Origin: a virus
Lineage: Duplodnaviria > Caudoviricetes
Strand: one strand, 5' to 3'
Length of the DNA stretch: 64,000 nt
IMG/VR virus record: IMGVR_UViG_3300033463_000014
Span: 96,001-160,000 of that record
Shown here: one piece after another, positions 1-64,000 of the stretch
Numbering within the stretch: the stretch's first letter is position 1
Layout of the letters: each line of letters opens with the position of its first letter
Position numbers and translations under genes: made by a program
The notes under the pieces: generated by a model
What the model was told of the DNA's origin: nothing
The model's database searches: none
Seen by the model: only the letters and a program-made list of their open reading frames with translations

Positions 1-337
1 GTCGTCTCCGTAGCGGTCCTTGAGACACGCCTCGAAGCGGTCGTACACTTTCCTCGCACGCTTAATTTCATCGTCCGTCGGGCGTTTTAAGCACGTCCCA
101 ACCCTCAGCTTCTCAAACATCTTCATTCCTTGTCTCCTTCTTTATTCCTGTAATACTCCTCGACCACTCTCGCGATCTTTTCGGATTCTTCCCGCTCTGG
201 GCGGTTGACGAATTTTCTCCCGCACCTAGGGCAAAACCTCGGATCCTTCCCCATGTCGCTGACAGCCGTGCGGCAATCCCTGCAGGCGCGTATGATACGA
301 ATGCGCCCCCTGCCGATTCCTTCCACGTCGATGATCT

Positions 338-754
338 TCATTCCGCTCCTTCTTTATCCTCTGTGGCAAAAAGCCACTTCAGCACATCAACATAAAGATT
401 CAGGAACCCAACCCTTTCTCTGTGAGCATCCTCAAAAGCACTGCTTGCCTCTTTCCATGTCGCAAACTTGTCGCAGTTCCTCGACGGTTTGGAGAGGGCG
501 TAAGACGCCCAGTTCTCGATCCAGTCAATCGCGTCTCGCACGCACGGCACGACATTTGGATTCCTCTCTCTCAATTCTGCGATTTTATCAAGAATCCAAG
601 ACAGCGCCTCGCGCATCGCCGCGGCGTTGCAAACGGGCGGATGTTCTTGATACGTCGGTGAGTTGCATCCGTTCGGCTCACCGTAGTATTCGCAGTATGT
701 CGGCTCGATCTCGCCATCAGCGCATTTGATGCAGGTCTCTTTCCAGTCTTTCAT
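338..754 (-). CDS. Hypothetical protein, 'MREAL..RNCD' family, Cys-rich N-terminus
   Basis: CIKC..CEYYGEPNGCN, AMREAL, SKPSRNCD; N-terminus nearly identical to 19110..19520. Confidence 0.8.
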   Translation of the reverse strand: MKDWKETCIKCADGEIEPTYCEYYGEPNGCNSPTYQEHPPVCNAAAMREALSWILDKIAELRERNPNVVPCVRDAIDWIENWASYALSKPSRNCDKFATWKEASSAFEDAHRERVGFLNLYVDVLKWLFATEDKEGAE

Positions 755-792
755 TCAACGCCTCCTTCCTCATTCCCTATAGCTTTTCCATC

Positions 793-1686
793 CTAGCCCT
801 CCGCCTCAACGATTTTGCCGCATTTCATTGTGTACCACGTGTCTGCCTTGTACTTTTCGCCGTCGATGCACACCATCTTCGCACCGCAAAGATACCAGTT
901 GTAGTTGGGCACATCATTTCGCCAGTCAGCGAGGACGATATGAGAACCTTTCACGCCCCTGGCCTTGCCGTGGACGCCCCATGCGACGGCAATAGCGGTT
1001 TCGTTTTCTGCGCTTGCTTCGGAGTTGTAGCCTGTTGCGCTTGCGGCGGAGCGGACGCCCGTTGCGCTTGCGACGGAGTAGTCGCCCGTTACGCTTGCGG
1101 CGGAGCAGTCGCCAGCTGCGCTTGCGACGGAATTATAGTCAGTTGTGCTTGCGGCGGAGCACTCGCCCGTTACGCTTGCGGCAGAGTAGTGGCACATTGC
1201 GCTTGCGGCGGAGCACCTGCCCGTTGCGCTTGCAACGGAGTGATGGCCTGTTGCGCTTGCAACGGAGTGATGGCCTGTTGCGCTTGCAACGGAGTGATGG
1301 CCTGTTGCGCTTGCTGCGGAGCGGACGCCATTTACGCTTGCGAAACCATGATCTTCATAAGCTTTCGCCTCTGGCTTGACCCGCGCAATCGTGTAGTCGA
1401 TAGCGGCCTTGACCAGCCCGGCGAATGTCAGCCGCGCTCCGATAGTGATCTTCGTCGCTGCAATCTTCGAATCTCCACCATTATGGTCGATGTCGCCTCC
1501 CATCTCAACTTCATGATACACCGACTCGTCGTACAGACAATAATAATACAGGCAATCAAGCGGGTTTTCGCAAGCATGAAAACCCTCTCTACAACAACTG
1601 GCTCTGTCCGTCTCGTATGACTTGCCCTCCTCGTACTGGAATCCGCGGCAGGTCATATCCTTATTGAAACCCTTATAGGCCTTCAT
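793..1686 (-). CDS. Phage protein with MKAYKGF..GFHACENPLD domain and 11-aa SAASATG repeats (probable beta-solenoid), copy 1
   Basis: Start re-set to MKAYKG at 1686; 33-bp tandem repeats about 1000-1340; C-terminal IDGEKYKADTWY. Confidence 0.85.
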   Translation of the reverse strand: MKAYKGFNKDMTCRGFQYEEGKSYETDRASCCREGFHACENPLDCLYYYCLYDESVYHEVEMGGDIDHNGGDSKIAATKITIGARLTFAGLVKAAIDYTIARVKPEAKAYEDHGFASVNGVRSAASATGHHSVASATGHHSVASATGHHSVASATGRCSAASAMCHYSAASVTGECSAASTTDYNSVASAAGDCSAASVTGDYSVASATGVRSAASATGYNSEASAENETAIAVAWGVHGKARGVKGSHIVLADWRNDVPNYNWYLCGAKMVCIDGEKYKADTWYTMKCGKIVEAEG

Positions 1687-2662
1687 CCCAATCCTCCACC
1701 CTAACGATTTTCCCGTCACGCAGAGCATACCACGTGTCGGGCTTGTACTCAGACCCGTCGATCCGTATCGCCTTAACTCCGAGGACGTTATGTTCGACAT
1801 CGCGCTCGGTCAGCACAAGCCAGCATCCTATCGCACCGCGCGCCATGCAGTTGGCGCCCAGGACGGCAGCTATGGCGTTCTTACCTTTTACCTCTGCGTT
1901 TGATAAGTCTCCGGTAGCCGCTGCGTTTGATAAGTCTCCAGAAGCCGATGCATGTGATTCGACCCCGGAAGTCGTTGCGTTCGACTCGTCTCCTGAAGTC
2001 GCGGCGTGCGCTCTGTCACCCGAAGTCGCTGCGTTTGCGTTGTGTCCAGAAGTAGCGGCGCCTGCGCTGCCTCCAGCAGTCGCGGCGTTTGAGCCATCTC
2101 CCGAAGTCGCGGCGTGTGCGAAGGCTCCGGATGTCGCGGCGTGTGCGAAGGCTCCGGATGTCGCGGCGTGTGCGAAGGCTCCGGATGTCGCGGCGTGTGC
2201 GCTGCCTCCAGCAGTCGCGGCGTTTGAGCCTTCTCCCGAAGTCGCGGCGTTTGCGCAGACACCGGAAGTCGCGGCGTATGCGAAGTCTCCGGATGTCGCG
2301 GCGTGTGCTAAGGCTCCCGAAGTCGCGACGTGTTCATGGCCTACAGGAGAAGCATTTGCTTTATTTAACACAAAGCTGGTTCCAGCCTTGACCATGTCAG
2401 CCATAGTCATCCTGGGGCCGATTTTGATTCTGGTCGATGCTACCTTCGTCCCTCCTTTTTCGCTGACGATTTCGCCGTCAAGCTCGACCTCGTGATAAAC
2501 GGATTCGCCCGGTTGGTAGTAGAAAAAACAGTCCAACGGGTTCTCACATGCGTGGAACCCGCATTCACAAATTTCAGCCAGGTCCGTCTCGTACGACCCG
2601 CCTTCCTCGTACTGGAAGCCGCGGCAGGTCATATCCTTATTGAAACCTTTATAAGCCTTCAT
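1673..2662 (-). CDS. Paralog copy 2, 11-aa AHAATSG repeats
   Basis: Same N- and C-terminal domains; 33-bp repeats about 1890-2330. Confidence 0.85.
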   Translation of the reverse strand: MKAYKGFNKDMTCRGFQYEEGGSYETDLAEICECGFHACENPLDCFFYYQPGESVYHEVELDGEIVSEKGGTKVASTRIKIGPRMTMADMVKAGTSFVLNKANASPVGHEHVATSGALAHAATSGDFAYAATSGVCANAATSGEGSNAATAGGSAHAATSGAFAHAATSGAFAHAATSGAFAHAATSGDGSNAATAGGSAGAATSGHNANAATSGDRAHAATSGDESNATTSGVESHASASGDLSNAAATGDLSNAEVKGKNAIAAVLGANCMARGAIGCWLVLTERDVEHNVLGVKAIRIDGSEYKPDTWYALRDGKIVRVEDWDEGL

Positions 2663-5600
2663 CCCTAATTCCACCCTTTTAACCCTAGCACAACATGGCG
2701 TTGGGGTCGTTCTTGACCAGCCTCACGATCTCACGGCACAGGCAGAACCGCTCGTCCTGCTCCGTGTGCAGTTTATCGTAGTTCCCTTCATCAAACTCGA
2801 CGCCCGCGTTCATGAGGCGGCGCTGAAGGAAATCGACATACCTGTCGCGCGCCCGATCATACCTGATAAAACGGTCGACCAGCTCCCGCAGGAGCTGGCC
2901 TTCCGTCATTTCACCGATGTCCTTAACCTTTCTGTCCATTGACACTTAGCACCTCCGTCTTGTAGACGGTCCAGACAATCTCCCTGTCAGAACCGGTGTA
3001 CCTGTACATCCTCACGCCGACGCTGGAACTCTCCGGTCTTGACAGCGTCTTCCGGACCTCAGTCCTGATGTCGCTATCGGAGTAGCTCATGCCATAATAG
3101 TTCTCGCGGACTCTGTTTGTTACCATCTGCCTGAGCATCCTTTCGCAGGACTTCCTGTCATCCAGCACGACAGCCGTTGCGTTCAGATGTCCTGGAATTG
3201 ATTCAGCTCCATAGCACGTCAGTCTGAACAACTCGCTGACAACCCAGACTTTTCCCATGGCCGAACACTCGGATGCATGACCGTTCTGTCTTACGAAAAC
3301 CCTCTTACCGCATGGATCAAATCCAACGATCATTCTTGTTTCCTCCTCCTGACCGGAGCGACACAGTCCCAGACCTCACCATCGGAACCGAGAAGATAGT
3401 ACCTCTTCTTAAAGTCCGAAGGCCATCCCGCAAGAGCAAGGGCTGGCATCACGAAGCTCCTCAGGTCGCCCGAGGCGAACACCTTCTTTGAGAACGGAAG
3501 AAGATAACGGGACGTGCCACTCGATGACAGCGAAACGCCGTTTGAAAGGCCTGTGTCATTTACGCGCAGCGTCCTTCCGCTTAACGTTATTACGGAAACC
3601 GCACCGTCGGCACGGTTCCCGTAAACGTCACAACCGAGAGACCCGTCGTGATCATTAACGAATCCGATTGAGACAACGCCTATTCCGGGACGGTAGAACA
3701 GATATCGCCCCTCGTACCTGTAACGGTTGCATGGGACATATCCGTCCGCGCACACTGTCGGCATGTTCTTCTTGAAAGCCCTCTTGACCTTGTCAGTCCA
3801 CACGCAACCGTCCGGCCCGCCTTCATTCTTCTCCGTATTCGGAATCATCCCTCTCTTCATACCCTCCTACTCCATTCTTCTTATCCATGTCCAGAGTCAC
3901 CCTCATCTCATGAGGGGAACCTATCCCAAGATAGTTCGGCGAGTAGTCATCGTCGCCTGACCACATCATGATGTTTGCGTGGGACGCATGCCATCCTTTC
4001 CCCAGGTTCTTGGCCTGGCGGATGATCTCCTCCGCGTCAGCGATTATATCCGGATAGACCAATTGGTCTCCAATCCTGATATTGACAAAAACGGTTATAT
4101 TCCATGACGAACCGCCGCACCTCCTCTCGATGTGTATGTTTCTTATTCTATCGCGCGGTATACCCTTGTTCTTTTTCTTGCCTGAGCTCATTTTTCCTCC
4201 TTGGAATCGTTCGGCACCCACTCCGAAAGCTTATCGGAGAGGGTCGTCTCCTTCCGTTTCCTGCACACAGAGCCGATCGCATATCCGATCGCTACCGAGA
4301 AACTCCACACAATAACGCTCACCGCAAACACATCAACACCGTTCATCATTCTCCCTCCCATATACGCCTTCTAGTCGTAACGCTCAGCATAGAGCGCCTC
4401 GTGCCGTCTTCGTACTTTTCGGATTCGACAAGATACTCGTCATAACCATCGTCCCTTCCGACGGACATACTTGACCCGTCCTCAAGATATGGCGCCAGTT
4501 CGGACATCGCGTCTTCCATGACTGAGCTCCAGCTGTATGATCCCCTGAATTCGCTCCGGTATGTCTCCCATCCTCCGTCGCATTCGTTATCGTACCTGCA
4601 CGAACCCTGGTGAAAGGCGAGTATGCACTTTATCATGCCCTCAAGCGTGTCGGTGTCGATACCGTTCTTGCGGCACTCTTCCCGGCACCAGCAGACATTT
4701 CCGAAACTGCCTTTCGGTCCGTACCTGGATTCCTTTTTCTCCATCCATTTCCGCAGGGAATCCCTCGCCTCATCGCGCTTCCCTTCCCTGAACTTAATGT
4801 CAAGGCATACGCTGTAGTTGTCTCCCATCACTTCCCCTTTCTTGACGCTCTCCTCTTTCTGGCGTTCGTGACCTTCACCTTAACCCTTACCCTCTTGACC
4901 CGGGCTCCGCAATCATCTCCTTCGGCGATATATTCACCGGCCTCTTCGACCGTGTCGAAACGGTCAGCAGTCTGAGGGTCTCCCCAGCAATCGACGACAG
5001 CGCCGTCCTCGAACGTACGCCAGTACGTGCCCGGGACGCTGCTTATGACGAAGAACTCGTCCGTATCGATCTTCATTTCTGGCTGTCCTCCAACCTCTCG
5101 AACTCTTCGGACTCCTCGACCTCATAGGTGACGTGAAAATTGGTCGCTAGTCCGTACCAGTCATACCCTCCTTTGAACCTATCGACTTCCCGTATCTCTT
5201 CGTCGACGATTCGTTCCGCATCGTATGGACTTCTAGCCTCTACGAAGAGATAGTGAGAGAGCGTGATCGCAGCCCTGACTTTGTATATCTGGACTTCTTT
5301 GCCTTCGTCGTCCTTATGCGAGAAGACGTGAACGGTCCTCTTCTTATGCTTCATGAGACATCCTTTCCTCCGATGTATGAACAGACATGTAAAGGCTAAT
5401 CATCCGCTTGGTGTTGCGCTTTACCGCCATCATTCGGAAACAGACTGAAGATGTAATCCATCGTCTCTCTGTCGGCCAGCTTCACATCTCCAGGATTCCC
5501 GTCTCTGATAACGTCATGCCTAAGAACCGCAAACCTCCCGGTAGGGAACACCTTGTTCCCTTCCGCGTCACGGATTGCGAACCTATCCTGGTTCCCGTAT

Positions 5601-8267
5601 CTGGATCCGTCTTCGTTCACCTCAACGATAAGGACGCCTTTCTTGAACTTCTCTTTGCACTCATCGCACGCGTCTAGACCCCCTGTAATTTCGTGGGGCG
5701 CCTCCAGGTCGCCCTTAATCCTTCCCATAAGCGCCACTCCCATGGGTTTCCCGCACCAGAAGCACTTAAGAACTGATGGGTTGACTCCATACTTTTTAGA
5801 CAACTTTATGCTCCTACCTTTTCTTCCCATTCGTTACCCCTTTCTTCACTTTCTTATCCGAAATCCCTTTCCCGGACGCCCTCGCCCGGCACTCCATCCA
5901 AAAGGCGATCGCCTTCCTCGACGCCTTAACGCAGTACAGGAGATGGTCTATCTTGAGCAAGTTCCTTTTGATACACCTTCGCTCCCTTGCTATGAATGAG
6001 TCTATCTCCTTCACGTAGAAATCTCCGACTACGTCGTCACCATTCTTCGCCATACGCATCCTCTTCTCCCATGTCCATCCCTATACCATGTATACGCTGA
6101 CGACAGGGATGTCGCAGTCCGGACTGTCCGGATCATCCTCGATCTTAACGTCGAACTCATCAAACTCCTTGTTCAGGAGATCCCTAATCTCTGAAATGGA
6201 CTCCTCGTCACCGCCGATGTAGTCTGCGTTCCAGATCCTGTGCCACTTGCCGTCCTTCTCGACGATCTTGAACCATATCTCGTCGTAGGCGATATCCATC
6301 AATTCATGCAGAACCATATGACATCCCTTTTCATACTCACCCAAGATGTAGGACGACCTTGTCAGTCCCGTAGTCGAAAGTGACCTGCCTCGCTCCCTGT
6401 CGAACGATCACACCGCCTCCGCACCAGCTGATTGACCTAAGGAAAGAGCTATCGCGGAAAACACGCTCGATCTCATCCATCGGCCGCAGCTTTTTACCAT
6501 AACCCTTGAAAAGGCCAACATCGTCCATGTCCTTCGCAACCAAGATCTTGCTATAGTCAAACCAGAAGAATCCCACCGCGTTCATCACGCTCGTTCGCCC
6601 TATCTTAACAGGGCGCCTCTCCTCGGCCTTCGCACGCTCGATAGCCTTCCTCTTCTCGCTCTTTCCCATCACTTCCTCCTTTTTCTTTTTGGAGTAACGG
6701 TCGCACAGGGAGATGACCTTCCTTCGCGACCACATAATCCCCTCGCGTATGTCGCAGTTCGTGTGAAGGCGTCCTGTGTCCTCCTCATACTGGGATACCC
6801 TCAGCGCCTTCGACACCTCTTCCCTCATGACCTCCGGAGAGAACACTGGCGGGCCGTCCGCTCCGATGACGATCTTATCCCTCTTCTTCATTCATCGTCT
6901 CCTGTCCTCTACCATACAGACGTCTTTCCCCGACTCGCACCATGTTCCGAATCCAAGGAGATGTTCCGGCATAGACGTGATGAAGTTCCTTATGCAGGCT
7001 ATCTCTCGCTCCTCCATCTTCATCGTAACCGAGCCAAAGACCCTGGAACCGATTTTTCTCTCGATCCTGAGGCGCGGCTTGGAAGCGGGGTCCCACTTGG
7101 CTTCCGACACATACACGATCGAGAAGTCGCCCTTTGACACCGTCCCTCCGCCCTTTCTGAAGCTCTCCTCGAGCTGGAGAGCCTCGCACGGGTTCAGGTT
7201 CATGTACGCCACGGTATCCGTCTCAGAGTCTGAGCGCCGCATCGATATGCACACTCCAAACGTACACTTCTCTAAATAAAGCTCGAACAACGCGCCGTCT
7301 ACAACCTTTCTGATCATACCGTTCCTTTCTCGTTACCACTTGTCCGGGTCGCCGCTCCACCTATCGGCCGACATGAGCAAATCAGCCATGTTCTCAAGCG
7401 CTATCTTTACGAACCGAACCTCGTGCTCCCTGAGCGGGAAAGAAATGATCGGGACGAGTCCGGACTCGCCCTCTGTCGCTATGGAGATCAACGAGTACAC
7501 ACCCAGTCCGCAGAACGCAAGGCACCTTCCGTCAAGCGCCCGTATCACGGCTCTTCCAGATGAAAGGCCTTCGATAAGCTCAGACACCTCGGACGGGCTC
7601 ATCACGAAGGACTCCCTCTCATCCTCCTTACCTTTCCCTTCGGGATATCTGCAGACCATGGAAACCATCACGCCTCCACTAACGAGGTCCATGGACAAAT
7701 CCAAAACCCTTCCGTCATCCATCTCTCTCTTGATCATATCGACACCCTTATCCCTTTTCCCCTAACCTTTACCGCGCTGATCCTAAACGCTTTACCACCC
7801 CTTACGAACCAGGCCTCGTCTCCGTTTGGCGAGTAATAGACGTCGAGGCACCCCTCGGTGTCCCCATCGGCGAACCCCTTGAAGTCGGCTAGGTTACCGA
7901 CCAACTCCGCTCCGCTTTCGTCGCGCACGACGACGTTTTCGAGCCACTCCTTCCTGATGACGTTTTCGATGAACGAGATAGCCTGATCCTTTGTGTCGAA
8001 CAAGGTGAAGGCAGCCCACACGCATTCCTCCGGCGACTCCCCTTCATACCACTCTGACTGGAGAACTGCCCAACCAATATCATCTGTATGACCCGACATT
8101 GTTACCCTCCTCATCATATGCGCAGTCTGGATACGAACCGACGACAAGCATGTTCGACAGGTCCGCATTCCCGAACTCTTCCTGCGCCTTCTCGAACGCT
8201 TCGTCAACGCTTTCCGCGTCTACACTGATTTCGATCCTTCCTTCGACGACCATATTAACGCTATACA

Positions 8268-8615
8268 TCATAGAATCCTGAACTGCGTCGCCCGAGCCGA
8301 ATTGACCCGATAACCAACGGCAATGATGGCGTCGAGATTGTAAAAGTCGATTTTCCGTCGGACGATGCGGCCACCTTCTTCTCGAACTTGTTCCATTTTG
8401 GAACAAGTTGCGCTTTCTTGCAATTCCCCTGCCGAATAGATGTTTTTCAGATGTTTAGTGACCGCCTGCGTACCGACGCCGAAAAGCTTGGCCATCGCCG
8501 CCTGCGTGAGCCATGCTGTTTCCTTTTCAATGATTACATTGACCTGAACCGCCCCATCTTCAGACTTAAGAATCTCCATTGGCGTTTGAATCACCCAATC
8601 GATAGTATCCCACAC
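8268..8615 (-). pseudogene. RhuM-family DNA-binding protein, N-terminal fragment only
   Basis: WLTQAAMAKLFGV..ITKHLKNIY-like, YNLDAIIAVGYRVNS.RATQFR; stops immediately after this motif at 115 aa. Confidence 0.7.
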
Positions 8616-9629
8616 CTATGCATTCGATCGTTGGCATTGAAGACGTTCCCCTTTTTCAAGAAGCCTACGGAACTCGTGGCTGCCGTAGTCGCTTTTGTCA
8701 AGGATCTTCGCGAGCTCCGACGCCTTCATCCTGTCGCTCCGCTTGAATCCATGCGCATTGAGCCATGCGTCCGTTCCCTGCCGGCAGGCTCCTGTGAGCC
8801 TCTGGTACAGAGACGCAGTCATGACCGTATCGGGATAGATGACGCCATACGAGACTTCCGATTGCTTCATCTTTCTCACGAGGGCGTTAATTGCCGACTT
8901 GACCGACCTTCCGTGAGCTGTCACTCCTCCTGAGAATGAAGCCGTTGTGCCGGCGGCGAACGTCTTTTCCGAACGGACGTAGTATCCGCGGCCTTTATAC
9001 AACATCCATCCTGGGGCTACGTAGAAAGAGCCTACGCTCTTTTCCCTTCTCCTGTCGAGTAATGTAGGGATGCCGTCGATCTGTCTGTAGCATGTGGCAC
9101 GCTTCGGAAGGTTGACAAAGCACGTGTACTCGTACATCAGGTATGTGCACCTTCTGCTGTATGTGCCTAACTCCTTCCTCTCGACGTGGCACTCCACATC
9201 GCTTATGCCGTCCTTGTATTTCACGACAGAGTCACCTCTTCCGGGTGTGAACCCGATACCGCGCAGCCCCGCTGAGACATCACTCTTTACTTTTACCTCA
9301 AGTCTCTTCGCGGCCGTCGAGGAGACGTCTGAATCTTTCCCGATATGGAACCTTTCCTTGTCAGGCCTTCCTCTGCAAAGCAGAACAAGCGTGTCCTTGA
9401 ACAGACGTTCCGCACGGCTCAATCCTATTCGCTTCCTTCCCTTCAGTTCCCTGACGGTCTTCAGCCTTTTGTTCCGCGTGCTGTTTGCAATGGCGATCTG
9501 TGCGCCTCCTGATCGCATGGCCTCTGCGACGGCGGCCCTGAACAGCCTTTTCCCTCCCTCTCGGATGATTCGGAGGGCCTCCTGCCTACGATTCTCCTTA
9601 TCCAAAACAAACCGATTCTTTTCCATCAT
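8616..9629 (-). CDS. Hypothetical basic phage protein
   Basis: 337-aa ORF in the tiled minus-strand operon; LTGACRQG motif near C-terminus. Confidence 0.7.
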   Translation of the reverse strand: MMEKNRFVLDKENRRQEALRIIREGGKRLFRAAVAEAMRSGGAQIAIANSTRNKRLKTVRELKGRKRIGLSRAERLFKDTLVLLCRGRPDKERFHIGKDSDVSSTAAKRLEVKVKSDVSAGLRGIGFTPGRGDSVVKYKDGISDVECHVERKELGTYSRRCTYLMYEYTCFVNLPKRATCYRQIDGIPTLLDRRREKSVGSFYVAPGWMLYKGRGYYVRSEKTFAAGTTASFSGGVTAHGRSVKSAINALVRKMKQSEVSYGVIYPDTVMTASLYQRLTGACRQGTDAWLNAHGFKRSDRMKASELAKILDKSDYGSHEFRRLLEKGERLQCQRSNA

Positions 9630-10554
9630 CTTCTTCTACCTCCGGAACTCCTGACCATTCTTTTCCATTTCAGCCACCCATCTTTATGGGAGTGCGCCAG
9701 ATGTCCCACCTGCGAACCTTTTTGTCGTCGATGTGATATCGGAACCATCCGAACTTTGAAAGGTTCTCCCTGGCGGACCTTATCACATCTGACCTGCGAC
9801 GCTCATCAGAGCCGCACAGGACAAGCAGGTCTCCCAGGTCGTCAAGCGCGTTTTTAACTGCGCTTTCCTTCGTCAGATGCAGCTTAGGGAACTTCTGTTC
9901 GAACTCCTCGTCGCCGCTGTCCGAACTCCCGGATGTGACGCATGTCCATAACGTCGCGGTCCCCTCGATTTCGTTCTCGAATATCTCGAACCTGAAAACG
10001 TTATCGCCTTTCCTGGCAATATACACGAACTGATCAGACAGCTCTCTAATGATATACTTTTTGAGCGCGGACCTTACGTAAAGCGTGACATCGTTCATTT
10101 CCCACGGAACGCTATAGCGTGGGAAAATTAACGGTTCGAGCTCAGCTCCGGACGCATTGCCTTTGGAATCGGCATCCGAAGGACTGTATACAAACAGCGA
10201 CCTTACGGTCTCTTCCGGATTCTCGGCTCCGGCCCTTTCTGCCGCCATCTCAAGGATTTCACGGAGGCCTTTGTGATTCTCGTCATAGTATAGCGCCATC
10301 CTGATGTCGTCCCTGACATCAAGCCGATCGATGATGTAATCCGCGCACTCCGTGATCGCTTTCCCGACTGACAGGAACGTCCCTATGCAGCTCGTATCAA
10401 AAGGATAGCCGGGCGAATAATCGAATGACACGACGCTGTAAGCTGTGATTCCCTTCATGGTTTATACCCCTTTCTGACACACTTGGAGGAACGAGTCGCC
10501 GTTAGAGCGTATTTCGTATCCTCCGTTTCCGCCGAAGACATTACGCCGGACACG

Positions 10555-11163
10555 CTACTTTCCATCCCGGACCTCCGTGATCCTCGTCGCGAGTTCGTCA
10601 GCTGCGACGATGACTGACAGGAGCGGATACTTCATACATGCGGCGGAGAAGTTCCCCTTGGACTCCATGCTGTCCGGTAGCTCCCATCCGGCCATGTGCC
10701 ACCTGATCGCGGCGATCTCCTGCTCCGTCATGACGAGCCCCATCCGGAGGAGCCGAACGACGGACTTCTCACCGTGCCCCAGCGGGTAATCCGAATAGTC
10801 CGCGTCATAAGTCCAGTACTTCTCCCACTTGCCGTTTTCATCCTTCCTGAACCGCTCCACCTTGCGGTAGATATCAGCCTTGCACACGTCATGCAGGAGA
10901 GACGCGATGATGACGCTGTCCATCGGAAGCTCTTGTTCGAGCGATCCGTCGAGCCTGATCTGTGCCTCCCTGATCGCTTCGGACTGGGAGTACACATTGA
11001 GGGAGTGCCTCACGAGACCTCCCTCAACGGCGAGATGATGCCTCGCCGACGCAGGCGCCTTGAAGAACCCAAGGCTTTCAAGACACCCGATAACCTGAAC
11101 CACACCCTCGCGGTTAGTAGACCGCAAGAGATCATTGAACCTGTTTGAATACTCATTCGTCAT
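10555..11163 (-). CDS. HD-domain phosphohydrolase
   Basis: APASARHHLA.EGGL..HSLNV, LLHDVCK, GHGEKSV, IRWHM, AAD. Confidence 0.9.
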   Translation of the reverse strand: MTNEYSNRFNDLLRSTNREGVVQVIGCLESLGFFKAPASARHHLAVEGGLVRHSLNVYSQSEAIREAQIRLDGSLEQELPMDSVIIASLLHDVCKADIYRKVERFRKDENGKWEKYWTYDADYSDYPLGHGEKSVVRLLRMGLVMTEQEIAAIRWHMAGWELPDSMESKGNFSAACMKYPLLSVIVAADELATRITEVRDGK

Positions 11164-14100
11164 ACCAAAACCCACTTTCCAACACATCCCTCGATCGGAT
11201 ATTTGAGCGATATGCGCGTCACCGCGCAGATTCCCAGTTCACGTCGCCAGTGCGCGCAGTTGAAGCAATCGCCGTAACGCTCGCTTTCCGGAACGCCTAC
11301 GCGTTCTTTCTCCTGTGCGCACTCGCCAGTCTTCCTCGGTTCCTTCTTTTTTGCTGCTTTCCTCTTAACCGGGCCATCTCGGCGCCGCCTCATCGACCTT
11401 CCCATCCTTACCTCCTATGCGTATCCGCACATCATGAATTGTATTCGTTCATAGTCACGGTGACCTTGGTGGACAGCGGCTTCTCATGCCCCTCCAGGAG
11501 GTATGTGGTCCACCCCTGGCACTTGGTGTCCAGCATCGCCTTCTCGTACTTGGTGTCGCCCCATCCACACCCGTACTGGTAGATTGACTCGGTGTACGGC
11601 TCCTCCACCTTGAGATCCTTTGCCTTCTCGTTCCACTCCTCCTGAGTGAGTACGATTGTCCTGTACGGGCCGACACTGCGCCCGCAGGCGTCGGTTCGGT
11701 AAAAGTTTCTGACTACTCTCATTTTCCCTCCTTGTTTCTCCAGATTGACCAAGCCTTCCGACCTGGCACGTCATCAGATCCACCGCTCGCATAGACGCAC
11801 GGTGCCGACGAATCTCGTTTCCTTATCGTCTTCCCCGTACGTGATGTCCGGGTCGACCGACATCGGGTCGTAGACGCCCAAGGCGCTGAGGGCGAAATGG
11901 AAATCGGATTCCGAATCCGCTTCGATCCGGATCTGAACTATCAATGCATCGGAGCATACGTTATGATCGTCCACCTTTACCCGTACGTTTTTCCCTGTTT
12001 CAGCACGGATCAAAGATTCCCACGCCTTGCTGAGAACGTCTTCGAGCTTCGGCAAGAGAACGGATGTAACGCGCTTTGGGTCTTTCCCATACATCGTCCC
12101 TCCGTCCGGGAAGAGCTTTCTACCGTATATCCTGATCTTATTCCCCTGTTCTGGGTTAAGGTCGGACTTATCCCAGGTATCCCAGACGCTGATTTCCGGA
12201 GCGGCTTTGAGCCATGTCAGAGTAACAACGGTTTCGTTTTTTCCGTGAAGCTCCTTGCGGGCCCAGTCACCCGGCTTTTTCAGCCCGTCGAACAGCTTCC
12301 GTAGTGTTTCACCTTCGATTCCAATCCCTTTTGCGTTTTCGATAAACATTGACCTGACGGTTACTATTGGCGTGCCTTCTACGGACATAAGCGTGAGCGA
12401 CCCGTCGCCATAGGCCCAGTAGTCGTTGTACTCAATGATCGGTTTCTTATCTCCGTCGAACAGGTATTCCCTGTAAACGGCCCTGCGTTCATTGGACGGG
12501 TTGCCTTCCACGCCCCCGATCTCTGTAACCTCAATCAGAAAAACTTCCATCCTATTCTCCTTCTTCCTCTCTTGCTTTCTTTGCCGTATGGACTGGCCAT
12601 ATCCCATAAGTGTACACGCTGTTGCGGTACCTGCACTCATCCTCGCAGTTCGGATCGATCAACATGGCGGTCATGGACGCGACCAGCTCAGTGATATTCT
12701 CCGAATCTTCGTCATTAAGCGCATTGCACGTGATCGCCAAGTTCTCTGCAAGCCCGGCAGCCATTGCCTTTGCCGAGTCGTACACGCCGACCACCTCATT
12801 GTCGTCGTCCTTGTAGCGCTCGAAGAGAATATACACGGATTTCTCCTTATTCTTCTCCTCGAGCATCCTTTCTTTCATCTCGCTAATCTCGCTCATCCCT
12901 GCTCTCCTTCCACGCCTTCCACTTTTTGACATCTGCCGCATGTTTCCTTGCGAGCTTTCTTAGCTCTGAGAAGCGACTCGCGAAATCAATCACGCATATA
13001 CTCTCCGAAGGGACACTGGTCTTGAATGGGTTTTCGGGGAGCCTGAGGAAACCCAGGCCCTCCATCTGCTCCCAAAGCTTGATCAGGATAAACTGGTTCG
13101 GCCAGTCATCTCCAGTATATGCCATGTCTACACTCATCCGTTTCCGTTCGAGACGTTGATCTTCGCGTTGCACAGGGATAGGAACTGCCTGAGGCCCTTC
13201 AGGTCGATCGCCTCGATGTCGCAAAGGGTCATGAAGGATGTGATCGCCGTAAGCTCAGATATCGTGAACTTAGGGTTCTCTCGCTCATCCTTTGCCTTTC
13301 TCTCCTGTTCGGCGCGCTGCGCCTCGATGCGGGCCAGCTCCTCTTCCTTCCGACGATTCGCTTCCTCCACCTTCTCAAGTCGGCGGACCTCCTTGACATA
13401 GGAGATCGCGCCATTCAGTGCGGCCGCGGTGACCTTACCTAGGTCAACCTTGGATTCTGGGCGGGCCTTCTTGTACTTGACGGCCCAGTCCGACTCCCCG
13501 GAGGCCAGAAACTCGTCCACGCTCCTGAACTCCATGATGACCCGCATGGCCTTTTTAGTCGTCGTGCTGTTGCACGATGACTTGAGATACCCTTCGATCC
13601 TATCCAGTTCTTTACTGTTCTCTTCCCTCATACTTCTCCTCCTGTTTTCTCTTTTCCTTTGCCAGTTTCAGTGAGTCCTCGATCGCTGACCTCATAGCCT
13701 TTTCATAGGCATCAGTCCCTTTTTCCGCATCCTTGCTTTCACCCAACTCATACAGGTGAAGCATGAGCATAATAGCGTTAAGCTCAGGATCGTTCTTCGT
13801 GATGGCGTATTTAGACAGCTTTCGCAGGATCTTCATCGCCGGGATTCTTCCGTAAACGTCTGAGTGCTTGATGATGAATTCCGGAAGATCGAACATCCAA
13901 AAAAACGGCTTATTTTCTCGCGACATATCACTGTCCGTCCCGTCGACATGCATGCTCAACGGCAAACTATCCATCAGACGACCCCTTTCTCTTTCCGCGT
14001 GAAGGCGATGATCCTGTCGCAGATCTCTCCTCCGAAAGCGCACAGCACTTTCGCCTTCAGGTCTTTAGCATCGAGCTTGTCTGCGAGTGAGACTGCGAGC

Positions 14101-15301
14101 CGTTCGATCCGGTTGTATCCGGCAGCGGCTGACCTCACCAACTTCGAAGCCTCCGCCTCCCTGTCCGCTAACTCGATCCTACGCTCGATGATCCTGTCCC
14201 ACACCTCCCTAGTCTTCTCCTCGGACATGATGTATATGCGCCCGGATCCATCGATCTCCCCTATAAGGGGTATGTCGAAATAGGACCACCCTTCGCAGAC
14301 AAACACCTTGACCTGCGGAACAGGAGTTCCGTACCCCGGCACCGAGCAGTACGACCATGTCGTTTCTGCGTCCCTGAAAAGGGTTTTGCCGTTGTACTTT
14401 ATCTCCTCGCTTCCATACATCCTGGCCAGTTCGTTCAGGACCTTCCGGCTAACCTTCTTTCCGTTCCACTTCTCAAGGAACCCGGACTGAGCTATGGCCC
14501 TGATCTTCTCAACATGCGCCCTTATCAGTGCCTCGTCCTTTCGCAGACTCCGCTCGGCCTCTTCGATCCTAACGTTCGTAATCATGAGACTTTCAGGACT
14601 CCTCTCTCACCGTGCGTTCCATGTCCTCGTCAATGTCAGACATTCTTATTCCTTCCTCCTTTGCCGAAGATATCGTCAGGCTCGACGAGTATCTCGCACT
14701 TTGGCTCCTCGTCTGATCCGAACGGGCTTGTTTCCGATATCATACGCATCTTGAGAAACGAAAGCCTCTCAAGTCGCTGCCACATCCTGAAGAGGCATCT
14801 CTGCCCCTCCCATTTGTCGAACACCCTATACCTTGACGGGACGGACCTGAACATCCTGAGACTATCGAGCTTCGCGCTGTTCGCCTCGTAACGATCATGG
14901 TCGTTTTTAGTGCCATCCCTCCTTGGGAGCTCTCCGACGATAGCCGCCCTGTGCCATAAGGACTTCCTTACCATCTTGCTGTAGAAGTAAACCCACACAG
15001 CGTGTATTTGGCCTCCGCCGAACCAGGAGAATCTGTAACGCTTGAACATCTCAACCCTCCTCAGGCAACGGCGTAGCGTCTGTCCATTGAAACGGGCGCA
15101 TCGATTTCATCAATTCTCATTTCTTCTTTCCTTTCTTCTTTTGCTTTCACCTGTACTTCGCTTGCCTGGCCTTGAACTCGGGGAGCGGAGAAGTCTGGTT
15201 CCGTTTTGTGTCCACGTTGTTTCGCTATTTACAGAGCCAGGAAAGATAGTCGGTATCAAGCAAAAATCCCAGCGCATCCGCATTACTGGACGTTTCACAT
15301 G

Positions 15302-15652
15302 TCATTCCAACACCACCCTTTCCCCGAGGCTGATTACGTAGTGCGGCGCGTCGGGCTCGCCCCACTCTGGATGCGGGTGAGGCCTGTAGCCCACTACGTA
15401 CAAATCGCCAATCGGCCACGGATGCGCTCGGAAGAACATGCCCGGCTTCGCGTACCCGAGAGAAAACGCAACAACAAGATACGTTTTCCTGCCACACAAC
15501 CGTCGATCAATCCAGTTTCTGATTCTCACGTCCCAATAGAGCTTTTCTTCACGGTACTCCTCCTTCTTTTCTCCGCTTGCGATCATGTCGTACCACTTTC
15601 GCTTCAGCGTGAGGTTAAGCACGGAGCAGTCTTCTCGTTTCAGCGTTTGCAT
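15302..15652 (-). CDS. ASCH/PUA-like domain protein
   Basis: LNLTLKRKWYDMIASGEKKEEYRE..YW..R signature. Confidence 0.75.
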   Translation of the reverse strand: MQTLKREDCSVLNLTLKRKWYDMIASGEKKEEYREEKLYWDVRIRNWIDRRLCGRKTYLVVAFSLGYAKPGMFFRAHPWPIGDLYVVGYRPHPHPEWGEPDAPHYVISLGERVVLE

Positions 15653-18600
15653 TCTTTTCCACTCCCTATTTCGCTGTCTCTCCGTATCGCATCCTTACTA
15701 TTGCAACCAATGATCATGTCGCTACTTTCTTCTCCTTTCTTCGATATCATCCACTTCACTACGCACTCCGCGCAGTTGTGGGGGCATTGAGTCCTCGGAT
15801 CTTCCCAGTCGTTATCGTAATGATCGCAAACTTCCGACCTGAATCTCCTTGTGATTTCTTCTGCGGATTCAGCTGTGTCACAATTCCTCGATGGCTCGAC
15901 CATGGCATGCCTCATCATGGCAATGCACATCTTCATGCACCCGACAAGGAACAAAACATCATCACCGAAGTCTTTGTCGGCGACGGCTTCGTTCATGTAC
16001 TTCGAGCACAACTCCAACGTTTTGCGCATCGCATTTGTGTTTCCGGCTTCATGTCCATATACCTCTTTGTTCATCCTATCGCAGATGGATTCTGCGCGTT
16101 CGATCCTCCAATCCCTGTAAGTATCAGTGTCCCAGCGGAACAATACATCGTGATTCGACGAGCAACGTATCGCCACGACAGAAGTCCCGTAATCAACATA
16201 GAATGGCTTTCCTCCTCCCGTTATACTCATTCAGCGCCTTCTTCCTTCTCTATGAGTTCAGCAAGGTGTTTGATGTCTTCGCTGATCCGGTTTAGGTTTT
16301 GGTACTGCTCAACGAGCCGGTGTAGCGCGTTGTCCGCAGTGAATTCGCCATACCCGACACCTCGAATAGCGTCGTAAATACATAAGCAGGAAGAATCAAC
16401 ACGAAATGACAGAGAAATCAGTTTGCCCCTGAGGTCCTTCATTCATCACCGCCTTTCTTATCCGCCTTTGCGTACAGCCACTCATCGAACTTCTTTTGGT
16501 CCTGCATATCATCTGCGCAATCGTTCTGCCATGCGACCCACGCTTCATGCAGATTCTGATACGTGTCGCAGTTCCTCGCGGGCGCGGCGAGGGCGGCGTC
16601 ACACCTAATGACCGGCTCCACAAAACCATTGAGGGCCAAAACATCACGAGCATACTTTAGCGCGTCTCGGAGCGCGACGGCGTTTCCGTTTTCAGCCATT
16701 TTACGCCTCCTTCCCTTCCTGGGCAAAGAGCCAGCGCACAAACGCGAAAACCTCGTCCATATCGTCCCACAGTTCGATGTCGGCCCAAACCTTGTGTCCG
16801 CGAATCCTCTGGAACTCCAGCCGCGCCTCCTCCGCCGTTGCGAATCTGTTGCAGTTGAGCGGAGGTGTAGAAAGTGCGTAACGAGCATTTTGTGCCAACT
16901 GGTGTAGCACAGGTGAGATGCTCATACAGCAACGACAAGTGGTCTGATAATAGGAGATCATAGACTCAAGCGCCTCTCTCATCTGCTCGTATGCGTTCAT
17001 TCCGCACCTCCTTCATCCGCCGTGGTGAGGGTCCACAGGCCAAACCAGTATTCTGGTGTCAGGTTTTGGTTGTACTTCCACAACTCGTTCTCAAGAAAGT
17101 AATCTTTAGCGGATATGTAGTCATCGAACTTATCGCAGTTCCTCGCTGGCGCGGCGAGGGCTTTTTGGATTGCCGTCTTCGCCTCGCACAAATCACGATG
17201 TCCGCACAGTATGTCACCACAGTTCGCATTTATCGTGCTGTTCTCCCAAGCGAGACTGTCGCAAGTATGATTTGCTCGGGCATGGTTGCATATTGCCTTC
17301 TTCGCTATCTCCAGCGCCTCGCGCATCTGCTTGTATGCGTTCATCCCTTCGCCTCTCCTTCCGCCGTGTACGGCATCTGCGCCCACACCAATTGACACGA
17401 TTCGCTCCCTGTTTGCCTAAAATCCCATCTCGCATGAACAGGGCAATCACAACAATCTTGCGCTTTGCATTGTTTTCTGTATCGCTCGTACTGCTCCTCC
17501 GCCGTGCCAACGTCGCAGTTGCGGCGCGTTTCAGCGTTCTCACCCTTCACCTCAACAACGATGACGAACACGTCCTTCGAGTCTCTCCTCTCCTCGATCC
17601 GCACCCCCGCGATGTCGAGCGGGATCCTCTCCCCGTCCCGCTCGATCTCCACCGGCACGTTCGAGTCAGACAGCCTCTGCGCCATCCTCCCGATCTCCGT
17701 CGCCACCGTCATCCACCCCATCATTTCGACACCTCTTTTTTCATCTTCCGATCCTTCTTCCTAACGTAGTACTGGCACTCTCCCGGCGAGCACGGCTTGT
17801 CGTCCTCCATCTCGTCTAGTTCGCAGAAACAGTGCGAGACAACCCTCTCGCATTCACTGTCAAGCACGATACCCGTTCTAAAGAACGCGCACTTGCTGTT
17901 TTTGTGGGCAATCATCGGCTCGCATCCCCTTCCGCCGTGTACTGCATCTGCGCCCATTCCAATTGGCATAGCAATTCACCATGTCCTTCCTGCCTTAATT
18001 TTATGTGTATAGGGCAATCTTCCGCGCATCTCACATTGCCTCTATATGAGCATGGATTGTATCTGTCCGTGAATTTACAATACCTTCTAGACTGCTCATC
18101 CGGCGTCCCCACGTCGCAGTTGCGGCGAGGAAGGTCAAGGGCGGCGCGGGCTTCTTTGAGAACTGATAGGGTGTGCTCGCTATTCATGTGGCAGTTGGGC
18201 GATTTGATTGCTATGGCTAGCGTATTCTCATCAACCCCCATGTTATACAATACATCAAGAAGTTTCTCCAAAGCCTCCCTCATCTGCTCGTATGCGTTCA
18301 TTTGGGGCCTCCCTCCTGTTCGATCCGCTCTATGTAACGAACGGCATCTGTGAGCGTGTCGCACTCCGTGACGCTCGTCAGTCTTTCGTCGTTCTTTGAA
18401 ACGCGCCAACGGACATGACCGTTAATCCTGTCGTAGCCGTAGATAGTTATACAAGTTATAACATACCTTCCGTCGAAGTAGTATTGGCTAGCATCGACCT
18501 TTGTCAATCTGCCGCCTATCATTCCGCCCTCCTTTCCCTGCTGGTCGCAATTTGCTATACCAGAACTTGCGCTTTTCGCGCTTCCACAGCAACCGCGCAA

Positions 18601-19520
18601 TCTTGCAAACAATCTTGTCCCTGTCTTCATGGTAGTCCAGCTGTTCGCCAAACACCCAACCAACTGCCCATTCGTATGACGCATCATAGCGGAGGAGCGT
18701 TACCTCCCCGTTTGTCGTTCCAAAGCGGGAAATTTTATTGTAGAAGATGTTTCGCGCCTCTCTTCTTATTTTGCGTAGTAGTTTAGTCTTCATTCAGCAC
18801 CGCCTTTCCTTTTGCGATAGTGTTCATGATCGAACATCTTTACCAACTGATCCTCTCTCATACCTTGTACTTTATGGTTGCAGAAATCTACCAAGTCTTT
18901 AAGCGTTCCATCAACCCAGTGCCGTATGACTCTAAAATCATCAGCAAGTTTTGTCTCTCTAAATCTGTAGTGGTATCTCTTGAAATCTTTGCACGCATAA
19001 TCAATGTTGATTTTCGCCGCCCTAAGATGCGCGAGGATTATTGCATCCTCGACAATTTCAACATCGTCAATGGTCGTTGTCTTCGCTTTGCTCTTCTTCT
19101 TTCGCTCACTCATTCCGCGCCTCCTTTCTCCGCCTGGTCGAAGAGCCACGCTTCGGTTGAAATTTCAACTCCTATGATTCGACCTTGCGCATCTTTCGGG
19201 TGGTTTCGCAATTCGGAGTACATTTCCGCCAAAGACAAGAACAAATCGCAGTTCCTCGCCGGTGCGGCGAGGGCTGCCATCGTCTTGTTGTATGCTGTTT
19301 CGAACAGTCCTCTCATATACTCGTTCATCGGATGGTCTACCCTCCATAGGTAGTCCATACAAGATTCCAGCGCCTCGCGCATCGCCGCCGCGTTGCCAAC
19401 GGGCGGATGTTCGTGATACGTCGGTGAGTTGCATCCGTTCGGCTCACCGTAGTATTCGCAGAACGTTGGCTCAATCTCTCCGTCTGCGCATTTAGCGCAA
19501 ATTCCATTCCAATCTCTCAT
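15640..19520 (-). other. Cluster of seven modular 'RNCD' family paralogs interspersed with unrelated small ORFs
   Basis: 15640..16230, 16439..16699, 16701..17000, 16997..17344, 17341..17724, 17912..18301, 19110..19520 share MNAY(E/K)QMREALE, ALAAPARNCD and/or EGGAE/YTAEG boxes. Confidence 0.8.
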
Positions 19521-19577
19521 TTCTCTCCTTCTACCCGCATTCATACACGACACAGCCAATCGTCACTTCCATTGAGC

Positions 19578-20492
19578 TTACCCCATCTTAACGATCTTTC
19601 CGCCACAGAGCGCGTACCATGTGTCGGGCTTGTACTTTTTACCGTCGATCCGTATCGCCTTCACGCCGAGGACGTTGTTTTCGCCGTCGCGCTCGGTGAG
19701 GACAAGCCAGCTTCCTAGCGATCCACGCGCCTTGCAGTTGGAGCCAAGGACGACCGCTATGGCGTTCTCTCCCATTGACTCGGCTTCTGAAAAATCACCG
19801 GCAGCAACTGCGTTTGACGAGTCTCCCGAAGTTATGGCGGTTGCGCCGAGTCCCGAAGTCATGGCGTGTGACCTGAATCCGGAAGTTTTTGCGCATGCGT
19901 TTATTCCGGTAGTTGCGGCGTTCGCCCAGGATCCAGAAGTCTCGGCACTCGCGCCGTATCCAGAAGTCATGGCGTTCGCGTTGTTTCCAGAAGTCGCGAC
20001 GTGCGCGTTGTTTCCAGAAGTCGCGGCGTGTGCGAAGGCTCCCGAAGTCGCGGCGTTTGCGAAGGCTCCCGAAGTCGCGGCGTTTGCGAAGACACCGGAA
20101 GTCGCGGCGTGCGCGTTGTTTCCAGAAGTCGCGACGTGCGCGTTGTTTCCAGAAGTCGCGACGTTTGAGCAGCGTTTTCTCGTACCAGCATGTGCTCTGA
20201 CAAAGTCGATTTCAGCCTTGACCAGGTCAGCTATAGTTATCCTGGGTCCGATCTTGATTCTGGTCGAAGCTACCTTCGTCCCTTCGCCGTTGTGTACGAT
20301 TTCGCCGTCAAGCTCGACCTCGTGATAAACGGATTCTCCCGGTTTGTAGTAGCTGAAACATTCCAACGGGTCTTCACAGGCGTGGAATCCGCATTCACAA
20401 ATTTCAGCCCTGTCCGTCTCGTAAGACTTGCCCTCCTCGTACTGGAAGCCACGGCAAGTCATGTCCCTGTTAAATCCTTTATAAGCCTTCAT
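19578..20492 (-). CDS. Paralog copy 3 of the MKAYKGF 11-aa repeat protein
   Basis: Near-identical N-terminal DNA to 2380-2662; ATSGNNAHV/ATSGAFANA repeats. Confidence 0.85.
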   Translation of the reverse strand: MKAYKGFNRDMTCRGFQYEEGKSYETDRAEICECGFHACEDPLECFSYYKPGESVYHEVELDGEIVHNGEGTKVASTRIKIGPRITIADLVKAEIDFVRAHAGTRKRCSNVATSGNNAHVATSGNNAHAATSGVFANAATSGAFANAATSGAFAHAATSGNNAHVATSGNNANAMTSGYGASAETSGSWANAATTGINACAKTSGFRSHAMTSGLGATAITSGDSSNAVAAGDFSEAESMGENAIAVVLGSNCKARGSLGSWLVLTERDGENNVLGVKAIRIDGKKYKPDTWYALCGGKIVKMG

Positions 20493-21634
20493 CCGCACCA
20501 CCTTTCCTATCCCTCTTTCTGAGATTAAATGACTCGCACAGCGTATAGACAGGCATGCCGGTGTATGCGCTCACAGCGTCGTCGTACGTCCGCTGCCACT
20601 CACCGTAGTATAATGGGCCTCCGAAAATGCAGTCGCAATACGCGATGAACCACTCGCCTGTCTCGTGTGGTGGTATCACATAGCCGTCACCTCGACACGG
20701 AAGACTGATTCTCCCCCTTTCGCATTCATACTCAATAAAGCGCTTCCATCTCTTGTAAGGACTTTCCCCTAAATCCGGATTGTTTAGAATGAAAGCCATT
20801 TCGTCATCGGTTCCAGTGAACTTGAACGACGCAACCTCTATAGGGCTCCCGCAGTCTTCGCATTCTTTGAGATAGACATTTCCGTTATTCGCTATGAAAA
20901 TGTCATCTCTGCTTCTGATCTCGTCAAGAAGATCTCCTATAATCTCCATGAGCTGCCTTGAGCTTAACTTCTCCAGCATCATCCTGCCCTTTCTTCCCCT
21001 TTCCGTCCATTCCGTCTGAATCAGGCCACTCTTTGTTCTCTTTTAAAACCTTCTTTTCACCACATTTCTCCTTTCTTTTTTCGTTTAGTCCAGAGTTGTT
21101 CGCGCGCGTTCCTTCCTCGTAGAACACGCAGCCTTTACTCCTGCACCTTACGTATCCTTCCTGAAGACCGCAGGCCCAGTACCTTACGCTTTTCCATGGC
21201 TCTCCGTGGAAAAGCCCGCTCCTTATGCTAATCGCGCGGAAGGCGTGTCTGCATGTTTTCATTAACGCTCCTTATCATTGCTTTTAAATCTGTCGCCGAT
21301 CTCGTAGTCCGGGCATCCGCCATCAGTGTTCCTCGCGATCGCCGAAGGGAAATCATTCCACCATCCCTGCCCCGGCTTTCCGACTTCCGGATCCGTATCT
21401 TTCTCGCACATGAATCCGTCTGGAACAGCGTCCTCTATATGACCGAACCCTACATACCCTCCATCATCACCTTTTACGAAAGCCCCCCTGAATTTGCATG
21501 AAAGGCAGTTTCTGTGCCCTGGATCAAATCTGCAGTCGTGACGGGAAGGTGTCTTAAAATTTTTCCCGCACCACCTGCATCGGTACATTGTAACCTTTTC
21601 CATCGATCTCATTCCAGTTCCTCTATTCCACTTC

Positions 21635-22186
21635 TCACTTCGAAGCTGTTTTTTCCACATCCTTGTCTGCGCATGCCTTCACGAACACTACGAACCACGT
21701 AAACTTCGACCCGCTCCTCGAAACCGTCTTATGCCAGATGAGCGGAGGGTACTCCTTAGGCGCTAGACCGAGCATATAGTCTATCGACTTGAACGAGTCG
21801 CACCACTTAAAGATAAGAGTTCCGTTTTTCTTCAGCACCCTGAAGCACTCTGCGAAACCCTTCCTAAGGTCTTCCTCCCACTTAAATCCAAGCGATCCGT
21901 ATTTGTAGAACATGAAGCTCGTCTCGCCGCACTTGAGATGCGGAGGGTCGAAGATCACGATGCTGAACGACTCGTCAGGGAATTCCATTTTCCTGAAGTC
22001 CCCGACGATGTCCGGCCTGACCTCGAAGTAGGATCCGTTACTCTCTATCTTGTGCCGCTCGACTACCCTGATGTCCTGTCCGACAACGCGTGTGTCCCGC
22101 TTGTCGAAGTAAAACATCCGCCCTCCGCAGCACGCGTCGAGGACTGGTCTAGATCCGATATCCATTTCTCTGACATCCTGTTCCAT
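21635..22186 (-). CDS. Class I SAM-dependent methyltransferase (probable amino-DNA MTase)
   Basis: VLDACCGGRMF (motif I) and IFDPPH (motif IV-like), ECFRVLK..GTLIFKW. Confidence 0.85.
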   Translation of the reverse strand: MEQDVREMDIGSRPVLDACCGGRMFYFDKRDTRVVGQDIRVVERHKIESNGSYFEVRPDIVGDFRKMEFPDESFSIVIFDPPHLKCGETSFMFYKYGSLGFKWEEDLRKGFAECFRVLKKNGTLIFKWCDSFKSIDYMLGLAPKEYPPLIWHKTVSRSGSKFTWFVVFVKACADKDVEKTASK

Positions 22187-22344
22187 GCTTCCACCGCTCC
22201 CTGAAAAGTGTCTGACGCTTCGGCCGTTAACCCGCAGTTCGGACAGACGAAATACACGTCCGATCCGGAAGGGAACGACTTAACCAGCTCAAGACCGACA
22301 TTCCTGTTGCCGCACCTAGGGCAATGCATTTTTCTGTCTACCAT
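22063..22344 (-). CDS. Lar-like (restriction alleviation) zinc-ribbon protein
   Basis: CPRCG...CPNCG...AVEAWNR pattern. Confidence 0.6.
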   Translation of the reverse strand: MVDRKMHCPRCGNRNVGLELVKSFPSGSDVYFVCPNCGLTAEASDTFQGAVEAWNRMSEKWISDLDQSSTRAAEGGCFTSTSGTHALSDRTSG

Positions 22345-22356
22345 GGCACACCTCCA

Positions 22357-22722
22357 TTAGAACGGCATCTCGTCATCTTCCCTGTCCTCTCCGGGGAAGT
22401 CTGCCGCCGCAGAGGACGCCCTTTCGCACGCACCGATCGACGCGAGCGACAGCCACATCGAGTACTTTTTCCATTTACCCGAACCGTCTTTCCTGTCCAG
22501 CTCGTCAACCTTTCCGTTCAGGTATCCGGTCACGTGAACCGTTGCCCCGACCTTCGCGAACCCGTCCTGTGGCCCTAGAGGCTCTGGATCTTTCGTTGTG
22601 AACGCGAATGGGCTCGGATATGCCCCCTGCTCCTCAACAACAATCGTGTATCGCGTAACTCCGTCCTTTCCAATCCTCTTCGTCCTCTCCCGGACGACTC
22701 CATTCATGCTGACCTTCATCAT
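22357..22722 (-). CDS. SSB-like OB-fold protein
   Basis: Beta-rich 121 aa with V.VTGYL motif and acidic tail ending DDEMPF. Confidence 0.65.
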   Translation of the reverse strand: MMKVSMNGVVRERTKRIGKDGVTRYTIVVEEQGAYPSPFAFTTKDPEPLGPQDGFAKVGATVHVTGYLNGKVDELDRKDGSGKWKKYSMWLSLASIGACERASSAAADFPGEDREDDEMPF

Positions 22723-24003
22723 TCATCCTCCGAATATGGATCGTCACCGAACATCATCGCCATCACATGACCAAGTGCCCGAATGACGGTTTCGACATCA
22801 TCTGTTAAAGAAGTAACCGCATCGCCCACGGAACCGTATCCAAGCTCATAAGCAAAGCTTGACAATCCTTCCAGAGCGTTCACCGCATCATCCTTGACCT
22901 TATGGTACCGATCCCACGCTTTTACCCTTTCTGTCATGTCATTCATATCGTTTCCCGCTTTCGTTCCCATCGGACTCCTCTTTCTCTTGACGTTCGCACT
23001 TCACGCATACATCGTTCAGCTCAGAGTCACCGATGACATATGGGAGCGCAGACCACCCTAATGACTCTTCGTCGAATCCGCCCTTCAGACCTCCCTCGAA
23101 ATCGTCAGACGGCATGAAGAAAGGAAGATTGGTGAACACTTTCCTGTCTTTCACAAGGCCTCCGGCAGTCACTACATAATGCTCCTGGTAGCCCATCCCT
23201 TCTTCCTCAGCCCAGATTTCGATTCCGACGCCCAGAGCCTTGCAGATACACTGAAGAGGCCTCTTAACAGAACCGTTCTCCATGCTGTAGCTAGGCTGGT
23301 CCATGTTAATCCATTCGCTTATTCCCCAAGCGACGTCCCCGCATAGGCCACAAACCCAGTATCCGTCATCTTCGTGAGCCTCATCGTACACGTCGCAGCA
23401 GAAGCATCTGTATACGAAGAACTCACTGTCCCTGTATATTAAGATGTCATATACCCTATCGACGGATTCCTTCGTCCTACCTACGACGTGCATATCGTAG
23501 AAACAGTTGTTCGCCATACAGACTCTTCTTATTTTCCTTTTACTACACCTGACATGTCCAGGAGCTCTGAGTACTTCGCCTCGGCCTCGCCGGGAGGAAG
23601 CGACCTGAGTTCCTCGAACGCCTCGAGAAGTTCGTCACCGTAGAACGACACGACCTCTCGGTAGTGCGCGTATTCGATACCAAGATCATTCCAGTTCGGT
23701 CCCTTGATGTAGGGTATCAGCCTTCCCGGATCTTTCACGTATCCGGGATTCACCTTCATGAGAGACTTTGCCCACTTCCTGAACTGATTCATAAGCTCTG
23801 ACTGCTTTTTCTTCATTCTCCAATCTCCTTTCCAACATCGCAACCGTCTATAACGGACTCAGCGAAACTGACCATATCCGCCTTGCTCTTCTCCCACGCT
23901 GACTCAAGCTCCGCTCCGTCCCATCCTTTCTCTGCTATCGCACTGTCGCAATGGCTAAACTTAAGGACGAGCCTAGCGAGCTTAACGAGCCTCTCTTCTT
24001 CAA

Positions 24004-24366
24004 CTAACGGCATGTCATTTCCTCAACATCATATCCTCTTGACCTAAGCCAGTCGGCTATCAGGTGCCTGTGGCTGAAGCACAGCCTAGTCTTCTTCCTG
24101 TCCTCGTATCCCTCCCATGCCGTAAGTATCCTGTTGTTGTACCTGCTCGCTATGTCGTCTGCGTCAAGCGCGGCGAACCTCATGGTATACAGTTGGGAGA
24201 ACCGCTGGACGCTCATTTTGCCCTTCATGAACTTCCATAGCATTCCGAACGGAGGGGCGAGCTCGTCAGCGACAGGAAGATGGAAACCTGGAGGCTGCTG
24301 AAGGCAGACGCTCACGGCCCTGTCGGACCTGTCTCCAAGTCCGGAAAAGTAACAGGTGTAGATCAT
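24004..24366 (-). CDS. DUF488-like protein
   Basis: IYTCYF, ELAPP, CFSHRHLIADWL. Confidence 0.55.
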   Translation of the reverse strand: MIYTCYFSGLGDRSDRAVSVCLQQPPGFHLPVADELAPPFGMLWKFMKGKMSVQRFSQLYTMRFAALDADDIASRYNNRILTAWEGYEDRKKTRLCFSHRHLIADWLRSRGYDVEEMTCR

Positions 24367-25031
24367 ATTAAAAAACCTCCGTCGGACGTCTGCCTTATCC
24401 ACGGCTCTACCCTACGCCTGCTCTTCTTCGACTTAATCTCGACCATCTTGAACATCTGTGCGAACCGGTCGGCGACACGCCTCTCGTACCGCTTCAGGAT
24501 GTCGGACGCTCCAAGGTTTGAAGTCATGTGCGTCCTGCACGACCTTCTGGCCATACGCATCTCGAGAAGGTAAGGGAACACCTCGACCTTCTCACCGTAA
24601 TGGTTGAGCATCGGCTCTGCGCCAACGTCGTCGATCAGCACGTCCATCTCATATGTCCTCTCGGACCACTTTGCGGCGTCCTCCATCGTCCACCCCTGGG
24701 TCTCCAGCATGGAGAGCTTCACGATAGGCTGAATTCCCATCGACCTCCTGACTGAGTTCAAGCACTCGAAGAAGAAGGTCTTCCCGACGCCGACCGCTCC
24801 GCATATCCACAGGTTGTAGCCTCTCATGTAGTCGTTCAGCGCGGACAGCGCGTCAGCACCCATCTCGTATCCGCACCTAACCATCATTCCAGCCACACGC
24901 TCCACCGTCTCATCCGGGATATCAGACGGTTCCTTTTGCACAGGAATAGGAACTGACGAAAGCCTCTTCGCCATGGCTTGGAAGTCATGCTTACCCAGAT
25001 CAGCCTTTTTATCGACCATTTTCTCCTCCAT
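24363..25031 (-). CDS. DnaC/IstB-like AAA+ ATPase (helicase loader)
   Basis: Walker A GAVGVGKT, Walker B VLIDDVGAE, THMTSNL, RVADRF; directly downstream of the initiator. Confidence 0.85.
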   Translation of the reverse strand: MEEKMVDKKADLGKHDFQAMAKRLSSVPIPVQKEPSDIPDETVERVAGMMVRCGYEMGADALSALNDYMRGYNLWICGAVGVGKTFFFECLNSVRRSMGIQPIVKLSMLETQGWTMEDAAKWSERTYEMDVLIDDVGAEPMLNHYGEKVEVFPYLLEMRMARRSCRTHMTSNLGASDILKRYERRVADRFAQMFKMVEIKSKKSRRRVEPWIRQTSDGGFLI

Positions 25032-26187
25032 AATCTCCTCCCTCAGATCCCGTCATCCTCCTGATGAGGTCAGCGTCCGATTCTGCGTCCGACGCAAGGA
25101 ACTTCGCCTTCTCGTCTGACGGAACAGGCACGGAGCCGTTCTCGACGCTGTCCTGCCAATGCCCTGCGTTAAGCCAGGTGGCCGGATAAGGGATATACAT
25201 CCCGGAATCCCTCTTCCACTGCCTGGTTCGCTTCCAGTAGGCGAGAGAATCCATCATCACGCCCATGAACACGTCCACATCCTTCTGGGACTTGATCAGC
25301 TTGGTGAAAGCCTTCTGCGCATCCTTCTTAGCGACCTTCCTCGGATACTGCTCCCAGAATATGGCGAACTTCGGCGGAATCCACGCTAGGTCATTCCGCG
25401 TATCAACCGATTTGTCTCCAGTGTCGCGACATTTTGTCGCATCTTCAGAAACCGCTCCAGAATCGCCCACGTTCGCTCCGGGCGTCAAGGCCTGCATAGA
25501 TGCCTCGCCGAGACCTTCCTGAGCGCCTGATGCCCGTTCTGACCTCAATGAGACGCACTCCATCCGTTCCGAGACATCAATATCTTGGTCAGACAGGCTG
25601 TCGGCAACAGAAAAAAGATCCTCGGAGAACTGGTCCATTTTCCCCTTTGACACAGACTTTGCCCTATTCCTTCCCGCACGTTCCGACTTTTCTAGGGGAG
25701 AGGGACACTTCTTCTCTAGGGGGATTATAGGGGGTGTCTCTTCTTCAGGGATACGGGGTGTCTTTGGTTTAGAAATTGTGTCAGAGGCTCCGAGCGTTAC
25801 AGTAACGCTGTCAACCTCGCGACTTTCACCGCATGAAACACCTGTTTTATCATCGTTTCCGAGAACTTTCTTCTTTTGTACGGAACAGTTATTAACAGCC
25901 CTGTCAGTAACGTTGTCCTTTGCCCGTTTCCTGATCTTCGCAACCCTCTCCCTCGTCATCGCACGCTGGTGCAATTTGTCACGGTAGATAAGGATTTCAG
26001 CCTCGGTTGACGGTGTCGCGAAAAAGTCAGTATCCATTGCAAGGCAACGAGTTATGCGCCCTATGTCATCATTGGAGAGATCCTTTCTTGAGACCAGTTC
26101 TCTGAAGGTCCACGGAACCCGGAAATCAGAATGAAGGATCGATTCTGGTATCTCCGGCCAGATGCTTTTGTCGTCCGTTTTCCTCAT
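25009..26187 (-). CDS. Phage replication initiator protein
   Basis: C-terminal FWEQYPRKVAKKDAQKAF...YIPYPATWLN..W.D domain; paired with DnaC-like gene. Confidence 0.8.
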   Translation of the reverse strand: MRKTDDKSIWPEIPESILHSDFRVPWTFRELVSRKDLSNDDIGRITRCLAMDTDFFATPSTEAEILIYRDKLHQRAMTRERVAKIRKRAKDNVTDRAVNNCSVQKKKVLGNDDKTGVSCGESREVDSVTVTLGASDTISKPKTPRIPEEETPPIIPLEKKCPSPLEKSERAGRNRAKSVSKGKMDQFSEDLFSVADSLSDQDIDVSERMECVSLRSERASGAQEGLGEASMQALTPGANVGDSGAVSEDATKCRDTGDKSVDTRNDLAWIPPKFAIFWEQYPRKVAKKDAQKAFTKLIKSQKDVDVFMGVMMDSLAYWKRTRQWKRDSGMYIPYPATWLNAGHWQDSVENGSVPVPSDEKAKFLASDAESDADLIRRMTGSEGGDYGGENGR

Positions 26188-26204
26188 AAATACCCGTCCA
26201 AAAC

Positions 26205-26289
26205 CGTTACAGTACGCGTTACAGTAACGCTGCTGAAAATGTTACAGTAACGCGTACAGTAACGCGTACAGTACGCGTTACTGTAACGC
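26205..26289. repeat. Iteron-like array of palindromic GTTAC(A/T)GTAAC units; candidate replication origin
   Basis: About six full or degenerate copies of GCGT(T)ACAGTA(A)C just upstream of the initiator, plus one inside it near 25795-25808. Confidence 0.7.
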
Positions 26290-27823
26290 ATAAACCGACT
26301 CCTAGCTGACGTTATCGGGATCCGCCTTTGGCTCTTTCTCTCCCTTTAAGCCCTTGACGAAAGCGTCGGCAATGGACTTAAGAGACCGGAACAAACATAA
26401 GAAAAGTTCGGACGCGATAAAGCACCAACCCTTCCCCTTTTCCCTGAGCCTACCGGCGAATACGCCGATTACGAATAAAAGAACACCAGCAACAACCATA
26501 AAACCTCCGGACTCAATTATACCAACCCGAAAATGTACGTCCGAGCATAATGAAATTGTTAACAAGATGTTAATTTCCTGTTAACAAAGCCATGTCAGCC
26601 ATTAACCGCATTCTCAAAGATACATGTCATGGATAACGTCCGACGCGTGGGACACGCTGAGACCTCCATCAAGATATGCATCGACAGCGACTCCTGCCGC
26701 AGACCTGGCCGACACACTTCCGTTTGACCCGTGGACGCACATAATTACGATCCTGAACAGCCTTTCCGAATCGTCCGTCAGGCACTTTCTAGCTCTCGCG
26801 GATCTCATCCTGTTCCTGGCTCCGCGTATGGCCATGTCAAGCTCATACGCGGCTAGAACATCTTCAGGACGGACGTCCCTCGATACAAGTTCCCTTGCCT
26901 CCGAGAGGGACGATTCATAAGTGACCTTACCCTTTGCCATAAAGATCCTCTCCGACGACCTCAGCATAACGCTGAAGGATATCGATAACACGGTCTGTAA
27001 GCTCACTGCTCCTTGAAATGATAACGCCCCCGCCCGTGCTGTTTTGCTTTCTAACCATCACGATTGCGGACTGATTCATGAGTCTTTCTGCGATACCAGC
27101 AGCCGTGTCTGCAAGAACTATGTCCCGATCTGTTAGCGACATTTACCCTCCTCGTCAACCTTCCTGTCGGCGTACGACGCGATGTGGCAATACTCCCCAG
27201 AACATCTCACGTGGATTTTAACGGACAGATCCTTGATTTCGCACTCCATGTCGAAATCTCCGTCCCCGTCATAATCAAGACCGTACTGGAAATGGGTTCC
27301 TTTCTTGATCTTATCAAGCGTCCTTTTACTCAGGACGAACTTCCTGAGCGCCAACGCCGCAGGCTTTTCACCTATGATAGTCTCTCTGTCCATGAAATGG
27401 CAGAAAGACCTGGACCTGTTGTCGCACAGCCTGACTCCGAACGCCGCCGTATGCGAGCGAGGATCATTGAGCATCCCGAAGTTCATCGCCTCGTTAATTG
27501 AAAGATCCTCTACCTTCCTTATCCTCTTCTTTTTTTCCGTGTTTTTCTTTCCGTCTTTACTTTCGGACATACCAAACTCCTTTCCGTCCCTCACGTTGTC
27601 GCAGAAAATCTCCACGTCCTCCGTTCCGCAGAACTCAAGCGACCCAGCTATCCTTCTCCTCTCCGCAACGCGCCTGAGCGCATCGTGCGTAAGCCTTCTG
27701 TCGGAGAATACGGTCGTACGGTACTTGCATGTCTCAACGACGACCATGCCGTACGCGAACCGTCCGCTTTTCGCGCTGTCCGCCTTTCCTTTCCTGTTCG
27801 ACACCATCATAGCCTCCGTTACG

Positions 27824-29197
27824 TCACAAGCCGATACCTTCAAGAGACGACTCGCACATTGCGGCCGCCGTCATTACCGGAACGCTGTTTCCGATCAGCC
27901 TTACCTGTTCCGAGCGGTTGCCCTTCAGGATATAATCCTTCGGGAAACTGTGGGCTGACGCAAGCTCGGAAGGCTTCAGCATCCTGATCCTTATATCAAT
28001 CAGCCTTCCGTCGTCAAGAACGGGGAACACTCCCCTGACAGCACCCGAAGTCGCTATGGTAGGACACGGGAAGTCAACCGGCCTGCACACGGATCCACCG
28101 TGCTGGCCGAGGACTAGAGGAGTCACCATGCTGAACCTGTCATGCGTCGTCTGGGCGCCTATCGGTATGCTTCCGTCCATCGCCTTTCCACCCCTTGTGT
28201 GGTCTATCACTATAGGCTGGCACAGCATGTGACACCCTCCCGAGGTAGTAACGGTCGAGCACGGCATGTCGATGTCCTCCACAGTGCTGTTGTTCCTCAG
28301 CTTCACGATGAACGGACGGACGATCATTGTCCTGTTCCCGCCCGCATGCTGTGTCCGCATAGGTGAATCCAAAGACAAGACTCGTCCTTCGTGCCCTTCC
28401 CCGCACCCAACTATATCAAGCTGGAAATCAAGGCCGTTGAATTTCTTCAACCCAACCATGATACGATCAAGCGTCTTACGTGCGAGAGGCTTCTTCCTCT
28501 CGAAGATGCTCGTTCCAAGGTCCGACATGTCCAGGCATTCTCTTATGCCCCTCCATTTTTTCAGATTAGTTGTGAACAGGGAGGCATAAGGATCCTTTGC
28601 GTGTGTCGGATTCGGCCATACGATCTTTCCGTACCCGCGCCTGACAGCCTTTAGGAAGAACCTCCTGCGAGTCGTTGCGTCTCCGTAGTCCGCACAGTTA
28701 ACGATTCTCCAATCGACATCATAATCCCTTGATATTATGTCGTTAATCCATGCCTTGAAACACGAACCAGCCTTCTCCTTGATAGGCTTCACTTTCTCGT
28801 CAAGAGGGCCCCAATTCAAGAACTCAGGAACGTTTTCCACAATGAAAGAATCGACGAACAGTTCATCAAGCCAATACGTAACGAACTCAGGCTGTGAACG
28901 AAGCTGGTCGTTCCTTGGCCTCCCTCCGAGAGCCCGGCTGAAGTGCGTGCATGTCGGGCTGGCCCACATCAGTTCAACCCTTCTTCCGGGAACAAGAACT
29001 GAAGGCCTCGCGCTCTCGATCGACATACATCTCGCGTCGATGTCTCTGTGATTAGCGGACATTGTTGCGATCGCTGTTTCACAGTGGTTTATGGCTACGC
29101 CTCGGTGCCATATACCCCTCCTCCTCAGTGCGACCTCCATTCCTGTGGAAGATCCGCCACCTCCGCTGAAAAGATCCACAGTCGTTATGATTATCAC
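27824..29197 (-). CDS. DNA (cytosine-5)-methyltransferase
   Basis: DLFSGGGG, ASPTCTHFS, IVENVPEF, RRRFF, IGNSVP; GTG start at 29197 after AGGAGG. Confidence 0.92.
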   Translation of the reverse strand: MIIITTVDLFSGGGGSSTGMEVALRRRGIWHRGVAINHCETAIATMSANHRDIDARCMSIESARPSVLVPGRRVELMWASPTCTHFSRALGGRPRNDQLRSQPEFVTYWLDELFVDSFIVENVPEFLNWGPLDEKVKPIKEKAGSCFKAWINDIISRDYDVDWRIVNCADYGDATTRRRFFLKAVRRGYGKIVWPNPTHAKDPYASLFTTNLKKWRGIRECLDMSDLGTSIFERKKPLARKTLDRIMVGLKKFNGLDFQLDIVGCGEGHEGRVLSLDSPMRTQHAGGNRTMIVRPFIVKLRNNSTVEDIDMPCSTVTTSGGCHMLCQPIVIDHTRGGKAMDGSIPIGAQTTHDRFSMVTPLVLGQHGGSVCRPVDFPCPTIATSGAVRGVFPVLDDGRLIDIRIRMLKPSELASAHSFPKDYILKGNRSEQVRLIGNSVPVMTAAAMCESSLEGIGL

Positions 29198-29534
29198 CGA
29201 AATCCTCCTAAAGGAGCTTAACCATAATGATCCCAAGAATGATAGCAGTGGCTATAACTTCTATAGCCTCAAGCGTGTTTGGGCCGATGTCCACCTCTTC
29301 TCCTCCTTTCCACATCTGAACCTCCGTTGAAGATTTCCCTCCCGTCGTCTATGCGGTCGATCAGATAGAGATACGTACCGCACTTTACAAGCAGGGCGCT
29401 ATCTCCCCAGTAGCGTTTCCTCATTCCCCTGATGCTTGCGTTTGGTCCGGTGCTCGCTATCGAGTTGGACTCAAGCCAACGGAGCATCAGATCAGTGCTC
29501 TTCCGATATATCGTTCTTCCTTTTTTATCAGTCA

Positions 29535-29912
29535 TCACTCGATCTCCAGAGAGAACCTTCTGCCGTCGCGCTTATAGGACGTGAACTGCTCGATGTCCTC
29601 GTCCTTCACACCGAACTTGGCGAAGATTCCGTCATAGTCGACTGACTTCGTGACGTTTCCAGGAAGCCACGTCGCGATTACCCCGCAGGATCCGACAATC
29701 TGCTCACCCGAACCCATGGCGTTCATGATCTCTCCCTTAAGGATGGAAGCCTTAAGCTTAAGGGCGTCGATATCGCGGAGAACTGACAGGAGATCCCTCG
29801 CCTTCTTCTCAAGCTCTCCAGTCGCATTGACCGTCTTCCCTGGCTCAACCTCTTTGTATTTAGCCTTCGCCTTCTTCTCAAGTTCGCTCTCAGTCTTCTC
29901 GTGTTTCATCAT
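29535..29912 (-). CDS. Hypothetical protein resembling the C-terminal part of YqaJ-type proteins
   Basis: Coiled coil then IMNAMG..IATW...SVD...RRF pattern; no nuclease domain. Confidence 0.35.
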   Translation of the reverse strand: MMKHEKTESELEKKAKAKYKEVEPGKTVNATGELEKKARDLLSVLRDIDALKLKASILKGEIMNAMGSGEQIVGSCGVIATWLPGNVTKSVDYDGIFAKFGVKDEDIEQFTSYKRDGRRFSLEIE

Positions 29913-30681
29913 TTTCTCCTTTCAGTTTCCATTGACGTTTTCTCCGGACTCCAACCTGCACGCTATGATCGCGACAGATCCGTTTCGCCGGTCACTCATA
30001 ATCCAAACCCTCGTCTTCGATATCCACGTTCACCTCCGTGCCTCCGATGACGGATGACACAGCCTTCATTATCCTTCCCGCGAGAGATTCCTGACTGCAT
30101 TCAGACGCTATCCCGTCTATAATCCTCATGGTGAAGAAAATATCAGCCGCATCCCTGCATTCCTGGCACGACGCCACATCACCGCAAGGGCGCCCTCCTC
30201 GTCCAGCCCTGCATGAAGACATACGGAAAGGCGCGTATCCGCGCAGAGCCCTTGCGGCCTCTGACTGGACTTTCTTACTGATGAAATAAGTAGGAGACAT
30301 CCCTTCCAGGAAAGCCCGCTTCGACCCTATAGAGTCTCCTGGGCGAACGAAGAAAAACTCCCCTGTCACCTCTGCACGGATTCGTCCATCCCTTTTGTTC
30401 AGCCTTACTTGGTGCATATCCTCACCTTATCGATCTTCAGGACGATGCCTCCGTCCCTATACTCCCAAATGCCTTCGCCGACCTCGGCGACATCATCACG
30501 GCGCCATCCGTTTTCCCTGACATCCTTGTCAATGATGTCCCTGACCCGCTCCTCGGCCTCATCGCGCGTTTCGCACACGCTGATGGATGAGACAGACATC
30601 GGGTCCGGATCATTCGTGTTCGTGTCCACCACGACCCATACGTCAAGACCGTCTTTTTCCTCTGTATCCATAAGCCTCCAT

Positions 30682-30706
30682 AAAAAAAAGCCCCATGAAT
30701 GGGGCA
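30682..30706 (-). terminator. Rho-independent terminator
   Basis: GCCCCA-TTCA-TGGGGC followed by T8 on the minus strand. Confidence 0.8.
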
Positions 30707-32106
30707 TGTTCTAGACTTCCAGACTTCCAGGTTTCAAGATTCCCCGGTTCCTAGTTTCCGGCGCTCCTCTTCTCCCGTTCCTCTACCGCCTTCATGGCTA
30801 TCTCGTCCAGCTCCTTCGTCCTCTGCGGCAGCCTGGATCCGCACCCGGGACATATCTTGAGGCCGCGCCCCCTTCTTCCCGCCCATCCGCAGGACGGGCA
30901 GAGGTAGGCTATCTGTTTCCTCGAGTTCCAGCACCCGATATGCATCGCCATACATACCTTCGGACTTTATTCTGTGGACTACGGACTACGGCCTTGTGTC
31001 CATGGAAAAGGCAGGAGATCCGTCTTTATCCGTTATGCCTTCGAGAACAGACGCGGGAGGCTCTAAAGTCTCGCCAGCCTGCTCAAGGGCGTCGACATAC
31101 CCGAACAGCGCCTCAAACGGGATAACGTGCCGGCGCTCCGCCTTGCGCGTCTCCATCCACTTGATCCTGTGCTCACGGATGATCATCGCGAGAACAGGAA
31201 ACTCGGAAAGGCTCTCCGATGAGGCGTGGCAGAGCTCGCCGACGGCGTACCCGTAATAATCCGGATAACCCATCGCGCACTCCTCGATGTAGACCGCCGC
31301 CGCCCCCAGGTGCTTCACGACGCACTCAAGACACGTCTTTCTCATTGCCCACCTCCCCTTCGTCTCCTATTGCGAATCCCTTGTAGTCTGCACTCGGAGG
31401 ATAGACGCGTATCATTTTCTTCACGTAATCCCTCCACAGTGCCCCCTTGTCCGTCAGCGGAATGATCTCCATCGACACGCGCCGGCTGTCGCCGTCAAGG
31501 ATAACGTCGACATCGTAGTCTACGCCCTCCTGCGGGATCAGCCTGGCGAGCGCGTCCGCAAGGATAACAACCCTCTGCTGCTGCTTGAAGGACAGTTTCC
31601 CTACGGGTATCTTCTTCCCGGAAGCGCGCTCGAGGAACCTCATTTGGATTTCCTCGACTTTCGCCTTTTCGGAGGCTTGTCGGCGACTTTCGGAAGATCG
31701 ATCTCGACCTCGGAGCCTGACGGACCGCCATGGGCTGACTCATCCTGAGTCTTCCCGTCCGGACCTATCTTCGCCGCGTTCTCAATGTCCTCACGCCACC
31801 CTTCCCTGACGGCCGCGTACTCCTCGTCGTCAAGGGAAATCTCCACGTGCGACAGGTTCGCAACGGACATCAGGGCAGCGATCGCGTCCTTCACGACGAG
31901 GGACTGGATCCTGATCCCGACAGGAGCGTCATCGAACGATTCCGAAGAGACGATGAGCTTCATCCCGACACCCATCTTCGCCGTCCTGTACGACACGGAC
32001 TTCAGCCCGTTGTAGGCCATCAGATCCGTGATCATAGTGACATACTGCACTTTCCGCGCCTCGGCGGGCGTCCCATGCTCTCCGATTGCGCGTCCAACCC
32101 TAACTT

Positions 32107-32625
32107 TCATTCCGTTTTACCTTTCACTTCCGTTTTCGTCATGACGATAATGCGCTCGGCGTCCGTCGGCTCAGCCCTCAGGCGCGCCTCAACGGCCGCG
32201 AGCGTCTCACGGTCGTCTATGTCTATCTCCTCGTCCCGGTGCTCCATGATGTAGACGTACTGGCGCCACCTGTACTTCTGCAGCCAGGTGATGAACCAGA
32301 TCGATCCCTTATGGGCCGAGTTTTTGGAGAACTTGTGGTGCTTTGGGCACAGAAGGATCCCGTTAAGCGCGTCCCACCGCATGCGCGGGTTCGTGTTCCT
32401 GCTGTCGATGTGGTGCGCGTTCAGGTAGCACGTCTTTCCGTCCGTGTCGACGTCGCCGTACTCCCTCCCGCACACCGCGCACCGGTCGCCGCCGAGAACG
32501 CGGACCTTCTCGACCCACAGTCGCATGAGCCTGTTTCGGATCGTGGTCTTCTTCTCAAGGCGCTTCCGCTTCGGCTTCTTCGCCCTGGCCTTCCTTGACT
32601 TTGCCCGTGATGTTCCCATTCTCAT
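32107..32625 (-). CDS. NinG/Rap-like HNH endonuclease
   Basis: CAVCG, LNAHHI, RWDALNGILLCPKHH. Confidence 0.75.
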   Translation of the reverse strand: MRMGTSRAKSRKARAKKPKRKRLEKKTTIRNRLMRLWVEKVRVLGGDRCAVCGREYGDVDTDGKTCYLNAHHIDSRNTNPRMRWDALNGILLCPKHHKFSKNSAHKGSIWFITWLQKYRWRQYVYIMEHRDEEIDIDDRETLAAVEARLRAEPTDAERIIVMTKTEVKGKTE

Positions 32626-32650
32626 GCGATGATTTTACCAAACCATCGCG

Positions 32651-33808
32651 CTAAACCTCGATTTCCCTGCTGTACGGCGCCTCGGCCATCACGATGCGTT
32701 CACAGGGAAAGTAAGTTCTAACGATCTCGGCTTTAAAGCCAGCGCTCTCGTAAATGCGGCGGAGCTCTTCAGCCGTTTCCCCGGCATAAGCGTCTGGCAG
32801 CGTCCTGAACCACACGTTCGAGTAAAGGATACCGTCCTCGACATAGCAGTTCGTCTCCGACTCATCAGCATCGAGTTCGATGGCCTTCGCTGCTGCCAGC
32901 CTTGCTACCTTGTCGCCGATGGCATGGATCTTCAGGACGCGCTTGATGTCCTCGACTCCGCGCATGCCGGAGCATCCCGCAACGTCGAGGATCTTGCGCC
33001 TGAGCCAGCGGCTCATTGAGCAATCGCGACTAAACCATGTGGACATTGCTTCCATCACGTCGCCGTCGCGGATGACGCCAAGCGCGACGTCATCAACCCA
33101 GCCGTCCGTCATATTCATTCCTAAGCGGTCGCTCCCCTCACGTAGCAGATTGCGATGCAGTCTCCTTTCGGAAGACCAGGGATTTTTAGGAGGTACATAG
33201 GTTCCAGCGGGGACATCGGCGACATCGGTGACTTCGTGGACTTCGTGGACTTCGTGGACTTCGTGGACTTCCGGCGTTTCGCTGGAGCGTCCTTTTTCTG
33301 AGCGTCCTTCCGGCCGCTCTTCTTCCCCGGCAGACTCCCCGCGCAATCGCAGGCGGTCCGTTTCGAAGATCCTTCTGATCGCGTCTGTGACGTCTTCCGG
33401 TTCTTTGCCTTCTCCTTCGACGGCTCCTTTTTTCGATCCGAACCGGCGGAGAGCTTTGGGGATCCGTTCGATGATTTGCAGATTCCTGCTGACATCAGAG
33501 CCTTCTTCTCCTCCCTCTCGATCATCTTCTGGCGGTACGCCTCGATCTCCTCCTTCGTCTTTTGGCTCTTCTGACGGACCGATTTCATTTCCGGCTTCAG
33601 GTCGTTGCCGTCCGCATGCGTCCCGTTTTCCGGCCCCTGATTCTGATGCCGCTCCAGTATTTCCCTCTTCGCCTCTTCCAGTACAGACATCCTCTTCCTC
33701 CGAATTATCAGCATCCTTCGCTATCCGATCAAGCAAAACGCTTATCTCGCTTAACCTTTTCAGGACGCCTTTAAGCGCAGATATTTCTTCATCATCGTTA
33801 ACTTGCAC
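32651..33808 (-). CDS. Hypothetical protein (long frame of a dual-coding region)
   Basis: GGAGG-6nt-GTG at 33808; open for 385 codons; alternative internal ATG at 33118. Confidence 0.55.
   Translation of the reverse strand: MQVNDDEEISALKGVLKRLSEISVLLDRIAKDADNSEEEDVCTGRGEEGNTGAASESGAGKRDACGRQRPEAGNEIGPSEEPKDEGGDRGVPPEDDREGGEEGSDVSRNLQIIERIPKALRRFGSKKGAVEGEGKEPEDVTDAIRRIFETDRLRLRGESAGEEERPEGRSEKGRSSETPEVHEVHEVHEVHEVTDVADVPAGTYVPPKNPWSSERRLHRNLLREGSDRLGMNMTDGWVDDVALGVIRDGDVMEAMSTWFSRDCSMSRWLRRKILDVAGCSGMRGVEDIKRVLKIHAIGDKVARLAAAKAIELDADESETNCYVEDGILYSNVWFRTLPDAYAGETAEELRRIYESAGFKAEIVRTYFPCERIVMAEAPYSREIEV
33121..33690 (-). CDS. Hypothetical basic protein nested in another frame of 32651..33808
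   Basis: GGAGGAAGAGG before ATG; helical-looking MSVLEEAKREILE...; KST repeats from 9-bp tandem repeat 33212-33271. Confidence 0.55.
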   Translation of the reverse strand: MSVLEEAKREILERHQNQGPENGTHADGNDLKPEMKSVRQKSQKTKEEIEAYRQKMIEREEKKALMSAGICKSSNGSPKLSAGSDRKKEPSKEKAKNRKTSQTRSEGSSKRTACDCAGSLPGKKSGRKDAQKKDAPAKRRKSTKSTKSTKSTKSPMSPMSPLEPMYLLKIPGLPKGDCIAICYVRGATA

Positions 33809-33994
33809 TTGGTGCCTCCGTAAGTTTGCAGACAAGGTCCTTCAGCAAAGACTCCTGCTGCGGTTTCAGTTTCGCCTCCTCGCAAACCATCCTCACGGCG
33901 TCGAAAAGCTGTCCTTTCGTGACGCCGCCGCACGCCCAAATCGCCAGACGCGCGGCGGCAAGATAGATTGCCGAATACTCTTCGCCAGAGCCCA

Positions 33995-35359
33995 CTACCC
34001 GTTCCCCTCTTCCAGCTGTTCCTGATCATCTGGCTCGGACTGACCGGGATCATCATCCTGCTCCTGATCATCCTGATCCTCAACGGACACCGCCTCCTCC
34101 TCAGGCATTGTGTACTTCGTCTCGAAGTCAAATCCGTACCCTCGGATCCTGAGCGTCTCGCGGATCTTCCTAAGCCTCTCCTCGTCGGAGTAGAGCGCCT
34201 CGACGAACTCGTCCGCGCTCTTAAATGTCTTGTCCGACACGAGAGGCGCGGAGTATCCTCCGCGAACACGGGTGATGCCCCATTTAGCTCCCTTCGGGCA
34301 GAGGAATCCTCCCGGGCGGAACGGGTTCTCTGAGCAGTTGTTGTTCTTAGGGTCGCCAAGGAAGAACTGTAGATCGGTCTCAGCCATGTTATAGCCTCCG
34401 AGGTTCTTCCTGAACAGCGTGATTGTCCTGTTCCTCGGAGCGATCTTGGACTTGAACGTCGTCAGCATCTGGCGCGAACCGAGCACTTCCTTAGTCTTCT
34501 CGTCCTTCCACGGATAATCCTTTGTATCAAGACCGATGGTAAGGGCCATGCCGATGGCGAGCTGGTTTCTTGCCGTCGCCTTCGGTCCGCCGTATCCGGC
34601 TCCAGGGCCAGTCTTGATCTCAGTCGTCTCGTGAGTTGTCAGGAACATGGTCAGCTGATGGTTATCGTAGTCTTGCTCCCTCGCTCGCATGAAACGCCTG
34701 ACGTCCTTCGAGTCTCCTCCTGGCTTCTCGCTCTTGTCGAGATCAACGAAGTCACCACCGGCGTCGCTTCCTACGTTCGATAGAGAGTCAACGCCAACGA
34801 TGGAGATCTTCTTCATCTCTGGGTCGAGCGCGTCTTCCTTCGAGAACTTGCTCTTCGTCGCCCGTCCCGTCTCTGGATTGACCGTGCCTTCTCGCCCTCC
34901 ATGGAGAGCCATATCGAAGGTGTCGATCTTCTTGAACAAGTCATTCAGATCGTTCGCCTTCAGATAAATGAACAGGCTAGGATCAAATCCGAACTGGGCA
35001 ACGTAATCAGGAGGGTTTGGCGCGCCCTCCGTCTCAATGTGTGCGACCCATGCATTGCGGTCTTCCTGGCTGCTCCCGTGGAGCGCGCAACCATAGACAT
35101 AGTAAAGGAACGAAGACTTTCCGGCGCTGAACTTCGCCCTGAGCTGATACACCTTACCGGCCTGGAATCCCCTCGCGCCGAGCAGCCACTCCATCGCAAG
35201 ACACGGACGTCCCTTCACAGGGTCTATCATGTCGATGTAGCGCATGTTCCTGTAATAATCGGTGATTGTCGTTACCGATCCCTCCGGGTCGATCCCGGCG
35301 GACTTGAATCCGCCGAGGACCGCCGCCATCAGGCTGTCAGTCTCCTTTTTCTTTGCCAT
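33995..35359 (-). CDS. Divergent RecA/UvsX-like recombinase
   Basis: LLGARGFQAGKVYQL, P-loop AKFSAGKSS, IETEGA, Walker B VGVDSL, KSKIAP, acidic tail. Confidence 0.75.
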   Translation of the reverse strand: MAKKKETDSLMAAVLGGFKSAGIDPEGSVTTITDYYRNMRYIDMIDPVKGRPCLAMEWLLGARGFQAGKVYQLRAKFSAGKSSFLYYVYGCALHGSSQEDRNAWVAHIETEGAPNPPDYVAQFGFDPSLFIYLKANDLNDLFKKIDTFDMALHGGREGTVNPETGRATKSKFSKEDALDPEMKKISIVGVDSLSNVGSDAGGDFVDLDKSEKPGGDSKDVRRFMRAREQDYDNHQLTMFLTTHETTEIKTGPGAGYGGPKATARNQLAIGMALTIGLDTKDYPWKDEKTKEVLGSRQMLTTFKSKIAPRNRTITLFRKNLGGYNMAETDLQFFLGDPKNNNCSENPFRPGGFLCPKGAKWGITRVRGGYSAPLVSDKTFKSADEFVEALYSDEERLRKIRETLRIRGYGFDFETKYTMPEEEAVSVEDQDDQEQDDDPGQSEPDDQEQLEEGNG

Positions 35360-37861
35360 TCTCTCTCTCCTACTTACTCATTAACTATTTTGTCCACAAG
35401 CTCCTTGAGCTCGATCCTCTGATTCCCTACAATTCCTGCGACGTCGCATTTCAGCATGATCTCAACCGCCTTGAGCCTGTTCATCTTCTCAAGCTCGCAT
35501 GCGATTTTAGGTATTCCGTGCGCTATAGCCCTCAACGCGTTTTCCTCAATAACCGTCATGATTCTTCTCCTTTCTCGTTCTCTACGTAAGGCCTAAGATA
35601 AAGGCCAGACCACCACGCGACTCTTTGTCCGTCCTCGAACTCCAGCTCACAATCAAGGATTGGCGAAAGCGCGTAACGCGGAGGCAATCCGTAAATCGCC
35701 TCCATCTCCATTCCGACCAATCCCATTTTTTCCCCTCCGTTACCAGGGTGATGCATCAGCGGATGGGTGGTAGGCGTCATCGTGACTTCTGCGACTTTCC
35801 CGATCCTGAACGCCTCGCGCCCATCTCCATCCATACCGTCGAAGTCGTTTGTGACGACCACGCGGTCTCCCTGCTCGAAGAACACCCTGCCCCGGCACCA
35901 AGCGTGCCATTCTTCGACCGTCTCCCTGTATTTGTCCCGGTCCTCCTGCTTGAAGCATTCGGGCAGTTCGGGCCTCATGTCAAGGAGCCACAGCATCTTT
36001 TTCTTTGACAAACGCCTGATCATTACTACTCCACGATCTCGATGAGACCTAGCTCCGCGCACCTCTTCTCCTGGTCGTCATCCATATCGAAGTCGTCGAT
36101 AGACCAGTTCTCATTCTCATTGAACATACTCAGGTCATCCGACAGATGGCAGTCCTGTCCGTTGGCGTCCGTCCATACGAGTAGATCCCCGTCCGACGCC
36201 CTGAGCAGGTATGTCGTACCCGAATAGGTGTTGCTGTGGTTGTAGTGGTCGTGCTTACCGAGAACCTCGCACTTCAAGGTGTCGTACCGTTTTCCGTTGA
36301 TCGTTGCCTTCATATCCTTCTTTTCTTCCCTTACTACTTGCTTGCCAGAATGTTTGTCGCCGTCGTGATGACAAACATGAGAATCAGAAACAACGCGATT
36401 TCTCCGTCCATTTTACCTTCCCCACCTTATCCATAGCTTCATTTTACCTTCTCCTTATCCTCTACGGTTACTTCGCTCGGAGCGAACATGTCGCACAGTC
36501 CGGATGCCTTAACGTACAATGATCCTGAGACAAACGGGTGAATGCACTCATATACGCCCTCATTGACATGAAAGGCATGCAGGCACGACATGCAGCACTC
36601 TCCCATCTGTCTCAACCTGAACTTCTTCGCGAACAATTCAGCCTTCATGTTTCCTCAACACGGCAGTCTTCGCCTCCGCGAATTCTGATATGAAGTCATA
36701 GTACTCCATGTTTTCTCTCCCGATCTCTTTCTCCTTCTTGCGGTAAGCCTCCTCAGCCTCAATCGCCTATGGGATGATGTAGTCTTGGATCGCATACTGT
36801 CTTGTAGACCCACCAACATAGAGGAGACCCTGAAGCTCCTCAAGCTTCTCGAACGCGATCTCAATCGCGTTTTCGACCACGTTTTCAAACGTTTCCCTTT
36901 TCACTACATCCTCCCGTTTTTCCCCCTCTCCTGCCTTGCATGTTGGTCTTGATGAAAATATCGAACAGTTTGATACCCTCTCTCGTTCGCTCGTCACTCT
37001 CGAGGAACTTGTCTATCATACCCTGGGCATCCTCCTTCTTGCAAGGAACCTTTTCGATAACATCATGAAACACGACATCTTCGCCGTCCAGAATTTCACA
37101 TTCGTGCCAATTGTCTTTCACGCGTTCCGTAGCCAGTTTATCCGACCACAGCGCGTCATAGTTTTCCCCGCCGGCGACAAGCCAGGACTTCAGCTTTTTG
37201 TTCAGACCGTCCACGGAAACATCTTCGCACATACGTTCCCCTACGCAAGTCCCGATCCTCTCTATAAGAACCTCAATCATCAAAGGACTCTTTCCTTCCA
37301 TAATGAGCTTCTTGGCGTTCTTCCTCCGGACAAGGTCATCCCTCAGATCATAGAATGACAATGTGAATGTTGCCGGAATGCCGTCCACAAGAAAGTAAAC
37401 ATAATGCTCATCGGACGTGTAGTTAAGGCTCCCGATCCCGAAGTACCGAACCCCGGGTATCCCGTCAAGGATACTGTCGGCTACGGAGAGCACCTTCACA
37501 AGCGCATCCCGCCCTTCCTCGTTGTCATCTTCCAGAGACATCTGGCAGAGCGTTTTACCGTCGATCACGCATTCGCCCATTACCTCTTTCATCTTAGCCG
37601 CGTAGATATCGTAAAGCTCCTCGATCGAGGATTCAGCATAGTACTTTAACGCAAAAGCGTATGCGAACCGCTTCGAGAGCTCCTCGAAAGAGGCGTTGTA
37701 GGCCTCCCATAACGGTAGGCTCCTCGGGTCTATCTCCTTAAGCCCTGCCTTCTCACGGGCATACTCAAGCAACTCTGAATAAGTCCCCATCAGTTCCATC
37801 TCCTTCCCATCATCTGCTCCTTTCCTGATTACCAGTGTTCTCTTGTCCCAGCTTCCAGTGA

Positions 37862-39127
37862 TCATGCCTTTCTACCCTTAAGCATTTCCCTTATGCTCGC
37901 TATGTCAGCTGGATCAATGTCCTCGCCTGGAACATGGGGCATCTCACCCTTCTTCTCTTCCCTGTCAGCCTTCCTTGCCTTCGCCTTGCCTTTCCTGGGC
38001 TTCGGATCAGGCTTTCCAGGATTGTCCGGCTTTCCAGGATTTTCATGAGTTTCCGGATTTTCCGGGTTGCTCACCGGCACGTACCGCTCGCGCTCGACGC
38101 CGCGCTCGACGGACGCCGAGACCTCGCCGGCCTTTTGACCGTCGTCTCCTGACGCCGTCTTTTCGGCCGCATCCCCGAATGGGTCATCAATCATGGCCTT
38201 GGCTGACGGAGGGTCGATCTCTACGGCTTCGTCATCGACAATGTACTTGCTGCCGTATGCGAACTCCATCGCCTCCTTGAGCGCGTCGATCTCGTCATCA
38301 CCGTCCGGGGACTTGTACCCCCTCAGCATGCCGGCAAGCCGGTCGACGATGTCCTGCCCGGTCCCCGGATGGACAAGGAACGACTCCGGATCCTCCATAT
38401 GCACTCTGTGCCGAAGAAGAGTGTCCGGAATCTTCACACGCATGACGCAACCCTTAGCGTCCAATGCCGGCCTCGCCGAATAGGTCTTCCCGTTGAACGC
38501 GATCTCGATGACAAGGGCTCCATCGGGTGACGTGATGTCACCAAACATAAGCCTTCCTTTCTCGTCTCGCTCGAACGCAAGCCCGTTCAGCCTTTTTCCA
38601 TTCCTGTCCTCGGAATAGAGGATCCCCTTCGCCACAGACTCAGAAAACTCAGCGACGAAAACTCCGCCCCTCGTCCCGGCCGCAACGTCCATCACGTTCG
38701 CGGAGAAGTAATTCCTCATACGAGGGAACACCGCACCCTCGACCTCTCCGGTCAGGCGTTTACCACGGTTGTCCTTCGTCAAATAGCTCCACTTGTCAGA
38801 CCTTGAGCAGTAGTCGAAGAACGCCTCATACGGATCGTCAGCGTCAATGTCGAACGTCTTAGGGCTCAGGAACGACGTTTTCGCCATCCTGTTACCGTGC
38901 CCGACGAACTTGGCCGCCCTGATGGTCGTGTAGAAATCGGACTCATCGTCTCCGAGAACGGCAGGGATCCAGCTGACCTGCGCCTTCTCAGCGTCTCCGT
39001 CTGCTCCATATGCAGGAAGAATGGCGATCTTCAGGCTTCCATTTATGGACGGGTAGAGGTTCTCTATCCCGTCCTTGAAATACGCCTGCTGCTGGGTCTT
39101 CCTGACAAGAAAATTACGAAATTTCAT
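37862..39127 (-). CDS. Hypothetical protein; possible phage ssDNA-binding protein
   Basis: 421 aa within the recombination cluster; long acidic/Pro-rich tail; function inferred from context only. Confidence 0.5.
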   Translation of the reverse strand: MKFRNFLVRKTQQQAYFKDGIENLYPSINGSLKIAILPAYGADGDAEKAQVSWIPAVLGDDESDFYTTIRAAKFVGHGNRMAKTSFLSPKTFDIDADDPYEAFFDYCSRSDKWSYLTKDNRGKRLTGEVEGAVFPRMRNYFSANVMDVAAGTRGGVFVAEFSESVAKGILYSEDRNGKRLNGLAFERDEKGRLMFGDITSPDGALVIEIAFNGKTYSARPALDAKGCVMRVKIPDTLLRHRVHMEDPESFLVHPGTGQDIVDRLAGMLRGYKSPDGDDEIDALKEAMEFAYGSKYIVDDEAVEIDPPSAKAMIDDPFGDAAEKTASGDDGQKAGEVSASVERGVERERYVPVSNPENPETHENPGKPDNPGKPDPKPRKGKAKARKADREEKKGEMPHVPGEDIDPADIASIREMLKGRKA

Positions 39128-39184
39128 TTATCCTCCTTACTTGGCATGCGGAACCCCCTTTCGGGGGTCCGCCTTAACCGATTC

Positions 39185-41472
39185 CTAGCCGATATACGCG
39201 AGCTTGATCGCCTTGTCGCGAAGCATCTCCTCTTTCTCGACCTTCTCCTGCACTCGGTTGAGATACGACCGGTAGCTCTCGGAGATCGCCGAGATTTGGG
39301 CGGACACGTACCCGACCATCTTTTCGATTGTCGCGTTCGTGGCCACCTTCGGAAACCTCGTGATGAGGCAGGGCTTTCCGCCAAGCGTGATTACCACGCC
39401 GCCGGCATACACCTTCATCGCCATTTTTGTCGAGGAATAGCCAACTCGGTCGACAGCGTCAGGGCAGACCATATACAGACTTTTCCTGACCTCGTCGATC
39501 GCCTTCCTCGACGCCTCGATGATCGCGTCCGCCGCCTCGCGGTTCACGTTCCCGGAGAGCATCTCAGGGGGGAGACCAGCTTCCTTCAAGACATTTATAG
39601 CCTTTTCAAGCATTCCCGACTCCTCCGCGAGACCCTTGGCCTCCGAAGAGACTTTCCCACGCGCATCTACCGCGCTACGGATGCTCTCGATCTCGTTCTC
39701 TACCGTCCTCCTGATGTTACGGATAGCGGTGTCCGGGTTTCCGGTCCGCTCGACCGCTATAACAGGAGTCGAACCTGAGCTCACATAAATTCCGGCCCTG
39801 TCATAATCAACGCTGAACTCCACTTCTTCGAACTTAAACGGAAACCCGTTAGAGTCCGAAGTAATGGCGCCAACCCGATCATTCGCGACATCGATGATCT
39901 CATCTATCTTGTCCATAACGACTGTGAACTTCTGTCACATGTCAAATGACACTTCCCGCTTCAACGGATGCTCCACTTCGAGGCCCATGGACCTCGTCGC
40001 TTCAACACCCTCCACAGGCACTTTCCGAGTGACCCTCGGTGAAAATTCTCAGTCCCTCATCGCGAATATTCATGGATGCGTTCAGATCTCTGTCAAGCAC
40101 AGACCCGCACTCGGAGCATCTGTAAGTCCTCTCGTCGAGGCCAAGATGTTCCTTCACGTGTCCGCACTTCGAGCAACGCTTGCTCGATGGGAACCATCTG
40201 TCGATCTCCACATAGTTTCGACACTTATACGAGAGAAACATGCGCAGTTCCGCCATGCAACTCTGCTGAGCGCCTCTCCTTATGGATTTCATCGACCTCT
40301 TCATTCCCTCGACGCACAGGCTCTCACAACACACGACGCCGTGGTTTTTGGCAATCGCGGATGTGAACTTGTGCACCGCATCCATCTTCGCGTTTCGGAT
40401 TCTCTGGTGAAGCCTTGCAACTCGTCTTCTGGACTTGTTCCGGTTCTTCGAGCCCTTCTGCCGCCTGCTCAGCTCTCGCTGTGCATGCTTGAGACTCTTC
40501 TCCAGGCGAGGTATGGCCTTAGGCTTGTCGAGCACAGTTCCATCGGACGCGACCGCCCAATGCTTGATGCCGACGTCAATCCCGACAGCAGTCTCTCTAT
40601 CGGTAGGCACAATCTCGCCTTCCAGTTCAACGGTTATCGCAACATACCAACCGTCGGCTTGTTTGGACACTACGAATCTCAGGATGTCGCCCTTGAATCG
40701 CAGTTCTTCGGCCATGCGCACATCTCCAATGTTTGGCAGATGTATGCGCCTGCCGTCCTTGAGCCAGCCCTTGTCGTTCTGGACGTAAAACGAGTCTTTC
40801 CGACCCTTCTTGTGGAAGGTTGGATGTTTGGCCCGTTTCTTGAAGAAAGCAGAGAACGCCGCACCGAGATTCATCAGTGCTTGGGTTTGTGCGCCTCTAG
40901 CTATCTCTTTAGCCCATTCGGGACGCTCGACAGTCCAGAGCTTAGACAGCGTGTACTTGCTGCACTCTTCACCATTCTTGCGCATCTCATCCCATTTGGC
41001 CAAACCCCAGTTGTAGCAATAGCGAACCGTACCGGCCGTCTTGGCCAGCATAATCGCCTGCTCCTTGTTGGGATAGAGCCTAATCTGGTGGGATCTTGTC
41101 ACGCCACATATCATAGGATACTAATCCAATTTTGTCAACGTGGCAAGTGAGAATTTCTTGTGTCAATTGACCATGCTTGTGTTCACACGGGTTCGCTACT
41201 CCCGTGCAGTTTAACCGGCGGTCAACCGGGACATCTTCTGGTTTCCCAGAAGCACAGACTATATCATCATCCCATTCCTGGGATGGAGCACTTCGACTCG
41301 CTTGAGCCTACTCCATTGCGGGATAGTCGTTGAACCTTCTCGGATAGGGGTATCCCTCCACACCGAGCTTGGCTGCTGATTGCCATAGGCACTCCTGCCA
41401 TTAGGTGTTCCAGCAATTCACTTTCTTTTATTCACCGCAGATCGCTCTGCGGCGGGACTCTTACGAATCCAT
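39185..41472 (-). CDS. Intron-split hypothetical gene: exon 1 41467..41472 (ATG GAT), exon 2 39185..39931
   Basis: SD GAAAGGGA before ATG at 41472; joined exons read MDKFTVVMDKIDEIIDV in frame with ORF 39185..39916. Confidence 0.75.
40002..41102 (-). CDS. tnpB: TnpB RNA-guided endonuclease (IS200/IS605/IS607 family)
   Basis: IRLYPN.EQ N-terminus, RuvC GIDVG / CESL / DRDLNA, zinc finger CSKCG..CSECG; catalytic D-E-D present; start GTG 41102 or ATG 41114. Confidence 0.95.
   Translation of the reverse strand: MTRSHQIRLYPNKEQAIMLAKTAGTVRYCYNWGLAKWDEMRKNGEECSKYTLSKLWTVERPEWAKEIARGAQTQALMNLGAAFSAFFKKRAKHPTFHKKGRKDSFYVQNDKGWLKDGRRIHLPNIGDVRMAEELRFKGDILRFVVSKQADGWYVAITVELEGEIVPTDRETAVGIDVGIKHWAVASDGTVLDKPKAIPRLEKSLKHAQRELSRRQKGSKNRNKSRRRVARLHQRIRNAKMDAVHKFTSAIAKNHGVVCCESLCVEGMKRSMKSIRRGAQQSCMAELRMFLSYKCRNYVEIDRWFPSSKRCSKCGHVKEHLGLDERTYRCSECGSVLDRDLNASMNIRDEGLRIFTEGHSESACGGC
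41110..41138 (-). promoter_or_regulatory. Sigma70-type promoter for tnpB inside the intron
   Basis: TTGACA (41133-41138), 17-nt spacer, TATGAT (41110-41115). Confidence 0.75.
41175..41466 (-). ncRNA. Group I ribozyme core
   Basis: P, Q, R, S elements in canonical order; P7 GACTA/TAGTC complementarity; GNRA-capped peripheral hairpins. Confidence 0.88.
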
Positions 41473-41532
41473 TCTGTATCCCTTTCGTGTTTGTGGTTGT
41501 GTTTGTGGTTGTGGTTGATACCCTTTCGGGTG

Positions 41533-42936
41533 TTAGATAAGGAACGTCAACCGGCTTGGGTCTTGGAAATCCTGGAAGAACCCCATATTTCCGAACCGTT
41601 TTCTCCTATCGCCGTCCCTTATCGCAAGATGTCCTGGACGTCCGTTGTGGAAATCCCATCCATTCTCGAACGTGAACACGTGAGCGGATTCGCCGGGGAA
41701 CCTTGGCTTGCCTGTCGGTATGCGCCAGTCAGCGACCTCCGCTCCTCCGCACGTAGCAAGGATGACGACCCTGTGTTCTGACGGCGGAGGCAGAATGTCC
41801 GCCGTTACGATCGCCTTCCTCACCGTTCCGTTCTCGATTCCAGTGAACAGGTTTCTCCTGTCACGTACCTTCATTCTCCTGTCCGACACAGGTATGTCGG
41901 ATTGCTCCTTCTCCGAATATGCCTTGGCGATCCTTTCCGCTATGGCAAGGTTCGCACAGCAGCATATGGCGCCCATGTCGTCGGGCGTCTTACTTATGAT
42001 CCCCGCTACCGTTTCGCAGAAATCTGGATTTTCCGTCATAGCGACGGACTCCATGAATCTGAAAGATGCATTCCACGCGTAGCTCGGCTGCTTCATCCGT
42101 ATCCAGTGTACGGACACCTTCAGCGCAGATCCGTCAGCGACGGCGTCGGCATGCGTTGCTGATGCCACCACAGGTCCGAAAAGGCCCTCGCACAGGATAG
42201 GCTCTCGGATCCTGTCTCCTCCCTCGAAGGTCGCCAGAATACCCCACCTTGCCGCGTTCCTGACAGACGAAACCGGCTCAAGAGCGAGCTCCATGCTGTC
42301 AGTTATCTGTGCGACAACGACGCCGACGGCCGTAAGCGGGAGATCGCACATCGACCCGTAGTCAGTGACGATCACGTCGTCCGAGTCCACCAGGGAGTGG
42401 CCTATCGAAAGCCCGACGTCCCTCTCCGGCATCTCAACCATGAGCCTGGCGTGCAGGTATCTGGCCGAATCTTGGTCCGAAGAAACCACGAGGGAGAGCG
42501 GAGTCCCCCTCATGGCCAAGTCTTTTGACCCGAACGCACGTATGATGGCCGTTGCCATTCTGGCGAACCCGAACGAATGCGGGATGCAGACAGTCCCTCC
42601 GCATGACATGATAGCCCTGACGGCAGTGTCCCTGAACAGGCCATCGCACGAACCGACAGCCTCGAAGTAGTCCGGATCAGGCATAGGAATCCTTCCGTCG
42701 ACTATCTTCGCATAGCCTTCAGCAGATATGCCTCCTATGATGCGGCTAGCGAACCCAGGCATGGTCAGAATCTTGTTCGGAAGAGGCAATGAGAAAAGGT
42801 TTTCATAATGTCCTTCACCCGATCCATCCTCCCTCCTGAACACCCTTAGGTCTCTTAGACGCTCCTCAATGGCTTTCATGCTACCGGCATTGTCTTCCTC
42901 GATGACTATCGACCCTCTGTTCAGAAAGACTTTCAT
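41533..42936 (-). CDS. Degenerate SF2 helicase-like protein
   Basis: Two RecA-like alpha/beta domain patterns (RWGILAT, EGLFGPVV) but no intact GKT or DExH motif. Confidence 0.45.
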   Translation of the reverse strand: MKVFLNRGSIVIEEDNAGSMKAIEERLRDLRVFRREDGSGEGHYENLFSLPLPNKILTMPGFASRIIGGISAEGYAKIVDGRIPMPDPDYFEAVGSCDGLFRDTAVRAIMSCGGTVCIPHSFGFARMATAIIRAFGSKDLAMRGTPLSLVVSSDQDSARYLHARLMVEMPERDVGLSIGHSLVDSDDVIVTDYGSMCDLPLTAVGVVVAQITDSMELALEPVSSVRNAARWGILATFEGGDRIREPILCEGLFGPVVASATHADAVADGSALKVSVHWIRMKQPSYAWNASFRFMESVAMTENPDFCETVAGIISKTPDDMGAICCCANLAIAERIAKAYSEKEQSDIPVSDRRMKVRDRRNLFTGIENGTVRKAIVTADILPPPSEHRVVILATCGGAEVADWRIPTGKPRFPGESAHVFTFENGWDFHNGRPGHLAIRDGDRRKRFGNMGFFQDFQDPSRLTFLI

Positions 42937-42944
42937 AACTTTCC

Positions 42945-44030
42945 TTAGACGCCTTCCTGGCCCGACATGAACTTCTCCACGAGAAGGTGGATCGATGCCG
43001 GCTCCGGAGAATGCAGAAAGCTTGCCGTAAGGCGTGCCTCACTGCTGTCCCTAGGGAACCTAGCCTCGATTGCGGACGCAAGAGTTGCCACACTCTCTTT
43101 CCTGTCGACAACAGGAGCGAGATCCCTCGCCTTGCTAGACCGCATGATGATTCGTCCCATGCTTGACGTGTCGTGGATAACCTGGCTCAGACGCTTGAAC
43201 ACATCGTTCACCGAGTCATCCGCGATTATCTGCCAGAATGTTCTGTCCTCTCTGGCAATCCCGAGACTGTCCTCCTCTGCCATGTCAGCGGAAGCGTTGG
43301 CAAGATCAGACTCGCTAGAGATCTCTAACTGTCCCACTTTCCTTGTCCTGAGCCTGACAGGCTCCGCGTTCCACGTGTCCGTCTCAAGGAGGAACCAGTA
43401 CTTCTCCTCCGGCTCGTTCGACGACTTCATCTCGGTCGATCCTGGGTTTACGAACAGGATACCGTTCCACGTCCTTGCGTCAGGGATGTGGACATGGCCC
43501 ATGAGCACGCACCGTACGCCCATCTTCTCGAGCATAGGGCACAGCTCCTGTACGCCGGTGTCTGCCGACCCGCCTCCGTTCATCTCGGAAAGCGCGAAAT
43601 GAAGGACAATGATATCGGCCTTCGTTCCGATGTCAACGAGACGCTGGATCTCCTCGACGAGGTCCCGCCCGTTTCGGTAATTCACCCCTATGATCCTTAT
43701 GCCACCTACCGTGACGGGTTTTTCGGAAAGCGGCGTCGCGCCGATCACATCAGCCCATTTCCCGTCAGACAGGTCATGGTTTCCGTCTACGGACAGAACG
43801 TTTACGGCCCTCTCCCTGATCTTCCCGATTACCTCCTTCGCGCAGAGAACGGATCCTGCGTCAGGACGAGGGGAATCGAACAGATCCCCTCCTATGACGA
43901 CTGCTTCCGGCCTATGCGAAAGGACATCCTCCCCGAAGCGCCTGAACGCATCCAGGAAGTCTTCGTACCTTTCCTTGAGATTGTACTGGCGCGTGCCAAG
44001 ATGCACGTCGCTAATCAGCGCTATTCTCAT
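42945..44030 (-). CDS. sbcD: SbcD/Mre11-like metallophosphoesterase nuclease
   Basis: SDVHLG, GGDLFD, DGNHD, GHVH, NPGS motifs; adjacent to SbcC. Confidence 0.92.
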   Translation of the reverse strand: MRIALISDVHLGTRQYNLKERYEDFLDAFRRFGEDVLSHRPEAVVIGGDLFDSPRPDAGSVLCAKEVIGKIRERAVNVLSVDGNHDLSDGKWADVIGATPLSEKPVTVGGIRIIGVNYRNGRDLVEEIQRLVDIGTKADIIVLHFALSEMNGGGSADTGVQELCPMLEKMGVRCVLMGHVHIPDARTWNGILFVNPGSTEMKSSNEPEEKYWFLLETDTWNAEPVRLRTRKVGQLEISSESDLANASADMAEEDSLGIAREDRTFWQIIADDSVNDVFKRLSQVIHDTSSMGRIIMRSSKARDLAPVVDRKESVATLASAIEARFPRDSSEARLTASFLHSPEPASIHLLVEKFMSGQEGV

Positions 44031-44059
44031 TTCTCCTCCTTCATTTTCATAACAAGCAT

Positions 44060-47000
44060 CTATTCCCCTTTCATGATCCCAAGGTCGATCCTCGTATCGA
44101 GGAACGGCATGATCGCCTTCTCATGGGTCGCCATGATGATCTGTAGCCCCTTGTTTCTTGCTACCTCGCCAACTTTCTGCAGGAGCTCTCCAAGATGCCC
44201 GATGCTCGCATCGTCAAGATACGCAGTCGGCTCATCAAGGCTCAGCAAACCGAGTTCTCCTCCGAAGCACATGTAGATCGCCAGACGGAATGCGATCGCA
44301 AGCGCAACCTTCTGACCTCCGGACAGCAGGGACGCGTCCGGATTCGGATCAGGCATGGACCGTCCGTCGATGAATCTGCATCGGAACCCGAACCCCTCCT
44401 CCTCCGCCTCAACGACGAAAGGAGCGCAGAATTGGTCGAGGAAACTGTTGACGCAAGCCGTCAGATCCCTCATCACGTTCTGAGACATGATCCTCGGGCC
44501 TTCCTTATAGGAGAACCAGTCCCTCACGCGCTTCAGCACATCAACCTTCTCCCTTACCGCGTCTTCCACCCTCTTCTTCTCCACGAGGTCGTCGATCATT
44601 TTCCTCGTGCTCTCGATGGATTTCTCCGCAGTGTCGAGACGGCCTTTCTCTGTTGCCATGTCCCGCAGGATTCCGTTGAACGCGTCCAGGTTGGAGCGCG
44701 CTTTCTCGGTCGCCTCGCGGCACTTTTCGGAATAGTCGCCGTGTACGTCCACAGCCTTGATCCCGATGTCCGCCACGCGCCTCTCCGCCGCCTCCATGGC
44801 CTGTCTGACCATGTCGACCTGGGCCGAGTAACGCGCGACGTTGTCCCTGGCCGTCTTGGCCGCGTCCTTCGTCCTGACCGCATCATTCAGCTTGCGCCTG
44901 TTGTCGGCCAGCCTTGACTCGATCTTCGGGAGATCGTCGGGGACATTGCCCTTGTATGAGACCTCGAACGAGACCATGTCGATTACGACACCCTCGACGT
45001 TCTTGTCCTTGGCGTTCTTGAGCGCCGCTTTTGCGGCTTCCATCCTCGTCCTCGCGCGGTCTAACTTTCGCGCGCAGGCGCTTTCTTCCGCCTCGCGCTT
45101 GTCGAGGGCCATTCTGGCATCCCTCGCCTTTTCGGTCACTTCCCTGCGCTTCGCCTCCATCGCGTCAAGCTTCTCTTTAACGTGTCTGGAGATGTCTTCC
45201 TGCGTGGCCGGAGCGCCGCAAAGCGGACACGTCCCGTCACTTGACGCCTCGCGCATCATGTTGCGCAGACTGCGGGCCTCGGCCTCTGCGGCAGCCTGCT
45301 CGTTGTCGAGCCTCTTGACCTCCGCACGGTCGTCCTCAACTTTCGTCGTGTACCGCGCGAGATCGGACTCAGCCTCCCTTATGGCGGCGTCGCCCTCATT
45401 CTTTGCGCTGAGCGCCGCATCGGACAGATCCTTCAGCCTTGTGAGGAAACGGACGACATCCCCGTCCTCGTCGACGAGCTTCCGGAGCCGCTCCTCTTCC
45501 TCTTCCGAGAACGATCCGACTTCGTCAAGCTCCTTGAGCGCGCGCCCGTGCGCTTCCTGCGCGCTGTTTAGCCTGCGCGTCACGGAGACGAGCTCCTCGA
45601 CCGCGGCCTGCGCGCCGGCCAGACGGTCGACTTCCTTCTCAAGTTCCTCCTTGGTCGGGAGTTTCCGGATCGCCGCGTCATACTTACCGAGCGTTTCCCG
45701 GCAAGCTCTCGCGACGTCCTCGTGCGTGTCGAGCTGCTCCCTTGCGCGTGCGATGGCGTCGTCGAAGCCCTGAGGCTTGTCATACGCAGCTATCTCACTA
45801 CGGAGCGACTCGTAGATCTTAGTGGCGTTCCCGATACCGATGAGTCGCTGGAACGCAACCTCCCTGTTCTTAGGGTCATCGAACAGGATCGCGTCGATTC
45901 CCTTCTGAGGTACAAACACGATCTGCCTTATGAGCTCCTTGTCGAGCCCGGCCTTCTCGCGCAGGGCATCCTCTACCTTCCTCGCCTGCTTGATCGTCTC
46001 TCCGTCCACCTTCAGCGTCACGTCACCGTTGGTCTTCCTGACAATCACGAACTCAGTGTTGTTCGACCCTGCCGTGAATATCAGCTTGACCGAACCTTCC
46101 TTCTCACCCCACGTAGTGAGGTTAGCTTTCGTGAACCCAGGCTGCTCACCTGTGAGCGCGAACTGAATGGCTCCGATCAGGTTCGACTTGCCGCAGTTGT
46201 GTGTCAGATAACAATGTTCGCGTCCGATACAATATGTGTATGGTGCTTCTCGCATTCGGATGGTATAGTAAGCGGCTGCTTCCAATACCTTAATCCGTAC
46301 GCAATTTCCGAGATGCTCTTCAGGCTCAGCTTTCTCGCCGCCGGAACAGCGTTCCTCACCTCCTCCGCAAGGATCCTTTTCAGCGACACTCCCGCCACAT
46401 GGTACGGATACTTCTTCCGATTCTCCGACCACACCCTCCGAACCTCCGCAATCTCCTCCTGCGTCAGCACCTGCGGATTCGGTATTGTCACCCTGCCATG
46501 GGTTACCCCATACCACGCATTGTACTTCACGCTGCACCACTCCAGGTTCTCCGCCCTGTTGTTTGACGGATTGCAGTCGATATGGTTCACCACTGGCAAC
46601 CCAAGCGGGTTCTCCAGCCACGCTTCCGCCACGATCCTGTGCACCTTCACGGTATGCCCATCGAGCATCGTCCTTAAGTACCCATTCGGATCCCGCGCTG
46701 GCTTCATCACGGCAACTATTCTGCCGCCATACTGTCGCGTCGTCAAAAGGCGCCCCATATTGCTCACAAAGTAATTTGAGCTGTGCCCTCTGACCTGCTT
46801 CCAGCGCTCCCCAGACAAGCTGATAGAGCGGATAGAATCCATCTCCCGCGAAGAAGGGGTGGTCGTATGTGCAACACGTTTTCTCTCCATCGATTTCAAC
46901 CTCCAGCATCGGTTTCTGTTTATGATCGGGACTGGTCATAACGACACCGGAGACCGTGCTGGACGTCAACCGACCGCTCTCATCGTCAAAAGCAAGCAGC

Positions 47001-47176
47001 ACGTCTCCACTCTTAACCTCCTCTACGGGCCTGACCGTCCCGTCATACATCCTTACGGGCGTTCCCTTCGCGAGACACCCGTTCGGCCCTAAAACGGCAA
47101 TCAGGTTGCCGCTGAAGTCGACGTCAAGCTTCTTATGCTGGCGAAAGTTCGTCAGCTCAATACGCTTCAAATGCAT
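44060..47176 (-). CDS. sbcC: SbcC/Rad50-like ATPase, intein-containing
   Basis: LKRIELTNFRQH, split Walker A GPNG/CGKS, coiled coils, CPLC zinc hook, LSGGQK, LSLDEPT, ATH; start at 47176 after GGAAGGAG. Confidence 0.93.
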   Translation of the reverse strand: MHLKRIELTNFRQHKKLDVDFSGNLIAVLGPNGCLAKGTPVRMYDGTVRPVEEVKSGDVLLAFDDESGRLTSSTVSGVVMTSPDHKQKPMLEVEIDGEKTCCTYDHPFFAGDGFYPLYQLVWGALEAGQRAQLKLLCEQYGAPFDDATVWRQNSCRDEASAGSEWVLKDDARWAYREGAQDRGGSVAGEPAWVASGEPYRLQSVKQQGGEPGVVQREVQCVVWGNPWQGDNTESAGADAGGDCGGSEGVVGESEEVSVPCGGSVAEKDPCGGGEERCSGGEKAEPEEHLGNCVRIKVLEAAAYYTIRMREAPYTYCIGREHCYLTHNCGKSNLIGAIQFALTGEQPGFTKANLTTWGEKEGSVKLIFTAGSNNTEFVIVRKTNGDVTLKVDGETIKQARKVEDALREKAGLDKELIRQIVFVPQKGIDAILFDDPKNREVAFQRLIGIGNATKIYESLRSEIAAYDKPQGFDDAIARAREQLDTHEDVARACRETLGKYDAAIRKLPTKEELEKEVDRLAGAQAAVEELVSVTRRLNSAQEAHGRALKELDEVGSFSEEEEERLRKLVDEDGDVVRFLTRLKDLSDAALSAKNEGDAAIREAESDLARYTTKVEDDRAEVKRLDNEQAAAEAEARSLRNMMREASSDGTCPLCGAPATQEDISRHVKEKLDAMEAKRREVTEKARDARMALDKREAEESACARKLDRARTRMEAAKAALKNAKDKNVEGVVIDMVSFEVSYKGNVPDDLPKIESRLADNRRKLNDAVRTKDAAKTARDNVARYSAQVDMVRQAMEAAERRVADIGIKAVDVHGDYSEKCREATEKARSNLDAFNGILRDMATEKGRLDTAEKSIESTRKMIDDLVEKKRVEDAVREKVDVLKRVRDWFSYKEGPRIMSQNVMRDLTACVNSFLDQFCAPFVVEAEEEGFGFRCRFIDGRSMPDPNPDASLLSGGQKVALAIAFRLAIYMCFGGELGLLSLDEPTAYLDDASIGHLGELLQKVGEVARNKGLQIIMATHEKAIMPFLDTRIDLGIMKGE
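46196..47077 (-). mobile_element. Class 1 intein (294 aa) in the SbcC P-loop
   Basis: Block A CLAKGTPVRMYDG, block B TYDHPF, terminal YLTHN followed by Cys+1; removal restores GPNGCGKS. Confidence 0.92.
46204..46890 (-). CDS. NUMOD4-HNH homing endonuclease in an alternative frame inside the intein
   Basis: ERWKQV..NYFVSNMGR (NUMOD4), VHRIVAEAW..VNHIDCNPSNNRAENLEWCS..N (HNH); GGAGG 9 nt upstream of ATG 46890. Confidence 0.9.
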   Translation of the reverse strand: MERKRVAHTTTPSSREMDSIRSISLSGERWKQVRGHSSNYFVSNMGRLLTTRQYGGRIVAVMKPARDPNGYLRTMLDGHTVKVHRIVAEAWLENPLGLPVVNHIDCNPSNNRAENLEWCSVKYNAWYGVTHGRVTIPNPQVLTQEEIAEVRRVWSENRKKYPYHVAGVSLKRILAEEVRNAVPAARKLSLKSISEIAYGLRYWKQPLTIPSECEKHHTHIVSDANIVI

Positions 47177-47219
47177 TCTGTTCTCCTTCCTGGTCAATAC
47201 CAGACCAAGCACCATAACT

Positions 47220-47246
47220 AAAAAAACGCCCCCCTTTCGGGGGGCG
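47220..47246 (-). terminator. Rho-independent terminator
   Basis: CGCCCCC-GAAA-containing GC hairpin followed by a T-run on the minus strand. Confidence 0.7.
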
Positions 47247-48657
47247 CCGGCCTCGGGGAAACCTAGGCCTTGCTAGTTGAAAATGGACATGACCATGCGC
47301 CCGAGTCCATAGGCTGCCTTGACGGCCAGCCCTGCGATCCCGGCCACGCTTCCGGCAAGCTCCACGGCATTGTTCCCAATGCCCTTTATCGACTTGCCAA
47401 CGTCGCGCGCTGCGTAATCCATCACATTGAGAGCCTCTGCCGCGATCTCGCCGTCGTCCATCCTGAGGACCTTGTCGGAGTCCACCAGTCCGAACGTATT
47501 GGCGTACCTCCACAGCTTCGGCTTTCTCTCATGCCTTTCGCGGTTGTCCCTTCTATTCCGTCCGCGGCGCCTAGTCTCCGCGTCAGGATATCCGTTCCAA
47601 CCGCCCCAGCTGTTCAGGCTGTTCCAGTCGCTTCTGGCCATGACGGTGTTGGTCACGTTGGTAACGCTGTTGTCAGTGACGTTGTACGACACCATTCCTG
47701 CGTTTCCGCGATGACCGCACATCGCTTCCCATTTCCGTTTTCGCCTTTTCCTCTTGCACTTGCCGTTAGTATAGTTCATGGCATTTCCCCAGATGGTTCA
47801 CGCGGCACCCTCGTTAAGGGCTGTACGGACATGCCGTGCCGCGCCGCAACCGTGGGCCAAGGACGAAAGGCCCCTCTCCGGAAGCAGAATTCCGAGGGGG
47901 ATCTCCTGTCAACGCCATGAGCTTATCGTGAAGAGGAAAAATCAGGAAACGGGGGTAAGCTTGGCGCGCTCTGCGAGGTACTCCTCCCTCGTCCAGAACA
48001 TACCGAACTCCCTCCCCTCGATGATGATCACGACACCTCCGGACCCGCCGGGCTTTCCCGGTACCCCTGATCCGATGTCGTGATCGTAAACGCTCAGCAC
48101 CCTCCTTTTGCCAAGCCTGTCAGCGTCGTCCGCGCATATTTTCAATCGTTTTTTCGATGGCGCCCTTGACGGGGGCCTGGACGCGGACGAGCTGTTCGCG
48201 GAACGCATGGAGGCGATGCGCCTGAGAATGGCGCACACGGTGAGAAGGTCTGACGCGGCCTCGTCGGCCGGTCCGATGAAGAAGAATGACGAACGCGCTC
48301 CTATGTAGACAGTCTTCCCTGACTGCCTGGCGAGCTCATCCGCCAATGTCATTTTCTCCCTATCCGCCTTCTTCTCTGACATGATTACTGGATTATACCT
48401 AAATCAATGGAAGGATGCTGTCATCACTCCGAGCCATAACATCCTCCGATTTTCAACAGAATCCCGACAGCCATCTCCGCCCCTTTTCGCCCGACATTCC
48501 TGAGCTTGACCGCCTCGGACACCAGATACCAGTAGGCCATGTCCAGAGCGACATCCCTCATGTCTTCAGGCACAGACCTGACCACATCCATAGCGGACCT
48601 GGATTTTGAAGCAAGGGCCTCTACAACACACGAAATATCCATAAGACCTCCAATAGC

Positions 48658-48688
48658 GAAAAAGAAAGCGGGCCCTCACGGTCCCGCA
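48658..48688 (-). terminator. Rho-independent terminator closing the leader-repeat gene array
   Basis: GCGGGACC..GGCCCGC hairpin then TTTCTTTTT. Confidence 0.65.
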
Positions 48689-48961
48689 GTCTTCAATTGA
48701 GAGCGGACTTCGCCGCTTCATCTCATACTCCATTTTCGCGGCCAGACGCCGGGCTGGGGTTACGGCTCGAGGGCGAAACGGCTCGGCCGGTAGTGATTGA
48801 GGCCGTAGGCCTTTCCGTCCTCGTACCCCTCGGTGTACCCGGCCTCGCGGCCGACTTTATATCCGGTCTTGAAACCGGTCTCCTTGCCTTCGGCAAGGCC
48901 CGCCTCGTAGGCGGATCTAATGGCGTTGTCCAGAAGGGCGTCGCCGGTTTTGAAGGTCATG

Positions 48962-50460
48962 TTTTCTCCTTCCGGTCGGGCCGGGTTGGGTTTAGGTCCC
49001 GGCACATCGCCGTGCGCTGGGCCGGTTGAAGTGTCTCAGGGCATACCCTGGAGCCCGGCGTAATTGCCGTCCCGGTAGCCCATCTCGTACGCCGCCCGGA
49101 AGGCGGCCTTCAGCTGGGCCTCGGCCTCGATGCTGAGCATCGAGTGGTCGAGGCCCGCGAGAAGAGCCTTCTCGGCGCTTGCGTTGAGGACCTTCATCAG
49201 GTCCTCCTCGGACGCGGCGGTCCGATTAGATACGACATCGTCTATTGTAAACCGCATGGATTTCTCCTTTCCGGTCTAACCGGATTGGTTCAGACCCCGG
49301 CACGTAGGTGCGCGTGGCTAGAAAAGTTGAAAGAGCATCGCTGTCCCGTCGATTGACTTCAGCGCTCCGACAACGGCCTCGACGAAAAGGCCGTACCCCG
49401 GCAGGGCCGGGTTGAGTCTCTCAAAGGAGACCCACTCGTCCCTGTCCCATTCTTCCTCGACGACTGTCGGGGACAGGACAAGCTGCCACTTGCCCCACAG
49501 GGAGATCAAAGCTCCCCTGAGTTCAGGGGACGGTTCCCCGTCAGAACCGTCCACGTACATCTTTGGTACGTAGACAGTCTCGGCGAGTAAGCTTTGACTT
49601 CCGAGCCGAATCTCGACCTCGAAGAGGCCGAGCTTCTGCTCGTAACAACTAAAAGCCGAAATTTTCATCTGGCTCTCCCTCCTCCCGGTCAGGCCGGGTT
49701 CGGTTTAGGCCCCGGCACGTCGGTGCGCGGGGCCGGAAAGACATTATTCGCCGCGGAGGCGCGTGATGACGCGCATCACGTCCTTCGCGGTCACGGATTC
49801 CGCCCACGTGATCGCGCGGTCGATCTCGTGGCGGAATACGGCGCGGTACCGCGCCGTGAACGGCGGATCGCCCCGCCGGTAATCTTCCGCCTTTCGGCGT
49901 AGGCGCCCGAGGACGTGGGCGATCACGTCCCCGATGGGCGTGTCGAGAGGGAGGCCCCGCCCCGAGAGCCAGTATTTCACCGGCTTCTCGATGCGGGTCT
50001 CTCCCCAGACCGGTGCTCCCTCGTCCGCTTCGATGAGAAGCTTGTGGACGGGGGAGACGATCCCGACGACGTTATAACTCTTCCGCATGTGGAAGAGGAT
50101 AGCGTCCTCGACGACCCGGCGCCCGGCCTTTCCGATCCGCCGCTTCATGTAGCGGCGGACCGGGTCCAGCCGGTCGTCCCTCTCCAGCGCCTCGAGCGCG
50201 GCCGCCGGGTGGCGGTCGCGCTCCCAACCAGGGCGCCCCACGCCTATGTCATGGAGCGTCACGGCCAGCGCTTCCTCGGGCGCGAGGGGGCCGGCCTTGA
50301 GCCGGCGTGCGGCGGCGAGGACCGCCTCCGCATGCGGCCAGCCCCGCCCGTCGGGCTGGTCGTAATACCACTTCGCCGCGTCGACTATCGTCATAGCGGC
50401 CTCCCTTCACCGCCCGGTCGGGCGGAAAACAGTTAAGGCCCCGGCGCAGGGCAGCGCGTA
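48962..50460 (-). repeat. Four copies of a ~55-bp intergenic leader element, one before each gene
   Basis: About 48965-49017, 49263-49313, 49676-49728 and 50401-50457 share CCGGTC-N3-CCGG..GTT(T)AG..CCCGGCAC..GTGCGC on the plus strand; fourth copy is more divergent. Confidence 0.75.
49744..50394 (-). CDS. HD-domain protein
   Basis: WPHAEAV, TLHDIG, DRHP, AILFH, EAD. Confidence 0.7.
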   Translation of the reverse strand: MTIVDAAKWYYDQPDGRGWPHAEAVLAAARRLKAGPLAPEEALAVTLHDIGVGRPGWERDRHPAAALEALERDDRLDPVRRYMKRRIGKAGRRVVEDAILFHMRKSYNVVGIVSPVHKLLIEADEGAPVWGETRIEKPVKYWLSGRGLPLDTPIGDVIAHVLGRLRRKAEDYRRGDPPFTARYRAVFRHEIDRAITWAESVTAKDVMRVITRLRGE

Positions 50461-50491
50461 TGAAAGAACGCCCGTGCGCCCGGGCTTTGGG

Positions 50492-51343
50492 TTATTCGGC
50501 GAGCGGGGCACCCTGGGCTAGCCTGATAAGCTCGTCCACGAAATCTCGGCCGAGCTTATCCCTCGTCTTCATGATAAACCCTCCGGAGTGTGCGAACAGC
50601 ACCTCAGGGCGCCCAGCCAGACGGCTGAAGTCGATCCGCGGATCGTCGTTCAGCCTCAACATGGTGAGTCCCGACCCACGGTCGTCGTGGAAGACGGCGA
50701 CTCCTCGGTCGCCGACCAACGCGTCCGACACCTCGCGGGTTTTAGCTGGATCGTCCGCGAGGAAGTCATAGACCTCCACTCCGCCTACATCCCTCTTTTC
50801 GAGCCCTGCCTTGACCTCGTCGTAGGCGGCCAGCTTCGCGGCGATCATCTCCGCGAGCGGAGAGACCACCTCCCAGCGGGCATCGTCGGTCGCATCCTCG
50901 AACGCCAGGAGCACCATCTGCTCGCAGGGGCCGAGGAACTTGGCGACCGTAGACCAGTCGGTCCCCGCCGACTTCGCCGTCGCGAACGGACCGCATGCGT
51001 CAAGCTCAACCCGCGTCTCAAACCACGGGAAGAGCTTCGCGATCTTTTCGCGGATACCAAGCCAGCTCGCCACCAGACCCATCGCGGACTCTTTTGTACC
51101 ACGCTGGAACTGGTGGTGGTCGAAGCAGAGGTGGTCGGGGTCGTGCTCCCACCCGACATCGATCACCGCAACATCGGGGTCGCTGATCTCTTCCTGTGTA
51201 GGGTCGCGGCGGTATATGAACTCTTTCTCCACTCTACCGCCATTGTCCATTGCCTTCATGGCCATGACAATAGCCACGGCCATCACCTCATCGAGGTGGG
51301 AAGTACCAGCGTGAACGATAAAATATTTGATGCTCTCCAACAT
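50492..51343 (-). CDS. MYG1 (UPF0160)-like DHH-related nuclease/phosphoesterase
   Basis: VHAGTSHLDEV.A, RRDP, VIDVG, FDHHQ, FAHSGGFI. Confidence 0.8.
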   Translation of the reverse strand: MLESIKYFIVHAGTSHLDEVMAVAIVMAMKAMDNGGRVEKEFIYRRDPTQEEISDPDVAVIDVGWEHDPDHLCFDHHQFQRGTKESAMGLVASWLGIREKIAKLFPWFETRVELDACGPFATAKSAGTDWSTVAKFLGPCEQMVLLAFEDATDDARWEVVSPLAEMIAAKLAAYDEVKAGLEKRDVGGVEVYDFLADDPAKTREVSDALVGDRGVAVFHDDRGSGLTMLRLNDDPRIDFSRLAGRPEVLFAHSGGFIMKTRDKLGRDFVDELIRLAQGAPLAE

Positions 51344-52318
51344 GATGATCCCTTTCCCGTTTTGTTGCGCGGACGGACGGGCGCTCTCGCATGTTCTCCG
51401 CCGCAGAAATCCTCCGGGCAGTTTAACGTCATGCCCGGGACGTCCAGCTAATCAAGGAACTTCGCGTGATCCTTGACGAAGAGATTGCTCCAACGTTTGT
51501 ACTCCTCGTCCATGTAACTCTTGATCACGCCTTCATGCTCGCGCCTAGGGAGCCCGGTGGACAACCGAAGGATCTCGTCGAACTTTTCGTTCCCGAGGCC
51601 CATATAGTCGTTCGCGAACGAGCAGGCCTCCTTCAGCGCGCGCGCGCCAATTTCTCCGGATACCCAGCTGCGCTCAAGCGTTTTGCGCGAGAGCGAGTGG
51701 ATCAGCCAGATCTGGACGACACGGACAAAGCACGCGCCATCTTTCTCGTCCAGAATCTGGATCTCCTGACCGGTTGCCGGATTATTGAATCTGGACAGCG
51801 GAGCTACGACGAACATGTCGTCATCGTGCTTCTCGCCGTTCTCCCCAGCGCTCATCCACTTCCCGAGCACGACCACACGGCGCGGCTCGCCGATCCCGAA
51901 CTCAGGCGACATCATCCGGATCTGCCCCTTTTTGATGTCAGGGTCGAAGTCGTCGACGAGCCGCAGACATTCGGCACGCGCCTTATCGTCGTCCGAAGTG
52001 GAGAAGTCTCGGTCCATATCAGGATCCTCCACGCTCTCAAGGCGCTTCCGGATCTGGTATTCGGCGACGAACATATCCGAATGTTCTCGCCTTGCCTCTT
52101 CTTCGCTCTTTGACGGACGCCGCAGTATCTCGTCGAAGCTATCCCACAGTTCTTTTGTGGACTTACCTTTCGTGTCCACTCCACGGTCGAAGCAGAATAC
52201 CTCCCTAAGAAGGGAGTCAAAAACGGTTTTACTCATAGTTTTTTCCTTTGTTTTCCCCCGAAATGGGGGAATCGCTAAAAAATGTCATTAACACTCCTTT
52301 CTCTAGGTTTCTAGGGTT

Positions 52319-52795
52319 CTAGGATTCTAGTGTAGACACGTCCTCTTCTTCGCTTTTCCTGACCTCCTCTAGGAGGCGGCTGACGATATAGCCCTGCAGA
52401 TAGGTCAGGATCTCCCCTCCCTTGCCGATCTCAAGGCCAAATGCGGTCACGATGTTAAGCGCCGCGTGAAGCGCCTCGTGGTAAAGCTGCCCAACGCACA
52501 GCTCGTCACTCATGTCGAGCTTCGGAAGGCGTATAAGCGCATCCACTCCTTCCGTTATCGTATGGGCGAACCCATCTCGCTCCATCATGCGTTCCTTTGC
52601 GCTCAACCTTTTGTTAAACTCAAGGTCAACCGCATCGGAATGCCTCAGGAACTCCTCCCTGCTTCCGACAAATAACATTATCACAGCAGGGAAAATCGGC
52701 ATAATAAACCCTACGCACCCCTTCCAGTCTGGATCGATTCTGATCTGCCCTTTTGGGGCAGTTTTGTCTACATTTCCTACCTCATTTCTCTCCAT
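52319..52795 (-). CDS. Hypothetical protein with HExxH (HEALH) motif
   Basis: LYHEALHA..E.LTYL pattern of small phage zincin-like proteins. Confidence 0.5.
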   Translation of the reverse strand: MERNEVGNVDKTAPKGQIRIDPDWKGCVGFIMPIFPAVIMLFVGSREEFLRHSDAVDLEFNKRLSAKERMMERDGFAHTITEGVDALIRLPKLDMSDELCVGQLYHEALHAALNIVTAFGLEIGKGGEILTYLQGYIVSRLLEEVRKSEEEDVSTLES

Positions 52796-52822
52796 TCTCT
52801 CTATCCTCAAATCTCAAATAGC

Positions 52823-52858
52823 GAAAAACAGGGAGGGTGTTTCACCTCCTGTTTTTTC
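52823..52858. terminator. Probable bidirectional terminator
   Basis: AAAAACAGGGAGG..CCTCCTGTTTTTT. Confidence 0.6.
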
Positions 52859-52902
52859 CTTGCCGCGCGTGCGCGGCTTTTGGCGCAGGTTCGCGCCTAT
52901 CC

Positions 52903-53049
52903 TTACGGATTATTAGGAGCCTGAGGCTCCTTCGGACGGTCCTGAGGCTTAGCAGGTTTCGGTTTCGCGCAGTTCTGCGCGATAACCTCCGCCTGTGCCT
53001 CAGGAACGCCCTGCTTAAGCAGGGCGTAAAAGATTTCCTCTTCGGACAT
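52903..53049 (-). CDS. Small ORF, 48 aa (MSEEEIFYALLKQGVPEAQAEVIAQNC...)
   Basis: Below the ORF-track cut-off; amphipathic helical N-half; purine-rich upstream sequence. Confidence 0.5.
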   Translation of the reverse strand: MSEEEIFYALLKQGVPEAQAEVIAQNCAKPKPAKPQDRPKEPQAPNNP

Positions 53050-53227
53050 CTTTTTTTTTCCCAGGTTTCCCTTCCCCTCCATCCGAACTTACGACAGGCA
53101 CGCCTGCCGCAGTACTCGGACTTTAGTCCGGTATTACCCTGCGCCCCCCATTGCTGGGCCGCGGTCTCCCGCGGATCTTCGGCTGGGCGCCTGCCAAAAA
53201 CCCCGACCCACCCGGGCGGGGAAAACG

Positions 53228-53626
53228 AAAAACCCGCATGCCGCTGGAATGACGGCATGCGGGCTCCTACTCGGGATTCCAACCCCTTTCGGAACAGGGG
53301 CCCATTTGAGGGACCCCTCCCCATCGGCATCCTGGTGCTGCCTTTGGGGGAAAATCTCTTTCGTCCCGCCCCCAGGCCACCGAAGCGGCCCGGGGACGGG
53401 ACATGCCGCCGGTTTTGACCGGCTTGGGGAAGTTGGATTTCGGAGCGCGGCACTTCCCGATGAACACGCTCCTAGCCGGTGGAACACCCCGCGGCTCCCG
53501 GCAGCCGCGGCCCCTCTATGATGAGGGGGACGCCATGGAGGCCCGCTGAAACTCCTTGAAAGTCGCGGGCCCCTTTTATCATTCCTCGCCCTGGCTTGAC
53601 GAGGAAGGGTGAGGAACTTATTTTTC
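53228..53626 (-). ncRNA. Candidate ~400-nt structured non-coding RNA
   Basis: Bounded by TATAAT (53632-53637) and a perfect 11-bp terminator stem plus T5 (53228-53263); continuous hairpins and an H-type pseudoknot; no credible ORF. Confidence 0.55.
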
Positions 53627-53718
53627 ACCTTATTATAACCGGGAATTCGTATATTTTAACTCCCGGAAACAAAACGGCGGGGACCATCTCTGATCCCCGC
53701 CGCACGCACCTCCCGACC

Positions 53719-53760
53719 CTAATCAAATAGGATCAGGAGGATGTAGATGAGGACTGGCAT
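53719..53760 (-). CDS. 13-aa hydrophobic peptide MPVLIYILLILFD
   Basis: AAAGGAGG SD before ATG; followed by a terminator at about 53668-53702. Confidence 0.5.
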   Translation of the reverse strand: MPVLIYILLILFD

Positions 53761-53832
53761 GTCCCCTCCTTTCCCCCTTGATGGGTTTTTCCAACACGGC
53801 CCCGTGGGGGTGGGGCGAGAATCGCCCCCGAA

Positions 53833-53909
53833 TGGTGCGCGTGCCGGGACTTGAACCCGGAACCTGCGGATTAGGAATCCGCCGCTCTGTCCAGTTGAGC
53901 TACACGCGC
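53833..53909 (-). tRNA. tRNA-Arg, anticodon CCT
   Basis: GCGCGTG acceptor, TAGCTCAACTGGACAGAGC D arm, GCGGA-TTCCTAA-TCCGC anticodon arm, GGTTCAAGTCC T arm, encoded CCA. Confidence 0.96.
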
Positions 53910-54041
53910 AAAATCCTTCCGCCGTGACGTCGCGGATTATGTGAGGCTTGGTGCCTCAACGGTGTGCCGGGGACTCGGGCATGGGGTAGCACACTTTCCA
54001 TGCCATTCGAATAAGGGAAATGTTTCACTTTCCCTCACAGT

Positions 54042-54052
54042 ATTATAACCGG
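54042..54052 (-). promoter_or_regulatory. -10 promoter motif CCGGTTATAATA, repeated at 53631-53642
   Basis: Identical 12-mer upstream of both non-coding transcription units; A-tracts upstream. Confidence 0.65.
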
Positions 54053-54136
54053 AAAATGCCCTTTTTTTAGCCATTTTACGGCTTTTTTTGAGGAAAAACG
54101 CCTTTTTTTAGCACCTGTTTTCGCGCTGGCGTGACG

Positions 54137-55129
54137 CTACGCCTTTTCTGGGGCGAAATCGGCAATGGGGATTCGGAAAAGGAGGGTCCTGCGGTCGCTC
54201 ACGCAGAAGGGTAGGACAGCCTTTCCGTCCTCAACTGACATGCCGCAGATGAAGTTGACAGGGGTCTCGGGCCCCATGACGGTGAACTCTCGGCTGTACG
54301 ACGCAGACTTCATACGCTTGTCCATAAAGACGAGGGCGTTGACGTATCGCCCTTCCCGAGTCTTCCTGTGGGCCACGCACACATATCCTTCCCCGTACGG
54401 GCCGTCGCACGGGACGATCTGTGAGGATCCGCGCATCTGGCGCATTCCTTCGCATAGGAACAGCCTTTTTTCAGGCATCGAGAGGGTTGCCGCCCGGTAT
54501 CCGTTCACGACCATGTCGGTTACGTACATGATGTCTCCCGTATCCAGGTCAGATCCGACAACAGGCATGTAGTTTTTTTCCCTCTGGGTCGGAAAAACGG
54601 TCATTTTCCCGTCCGTCACGAGCCTGCACCTGCCTGAAAGGGGCCCTCCGGAGATGGCGATTCGCATGGCGCACATCACATGGCTCCGGTTTCCGGCCGA
54701 AACGTCCGTAGCGCTCGCGAAGATGACGCCGTCCGCGCCGCCAGCGAGCCTGATATCCTCAAGATAGGCCAATTTTGGGATTTCGGCGTCGATTTTGGCC
54801 ACAGGACGGAAATCTTTGTCCGTTACGATGAAAAAATAGGCTCTTTTTTCGAGAAAACCGCCTAACCAGCCCGGGGTTTCCCCCTTTTTCAGCCCGTATG
54901 GGAGCCTGTAGTTGAACTGGCGCACGGAGACGAGCCTGAACCCGTCCCATCCAGGAACGGAAGGCGAGCAGAACGACATGTTCCCAAGCGGGACAGACGG
55001 GTCAATTCCGAGAAAGCCGTGGTAGTCGAGCTCATCGAACGGATACAGGTCGCAGACGTCATCCATGCCAAACGCCCTCCTCACCCTCCTTCTGACGTCC
55101 TCCATCCGGATACGCATCACGGACTCCAT
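54137..55129 (-). CDS. Hypothetical protein, possibly beta-propeller glycosidase-like
   Basis: LEDIRL, EKNYMP, RGSSQ, NFICGM pattern. Confidence 0.45.
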   Translation of the reverse strand: MESVMRIRMEDVRRRVRRAFGMDDVCDLYPFDELDYHGFLGIDPSVPLGNMSFCSPSVPGWDGFRLVSVRQFNYRLPYGLKKGETPGWLGGFLEKRAYFFIVTDKDFRPVAKIDAEIPKLAYLEDIRLAGGADGVIFASATDVSAGNRSHVMCAMRIAISGGPLSGRCRLVTDGKMTVFPTQREKNYMPVVGSDLDTGDIMYVTDMVVNGYRAATLSMPEKRLFLCEGMRQMRGSSQIVPCDGPYGEGYVCVAHRKTREGRYVNALVFMDKRMKSASYSREFTVMGPETPVNFICGMSVEDGKAVLPFCVSDRRTLLFRIPIADFAPEKA

Positions 55130-55146
55130 TCACGGCATACGCTGAA

Positions 55147-55788
55147 TCAGGGGGATCTGGACTTCAGACGCATCGTGAAGCATCCGTAGAGAGGCGTGAT
55201 GTCGCTCACGTTGCCAAGGATGTCCCTTGTGGGCGAGATGTGCCCGTACGCTCCGCATCCGCACCCGATCTGGCCAGTCACGCTCCCCCTGATGACGTTG
55301 TCTGACGGCCCTGTTCCAGACATGACGATGACCAGCGTGTTGTCCGGCTCGTCATCGCCGATGTTGTAGGAGGGGTCAAGATCTAGGTTGATCCGCATGC
55401 ATGGCCGCTTGAACACGCCGGTCTTGTTGTCGCCAATGTAACGCCACATGATGTCCGTTCCGACCGCGCAGTCCGCGTAGGAAACCTTCTTACCGGACAC
55501 CTTGTGGGTGTTGTTCGTGAATCCCCATGACCACACGGACGGCTCTCCGGGCGCTCCTGAGCAGTCTCCCGTCACGTCAGACTTATCGACGGACATGTAG
55601 CCGGTGATTTTCTGCCACTGAGGCTTCCTGTACCCGAGAGACTCCATGTTGTTGTAGACCCTTGGCACAAAAAGGCGTATCGTGACCTTGTAGATGAGCG
55701 TTTCAGCCATCGAAACGCACGTGCATGCTAAAAAAATGCACGCGATGAGCGGAAACCGATTGAAAAAGGCCTTTTTCACCATTTTCAC
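55147..55788 (-). CDS. Exported hypothetical protein
   Basis: Basic-then-hydrophobic N-terminal signal-peptide-like segment. Confidence 0.55.
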   Translation of the reverse strand: MKMVKKAFFNRFPLIACIFLACTCVSMAETLIYKVTIRLFVPRVYNNMESLGYRKPQWQKITGYMSVDKSDVTGDCSGAPGEPSVWSWGFTNNTHKVSGKKVSYADCAVGTDIMWRYIGDNKTGVFKRPCMRINLDLDPSYNIGDDEPDNTLVIVMSGTGPSDNVIRGSVTGQIGCGCGAYGHISPTRDILGNVSDITPLYGCFTMRLKSRSP

Positions 55789-55988
55789 CCCCCATTAGCC
55801 TGAATTATGTCCGAGATTCTTCTGTACGCGTCGCCATGCGCATTCATGGCCCTTAGATTCTTTACGCATCGAAAGATTCCTCCGCACGCCCTGTGCGTTG
55901 CTGTGCGTTGCTGTGCGTTGCTGGTTGGTTTTTATGTTCGCTTCTTGTGGGTTGGCTGTGAGGGCGTGCGGAGGAAATCGGGGTGCCG

Positions 55989-56327
55989 TCAGTCCTTCAT
56001 CCACTCGTCGATGGCAGCCTTGACGTCAGCGATCGCCTTCTCGATCTCGTCCTTCGTAACCTGGTTGTCGGCGAACACGCCGCAGAGCGTCTCGACCGCG
56101 GACAGGAGCTTTTCGTAGTGGACAGTCCATATGGACGGGCAGAAACTCTGGTATTTGCGCAGGTAGCCGAGAATGGTCTCGACGTACTCCCTGGCCTTTG
56201 CGACCCTGTCAGCGACCTTTTCCTTGGAGAGGTAGTCGTTCAGGAGCTTCAGCGCGTAGTCGGTTGCTGACTCGAACCCTCCGAATAGGAACTTAATTCC
56301 GATCGTCAGTTTCTTCCAAAAAGACAT
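55989..56327 (-). CDS. Hypothetical helical protein
   Basis: AAAGGAAAG SD; TGGTATAAT at about 56357-56365. Confidence 0.7.
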   Translation of the reverse strand: MSFWKKLTIGIKFLFGGFESATDYALKLLNDYLSKEKVADRVAKAREYVETILGYLRKYQSFCPSIWTVHYEKLLSAVETLCGVFADNQVTKDEIEKAIADVKAAIDEWMKD

Positions 56328-56374
56328 GGCTCTTTCCTTTCTTTTGAATCTAACGCATTATACCAAATTGAAAT

Positions 56375-58180
56375 CTAAAACGCCTCCTCATCCTCACCAT
56401 CGCCGTACGCCCTTCTCGGCAAATCTCCTCCGGACGACAGTTCGGACAGCCTAGCTATCGCCCTTGACCCCCTGAGCTTCTCCATGGCCTCCAGCTCGAT
56501 CTTCCTGATGTGCTCCCTGGTGACGTTGAACACCCGCCCGATCTCCTCCAGCGTCCTGGCCGATCCGTCGGAGAGACCGAACCTGAGGTCGATGACGATC
56601 CGCTCACGCTCTGTGAGGCAGGACATCGCCTCCCTGATGCCGTCCATCACCATGTGCCTGCCAGCCTCCTCTGCTGGGTCCTCGGCCGTCTCGTCACCCA
56701 TCAGGTCGCCGAGCGTCGTGTCGCCGCTCTCGTCCACGCTAGAGTCCAGCGAGACCGAGTGCTGGCGCATCCGCCTGAGGGACTCGATCCTGTCCGGCGT
56801 CACGCCCATCTCGTCGGCTATCTCACCGACGCCCGGCTCGCGCCCAAGAGCGTTCGTGAGGGCCTTCTCGGCAGCCCCCATCTTGTTTAGAAGGTCCACC
56901 ATGTGGGATGGCAGGCGGACCGTCCTGGAGTTGTTTGTGAGCGACCTGGAGATAGCCTGGCGTATCCACCATGTGGCGAATGTAGAGAATTTGTGCCCCC
57001 TGGACAGGTCGAACTTCCTCACCGCCGTCATCAGGCCCATGCTCCCGTCCTGAAGCAGGTCGGACATCTCGATTCCGCGGTTGGCGTATTTCTTCGCGAC
57101 ATGGACGACTAGGCGAAGGTTGGCCTCCGTGATGCGCGTCCTTGCGGACTGCACCACACCGAGTATGCTGATGACCTCGCCGAAACTGTCCATGAACTCG
57201 CCGGGCGGCATGCCGAACATCGGCTCCATGTCCATCGCCCTCGCCTCCGCGTCCGCGTCCCCTGCGTCAGCCCTCCTCCTGAGGTCCATGTACACCGAGT
57301 AGACGCTCTCTTTCGCGCTGTCGCAGAACGACTCGACCACTGACTGCCTGAAGTGGAGGGCCTTCAGGCGCCTCCTCATCTCGTCCCTGTAGGCCTGCAG
57401 GAGTCCGTCGGCCTTAACGGACTCCCCAGGGCTCCTGACGGAGTACCTAAGCATGCTGGCACCGGCCACCATGTCGGCCGCCTCCGCTATGCACCGCTTG
57501 AATCCTGGTATGGCCTGCTTGTAGGCGGAGCACCTCATGCCTGACGACTCGGACACGACGCTGTCGAAGTGAGTCTCACCGGACAGGAGGCGGTCCAGCT
57601 CCCTGACGTACATGTCCGGGGCGAACAGGTACCTGCTGAAAAGCTCACCGACCCTGTCGAGCGACGCTTCGATGACCCTGAACCATGAGACCTCCTCCTC
57701 CCTGCTCAGCAGACGCGTGTCCGAGGCCTGGTGCAGATACATCCCGACGGTGTTTGACGCCCCAGGCGAGTCTCCATCCACCTCATACCCCTCATCCCCA
57801 TCATCACCATCGTCCTCGTCATCCTCTTCATCCTCGTCATCACCGTCCCCTATGTCCTCTATGTCTTCCCCGTCTTCTCCGTCTTCGCAGTCTTCCCCGT
57901 CTTCGCAGTTAGCTCCGAAATCACCCTTACCCCGTAACGCGTATCCGCCATCTTCGTCATTCTCATCGCACACGCCACCCGTCTCATCCACTCCTAATTC
58001 GATTCCCCATCGGACGCCTGCCACGCCGTCATCTGGACATACGGACATGGAGAATCCGGCGTCCATAAGGTCCGCTCCAGGCCCGCCAGCCGTTCCTGGC
58101 CATACGTTGGTTCTTGGATTTCCGGCGATTCCTGAGCTTCTGGCGCTTCTACGGGCTCTCTGTGTTTTCTGGGCTACCAT
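56375..58180 (-). CDS. RpoD-like sigma-70 factor
   Basis: Region 1.2 YLHQ..LLSREEE, region 2 EANLRLVVHVAKKY..KFSTFATWWIRQAI, region 3, region 4 RTLEEIG..FNVTREHIRKIE; start 58180 after GGAGG. Confidence 0.92.
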   Translation of the reverse strand: MVAQKTQRARRSARSSGIAGNPRTNVWPGTAGGPGADLMDAGFSMSVCPDDGVAGVRWGIELGVDETGGVCDENDEDGGYALRGKGDFGANCEDGEDCEDGEDGEDIEDIGDGDDEDEEDDEDDGDDGDEGYEVDGDSPGASNTVGMYLHQASDTRLLSREEEVSWFRVIEASLDRVGELFSRYLFAPDMYVRELDRLLSGETHFDSVVSESSGMRCSAYKQAIPGFKRCIAEAADMVAGASMLRYSVRSPGESVKADGLLQAYRDEMRRRLKALHFRQSVVESFCDSAKESVYSVYMDLRRRADAGDADAEARAMDMEPMFGMPPGEFMDSFGEVISILGVVQSARTRITEANLRLVVHVAKKYANRGIEMSDLLQDGSMGLMTAVRKFDLSRGHKFSTFATWWIRQAISRSLTNNSRTVRLPSHMVDLLNKMGAAEKALTNALGREPGVGEIADEMGVTPDRIESLRRMRQHSVSLDSSVDESGDTTLGDLMGDETAEDPAEEAGRHMVMDGIREAMSCLTERERIVIDLRFGLSDGSARTLEEIGRVFNVTREHIRKIELEAMEKLRGSRAIARLSELSSGGDLPRRAYGDGEDEEAF

Positions 58181-58258
58181 GGCAGTGTCCTCCGTCAATA
58201 TATTGTGAAGAATGCCACAACATCGCTCCCATGTCAAGAGCCTATGTTGAATTTTCCG

Positions 58259-60007
58259 CTACGGACAGACGGGCCTGTAGACTGCGCGGGACACCGTCCA
58301 CAGCCGCTTCAGACGGATGACGCCATTCGCGTCCGGATCAAGCGTCTCTCCAGCCAGACTGAACGTGAAGACGGTCACTGAATTTGGCTCGAGCGAGCTC
58401 CAGCCAAACGCGCCGCCGTCCCCTCCGGACAAGGCGAACGCGTTCCTGCCCGATTCGAAATCGACCGCCGAGCCGCCGGGCGTCTCCGGACCGCACATGA
58501 CCGACCACATGACCTCGAGCCCGTTTGAGAGGTCGGATTCATCCGTGTCCGGAAGCGGAAGGAAAATCGTATTCCCGGACGGGTCGGAACCCGAGCCTGA
58601 GACGGTCCCGTAGAGACGGACAGTCCGTCTCGGACGGGTCTCATCATACGGCGGCAGGATATCGAAGGATATCCTCGGGCACAGGCGGGTGCCGTCGCAG
58701 AAGCATCCGTCGTAGGGGGAGCTGACGCCTCCGAAGACCAGCCTCATGCTCACCTGAATCGTGTCCTTGTCGGCCAGGACGGACCCGACATCGTGCCTGC
58801 TATCAGAGAATGCGATGAAGTGCCTGTCACCGGGATTAGCGAACACAGCGCCTATCCCCCCGCCTGGGCTTGAGCCTCCGCTGTCCGGGAACAGGAACAC
58901 AGCCTCGTAGTCTGAGCGCTCGTCCGGCCACACGGATGCGTCGGATACGGCCACGACCGTGCCCTCCGCCATGGGAGACTCTGGTGAAGACCTGTCGAGC
59001 GCGCAGACGTGCGCGTAGAGCGTTTTCCCGAACGAGTTGCAGTGGTCCCACTGGGACGGGGCGAACGTCTCCGCGTTCAGGATGCGGACGGCTGTTACGG
59101 ATGATCCTGCCCGTGCACCGACGTTCTCCGGTGTGAAGAAGACGCGGCCGACGTTCTGGCTTTCGCTGGATACAGGTATCATGATTGACGATACCGTCCT
59201 GGCCCTGTACAAGTCTGGAACACAGGGCCGACCGCCCTTTTGCGGAAGGGCGTTGGCTACCGCGGAGGAGAGGGCATCCGCCAGAGCGTCTATGATCGCC
59301 CCGACGGTGAACCTGTCCGTCCACCTTCCTGCCTTCATGTCTGGGTCGAACGACTTCCCGCTCGTGTGTGCCTCCGAGCACATGTAGGCTTTCCCCATCC
59401 TGACGCACAACATGCCCTCGCGGTACGCCGAGTCCGGTCGCCACGGGTCGCCTAGGTCCTCTAGCAGGGCAGCCGTCCCGGACCTGGACGGGTAGCGGAG
59501 CGTCGACGACTGTACGCCTTCCCCGTATGACGTGACGCCTGACGTGGAAACCAGCACGCGACTCTTCCCGCCGTCTAGGACGACGCACGGGTTCACCCCT
59601 TTCGCCGTGACGGACTGTGGGATCTTGGAAACCGAGTCCTCGACAGACTCCACCCGGCTCCTGACGGAAGACACGGTCTCCGACACGCCAGACACGGACG
59701 ACGACAGGTCGTCCGCCCTCATGGAGATGATCTCGGAGACGGTAGTCCTTCTGAAGACCGCGTCTGAGCCCTTTCCGCCTACGACGCAGCGCACGAGCTT
59801 CCCGTCTCGGAACACGGCGTCGCCCTTCGCGTACTCTGCCCCATCGCTGAACGCGGGGAACAGGACGTCACTCGTCAGACGCTCCCCGACCGCGCCCATC
59901 ACTTTGGAGACGGCCGAAGATAGGTCTTCCTTAGACGCCTTGCCTGCGATCGCCTCCCTCAGGGAACTGATCACTCTAACGAGCTTGTCATATACGGTCA
60001 GCGACAT
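58259..60007 (-). CDS. Putative tail fibre / virion structural protein
   Basis: Two carbohydrate-binding-like repeats (F...AEYAKGD.V..DGKL; W....AYREG....GKAY.C), Ser/Gly-rich; next to the DGR module. Confidence 0.5.
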   Translation of the reverse strand: MSLTVYDKLVRVISSLREAIAGKASKEDLSSAVSKVMGAVGERLTSDVLFPAFSDGAEYAKGDAVFRDGKLVRCVVGGKGSDAVFRRTTVSEIISMRADDLSSSVSGVSETVSSVRSRVESVEDSVSKIPQSVTAKGVNPCVVLDGGKSRVLVSTSGVTSYGEGVQSSTLRYPSRSGTAALLEDLGDPWRPDSAYREGMLCVRMGKAYMCSEAHTSGKSFDPDMKAGRWTDRFTVGAIIDALADALSSAVANALPQKGGRPCVPDLYRARTVSSIMIPVSSESQNVGRVFFTPENVGARAGSSVTAVRILNAETFAPSQWDHCNSFGKTLYAHVCALDRSSPESPMAEGTVVAVSDASVWPDERSDYEAVFLFPDSGGSSPGGGIGAVFANPGDRHFIAFSDSRHDVGSVLADKDTIQVSMRLVFGGVSSPYDGCFCDGTRLCPRISFDILPPYDETRPRRTVRLYGTVSGSGSDPSGNTIFLPLPDTDESDLSNGLEVMWSVMCGPETPGGSAVDFESGRNAFALSGGDGGAFGWSSLEPNSVTVFTFSLAGETLDPDANGVIRLKRLWTVSRAVYRPVCP

Positions 60008-60029
60008 AGCTTATCACCCATTCCTACCG

Positions 60030-60455
60030 TCAGACGGACGCCGATTCCTGATCGGCAGCGGCAAGGACCGAATCCACAGCCTCGTCCCCGAACCGCTGTC
60101 TCGCCAGCTCGATACCCGACATGAACGTCTGGTCGTCCTCTCGGATCACCTGGGCCATGATGAAATCGTCATAGATGCCGGCCTGCCTCATCGCCGAAGC
60201 CACGTCCGGCCACAGTTTGCCGCACGCCCGCCTGATGGAGAGTGGCGTCCACGAGCGCACGACCCTGACCTCTTGCTCGGTGTAGACGCATACGCACTTG
60301 CCGTCCCTGTTCACCCACCTGTCGATGACGACCTCGACGCCGTCGCGGCTCGGATAGGGCACGATGTCCTCGATCGGATAGAAACCCTCCGCCGCGCTGT
60401 CCGGCGCGTACTGCACGCGCCCGTCCTCCGTAGCCCTTCCCCTTCGGAAATCCAT
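60030..60455 (-). CDS. Hypothetical protein
   Basis: ATG 60455 after GGAAGGAG. Confidence 0.7.
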   Translation of the reverse strand: MDFRRGRATEDGRVQYAPDSAAEGFYPIEDIVPYPSRDGVEVVIDRWVNRDGKCVCVYTEQEVRVVRSWTPLSIRRACGKLWPDVASAMRQAGIYDDFIMAQVIREDDQTFMSGIELARQRFGDEAVDSVLAAADQESASV

Positions 60456-60475
60456 ACGGACTCTCCTTCCTATTC

Positions 60476-60805
60476 CTATGTCAAACAATATCCCTTGCCG
60501 ACCATTTTTACGGTCGCCTCGCACGGATACGCCATCCTCGGGTTGTCGATCTGCGAGATGATCGTTTTCGATGAGGTGAACACGACCCTGAGCCGCCTTT
60601 CCGGGTCATCCGCGAAGTAGAACTGGATCATCTTGTACGGACCCCTCACGCCGTCGACATTGGCGTGGTTCGATATCCTGGCCTCCGTCCTCGTGATGAC
60701 GATGCGCCTGTTCAGGATCTCCGGCATCTTCGCCTTCTCCCCCTCCATGATGCCCGGGATGTCCAACGCCGAGAATTTCCTTATGACGCCGTCTGAGCTC
60801 ACCAT
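60476..60805 (-). CDS. Small beta-rich protein immediately downstream of the DGR RT; candidate accessory protein
   Basis: KFS..EILNR.I.I..IQF..RVVFTSSK.II.QI..P.EATV pattern; overlaps the RT 3' end by 200 nt. Confidence 0.6.
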   Translation of the reverse strand: MVSSDGVIRKFSALDIPGIMEGEKAKMPEILNRRIVITRTEARISNHANVDGVRGPYKMIQFYFADDPERRLRVVFTSSKTIISQIDNPRMAYPCEATVKMVGKGYCLT

Positions 60806-61823
60806 AGAGATCGTCGATCCCTTCGCTTTTTCTGAAGTTGTATGTCTGCGCCCACCTGCACACTCCGACGGCGCTTGAAGCCGACCCCATCATGCTGAGG
60901 ATCCTGTTCGGGCCAAGTTGGATCCCGTCAGCGTCGGAACGCTCGACGACCCTACGTATCCCGCGCATCCTACGGGCGATCCGCCTTGCCGTCGACCTCC
61001 TGAGCAGGAGCTTCCGCGGGAACGACCGGTATCCGCAGAAGTCGAGCCCGTCCCTCGTCCTGGCGATTTCGCGCTTCGAGAACGAGAGCCGCATCTCCCC
61101 CTCCACGAAATCCGCGATGCCGTCGGAGACGGCGCGCATCTCGTCCCTGCACCCGAAGGCGATGAAGTCGTCGCAGTACCGGACGTACTTTTTGACGCGC
61201 ATGCGCTCCTTGACGTGGTGGTCCAGGAGGTCCATGTAGATGTTCCCGAACCACTGGCTCGTCAGATTTCCGATCGGGCACCCGACCCCCGTGTCCGTCT
61301 CGAACGAGTCGATCCAGTCGAACAGGATCCTCAGCGCGTCAGCGTCCTTCAGCCCTCGCTGGATCGCCTCCTTCAGGACGTTGTGGTCGATGCTGTGGTA
61401 GAACCCGCGGATGTCGCACTTCAGGTAGTGCGAGGAGTTCCGTACGAACACGGAAGCCCTATGCACCGCCCTGTGCGTTCCCTTCCCGACGCGGCAGGCG
61501 TAGGAGTCCGAGATGAATCGCGGCTCCCAGACGAGCGGTCCGAGGACGTCCACGACCGCGTGCTGCACGATCCTGTCCGGATAGAACGGGAGGATGTGTA
61601 TCTCGCGGCGCTTCGGCTCTGTGATGACCCTCATCCTGTAGGGGGCTGGCCTGTACGCCCTGTCGAGGAGCATCTCCCTGATCCCGGCGATTGTCCCGTC
61701 CGGGTCGTCCATCCGCGCGGAGACGTCCTCGGTCCGTTTCGCCCCTCTGGCGGCGTTGAGGAGCGCCCTCCGGATGTTCTCCGGATCGCAGATCCTCTGA
61801 TAGACATTCCCCACGCGCTTCAC
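60606..61823 (-). CDS. DGR reverse transcriptase
   Basis: GTG-KRVGNVY start, EPKRREI..PDRIVQHA, SYACRVGKGTH, YLKCDIRGFY, GCPIGNLTSQ, YVRYCDDF, LDFCGY. Confidence 0.95.
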   Translation of the reverse strand: MKRVGNVYQRICDPENIRRALLNAARGAKRTEDVSARMDDPDGTIAGIREMLLDRAYRPAPYRMRVITEPKRREIHILPFYPDRIVQHAVVDVLGPLVWEPRFISDSYACRVGKGTHRAVHRASVFVRNSSHYLKCDIRGFYHSIDHNVLKEAIQRGLKDADALRILFDWIDSFETDTGVGCPIGNLTSQWFGNIYMDLLDHHVKERMRVKKYVRYCDDFIAFGCRDEMRAVSDGIADFVEGEMRLSFSKREIARTRDGLDFCGYRSFPRKLLLRRSTARRIARRMRGIRRVVERSDADGIQLGPNRILSMMGSASSAVGVCRWAQTYNFRKSEGIDDLYGELRRRHKEILGVGHPGHHGGGEGEDAGDPEQAHRHHEDGGQDIEPRQCRRREGSVQDDPVLLRG

Positions 61824-62009
61824 TTGTCCAACATCCAATCTCACGGAGTCATGGCGTGAGCATAAAAACGCGGGCGGGCGTTCGGCCAGACGCCTACCAG
61901 ACCGCCCGCGTCTCCGTCGTGTGTTTCGCCGCCGTGGAAACCGCCATGGCGACGGGGCTACGCGCTCAGCCGGAGTCAACTCGAAGGCGTTGCCTTAACC
62001 AACCTCGGA

Positions 62010-62128
62010 TCGAACCGCGACCGCCGTTGTTCACGTTCACCGTGGAACGGGAATTGTTCGCGTTACGGTAGAGCGGACCGATCGCGACAAGCGAGGTCGT
62101 TGTCCAATTACCGCCAGCGTTAACGGCC
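62010..62128 (-). repeat. DGR template repeat (TR), 119 bp
   Basis: Aligns without gaps to both VRs; every mismatch is at a TR adenine (minus strand); rich in AAC/AAT codons. Confidence 0.95.
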
Positions 62129-62227
62129 GTCACCAGCGCGGAGCCATCCGGCGTTTCCGCCGGCAAAGACAGTATACCAAATTTTCCTGACGTGTTGCCG
62201 AAACCCGTGGGAAGCCGGAAAATTTCG

Positions 62228-62251
62228 CCGCCCGGCCGGGCGGCCGGGCGG
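62228..62251. other. GC-only perfect inverted repeat between target 1 and TR
   Basis: CCGCCCGGCCG-GG-CGGCCGGGCGG. Confidence 0.75.
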
Positions 62252-62335
62252 TTTCTTTCTCTTTTTCTTCTTCGTTTTGCGTCTCGCGTCTCACGTTCCG
62301 CTTTCAACGCGCCCGTTTCCGTCCCGCACGTACAT

Positions 62336-63484
62336 TCACGCGTCCGGGGGCTGTACACTGTGGAGACTCCGGCTCGAACCGCGACCGCCGCTGCTCACGC
62401 TCACCGTGGAACGGGAATAGTTCGCGTTACGGTAGAGCGGACCGATCGCGACAAGCGAGGCCGTAGGCCAATTACCGCCAGCGTAAACGGCCTTGTACTG
62501 CCCCATGTAGTAGTGGCTGCCGAAGGAGTTCATCGCGCCGTCGAAGCCCTTTGTGGACGTACTTTCTGTCGTGTTGTCCCATTTCGCGCCGCTGTAGGTG
62601 TACGGGGCCGCCTGCCTGAGCCACTGGTTCTGGAGACCGCACATCTCCTCGCATCCGACCGCCGAGACCATAGGGTAGCCAGCGGTGTCGACATGGCCGC
62701 CGGTTGTGTCGGATGTCGGTGGGTGGCTCGCGTCCGATCCGGAGGTGGACTCCTTGGTGCCGCAGTTGGAGCCGAGGGCGGCGAAGTAGAACTCCATGTC
62801 GTCCAGCAGGGTCTTTCCGACGTTGGCGTAGCCTGTCCAGAACTGGGTCATGGACTTGGAGTGGAGGCGTGTCCCTCCGAATCTCGTCTCCGGTGCTGCG
62901 ATGGTCCCGCTCGCGTTGTATATGTCAACCCAGGTGTCTGTCGGCCTGACGTACACCATGCCGGACGGGTCGTCGCAGGCCGGTCGGAAATTGACGGCCC
63001 AGACTGATTTGGGTAGGATATCCCCTGCCGTCCATCCGGCGAGTGGGTGTAAGTTGGGCGAGAATACGGACGCAGGTGCCATGACGAGGTCTGCCGCGAC
63101 ATTGCGGCAGATGGTGTGGAATCCCCCAAGGCGACGAGTGTTCGACCCGTCGTAGGCTGCCCCGGACGAGGTCTGCCCAGACGGGCATGAAGGGCTGCCG
63201 GATATGACGACGCCTCCGTCGACGGTGAGATAGACTGAGTAGTCCGTTCCCGGATGGATGGATCCCGTGTCCAGTGCCGAGGACACCGTGACCGTCACGT
63301 CGTCCGGTAGCCATACGCGTGTCTGACCGACGAAATAGTTGATCCCGCCGAGGACGGTGACCTGGGTCTTGGATGCGTACAAGACGACTGGGTCCTCTGG
63401 CAGGGTCTCGTGGAGGGAGCCGTTGAGGTCGGAGAGCAGGAGCGCGATCTCGTTCGGCGACATGTTCTGGAGCGGTTTAGGCAT
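62336..63484 (-). CDS. DGR target 1, Mtd-like tropism determinant (C-type lectin-fold C-terminus)
   Basis: RLGGFH, SVW..FRPAC.DP.GM..V..WVDIY, GK.L....EF...ALG, AGGNW..GGRG, as in Bordetella phage BPP-1 Mtd. Confidence 0.88.
   Translation of the reverse strand: MPKPLQNMSPNEIALLLSDLNGSLHETLPEDPVVLYASKTQVTVLGGINYFVGQTRVWLPDDVTVTVSSALDTGSIHPGTDYSVYLTVDGGVVISGSPSCPSGQTSSGAAYDGSNTRRLGGFHTICRNVAADLVMAPASVFSPNLHPLAGWTAGDILPKSVWAVNFRPACDDPSGMVYVRPTDTWVDIYNASGTIAAPETRFGGTRLHSKSMTQFWTGYANVGKTLLDDMEFYFAALGSNCGTKESTSGSDASHPPTSDTTGGHVDTAGYPMVSAVGCEEMCGLQNQWLRQAAPYTYSGAKWDNTTESTSTKGFDGAMNSFGSHYYMGQYKAVYAGGNWPTASLVAIGPLYRNANYSRSTVSVSSGGRGSSRSLHSVQPPDA
62374..62492 (-). repeat. Variable repeat VR1
   Basis: 8 mismatches to TR, all at TR adenines. 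Confidence 0.95.
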
Positions 63485-63567
63485 GGTGTTGTTGTCTCCT
63501 CAAACGTACATCCGGCCTTGGCTTTCGCCTAGGGATTTCGTTTTTTCTGATTTTCGCGTTTCACGTA

Positions 63568-64000: not shown

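Follow-up and report, generated by a model that had tools for sequence, protein, structure and literature searches.

Organization of the locus

The window analyzed here (the whole stretch of 64,000 nt, positions 96,001 to 160,000 of IMG/VR record IMGVR_UViG_3300033463_000014) is part of a 181,382-bp phage genome and carries a protein-coding gene interrupted by an element in which a group I ribozyme is combined with a tnpB gene. This element is very probably an IStron, and its class, the group A (IS200/IS605-type) IStrons, is already known. To our knowledge, IStrons are unique in combining a ribozyme, a transposon and an RNA-guided nuclease in one sequence, and work on them has dealt with two or three elements from clostridia and Bacillus. 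The features of the locus are as follows.

39932–41466, minus strand: the complete IStron (1,535 nt), from the first intron base at 41466 to the terminal G (omegaG) at 39932; family similarity begins and ends at these bases
41467–41472, minus strand: 5′ exon, ATG and GAT; its last four bases, GGAT, are the motif at the target/TAM position
41455–41470, minus strand: P1, in which GGAU/UC (slash, junction) and the internal guide sequence GAGUCC flank a GUAA loop; a U.G pair marks the junction that follows ATG GAT
41235–41458, minus strand: group I ribozyme core (P2 to P9); RF00028, 63.9 bits, E 7e-14
41433–41454, minus strand: P2 hairpin; both-side changes at 6 of 8 pairs; occupies the position of the IS200/IS605 left-end subterminal hairpin
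41179–41184, minus strand: GAACAC motif after P9.2, the start of the IS part in all described IStrons (PMC4227781)
41160–41169, minus strand: 5′ arm of the IR stem, CAAUUGACAC; 9 of 10 bases complementary to 39952–39943; the stem loops out the tnpB region
39943–39952, minus strand: 3′ arm of the IR stem, GUGUCAUUUG; a local hairpin is an alternative pairing
41110–41138, minus strand: predicted internal sigma-70-type promoter, TTGACA, 17 nt, TATGAT; 11 of 12 matches to a consensus that may not be that of the host
41116–41127, minus strand: GGAT-TAGT-ATCC hairpin within the promoter spacer; the sequence of its 5′ arm is identical to the 5′-exon target of the element itself
40002–41102, minus strand: tnpB, 366 aa from a conserved GTG; Pfam, PHROG and PDB matches
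40577–40575, 40325–40323 and 40088–40086, minus strand: codons of the catalytic residues D176, E260 and D339, placed by alignment
39932–40057, minus strand: omegaRNA-like scaffold and right end; overlaps the last 18 tnpB codons
39916–39931, minus strand: first 16 nt of exon 2, AAGTTCACAGTCGTTA, beside the right end; predicted guide and target
39185–39931, minus strand: exon 2 of the host gene; the spliced product is a predicted protein of 250 aa

Boundaries and gene content of the element

The boundaries of the element follow from comparison with its relatives. More than 35 related copies were found, in each of which similarity breaks off exactly at ...GTGACAG and which have more than 35 distinct 3′ flanks; 31 metagenome loci and one further locus (L008) are similar up to the final G and diverge directly after it. 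The initial annotation had placed the end of the element at GACAG (39932), and this loss of similarity bears it out. The terminus ACAG is present in every family member, and the sister copies are 1,530–1,544 nt long. The IR stem has a fully compensated version in the mini-element L010, whose arms are ATAATAACAC and GTGTTATTAT, and an ORF-less sibling intron (L026) ends in GAACAC-TACAG. The window element itself is a single copy in its genome.

TnpB is the only product of an ORF in the element with a family match, and no LAGLIDADG, GIY-YIG, HNH or similar homing endonuclease is found there. The element has no room for a transposase gene, and Y1_Tnp has no match across the 181-kb genome, so tnpA is missing from both. 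Sister copies, which had been suggested as a search target, do occur, at more than 35 insertion sites, and every full-length one is likewise tnpB-only. The combination of an intact tnpB with a missing tnpA, as first read from the sequence, is therefore confirmed.

The ribozyme and the splice junction

A group I core had been proposed upstream of tnpB, and the Rfam model recovers it at 41458–41235 with a score above the gathering threshold of RF00028 (50 bits); this is the only RF00028 match in the 181,382-bp genome. The ribozyme helices are under selection and show strong covariation: in an alignment of 13 sequences, 94% of cells are paired, versus 75% in shuffles and 33–48% when the alignment is slid, 43 of 64 pairs are compensatory, and none of 500 shuffles matched the observed values (13 relatives). 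The proposed P1, with its U.G pair right after ATG GAT, is also supported at 41470–41455. The junction U.G is kept in 12 of the 13 aligned sequences, both-side changes occur at 5 of 6 P1 pairs, and in sister copies changes in the 5′ exon are matched by changes in the guide sequence (GAGCUC with GAGU, GAGCCCC with GGGU, GAGUGCC with GCAU, and GAGGCC with GGCU). P9 is followed by hairpins; UGU and ACA could form P9.0, but these bases are invariant and hence give no covariation signal.

Joining the exons as ATG GAT / AAG TTC ACA GTC GTT ATG gives MD/KFTVVMDKIDE, which continues the ORF at 39185–39916 in frame, as had been predicted for an ATGGAT/AAGTTC junction. AAGGGA, a ribosome-binding site, lies 7 nt upstream of ATG 41472. 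In-frame joins are also found in nrdD (L010) and in the gene interrupted at L038, and an open frame is kept across the joined flanks of the window copy, L010, L026, L029, L038, L045 and L051. The window has an uninterrupted homologue of the L038 gene, which reads PPFGM/LWKF at 24242/24241, compared with PPYGM/YWKH over the L038 junction. The ribozyme core resembles many phage introns, and the DNA-level matches to isolated phages are confined to it. It is very probable that the element splices from the host RNA.

The element explains the apparent missing start of the host gene in the annotation. An alternative in which ATG 39916 is the true start and the element lies in the 5′ UTR is less likely, because AAGGGA precedes ATG 41472 and a homologue (P0002) has an N-terminus similar in length to that of the spliced host protein; in neither RNA form does a ribosome-binding site precede ATG 39916. 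The host protein has no Pfam or PHROG match, and its AlphaFold model (pLDDT 70) has no Foldseek match at E ≤ 0.001. A protein search yielded three homologues with 36–40% identity, none of them interrupted and each next to SbcCD-like genes in a conserved gene order, and a second contig carries an identical exon-2 protein. An intron-less allele was found in viral contigs neither by a peptide-pattern scan nor with a degenerate pattern of the predicted junction, so that an empty site close enough to be cut, such as the initial annotation anticipated, is absent from the collections searched. Two other comparisons were rejected: the interrupted gene of L033 is not a homologue of the window host gene, and the radical-SAM gene of L004 is not an empty site for L045, the two genes not being orthologous.

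TnpB, its right-end RNA and the target motif

The family keeps the GTG at 41102 and not the ATG at 41114, which makes the former the most likely start of tnpB; read from the ATG, which is located within the −10 box, the protein would have 370 aa. Gene callers truncate the window TnpB to 348–350 aa, which is explained by the element. HTH_OrfB_IS605, OrfB_IS605 and Cas12f1-like_TNB of Pfam all match the protein, and its RuvC triad D176/E260/D339 aligns with the GVDVG, GTEHL and DRDEN motifs of ISDra2 TnpB (8bf8/8exa, E 3e-47; D191 of 8bf8 is counted in the alignment with the triad). Together with two CxxC pairs (CSKCG and CSECG), this agrees with the earlier statement that TnpB retains RuvC D-E-D and the zinc finger. 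With dN/dS values of 0.07–0.20 (versus 12 sister genes), TnpB is under strong purifying selection, and the TnpB-omegaRNA complex is likely an active nuclease. It is hardly credible that the element is an immobile relic in which the intron keeps a dead insertion harmless while tnpB decays: such a relic would fit the single copy in the window genome and the lack of tnpA, but not an intact ORF with its catalytic residues, these dN/dS values, a conserved promoter and right end, or hundreds of relatives at many sites.

The right end is nearly invariant in 26 copies, whereas synonymous sites upstream vary, and its stems covary (for example, 139–144 with 149–154), including a small hairpin 9 nt before the end. 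An Rfam scan of 39700–41700 (E ≤ 10) gave no match besides the intron, and none for the right-end RNA, which is a structured, conserved candidate omegaRNA. The initial annotation had assigned the guide to exon 2; the position of AAGTTCACAGTCGTTA fits the right end and no other site in the genome carries this sequence (the closest ones differ at 3 or more positions and lack GGAT), so that part of the proposal fits, and AAGTTCACAGTCGTTA may be used as the guide. The occupied allele has ACAG in place of the GGAT expected in an empty one.

A TAM of about (T)GGAT had also been proposed. GGAT does precede the element at the window copy and at four other sites with the same guide sequence, but sister copies follow seven other motifs (GAGT, which occurs at three sites, GGGT, GGCT, GCAT, GCGT, AGGT and TGAT), so that a fixed GGAT is excluded as the motif that the protein reads in the family as a whole. 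Targets end in T at 14 of 14 sites with a readable left flank, and the U.G is flanked by pairs in P1; L009 and L011 are omitted from this comparison, as the 5′ splice site of the former and the right end of the latter could not be placed by eye. The four nucleotides at the TAM position differ even among close sister copies with TnpB approximately 90% identical. Either the TAM would be loose (roughly G-N-N-T) or the site would not be constrained by TnpB. The recurrence of GGAT and GAGT with matching guide sequences, as well as the terminal T of all targets, which P1 requires, would also be expected if the excised intron reverse-spliced into transcripts with 4–6 nt of guide complementarity and was then fixed by reverse transcription and recombination, TnpB being irrelevant. 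Such RNA-level spread is nevertheless very improbable: it requires a reverse transcriptase, none of which was seen, and it leaves unexplained why the right-end RNA is conserved, why TnpB is under purifying selection and why close copies differ in their guide sequence.

Distribution of the family and the origin of new copies

TnpB relatives fall into 390 clusters at E ≤ 1e-100, many of them on contigs of 155–203 kb, and the flanks of several copies are homologous to the window phage or its relatives L002 and L004; the family appears to be confined to one clade of large phages (roughly 155–200 kb). The best TnpB of an isolated phage is at most 39% identical to that of the window. A search of 185,579 species genomes gave no match to the right-end pattern and no close bacterial TnpB relative, the best being 38% identical. 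A loose version of the pattern gave 10 matches in viral contigs, of which 8, approximately the number expected by chance, had no family flank or TnpB match; L010 was the only family member, with L018 omitted from this comparison. A longer right-end pattern replaced the loose one for the family search.

More than 35 distinct sites require a transposition-like step, and one explanation is that new copies arise by single-strand transposition with a Y1 TnpA that the host or another phage provides in trans from an IS200/IS605 element, in which case TnpB would only restore the element after excision and would not invade other phages. This is compatible with the explanation preferred below and differs on the process that spreads the element. 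The left end has the IS200/IS605 layout of target, approximately 12 nt and hairpin, with a target-complementary sequence directly 5′ of the hairpin, and P2 may be linked to TnpA; the right end has its small covarying hairpin, retargeting via the target-complementary sequence would explain the joint changes of guide and target, and multi-copy TnpA-less IStrons are described in C. difficile (10.1101/2023.11.20.567912 and PMC4227781). Considering that Y1_Tnp is absent from the 181-kb genome, that full-length sister copies are all tnpB-only and that no bacterial reservoir was seen in the species genomes, we regard this process as possible, although rather unlikely, as the full account.

Internal promoter and target-copy hairpin

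TTGACn-N17-TATAAT is found in 13 sister copies, always 7 nt ahead of the conserved GTG, so that a promoter of this kind is present in 14 of the 14 copies examined, including the window. If used, it would give tnpB/guide transcripts that are free of the ribozyme. For a transcript with no leader, or nearly none, GTG is an unusual start codon, a point against this reading. The hairpin within the promoter spacer has an arm equal to the element's own target in 8 of 11 copies, which represent four target classes; one of the copies, L063, was found after the idea had been formed. Term searches in the accessible portions of IStron papers returned no match for a conserved internal promoter or for a target-copy hairpin. 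What is new here is the size of the family and its apparent confinement to phages like that of the window, the conserved internal promoter, and an unexplained hairpin that copies each element's target.

Proposed mechanism and significance

Taken as a whole, the element is best explained as a transposase-less group A IStron that combines splicing with RNA-guided retention or homing, a reading to which we assign a probability of roughly 0.8. In the transcript of the host gene, the ribozyme at the 5′ end would fold and its guide sequence would pair with GGAU of the 5′ exon, while the 10-bp IR stem would loop out tnpB and bring the distant 3′ splice site to the core. The 1,535 nt would then be removed and ATGGAT joined to AAGTTC, yielding the 250-aa host protein. 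Transcripts from the internal promoter, downstream of the ribozyme, would begin at or beside the GTG of tnpB; lacking the ribozyme, they cannot splice and would yield TnpB and an omegaRNA with the right end as scaffold and the first ~16 nt of exon 2 as guide. The complex would cut an element-free copy of the gene where GGAT directly precedes AAGTTCACAGTCGTTA and spare the occupied copy, which has ACAG at the TAM position, and repair from the occupied copy would re-install the element, as retention after loss or as homing into a relative during co-infection. What the sequences show are the anatomy and boundaries of the element and selection on ribozyme, TnpB and right-end RNA; that it splices, uses the promoter, cleaves and homes is predicted.

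TnpB-driven retention and a conflict between intron and omegaRNA are established for other IStrons (10.1101/2023.11.20.567912), and a 2026 review (PMC13565253) states that intron homing could be a way for IStrons without TnpA to spread. The more than 35 different sites are beyond what homing can explain, and moves to new sites most likely need a Y1 TnpA in trans; that homing between phages is a main route of spread has, in our view, somewhat less than an even chance. It is also conceivable, if unlikely, that the TnpB-omegaRNA serves mainly as a weapon against a co-infecting relative, exclusion of whose genome or nearby markers is selected, with element copying as a by-product. Phage intron and free-standing endonucleases are reported to act in this manner in the same review (PMC13565253), and strong purifying selection on TnpB in a phage-restricted family would be in line with it; however, the anatomy alone predicts the same outcome of cleavage and repair as homing, and the target allele was not found in the collections searched.

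A more far-reaching extension of the IStron reading, which we put forward as speculative, is that of a phage-adapted IStron lineage in ~155–200 kb phages that has given up its transposase entirely and would persist and spread by RNA-guided homing, with a division of labour between two transcripts and the hairpin as a functional device. The host-gene transcript would splice, and the internal-promoter transcript would supply TnpB and intact guide RNA, solving the conflict; the target-copy hairpin could control splicing or the processing of RNA as a mimic of the 5′ exon or guide sequence, or it could be an additional left end inside the first. In both cases the hairpin would tie target choice to expression. 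The separate internal promoter is in any case a candidate solution to the conflict between splicing and guide RNA. In addition, the family offers a natural series of retargeted P1/target pairs, the element lends itself to simple tests of RNA-guided intron homing in phage co-infections, and the compact TnpB variants (366 aa), whose flanking motifs vary naturally, may be of interest for the study of TAM recognition.

Comparison with known systems

Group A IStrons include CdISt1 of Clostridioides difficile, reportedly described by Braun in 2000. The group A elements (CdISt1/CdiIStrons, FnISt, EfISt and related elements; Tourasse 2014, PMC4227781; Zedaveinyte 2023, 10.1101/2023.11.20.567912) and the window copy have the ribozyme at the 5′ end, an IS part after P9.2 and a GAAC(A/G)(A/C)-type motif, a T-ending target, a U.G flanked by other P1 pairs, a CAG terminus, an IS605-type TnpB, an RNA scaffold at the right end (predicted for the window copy) and frequent loss of tnpA; ORF-B-only copies are listed for CdISt1 (PMC4227781). 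Copies of the window family, like those of group A, are found at unrelated sites and inside genes in sense orientation. The IR stem of group A is balanced and has 6–10 bp (PMC4227781), and that of the window is balanced with 10 bp, 9 of 10 paired; the targets are TTGAT, ATTAT or TTTAT in group A but (N)GGAT (TGGAT) in the window and G-N-N-T in its family, and the terminus is TCAG in the former and ACAG in the latter. The group A subclass is IA2 with P9.0, P9.1 and P9.2, and the window copy has hairpins after P9 and a possible UGU/ACA P9.0. For the predicted internal promoter of the window copy and its target-copy hairpin, the term searches in the IStron papers gave no counterpart in group A; the window copy also lacks any tnpA remnant, and its family inhabits a clade of roughly 155–200 kb phages rather than bacterial chromosomes.

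The initial annotation took Clostridium and Bacillus chromosomes to be the only known locations of IStrons; this premise was wrong, since PMC4227781 locates CbISt3 and CbISt4 in the C. botulinum phages c-st and D-1873. Of its overall reading, the IStron identity and both boundaries stand, and the (T)GGAT TAM holds for the window copy and four other sites. CbISt3/CbISt4 and CboIStron (group B, IS607-type) are borne by phage genomes like the window element, and experiments on CboIStron have shown that it splices, that its TnpB cleaves the donor joint and that intron and omegaRNA compete. In group B, insertion follows GG (TGGG), the end is CGG, the IR stem is long and rich in AU, and the TnpA is of the serine type; the window element has none of these features.

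The TnpB-omegaRNA of ISDra2 (Deinococcus radiodurans) has the same domain order and catalytic triad as the window TnpB, takes its guide from the right-end flank and has the left-flank target as TAM, and its TTGAT resembles the window TGGAT. ISDra2 has tnpA and no intron, and its activity has been shown experimentally, whereas that of the window element is predicted. Phage group I introns with protein homing endonucleases (T4 td, nrdB and sunY; Twort; SPO1) self-splice within a phage gene and spread by cutting the intron-less allele during co-infection, as the window element would. In comparison with the T4, Twort and SPO1 introns, the window element has a nuclease predicted to be RNA-guided, a specificity that would reside in the flanking exon, and transposon-type ends.

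Genome setting and interrupted gene

The virus record, of which the window covers bases 96001-160000, is 181,382 bp long, has direct terminal repeats and is rated complete. The candidate IStron lies on the minus strand inside a block of co-oriented genes, and its GC content is 53% versus 58% for the genome.

42945-44030, co-oriented block, upstream of the element: SbcD-like phosphoesterase
Upstream of the element: 467-aa protein of unknown function
39932-41466, minus: element (group I ribozyme and tnpB)
39185-39931, minus: exon 2 of the interrupted gene
After the interrupted gene: 421-aa and 326-aa proteins of unknown function
53836-53909, minus: tRNA gene (Rfam, 71.7 bits)

As the initial annotation had proposed, the joined flanks (ATG GAT AAG TTC ACA GTC GTT ATG GAC...) are in frame with ORF 39185-39916. 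The interrupted gene's protein (39185-39931) gave no family or fold match; structure prediction yields two repeats, each consisting of a three-stranded sheet and then a long helix, and two of its homologues (P0002-P0004) have an extra N-terminal domain of ~95 aa. Contigs L002 and L004 are the ones that carry the homologues of this gene. The 16 nt following the element, the predicted omegaRNA guide, are unique within the genome, and a search for the intron-less allele on which TnpB had been proposed to act found none that this guide could cut.

Element boundaries and family copies

The element ends with ...ACATGTGACAG at 39932. Searching with a right-end pattern gave 31 metagenome contigs, all of which align to the element (69-92% identity) as far as the final G and then differ, and left-end similarity in full-length copies sets in exactly where the window element does; the boundaries are therefore fixed, with the 3' end where it had been placed. 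Full-length copies (L026, L029, L038, L045/L048, L050 and L051) are 1,530-1,544 nt long and, like the window element, contain tnpB only, with no transposase. With four further sites added by later look-ups, more than 35 distinct 3' flanks were seen in all. A miniature derivative of 502 nt without tnpB (L010:3220-3721; the same element in L032 and L049) retains the ribozyme, promoter-like region and right end, and in L010 it splits nrdD of a viral contig after CTTGGAT, the flanks joining in frame.

Several copies are start-proximal or follow a Shine-Dalgarno-like GGAG/AGGA: those in the window and L050 lie after ATG GAT, the L045 copy is at a start codon and that of L026 separates GGAG from ATG, so splicing would be needed to unite ribosome-binding site and coding sequence. 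L038's flanks have co-linear counterparts at 24821-24242 and 24202-24044 of the window, which holds the uninterrupted site for this copy (PPFGM/LWKF versus joined exons PPYGM/YWKH in L038). This empty site (junction 24242/24241, minus strand, region 24190-24290) reads ...CCGTTCGGAAT/GCTATGGAAG...; its motif is GAAT versus GCAT in L038, and with 7 differences in the next 16 nt it would not be matched by the guide of L038.

Two other arrangements were observed. L058 and L062 share the same TnpB protein and 3' flank and differ in left-end P1/P2, reflecting either recombination between copies or chimeric assembly across a repeat. In L022:306-495 and L028:4772-4861 nothing but the final ~163 nt of the element is present (right-end RNA and 32 tnpB codons); a motif search found no intron core upstream, and either truncation or an existence as solo right ends may account for them.

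Ribozyme

The proposed group I core upstream of tnpB was recovered by the Rfam group I intron model at 41458-41235 (63.9 bits, gathering score 50), its sole match across the whole genome. In a 13-sequence ribozyme alignment, standard pairs occupy 94% of cells, versus 75% in column shuffles and 33-48% with slid partners; both partners have changed in 43 of 64 pairs (11-19 when slid), and none of 500 shuffles reaches the observed pairing and covariation values. These patterns indicate that the predicted ribozyme is under selection. P1 is the most telling helix. Since the 5' junction reads ...AAAGGGATACAGA ATG GAT/TCGTAAGAGTCC..., GGAU/UC can pair with GAGUCC, placing a U.G pair at the junction as predicted, and the internal guide sequence follows the 5' exon of each copy, the U.G pair being retained in all tabulated copies.

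P1 in copies of the family (5' exon end; guide sequence; copies)
GGAU; GAGUCC; window, L045, L050, L051
GGAU; GGUCC; L010
GAGU; GAGCUC; L026, L029, L033
GGGU; GAGCCCC; L034
GCAU; GAGUGCC; L038
GGCU; GAGGCC; L063
GCGU; GAGCGCC; L065

Past P9 there are two more hairpins and then GAACAC (41184-41179), a type of motif after which the IS part begins in all IStrons described in one survey (PMC4227781). Further on lies CAAUUGACAC (41169-41160), predicted to pair with GUGUCAUUUG (39952-39943) as the short IR stem seen in group A IStrons; L010 has changes in each arm, yet its two arms are perfectly complementary.

The 11-kb contig L026, with two tRNA genes and a full IStron (4466-5998), additionally holds an ORF-less sibling group I intron (10158-10443, 79 bits) located 10 nt past a start codon, which ends GAACAC-TACAG and is thus a ribozyme without any IS part.

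TnpB and right-end RNA

ORF 41114-40002 matches HTH_OrfB_IS605 (2e-16), OrfB_IS605 (4e-25) and Cas12f1-like_TNB (6e-18), as well as ISDra2 TnpB structures (E 3e-47). Its GIDVG, CCESL and DRDLNA motifs align to those of catalytic D191, E278 and D361 in ISDra2 TnpB, giving D176, E260 and D339 (numbered from the GTG start), and with two CxxC pairs the protein appears intact, in agreement with the initial annotation. Catalytic and zinc-binding residues are conserved among sister copies, and twelve sister tnpB genes compared with the window's gene give dN/dS of 0.07-0.20 (dS 0.7-1.4). From ~40057 to 39932 the DNA is almost invariant in 26 copies and synonymous sites upstream vary; a variable stem within this region is rich in compensatory changes (five pair types at 139:154, GC/AU alternation at 140:153). 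TnpB and the candidate right-end RNA are, on these substitution patterns, under selection, and an invariant right end with a covarying stem is how an omegaRNA scaffold overlapping the tnpB 3' end should look. No Rfam model matched the right-end RNA.

More distant phage-like contigs (L009:2549-4171 and L011:4960-6510) combine a closely related ribozyme core with other TnpBs (47-48% identity for that of L009; an unaligned 417-aa protein in L011); the same intron lineage thus appears to carry different TnpB cargo.

Internal promoter and target-copy hairpin

A promoter motif, TTGACn-N17-TATAAT, is conserved in the family and reads TTGACA-17-TATGAT in the window (41138-41110, minus strand, 11/12 matches), followed 7 nt later by a conserved GTG (41102). 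Because sister copies have ATA in place of the window's ATG at 41114, which falls within the -10 box, this GTG is the likely tnpB start; public gene calls for the TnpB family are mostly 348-350 aa because gene callers fall back on an internal ATG. Transcription starting here would be predicted to give an RNA with tnpB and right end and no ribozyme, so the guide could not be spliced away, a plausible way round the intron/omegaRNA conflict known from CboIStron.

41127-41116, minus: 4-bp hairpin GGAT-TAGT-ATCC in the promoter spacer, its 5' arm repeating the copy's own 5'-exon target

The arm equals the copy's own target exactly in 8 of 11 copies: GGAT (window, L050, L051), GAGT (L026, L029, L033), GGGT (L034) and GGCT (L063, retrieved only after the pattern had been noticed); L045 and L065 are near misses and L038 a miss. 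In L026 the 3' arm is GCTC. The hairpin is absent from L058 and L066, which form a subfamily with another promoter. TnpB similarity does not track target class, the window (GGAT) being closest to L029 (GAGT), so the arm/target association is not explained simply by common ancestry of complete elements; if recombination passed on the 5' 350 nt as a unit, however, independent arm/target events may be fewer. The hairpin may act as an RNA mimic of the 5' exon plus guide sequence or as an inner left end of the IS part.

Target choice and spread

Splicing, cleavage and homing of the window element are predictions from its sequence. The proposed TAM, about (T)GGAT, holds for the window, L045, L050, L051 and L010 and fails in the other tabulated copies, the position being occupied by GAGT, GGGT, GCAT, GGCT or GCGT. 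Since these four nucleotides vary among TnpBs ~90% identical, either the TAM is loose or TnpB is not policing the site. Homing alone does not account for so many insertion sites; another step is needed, for which a Y1 transposase working in trans is the simplest candidate. IS200/IS605 left ends (IS608/ISDra2) read the target by base pairing with sequence 5' of a subterminal hairpin, and through such left-end reading a transposase in trans would explain the joint change of target and guide sequence.

At E <= 1e-100 there are 390 TnpB clusters, many on contigs comparable in size to this phage (155-203 kb), and some contigs carry two family copies. Flanks of L023, L033, L037, L038, L041 and L042 are homologous to the window or to L002/L004, and copies interrupt or lie next to genes such as nrdD and those for C5 and N6/N4 DNA methylases, a radical-SAM protein and an HD-domain protein. 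No close copy was found in prokaryotes (one genome from each of 185,579 species) or in isolated phages. An NCBI contig of 183,875 bp (L067, GCA_017405115.1) with a family member (TnpB 72% identical) was deposited in a Kiritimatiellae MAG, a weak hint to the host of the phage clade.

Comparison with known IStrons

The IStron class was defined in C. difficile. In the survey by Tourasse et al. (PMC4227781), group A members are inserted after TTGAT/ATTAT/TTTAT, end with TCAG and have a short IR stem and IS200/IS605 ORFs; copies with ORF-B only and multi-copy TnpA-less lineages are also reported there. The initial annotation's restriction of IStrons to Clostridium and Bacillus chromosomes must be abandoned, as the same survey places group B IStrons in C. 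botulinum phages c-st and D-1873. For CboIStron, TnpB-omegaRNA cleavage of the donor joint and antagonism with splicing have been shown (10.1101/2023.11.20.567912), and, according to a 2026 review, TnpA-less IStrons could propagate through intron homing (PMC13565253). The family-level features, such as the internal promoter and target-copy hairpin, were not met in term searches of the IStron papers. The window element has the group A layout, whereas its target is (N)GGAT rather than TTGAT/ATTAT/TTTAT and its terminus ACAG rather than TCAG; by its predicted architecture it belongs to a known class, the group A IStrons.

Follow-up and report, generated by a model that had tools for sequence, protein, structure and literature searches.

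The sbcC-like gene examined here very probably carries a mobile, non-canonical intein whose homing endonuclease, a NUMOD4-HNH protein, is the product of a separate gene that overlaps the intein in another reading frame. The gene lies on the minus strand of a 64,000-nucleotide stretch of a metagenome-assembled virus record (IMGVR_UViG_3300033463_000014, positions 96,001 to 160,000; hereafter the window). Comparison with relatives confirms, at the level of sequence, that this dual-frame layout is real, kept by selection and common to dozens of phages.

The sbcC precursor gene

The intein precursor is encoded by an SMC/Rad50-family ATPase gene (44060..47176, minus strand, as are all features below), whose product matches SMC_N (1.4e-17), AAA_23 and SbcC_Walker_B in Pfam and phrog_77 (SbcC-like; 1.1e-32) in PHROGs. 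The longest ORF spans 44060..47215; translation probably begins further in, at the ATG at 47176, which has AGGAG ahead of it and yields the N-terminus MHLKRIEL, the same as in the intein-less homologue of locus L021. As a sequence-only reading of this DNA had proposed, the Walker A motif of SbcC is split as GPNG/CGKS by a 294-codon intein (46196..47077) that reads CLAKG...CYLTHN and is followed by the +1 Cys of CGKS. The N-extein comprises 33 codons (47078..47176) and ends with the first half of the motif (...AVLGPNG), and the C-extein (44060..46195) runs from the second half, CGKSNLIGAIQF, to the stop codon.

The overlapping HNH endonuclease gene

In the +1 frame relative to the intein, a gene of 228 codons plus stop (46204..46890) begins with an ATG at 46890 and ends at 46204, with its stop 8 nt inside the intein end. 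The same reading had described this ORF as a complete NUMOD4-HNH gene with its own GGAGG ahead of the ATG, and all of these elements are in place. HMM searches of both frames put NUMOD4 (E 7.5e-7, 29.7 bits, cut-off 23.4) and HNH_3 (E 2.9e-7, 30.4 bits, cut-off 24.8) above the Pfam cut-offs in the +1 ORF, and returned a Hint N-terminal match, below threshold, as the sole match in the intein frame. Against PHROGs, the ORF matches phrog_59 (HNH endonuclease; 4.5e-39). The NUMOD4 motif occupies aa 28-76 (46663..46809), and its first part doubles as a conserved intein-frame segment, YQLxW...QLKLLCEQYG; the HNH_3 catalytic motif, VHRIVA...VNH...NRAENLEW, occupies aa 82-125 (46516..46647).

The closest structural relative is I-HmuI (PDB 1U3E), the NUMOD4-HNH nicking homing endonuclease encoded by a group I intron of the Bacillus phage SPO1. 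It is the sole match of the HNH family profile in the PDB (E 4.4e-26, 165 positions), and a Foldseek search with the AF2 model of the HNH protein (pLDDT 81.6) returned 1u3e_M as the only match at E <= 0.001 (E 4.5e-7, prob 1.0, TM 0.40/0.51). Residues H84, R85, N102, H103, N111 and N115 and the LEW triplet are invariant or at least 90% conserved among 27 sequences and align to I-HmuI. Both proteins, which are ~29% identical, have an N-terminal NUMOD4 beta motif, an HNH core and a C-terminal helix-turn-helix (in the HNH protein here, a helix-turn-helix-like region). I-HmuI begins at its NUMOD4 motif; the protein described here carries, as a consequence of the overlapping intein blocks, 26 extra residues at its N-terminus and a 16-residue tail. 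Compared with free-standing relatives such as I-HmuI, it starts ~26 codons further upstream, inside or just before intein block B (T70-Y-D-H73; 46859..46870), which indicates that the gene did not simply bring its present start with it.

Relatives and the start of the HNH gene

Collecting homologous inteins, as the sequence-only reading had advised, yielded the same architecture in 27 further loci, for a total of 28 (23 non-identical, window included). All 28 have an intein frame with 0 stops and a +1 HNH ORF of 188-240 codons. The inteins interrupt the Walker A motifs of SbcC, two helicase types, an AAA ATPase and several terminase types, amounting to at least six contexts, and the loci, which were assembled independently from different samples, range in G+C content from 39% to 55%. 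Loci L050-L060, which came from the profile scans, were left out as ordinary mini-inteins or BIL repeats without an overlapping ORF. A DNA similarity search of 50,697 GenBank phage records with the locus gave no match, and a protein search of the same records recovered only distant free-standing HNH genes (<60% identity). The intein profile found no cellular or prophage copy in genome contigs, its only matches there being two unrelated mini-Hint domains in a Bacteroidia MAG. One locus, L018, is a mini-intein and a deletion derivative.

In 28/28 loci, the HNH gene has an ATG 88-211 nt from the beginning of the intein; it is located at block B or no more than ~15 codons upstream of it in all loci but one, often directly behind a same-frame stop. 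In the window, it is preceded at a distance of 9 nt by the Shine-Dalgarno-like GGAGG (46900..46904), which is formed by the intein codons L-E-V, and GGAG(G) is kept 9-10 nt upstream in 5/5 SbcC alleles (the window and four others). A clear Shine-Dalgarno motif was not seen upstream of the ATG in loci outside the SbcC subfamily, so that HNH initiation may not follow a uniform mechanism. In a promoter scan, the region ahead of the HNH gene contained no convincing internal promoter: the sole promoter-like site is downstream of the start, and the number of sites equals the shuffle expectation.

The rarity of recognisable Shine-Dalgarno sequences outside the SbcC group would suit a different route of expression, in which +1 ribosomal frameshifting, or some other translational coupling, makes the HNH domain as an N-extein-IntN-HNH fusion; the first 26 HNH residues, which are dictated by the intein frame and predicted to be disordered, would also be compatible with it. 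We nevertheless consider this route very improbable. Against it stand the ATG found in all 28 loci and the correctly spaced GGAG(G) of the SbcC subgroup; no conserved slippery motif was noticed, and in L009, L010, L027 and L034 the ATG is the first codon after a stop, leaving no more than ~27 codons for a shift site.

Open frames and selection in both frames

We evaluated the openness of the frames by exact dynamic-programming resampling of synonymous codons under extein codon usage, with the HNH protein held fixed. Over the HNH gene of the window, 7.3 stops are expected in the intein frame and 0 are observed (P = 3.3e-4 for an open frame), and the converse test, in which the HNH frame has to be open given the intein frame, gave P = 1.8e-2. 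The two frames are thus open beyond chance. Among the relatives, P for intein-frame openness ranges from 5e-3 down to 1e-13. The equivalent frame of six free-standing HNH relatives, by comparison, stays open over just 4-45 codons.

The positions of substitutions indicate which frame is constrained in each segment. Counted at intein codon positions 1/2/3, they number 125/84/275 in the N-terminal splicing domain, 37/24/148 in the C-terminal splicing domain and 908/664/1392 in the exteins, versus 714/287/248 in the HNH core, where the peak corresponds to HNH codon position 3. The SbcC subfamily alone displays the same switch (141/99/318 versus 546/357/275), with a weaker periodicity signal than in the terminase groups. 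These counts show that constraint over block B and blocks F/G is set by the intein frame and that over the catalytic core by the HNH frame. A stretch of ~35 codons, in which NUMOD4 coincides with two predicted intein helices, is constrained at all three codon positions. The comparison supports the view that the HNH ORF is a separate conserved gene under purifying selection, equipped with its own ATG and Shine-Dalgarno sequence.

The existence of deletion derivatives such as L018, and an HNH identity of only 60-69% over the core (aa 63-214) within the SbcC subgroup, could be taken to mean that the HNH ORF is a decaying relic and that what remains is in effect a mini-intein whose spacer is long and which is passed on vertically or spreads by some other route. 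This is very unlikely, given that the ORF is full-length with invariant catalytic residues in 28 loci and that substitutions cluster at HNH third positions. Moreover, the core identity exceeds that of the intein-frame linker in the same subgroup (41-53%), and the histories of inteins and exteins disagree (see below). Over the whole HNH protein, identity within the SbcC subgroup is 68-88%.

Fold and predicted splicing of the intein

The AF2 model of the intein frame contains a complete Hint domain (pLDDT >90) composed of an N-terminal splicing domain (residues 1-121; 46715..47077), which includes block B, and a C-terminal splicing domain with blocks F/G that ends in ...THN (residues 255-294; 46196..46315). 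VIA-align superimposes 119-133 residues of the model on 27 solved inteins and Hint domains with Z values of 12-16, the highest being those for the BIL domain 2LWY (16.1), NpuDnaB (15.8) and Mtu RecA (15.8), and the intein profile matches BIL, gp41-1, PI-SceI, DnaE and DnaX inteins. Between the two splicing domains lies a linker (residues 122-254; 46316..46714) of low confidence (pLDDT ~30), possibly disordered, rich in G, E, S, D and R, and stop-free yet otherwise little conserved. No fold is predicted for it, and its length is ~133 residues rather than the ~200 given in the original description. The two predicted helices at residues 84-121 overlap the NUMOD4 region of the other frame, and their high confidence could reflect alignment conservation imposed by NUMOD4 and not a real fold.

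The residues expected of a splicing element are largely conserved. The C1 nucleophile is invariant among 22 aligned family members, as are Y71, D72 and H73 of the block B TxxH motif, in which T is nearly invariant. N294 is invariant as well, and the +1 extein residue is C, S or T in 28/28 loci; the penultimate His is present in the window intein (...THN/CGKS) and variable among relatives. Block F has the sequence MREAPYTY in the window, in L002 and in the SbcC alleles L061 and L062, with the variants MRKAPYTY in L064 and MREAPYAY in L063, the form in most relatives being E-D-N-H-N-Y; the common Asp/His pair is absent from the window, L061-L064 and L002. This pair is common in inteins and is not a defining feature. 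We assume, based on conservation and on the essential Walker A position, that the window subgroup is splicing-competent. The Hint fold, C1, TxxH, the terminal HN, the +1 Cys and the precise insertion relative to an empty allele support the identification of the insert as an intein.

The atypical block F of the window subgroup and the sub-threshold Hint match in Pfam are what might be expected if the insert did not splice and persisted as a harmless loop on the protein surface, as the out-of-frame ShiLan HNH insertion does in phage methylases. We regard this as highly improbable: the insert falls within the Walker A P-loop, separating G from (C/S/T)GK(S/T), and in P-loop NTPases a 294-residue loop at this place is expected to abolish nucleotide binding. 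The model, furthermore, shows a complete Hint fold (Z up to 16), and C1, TxxH, the terminal N and the +1 nucleophile are conserved.

An assembly or sequencing artefact, in which two compensating indels shifted an ordinary in-frame HNH intein, would fit the metagenomic source of the window, with the frame switching in the short intervals that separate block B from NUMOD4 and that precede block F, but is rejected, being effectively refuted by 27 other independently assembled loci with the same offset and both frames open, by an intein frame that would have no reason to stay open over the HNH core and is nonetheless stop-free in all loci, and by the failure to find an in-frame version among relatives.

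Mobility and proposed mechanism

An empty site is available in L021, whose sbcC is 63% identical to that of the window and uninterrupted, GGGCCGAACGGG being directly followed by TGCGGCAAGTCC (GPNGCGKS); relative to it, the intein is a precise 882-bp insertion. When the window is compared with L062 or L063, identity is 33-35% for the C-exteins, 64% for the inteins and 71% for the HNH proteins. The intein-less site, the patchy distribution over six host-gene contexts and the discordance between intein and extein similarity fit homing.

We therefore favour, with high though not full confidence, a mobile intein with a separate overlapping endonuclease gene that would operate as follows. The sbcC precursor would be translated straight through the 294-residue intein, and class 1 splicing (C1, T70xxH73, H293-N294, +1 Cys) would rebuild the Walker A loop GPNG-CGKS. 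The HNH gene, read one base downstream, would initiate independently at its own ATG behind GGAGG. Its product most likely nicks or cuts intein-less alleles at Walker-A-coding DNA (...GGN/WSNGGNAARWC...), and repair of the break would copy the whole unit of intein and endonuclease into the cut allele. Within this scheme, independent initiation, splicing, the target site and nicking are our inferences.

A broader interpretation is tentative, and we would lean against it at present: all members might form a single large unpublished family that combines an I-HmuI-like nicking gene with an intein, in which ~35 codons specify two folded segments, the DNA-binding NUMOD4 motif in the +1 frame and a pair of intein helices in frame 0, and the unit hops among unrelated P-loop NTPase genes (SbcC, SF2 and RecD-like helicases, MoxR-like ATPase and several terminases) through recognition of Walker A DNA.

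Comparison with known systems

Out-of-frame intein endonucleases as a general kind have already been described, in 1998 and in 2025-26, so that the caution about novelty in the sequence-only reading was well placed. In actinobacteriophage inteins, the endonuclease is encoded in a separate frame or on the opposite strand (Gosselin, Arsenault and Gogarten, bioRxiv 10.1101/2025.01.02.630785). These resemble the inteins described here in being contiguous and presumably splicing, with an in-frame middle that lacks a recognisable fold, an endonuclease in an overlapping ORF, and phage host genes that include the terminase large subunit. Their same-strand out-of-frame case, however, is endonuclease VII-like and occupies frame 3, HNH enzymes being encoded in frame with the intein, whereas the present family has an I-HmuI-like NUMOD4-HNH gene in the +1 frame, occurs in phages other than isolated actinophages, and includes SbcC, two helicase types and an AAA ATPase among its hosts. 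Here, the ORF also starts inside block B and, in the window subgroup, ends inside blocks F/G. For the actinophage inteins, transfer among P-loop host genes has been proposed, and invasion by a free-standing endonuclease gene suggested as the origin (bioRxiv 10.1101/2025.01.02.630785). A comparable origin, an HNH gene invading a mini-intein, had been put forward for the window intein; it stays conjectural, and the comparison yielded neither an in-frame nor an ancestral form that would speak for or against it.

The cyanobacterial dnaX intein has a LAGLIDADG endonuclease in the +2 frame (Phillips, DeSimone and Gogarten, bioRxiv 10.64898/2026.09.14.751524); these authors credit the first proposal of the overlapping endonuclease to Gorbalenya (NAR 1998, 26:1741; PMC147447). 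It shares with our family a P-loop ATPase host gene, a disordered in-frame middle, an overlapping ORF with putative Shine-Dalgarno motifs, frame-dependent purifying selection and the coexistence of mini-intein and empty alleles. It differs in endonuclease type (LAGLIDADG versus HNH), in frame offset, in its cellular rather than phage host and in occupying one host gene where the present family occupies many.

The ShiLan insertion likewise places an HNH gene in another frame of a stop-free host gene, has its stop codon within the last bases of the insertion and is patchily distributed. Splicing domains cannot be detected in ShiLan, which presumably stays in place as a loop, whereas here complete Hint domains flank the HNH gene, and the ShiLan HNH is zinc-finger-flanked as opposed to NUMOD4/I-HmuI-like. 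In fractured genes, one example of which is an sbcD DNA-repair gene, a free-standing endonuclease gene lies between the two parts of a split intein (Dassa et al, NAR 2009; PMC2677866). There too, the end of the endonuclease gene overlaps the downstream intein part, but the host gene consists of two separate ORFs and depends on trans-splicing, whereas the host frame here is continuous.

With the present family, the small set of inteins that have a separate overlapping endonuclease gene gains an HNH example that is well supported and widespread. Overprinting here is a stable architecture and not a one-off accident, and it has persisted through transfers between at least six host genes and over a broad range of G+C content. 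Gene callers overlook the HNH ORF, reporting the precursor as a single long protein, and homing endonucleases are consequently under-counted in phage annotation pipelines. The family offers a natural system for studying dual-frame constraint, in which two proteins alternate in dictating the sequence, and the switching of homing elements between host genes via shared motif-coding sequence. It also supplies possible intermediates between contiguous, mini and split inteins; among these, L012 may be an intermediate toward the split-intein type.

An HNH endonuclease gene overlaps the SbcC intein in the +1 frame

The overlapping intein and HNH gene constitute a real feature that is under selection. 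The window derives from a 181-kb virus record bearing direct terminal repeats, and on its minus strand a 1051-codon ORF (44060..47215) encodes an SbcC/Rad50-like SMC ATPase (SMC_N, 1.4e-17; AAA_23; phrog_77 'SbcC-like', 1.1e-32), which likely starts at the ATG at 47176, giving MHLKRIEL. A 294-codon intein (46196..47077, minus strand; CLAKG...CYLTHN) splits the Walker A loop of this protein between GPNG and CGKS. One base downstream in phase, the same strand carries a 228-codon ORF in the +1 frame (46204..46890), which extends from an ATG at 46890, preceded at a distance of 9 nt by GGAGG (46900..46904, minus strand), to a stop codon ending at 46204, 8 nt inside the intein end. This layout agrees in every particular with the one described in the sequence-only reading, and the NUMOD4-HNH identity proposed there for the +1 ORF was likewise confirmed: both NUMOD4 and HNH_3 exceed the curated Pfam cut-offs in this frame, and the ORF matches phrog_59 'HNH endonuclease' (PHROGs, 4.5e-39). 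The sole Pfam match in the intein frame is a sub-threshold one to the Hint N-terminal domain.

Directly upstream of the sbcC start lies a strong terminator-like hairpin (47225-47248, minus strand), whose G+C-rich stem of 10 bp precedes a run of T; sbcC is therefore probably either the first gene of a new unit of transcription or reached by transcripts that read through the terminator. Opposite sbcC, the plus strand contains antisense ORFs of 240, 310 and 350 codons (44195-46774), which look like stop-poor frames arising from composition rather than genes. Thus, the length of an open frame alone means little in this genome.

The dual-frame layout is conserved and avoids stop codons

We gathered relatives by scanning IMG/VR with the HNH protein and the intein-frame alignment and by searching a large protein collection, which yielded 27 further loci (28 with the window, 23 of them non-identical). 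In all 28, the homologous intein spans 275-296 codons without a stop and is accompanied by a +1-frame ORF of 188-240 codons that carries NUMOD4 and HNH motifs, at G+C contents ranging from 39% to 55%. The intein-frame profile (285 positions) was matched over its full length by approximately 55-60 cluster representatives (50% identity; 1.84 billion proteins).

Stop-codon avoidance, put forward as a check in the sequence-only reading, was assessed by an exact calculation in which the HNH protein was held fixed and synonymous codons were resampled according to local extein codon usage. The probability of an open intein frame was 3.3e-4 in the window, where 7.3 stops would be expected, and 5e-3 to 1e-13 in the other loci; the converse test gave 1.8e-2 for the window and values as low as 9e-8 elsewhere. 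Six free-standing genes related to the HNH gene keep the equivalent frame open for a mere 4-45 codons. Paired indel errors are ruled out at the level of sequence comparison by the zero stops across loci, these probabilities and the short equivalent frames of the free-standing relatives, and by the same comparisons the overlap of the two frames is judged to be neither error nor chance.

Selection switches between the two frames

Tallying substitutions in related pairs by intein-frame codon position (1/2/3), we found a peak at position 3 in the exteins (908/664/1392) and in both the N-terminal (125/84/275) and the C-terminal (37/24/148) splicing domains, as expected for coding in the intein frame. 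In the region overlapping the HNH core, the peak lies at intein position 1, which is position 3 of the HNH frame (714/287/248). The SbcC subgroup (the window and four further SbcC loci) shows the same switch, with 141/99/318 in the N-terminal splicing domain versus 546/357/275 in the core, and within it identity is 60-69% for the HNH protein as against 41-53% for the overlapping intein-frame linker.

Column entropies across 21 sequences further divide the overlap into three zones. In the first, comprising block B and HNH residues 1 to approximately 25, the sequence is dictated by the intein frame, and from the catalytic core onward it is dictated by the HNH frame. The middle zone of approximately 25-35 codons is near-invariant at all three positions; its intein-frame reading is YQLxW...QLKLLCEQYG and its NUMOD4-frame reading SNYFVSNMG.

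Both frames encode products with recognizable predicted folds

When the HNH family profile was compared with the PDB, the single sequence matched was I-HmuI (1U3E; E 4.4e-26), the NUMOD4-HNH nicking homing endonuclease of the phage SPO1 intron, and the match takes in NUMOD4, the HNH part and the C-terminal helix-turn-helix. In the AF2 model of the window HNH protein (mean pLDDT 81.6), low confidence is confined to the first ~20 and last 16 residues, which overlap intein blocks B and F/G; the model's sole significant Foldseek match is 1u3e_M.

The intein-frame model exceeds a pLDDT of 90 at residues 1-121 and 255-294 and falls to ~30 at residues 122-254; the uninformative middle thus comprises ~133 residues, fewer than the ~200 estimated from the sequence alone. 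The confident parts align with 27 solved inteins or Hint domains (Z 12-16, 119-133 residues). C1, Y71-D72-H73 and N294 are invariant, T70 is near-invariant, and the +1 extein residue is Cys, Ser or Thr throughout the family. Block F is atypical in the window and in one relative (L002), reading MREAPYTY instead of E-D-N-H-N-Y.

The intein interrupts Walker A motifs of several host genes

An intein-less sbcC, followed by a gene for an SbcD-like metallophosphatase, is present on a related 163-kb phage contig (L021:3902-6226). It is 63% identical to the window gene in the C-extein and its site, GGGCCGAACGGG/TGCGGCAAGTCC, is uninterrupted, which identifies the window insert as a precise 882-bp insertion and makes this allele a natural empty site suited to tests of homing.

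The same intein occupies four further SbcC alleles (L061-L064), in which the HNH ORF has 227-228 codons, an identical stop position and a GGAG(G) 9-10 nt ahead of its ATG. Identity between the window and L062 or L063 is 33-35% in the C-extein, 64% in the intein and 71% in the HNH protein; for L064 it is 79% in the extein and 64% in the intein. The histories of intein and host gene, as read from these sequences, disagree. The distribution of the family is patchy: it is found at the Walker A sites of SbcC, an SF2/ResIII helicase, a RecD/PIF1-like helicase, a MoxR-like AAA ATPase and terminases with at least four Walker A types, always inserted directly 5' of the (C/S/T)(A)GK(S/T) codons.

Proposed mechanism and origin

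We propose that SbcC would be translated straight through the intein, whose Hint domain would excise itself and restore the P-loop, with the long spacer that lacks a fold prediction occupying the usual endonuclease insertion point. The HNH gene would be translated independently, starting at an ATG of its own. By analogy with I-HmuI, the enzyme it encodes may, in mixed infections, recognize alleles lacking the intein at their Walker-A-coding DNA and nick or cut them, and break repair would then copy the intein and HNH unit into the cut allele.

Invasion of a mini-intein by an HNH gene is a possible origin; an in-frame ancestor was not found among the family loci gathered. Since I-HmuI-type proteins begin 26 codons further downstream, the HNH start now in use was recruited from the intein. 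G+C-rich DNA is far likelier to keep an alternative frame open (5e-3 at 54% G+C versus 1e-10 at 43%); one plausible inference is that the element arose in a G+C-rich genome and then spread.

Relation to known intein endonucleases

Out-of-frame or antisense intein endonucleases have, according to later papers, been described since Gorbalenya (1998). Gosselin et al (bioRxiv 10.1101/2025.01.02.630785) report an endonuclease VII-like protein in frame 3, antisense LAGLIDADG and Vsr-like endonucleases, and in-frame HNH, and Phillips et al (bioRxiv 10.64898/2026.09.14.751524) a dnaX intein with LAGLIDADG in the +2 frame; the caution about novelty in the sequence-only reading was therefore warranted. 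ShiLan (published 2025) carries an out-of-frame HNH inside a non-splicing insertion. In our full-text literature search, neither an out-of-frame NUMOD4-HNH within an intein nor an overprinted-HNH intein in SbcC turned up. The window element thus belongs to a recently described kind of intein, from whose published examples it differs in endonuclease class, frame and host genes, and these are what is new here. Specialists will value it chiefly for its breadth, for a dual-frame constraint that alternates and for the switching of host genes, rather than as a new principle.

Variant forms of the family

Six proteins of 249-354 aa (P0079, P0080, P0126, P0130, P0133 and P0156) match just the N-terminal or just the C-terminal two-thirds of the intein-frame profile and could be split or truncated forms, or proteins ended by contig edges. 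A terminase copy with a net +1 frameshift (L012:1633-3634, on a contig shared with L031) has an N-extein and N-intein frame that stops at 2454, and its HNH frame, having no stop, continues through the C-terminal intein block and the C-extein as a 601-codon ORF; this reflects a sequencing error or else a naturally split arrangement with the HNH fused to IntC. A mini-intein belonging to the family and spanning 164 codons is found in another terminase (L018:3102-3593, on a contig shared with L047); all but an 83-codon remnant of its HNH gene is deleted. This deletion derivative retains exactly the near-invariant middle segment, YVPLYQLVWG...QLLCEQYG, that overlaps NUMOD4.
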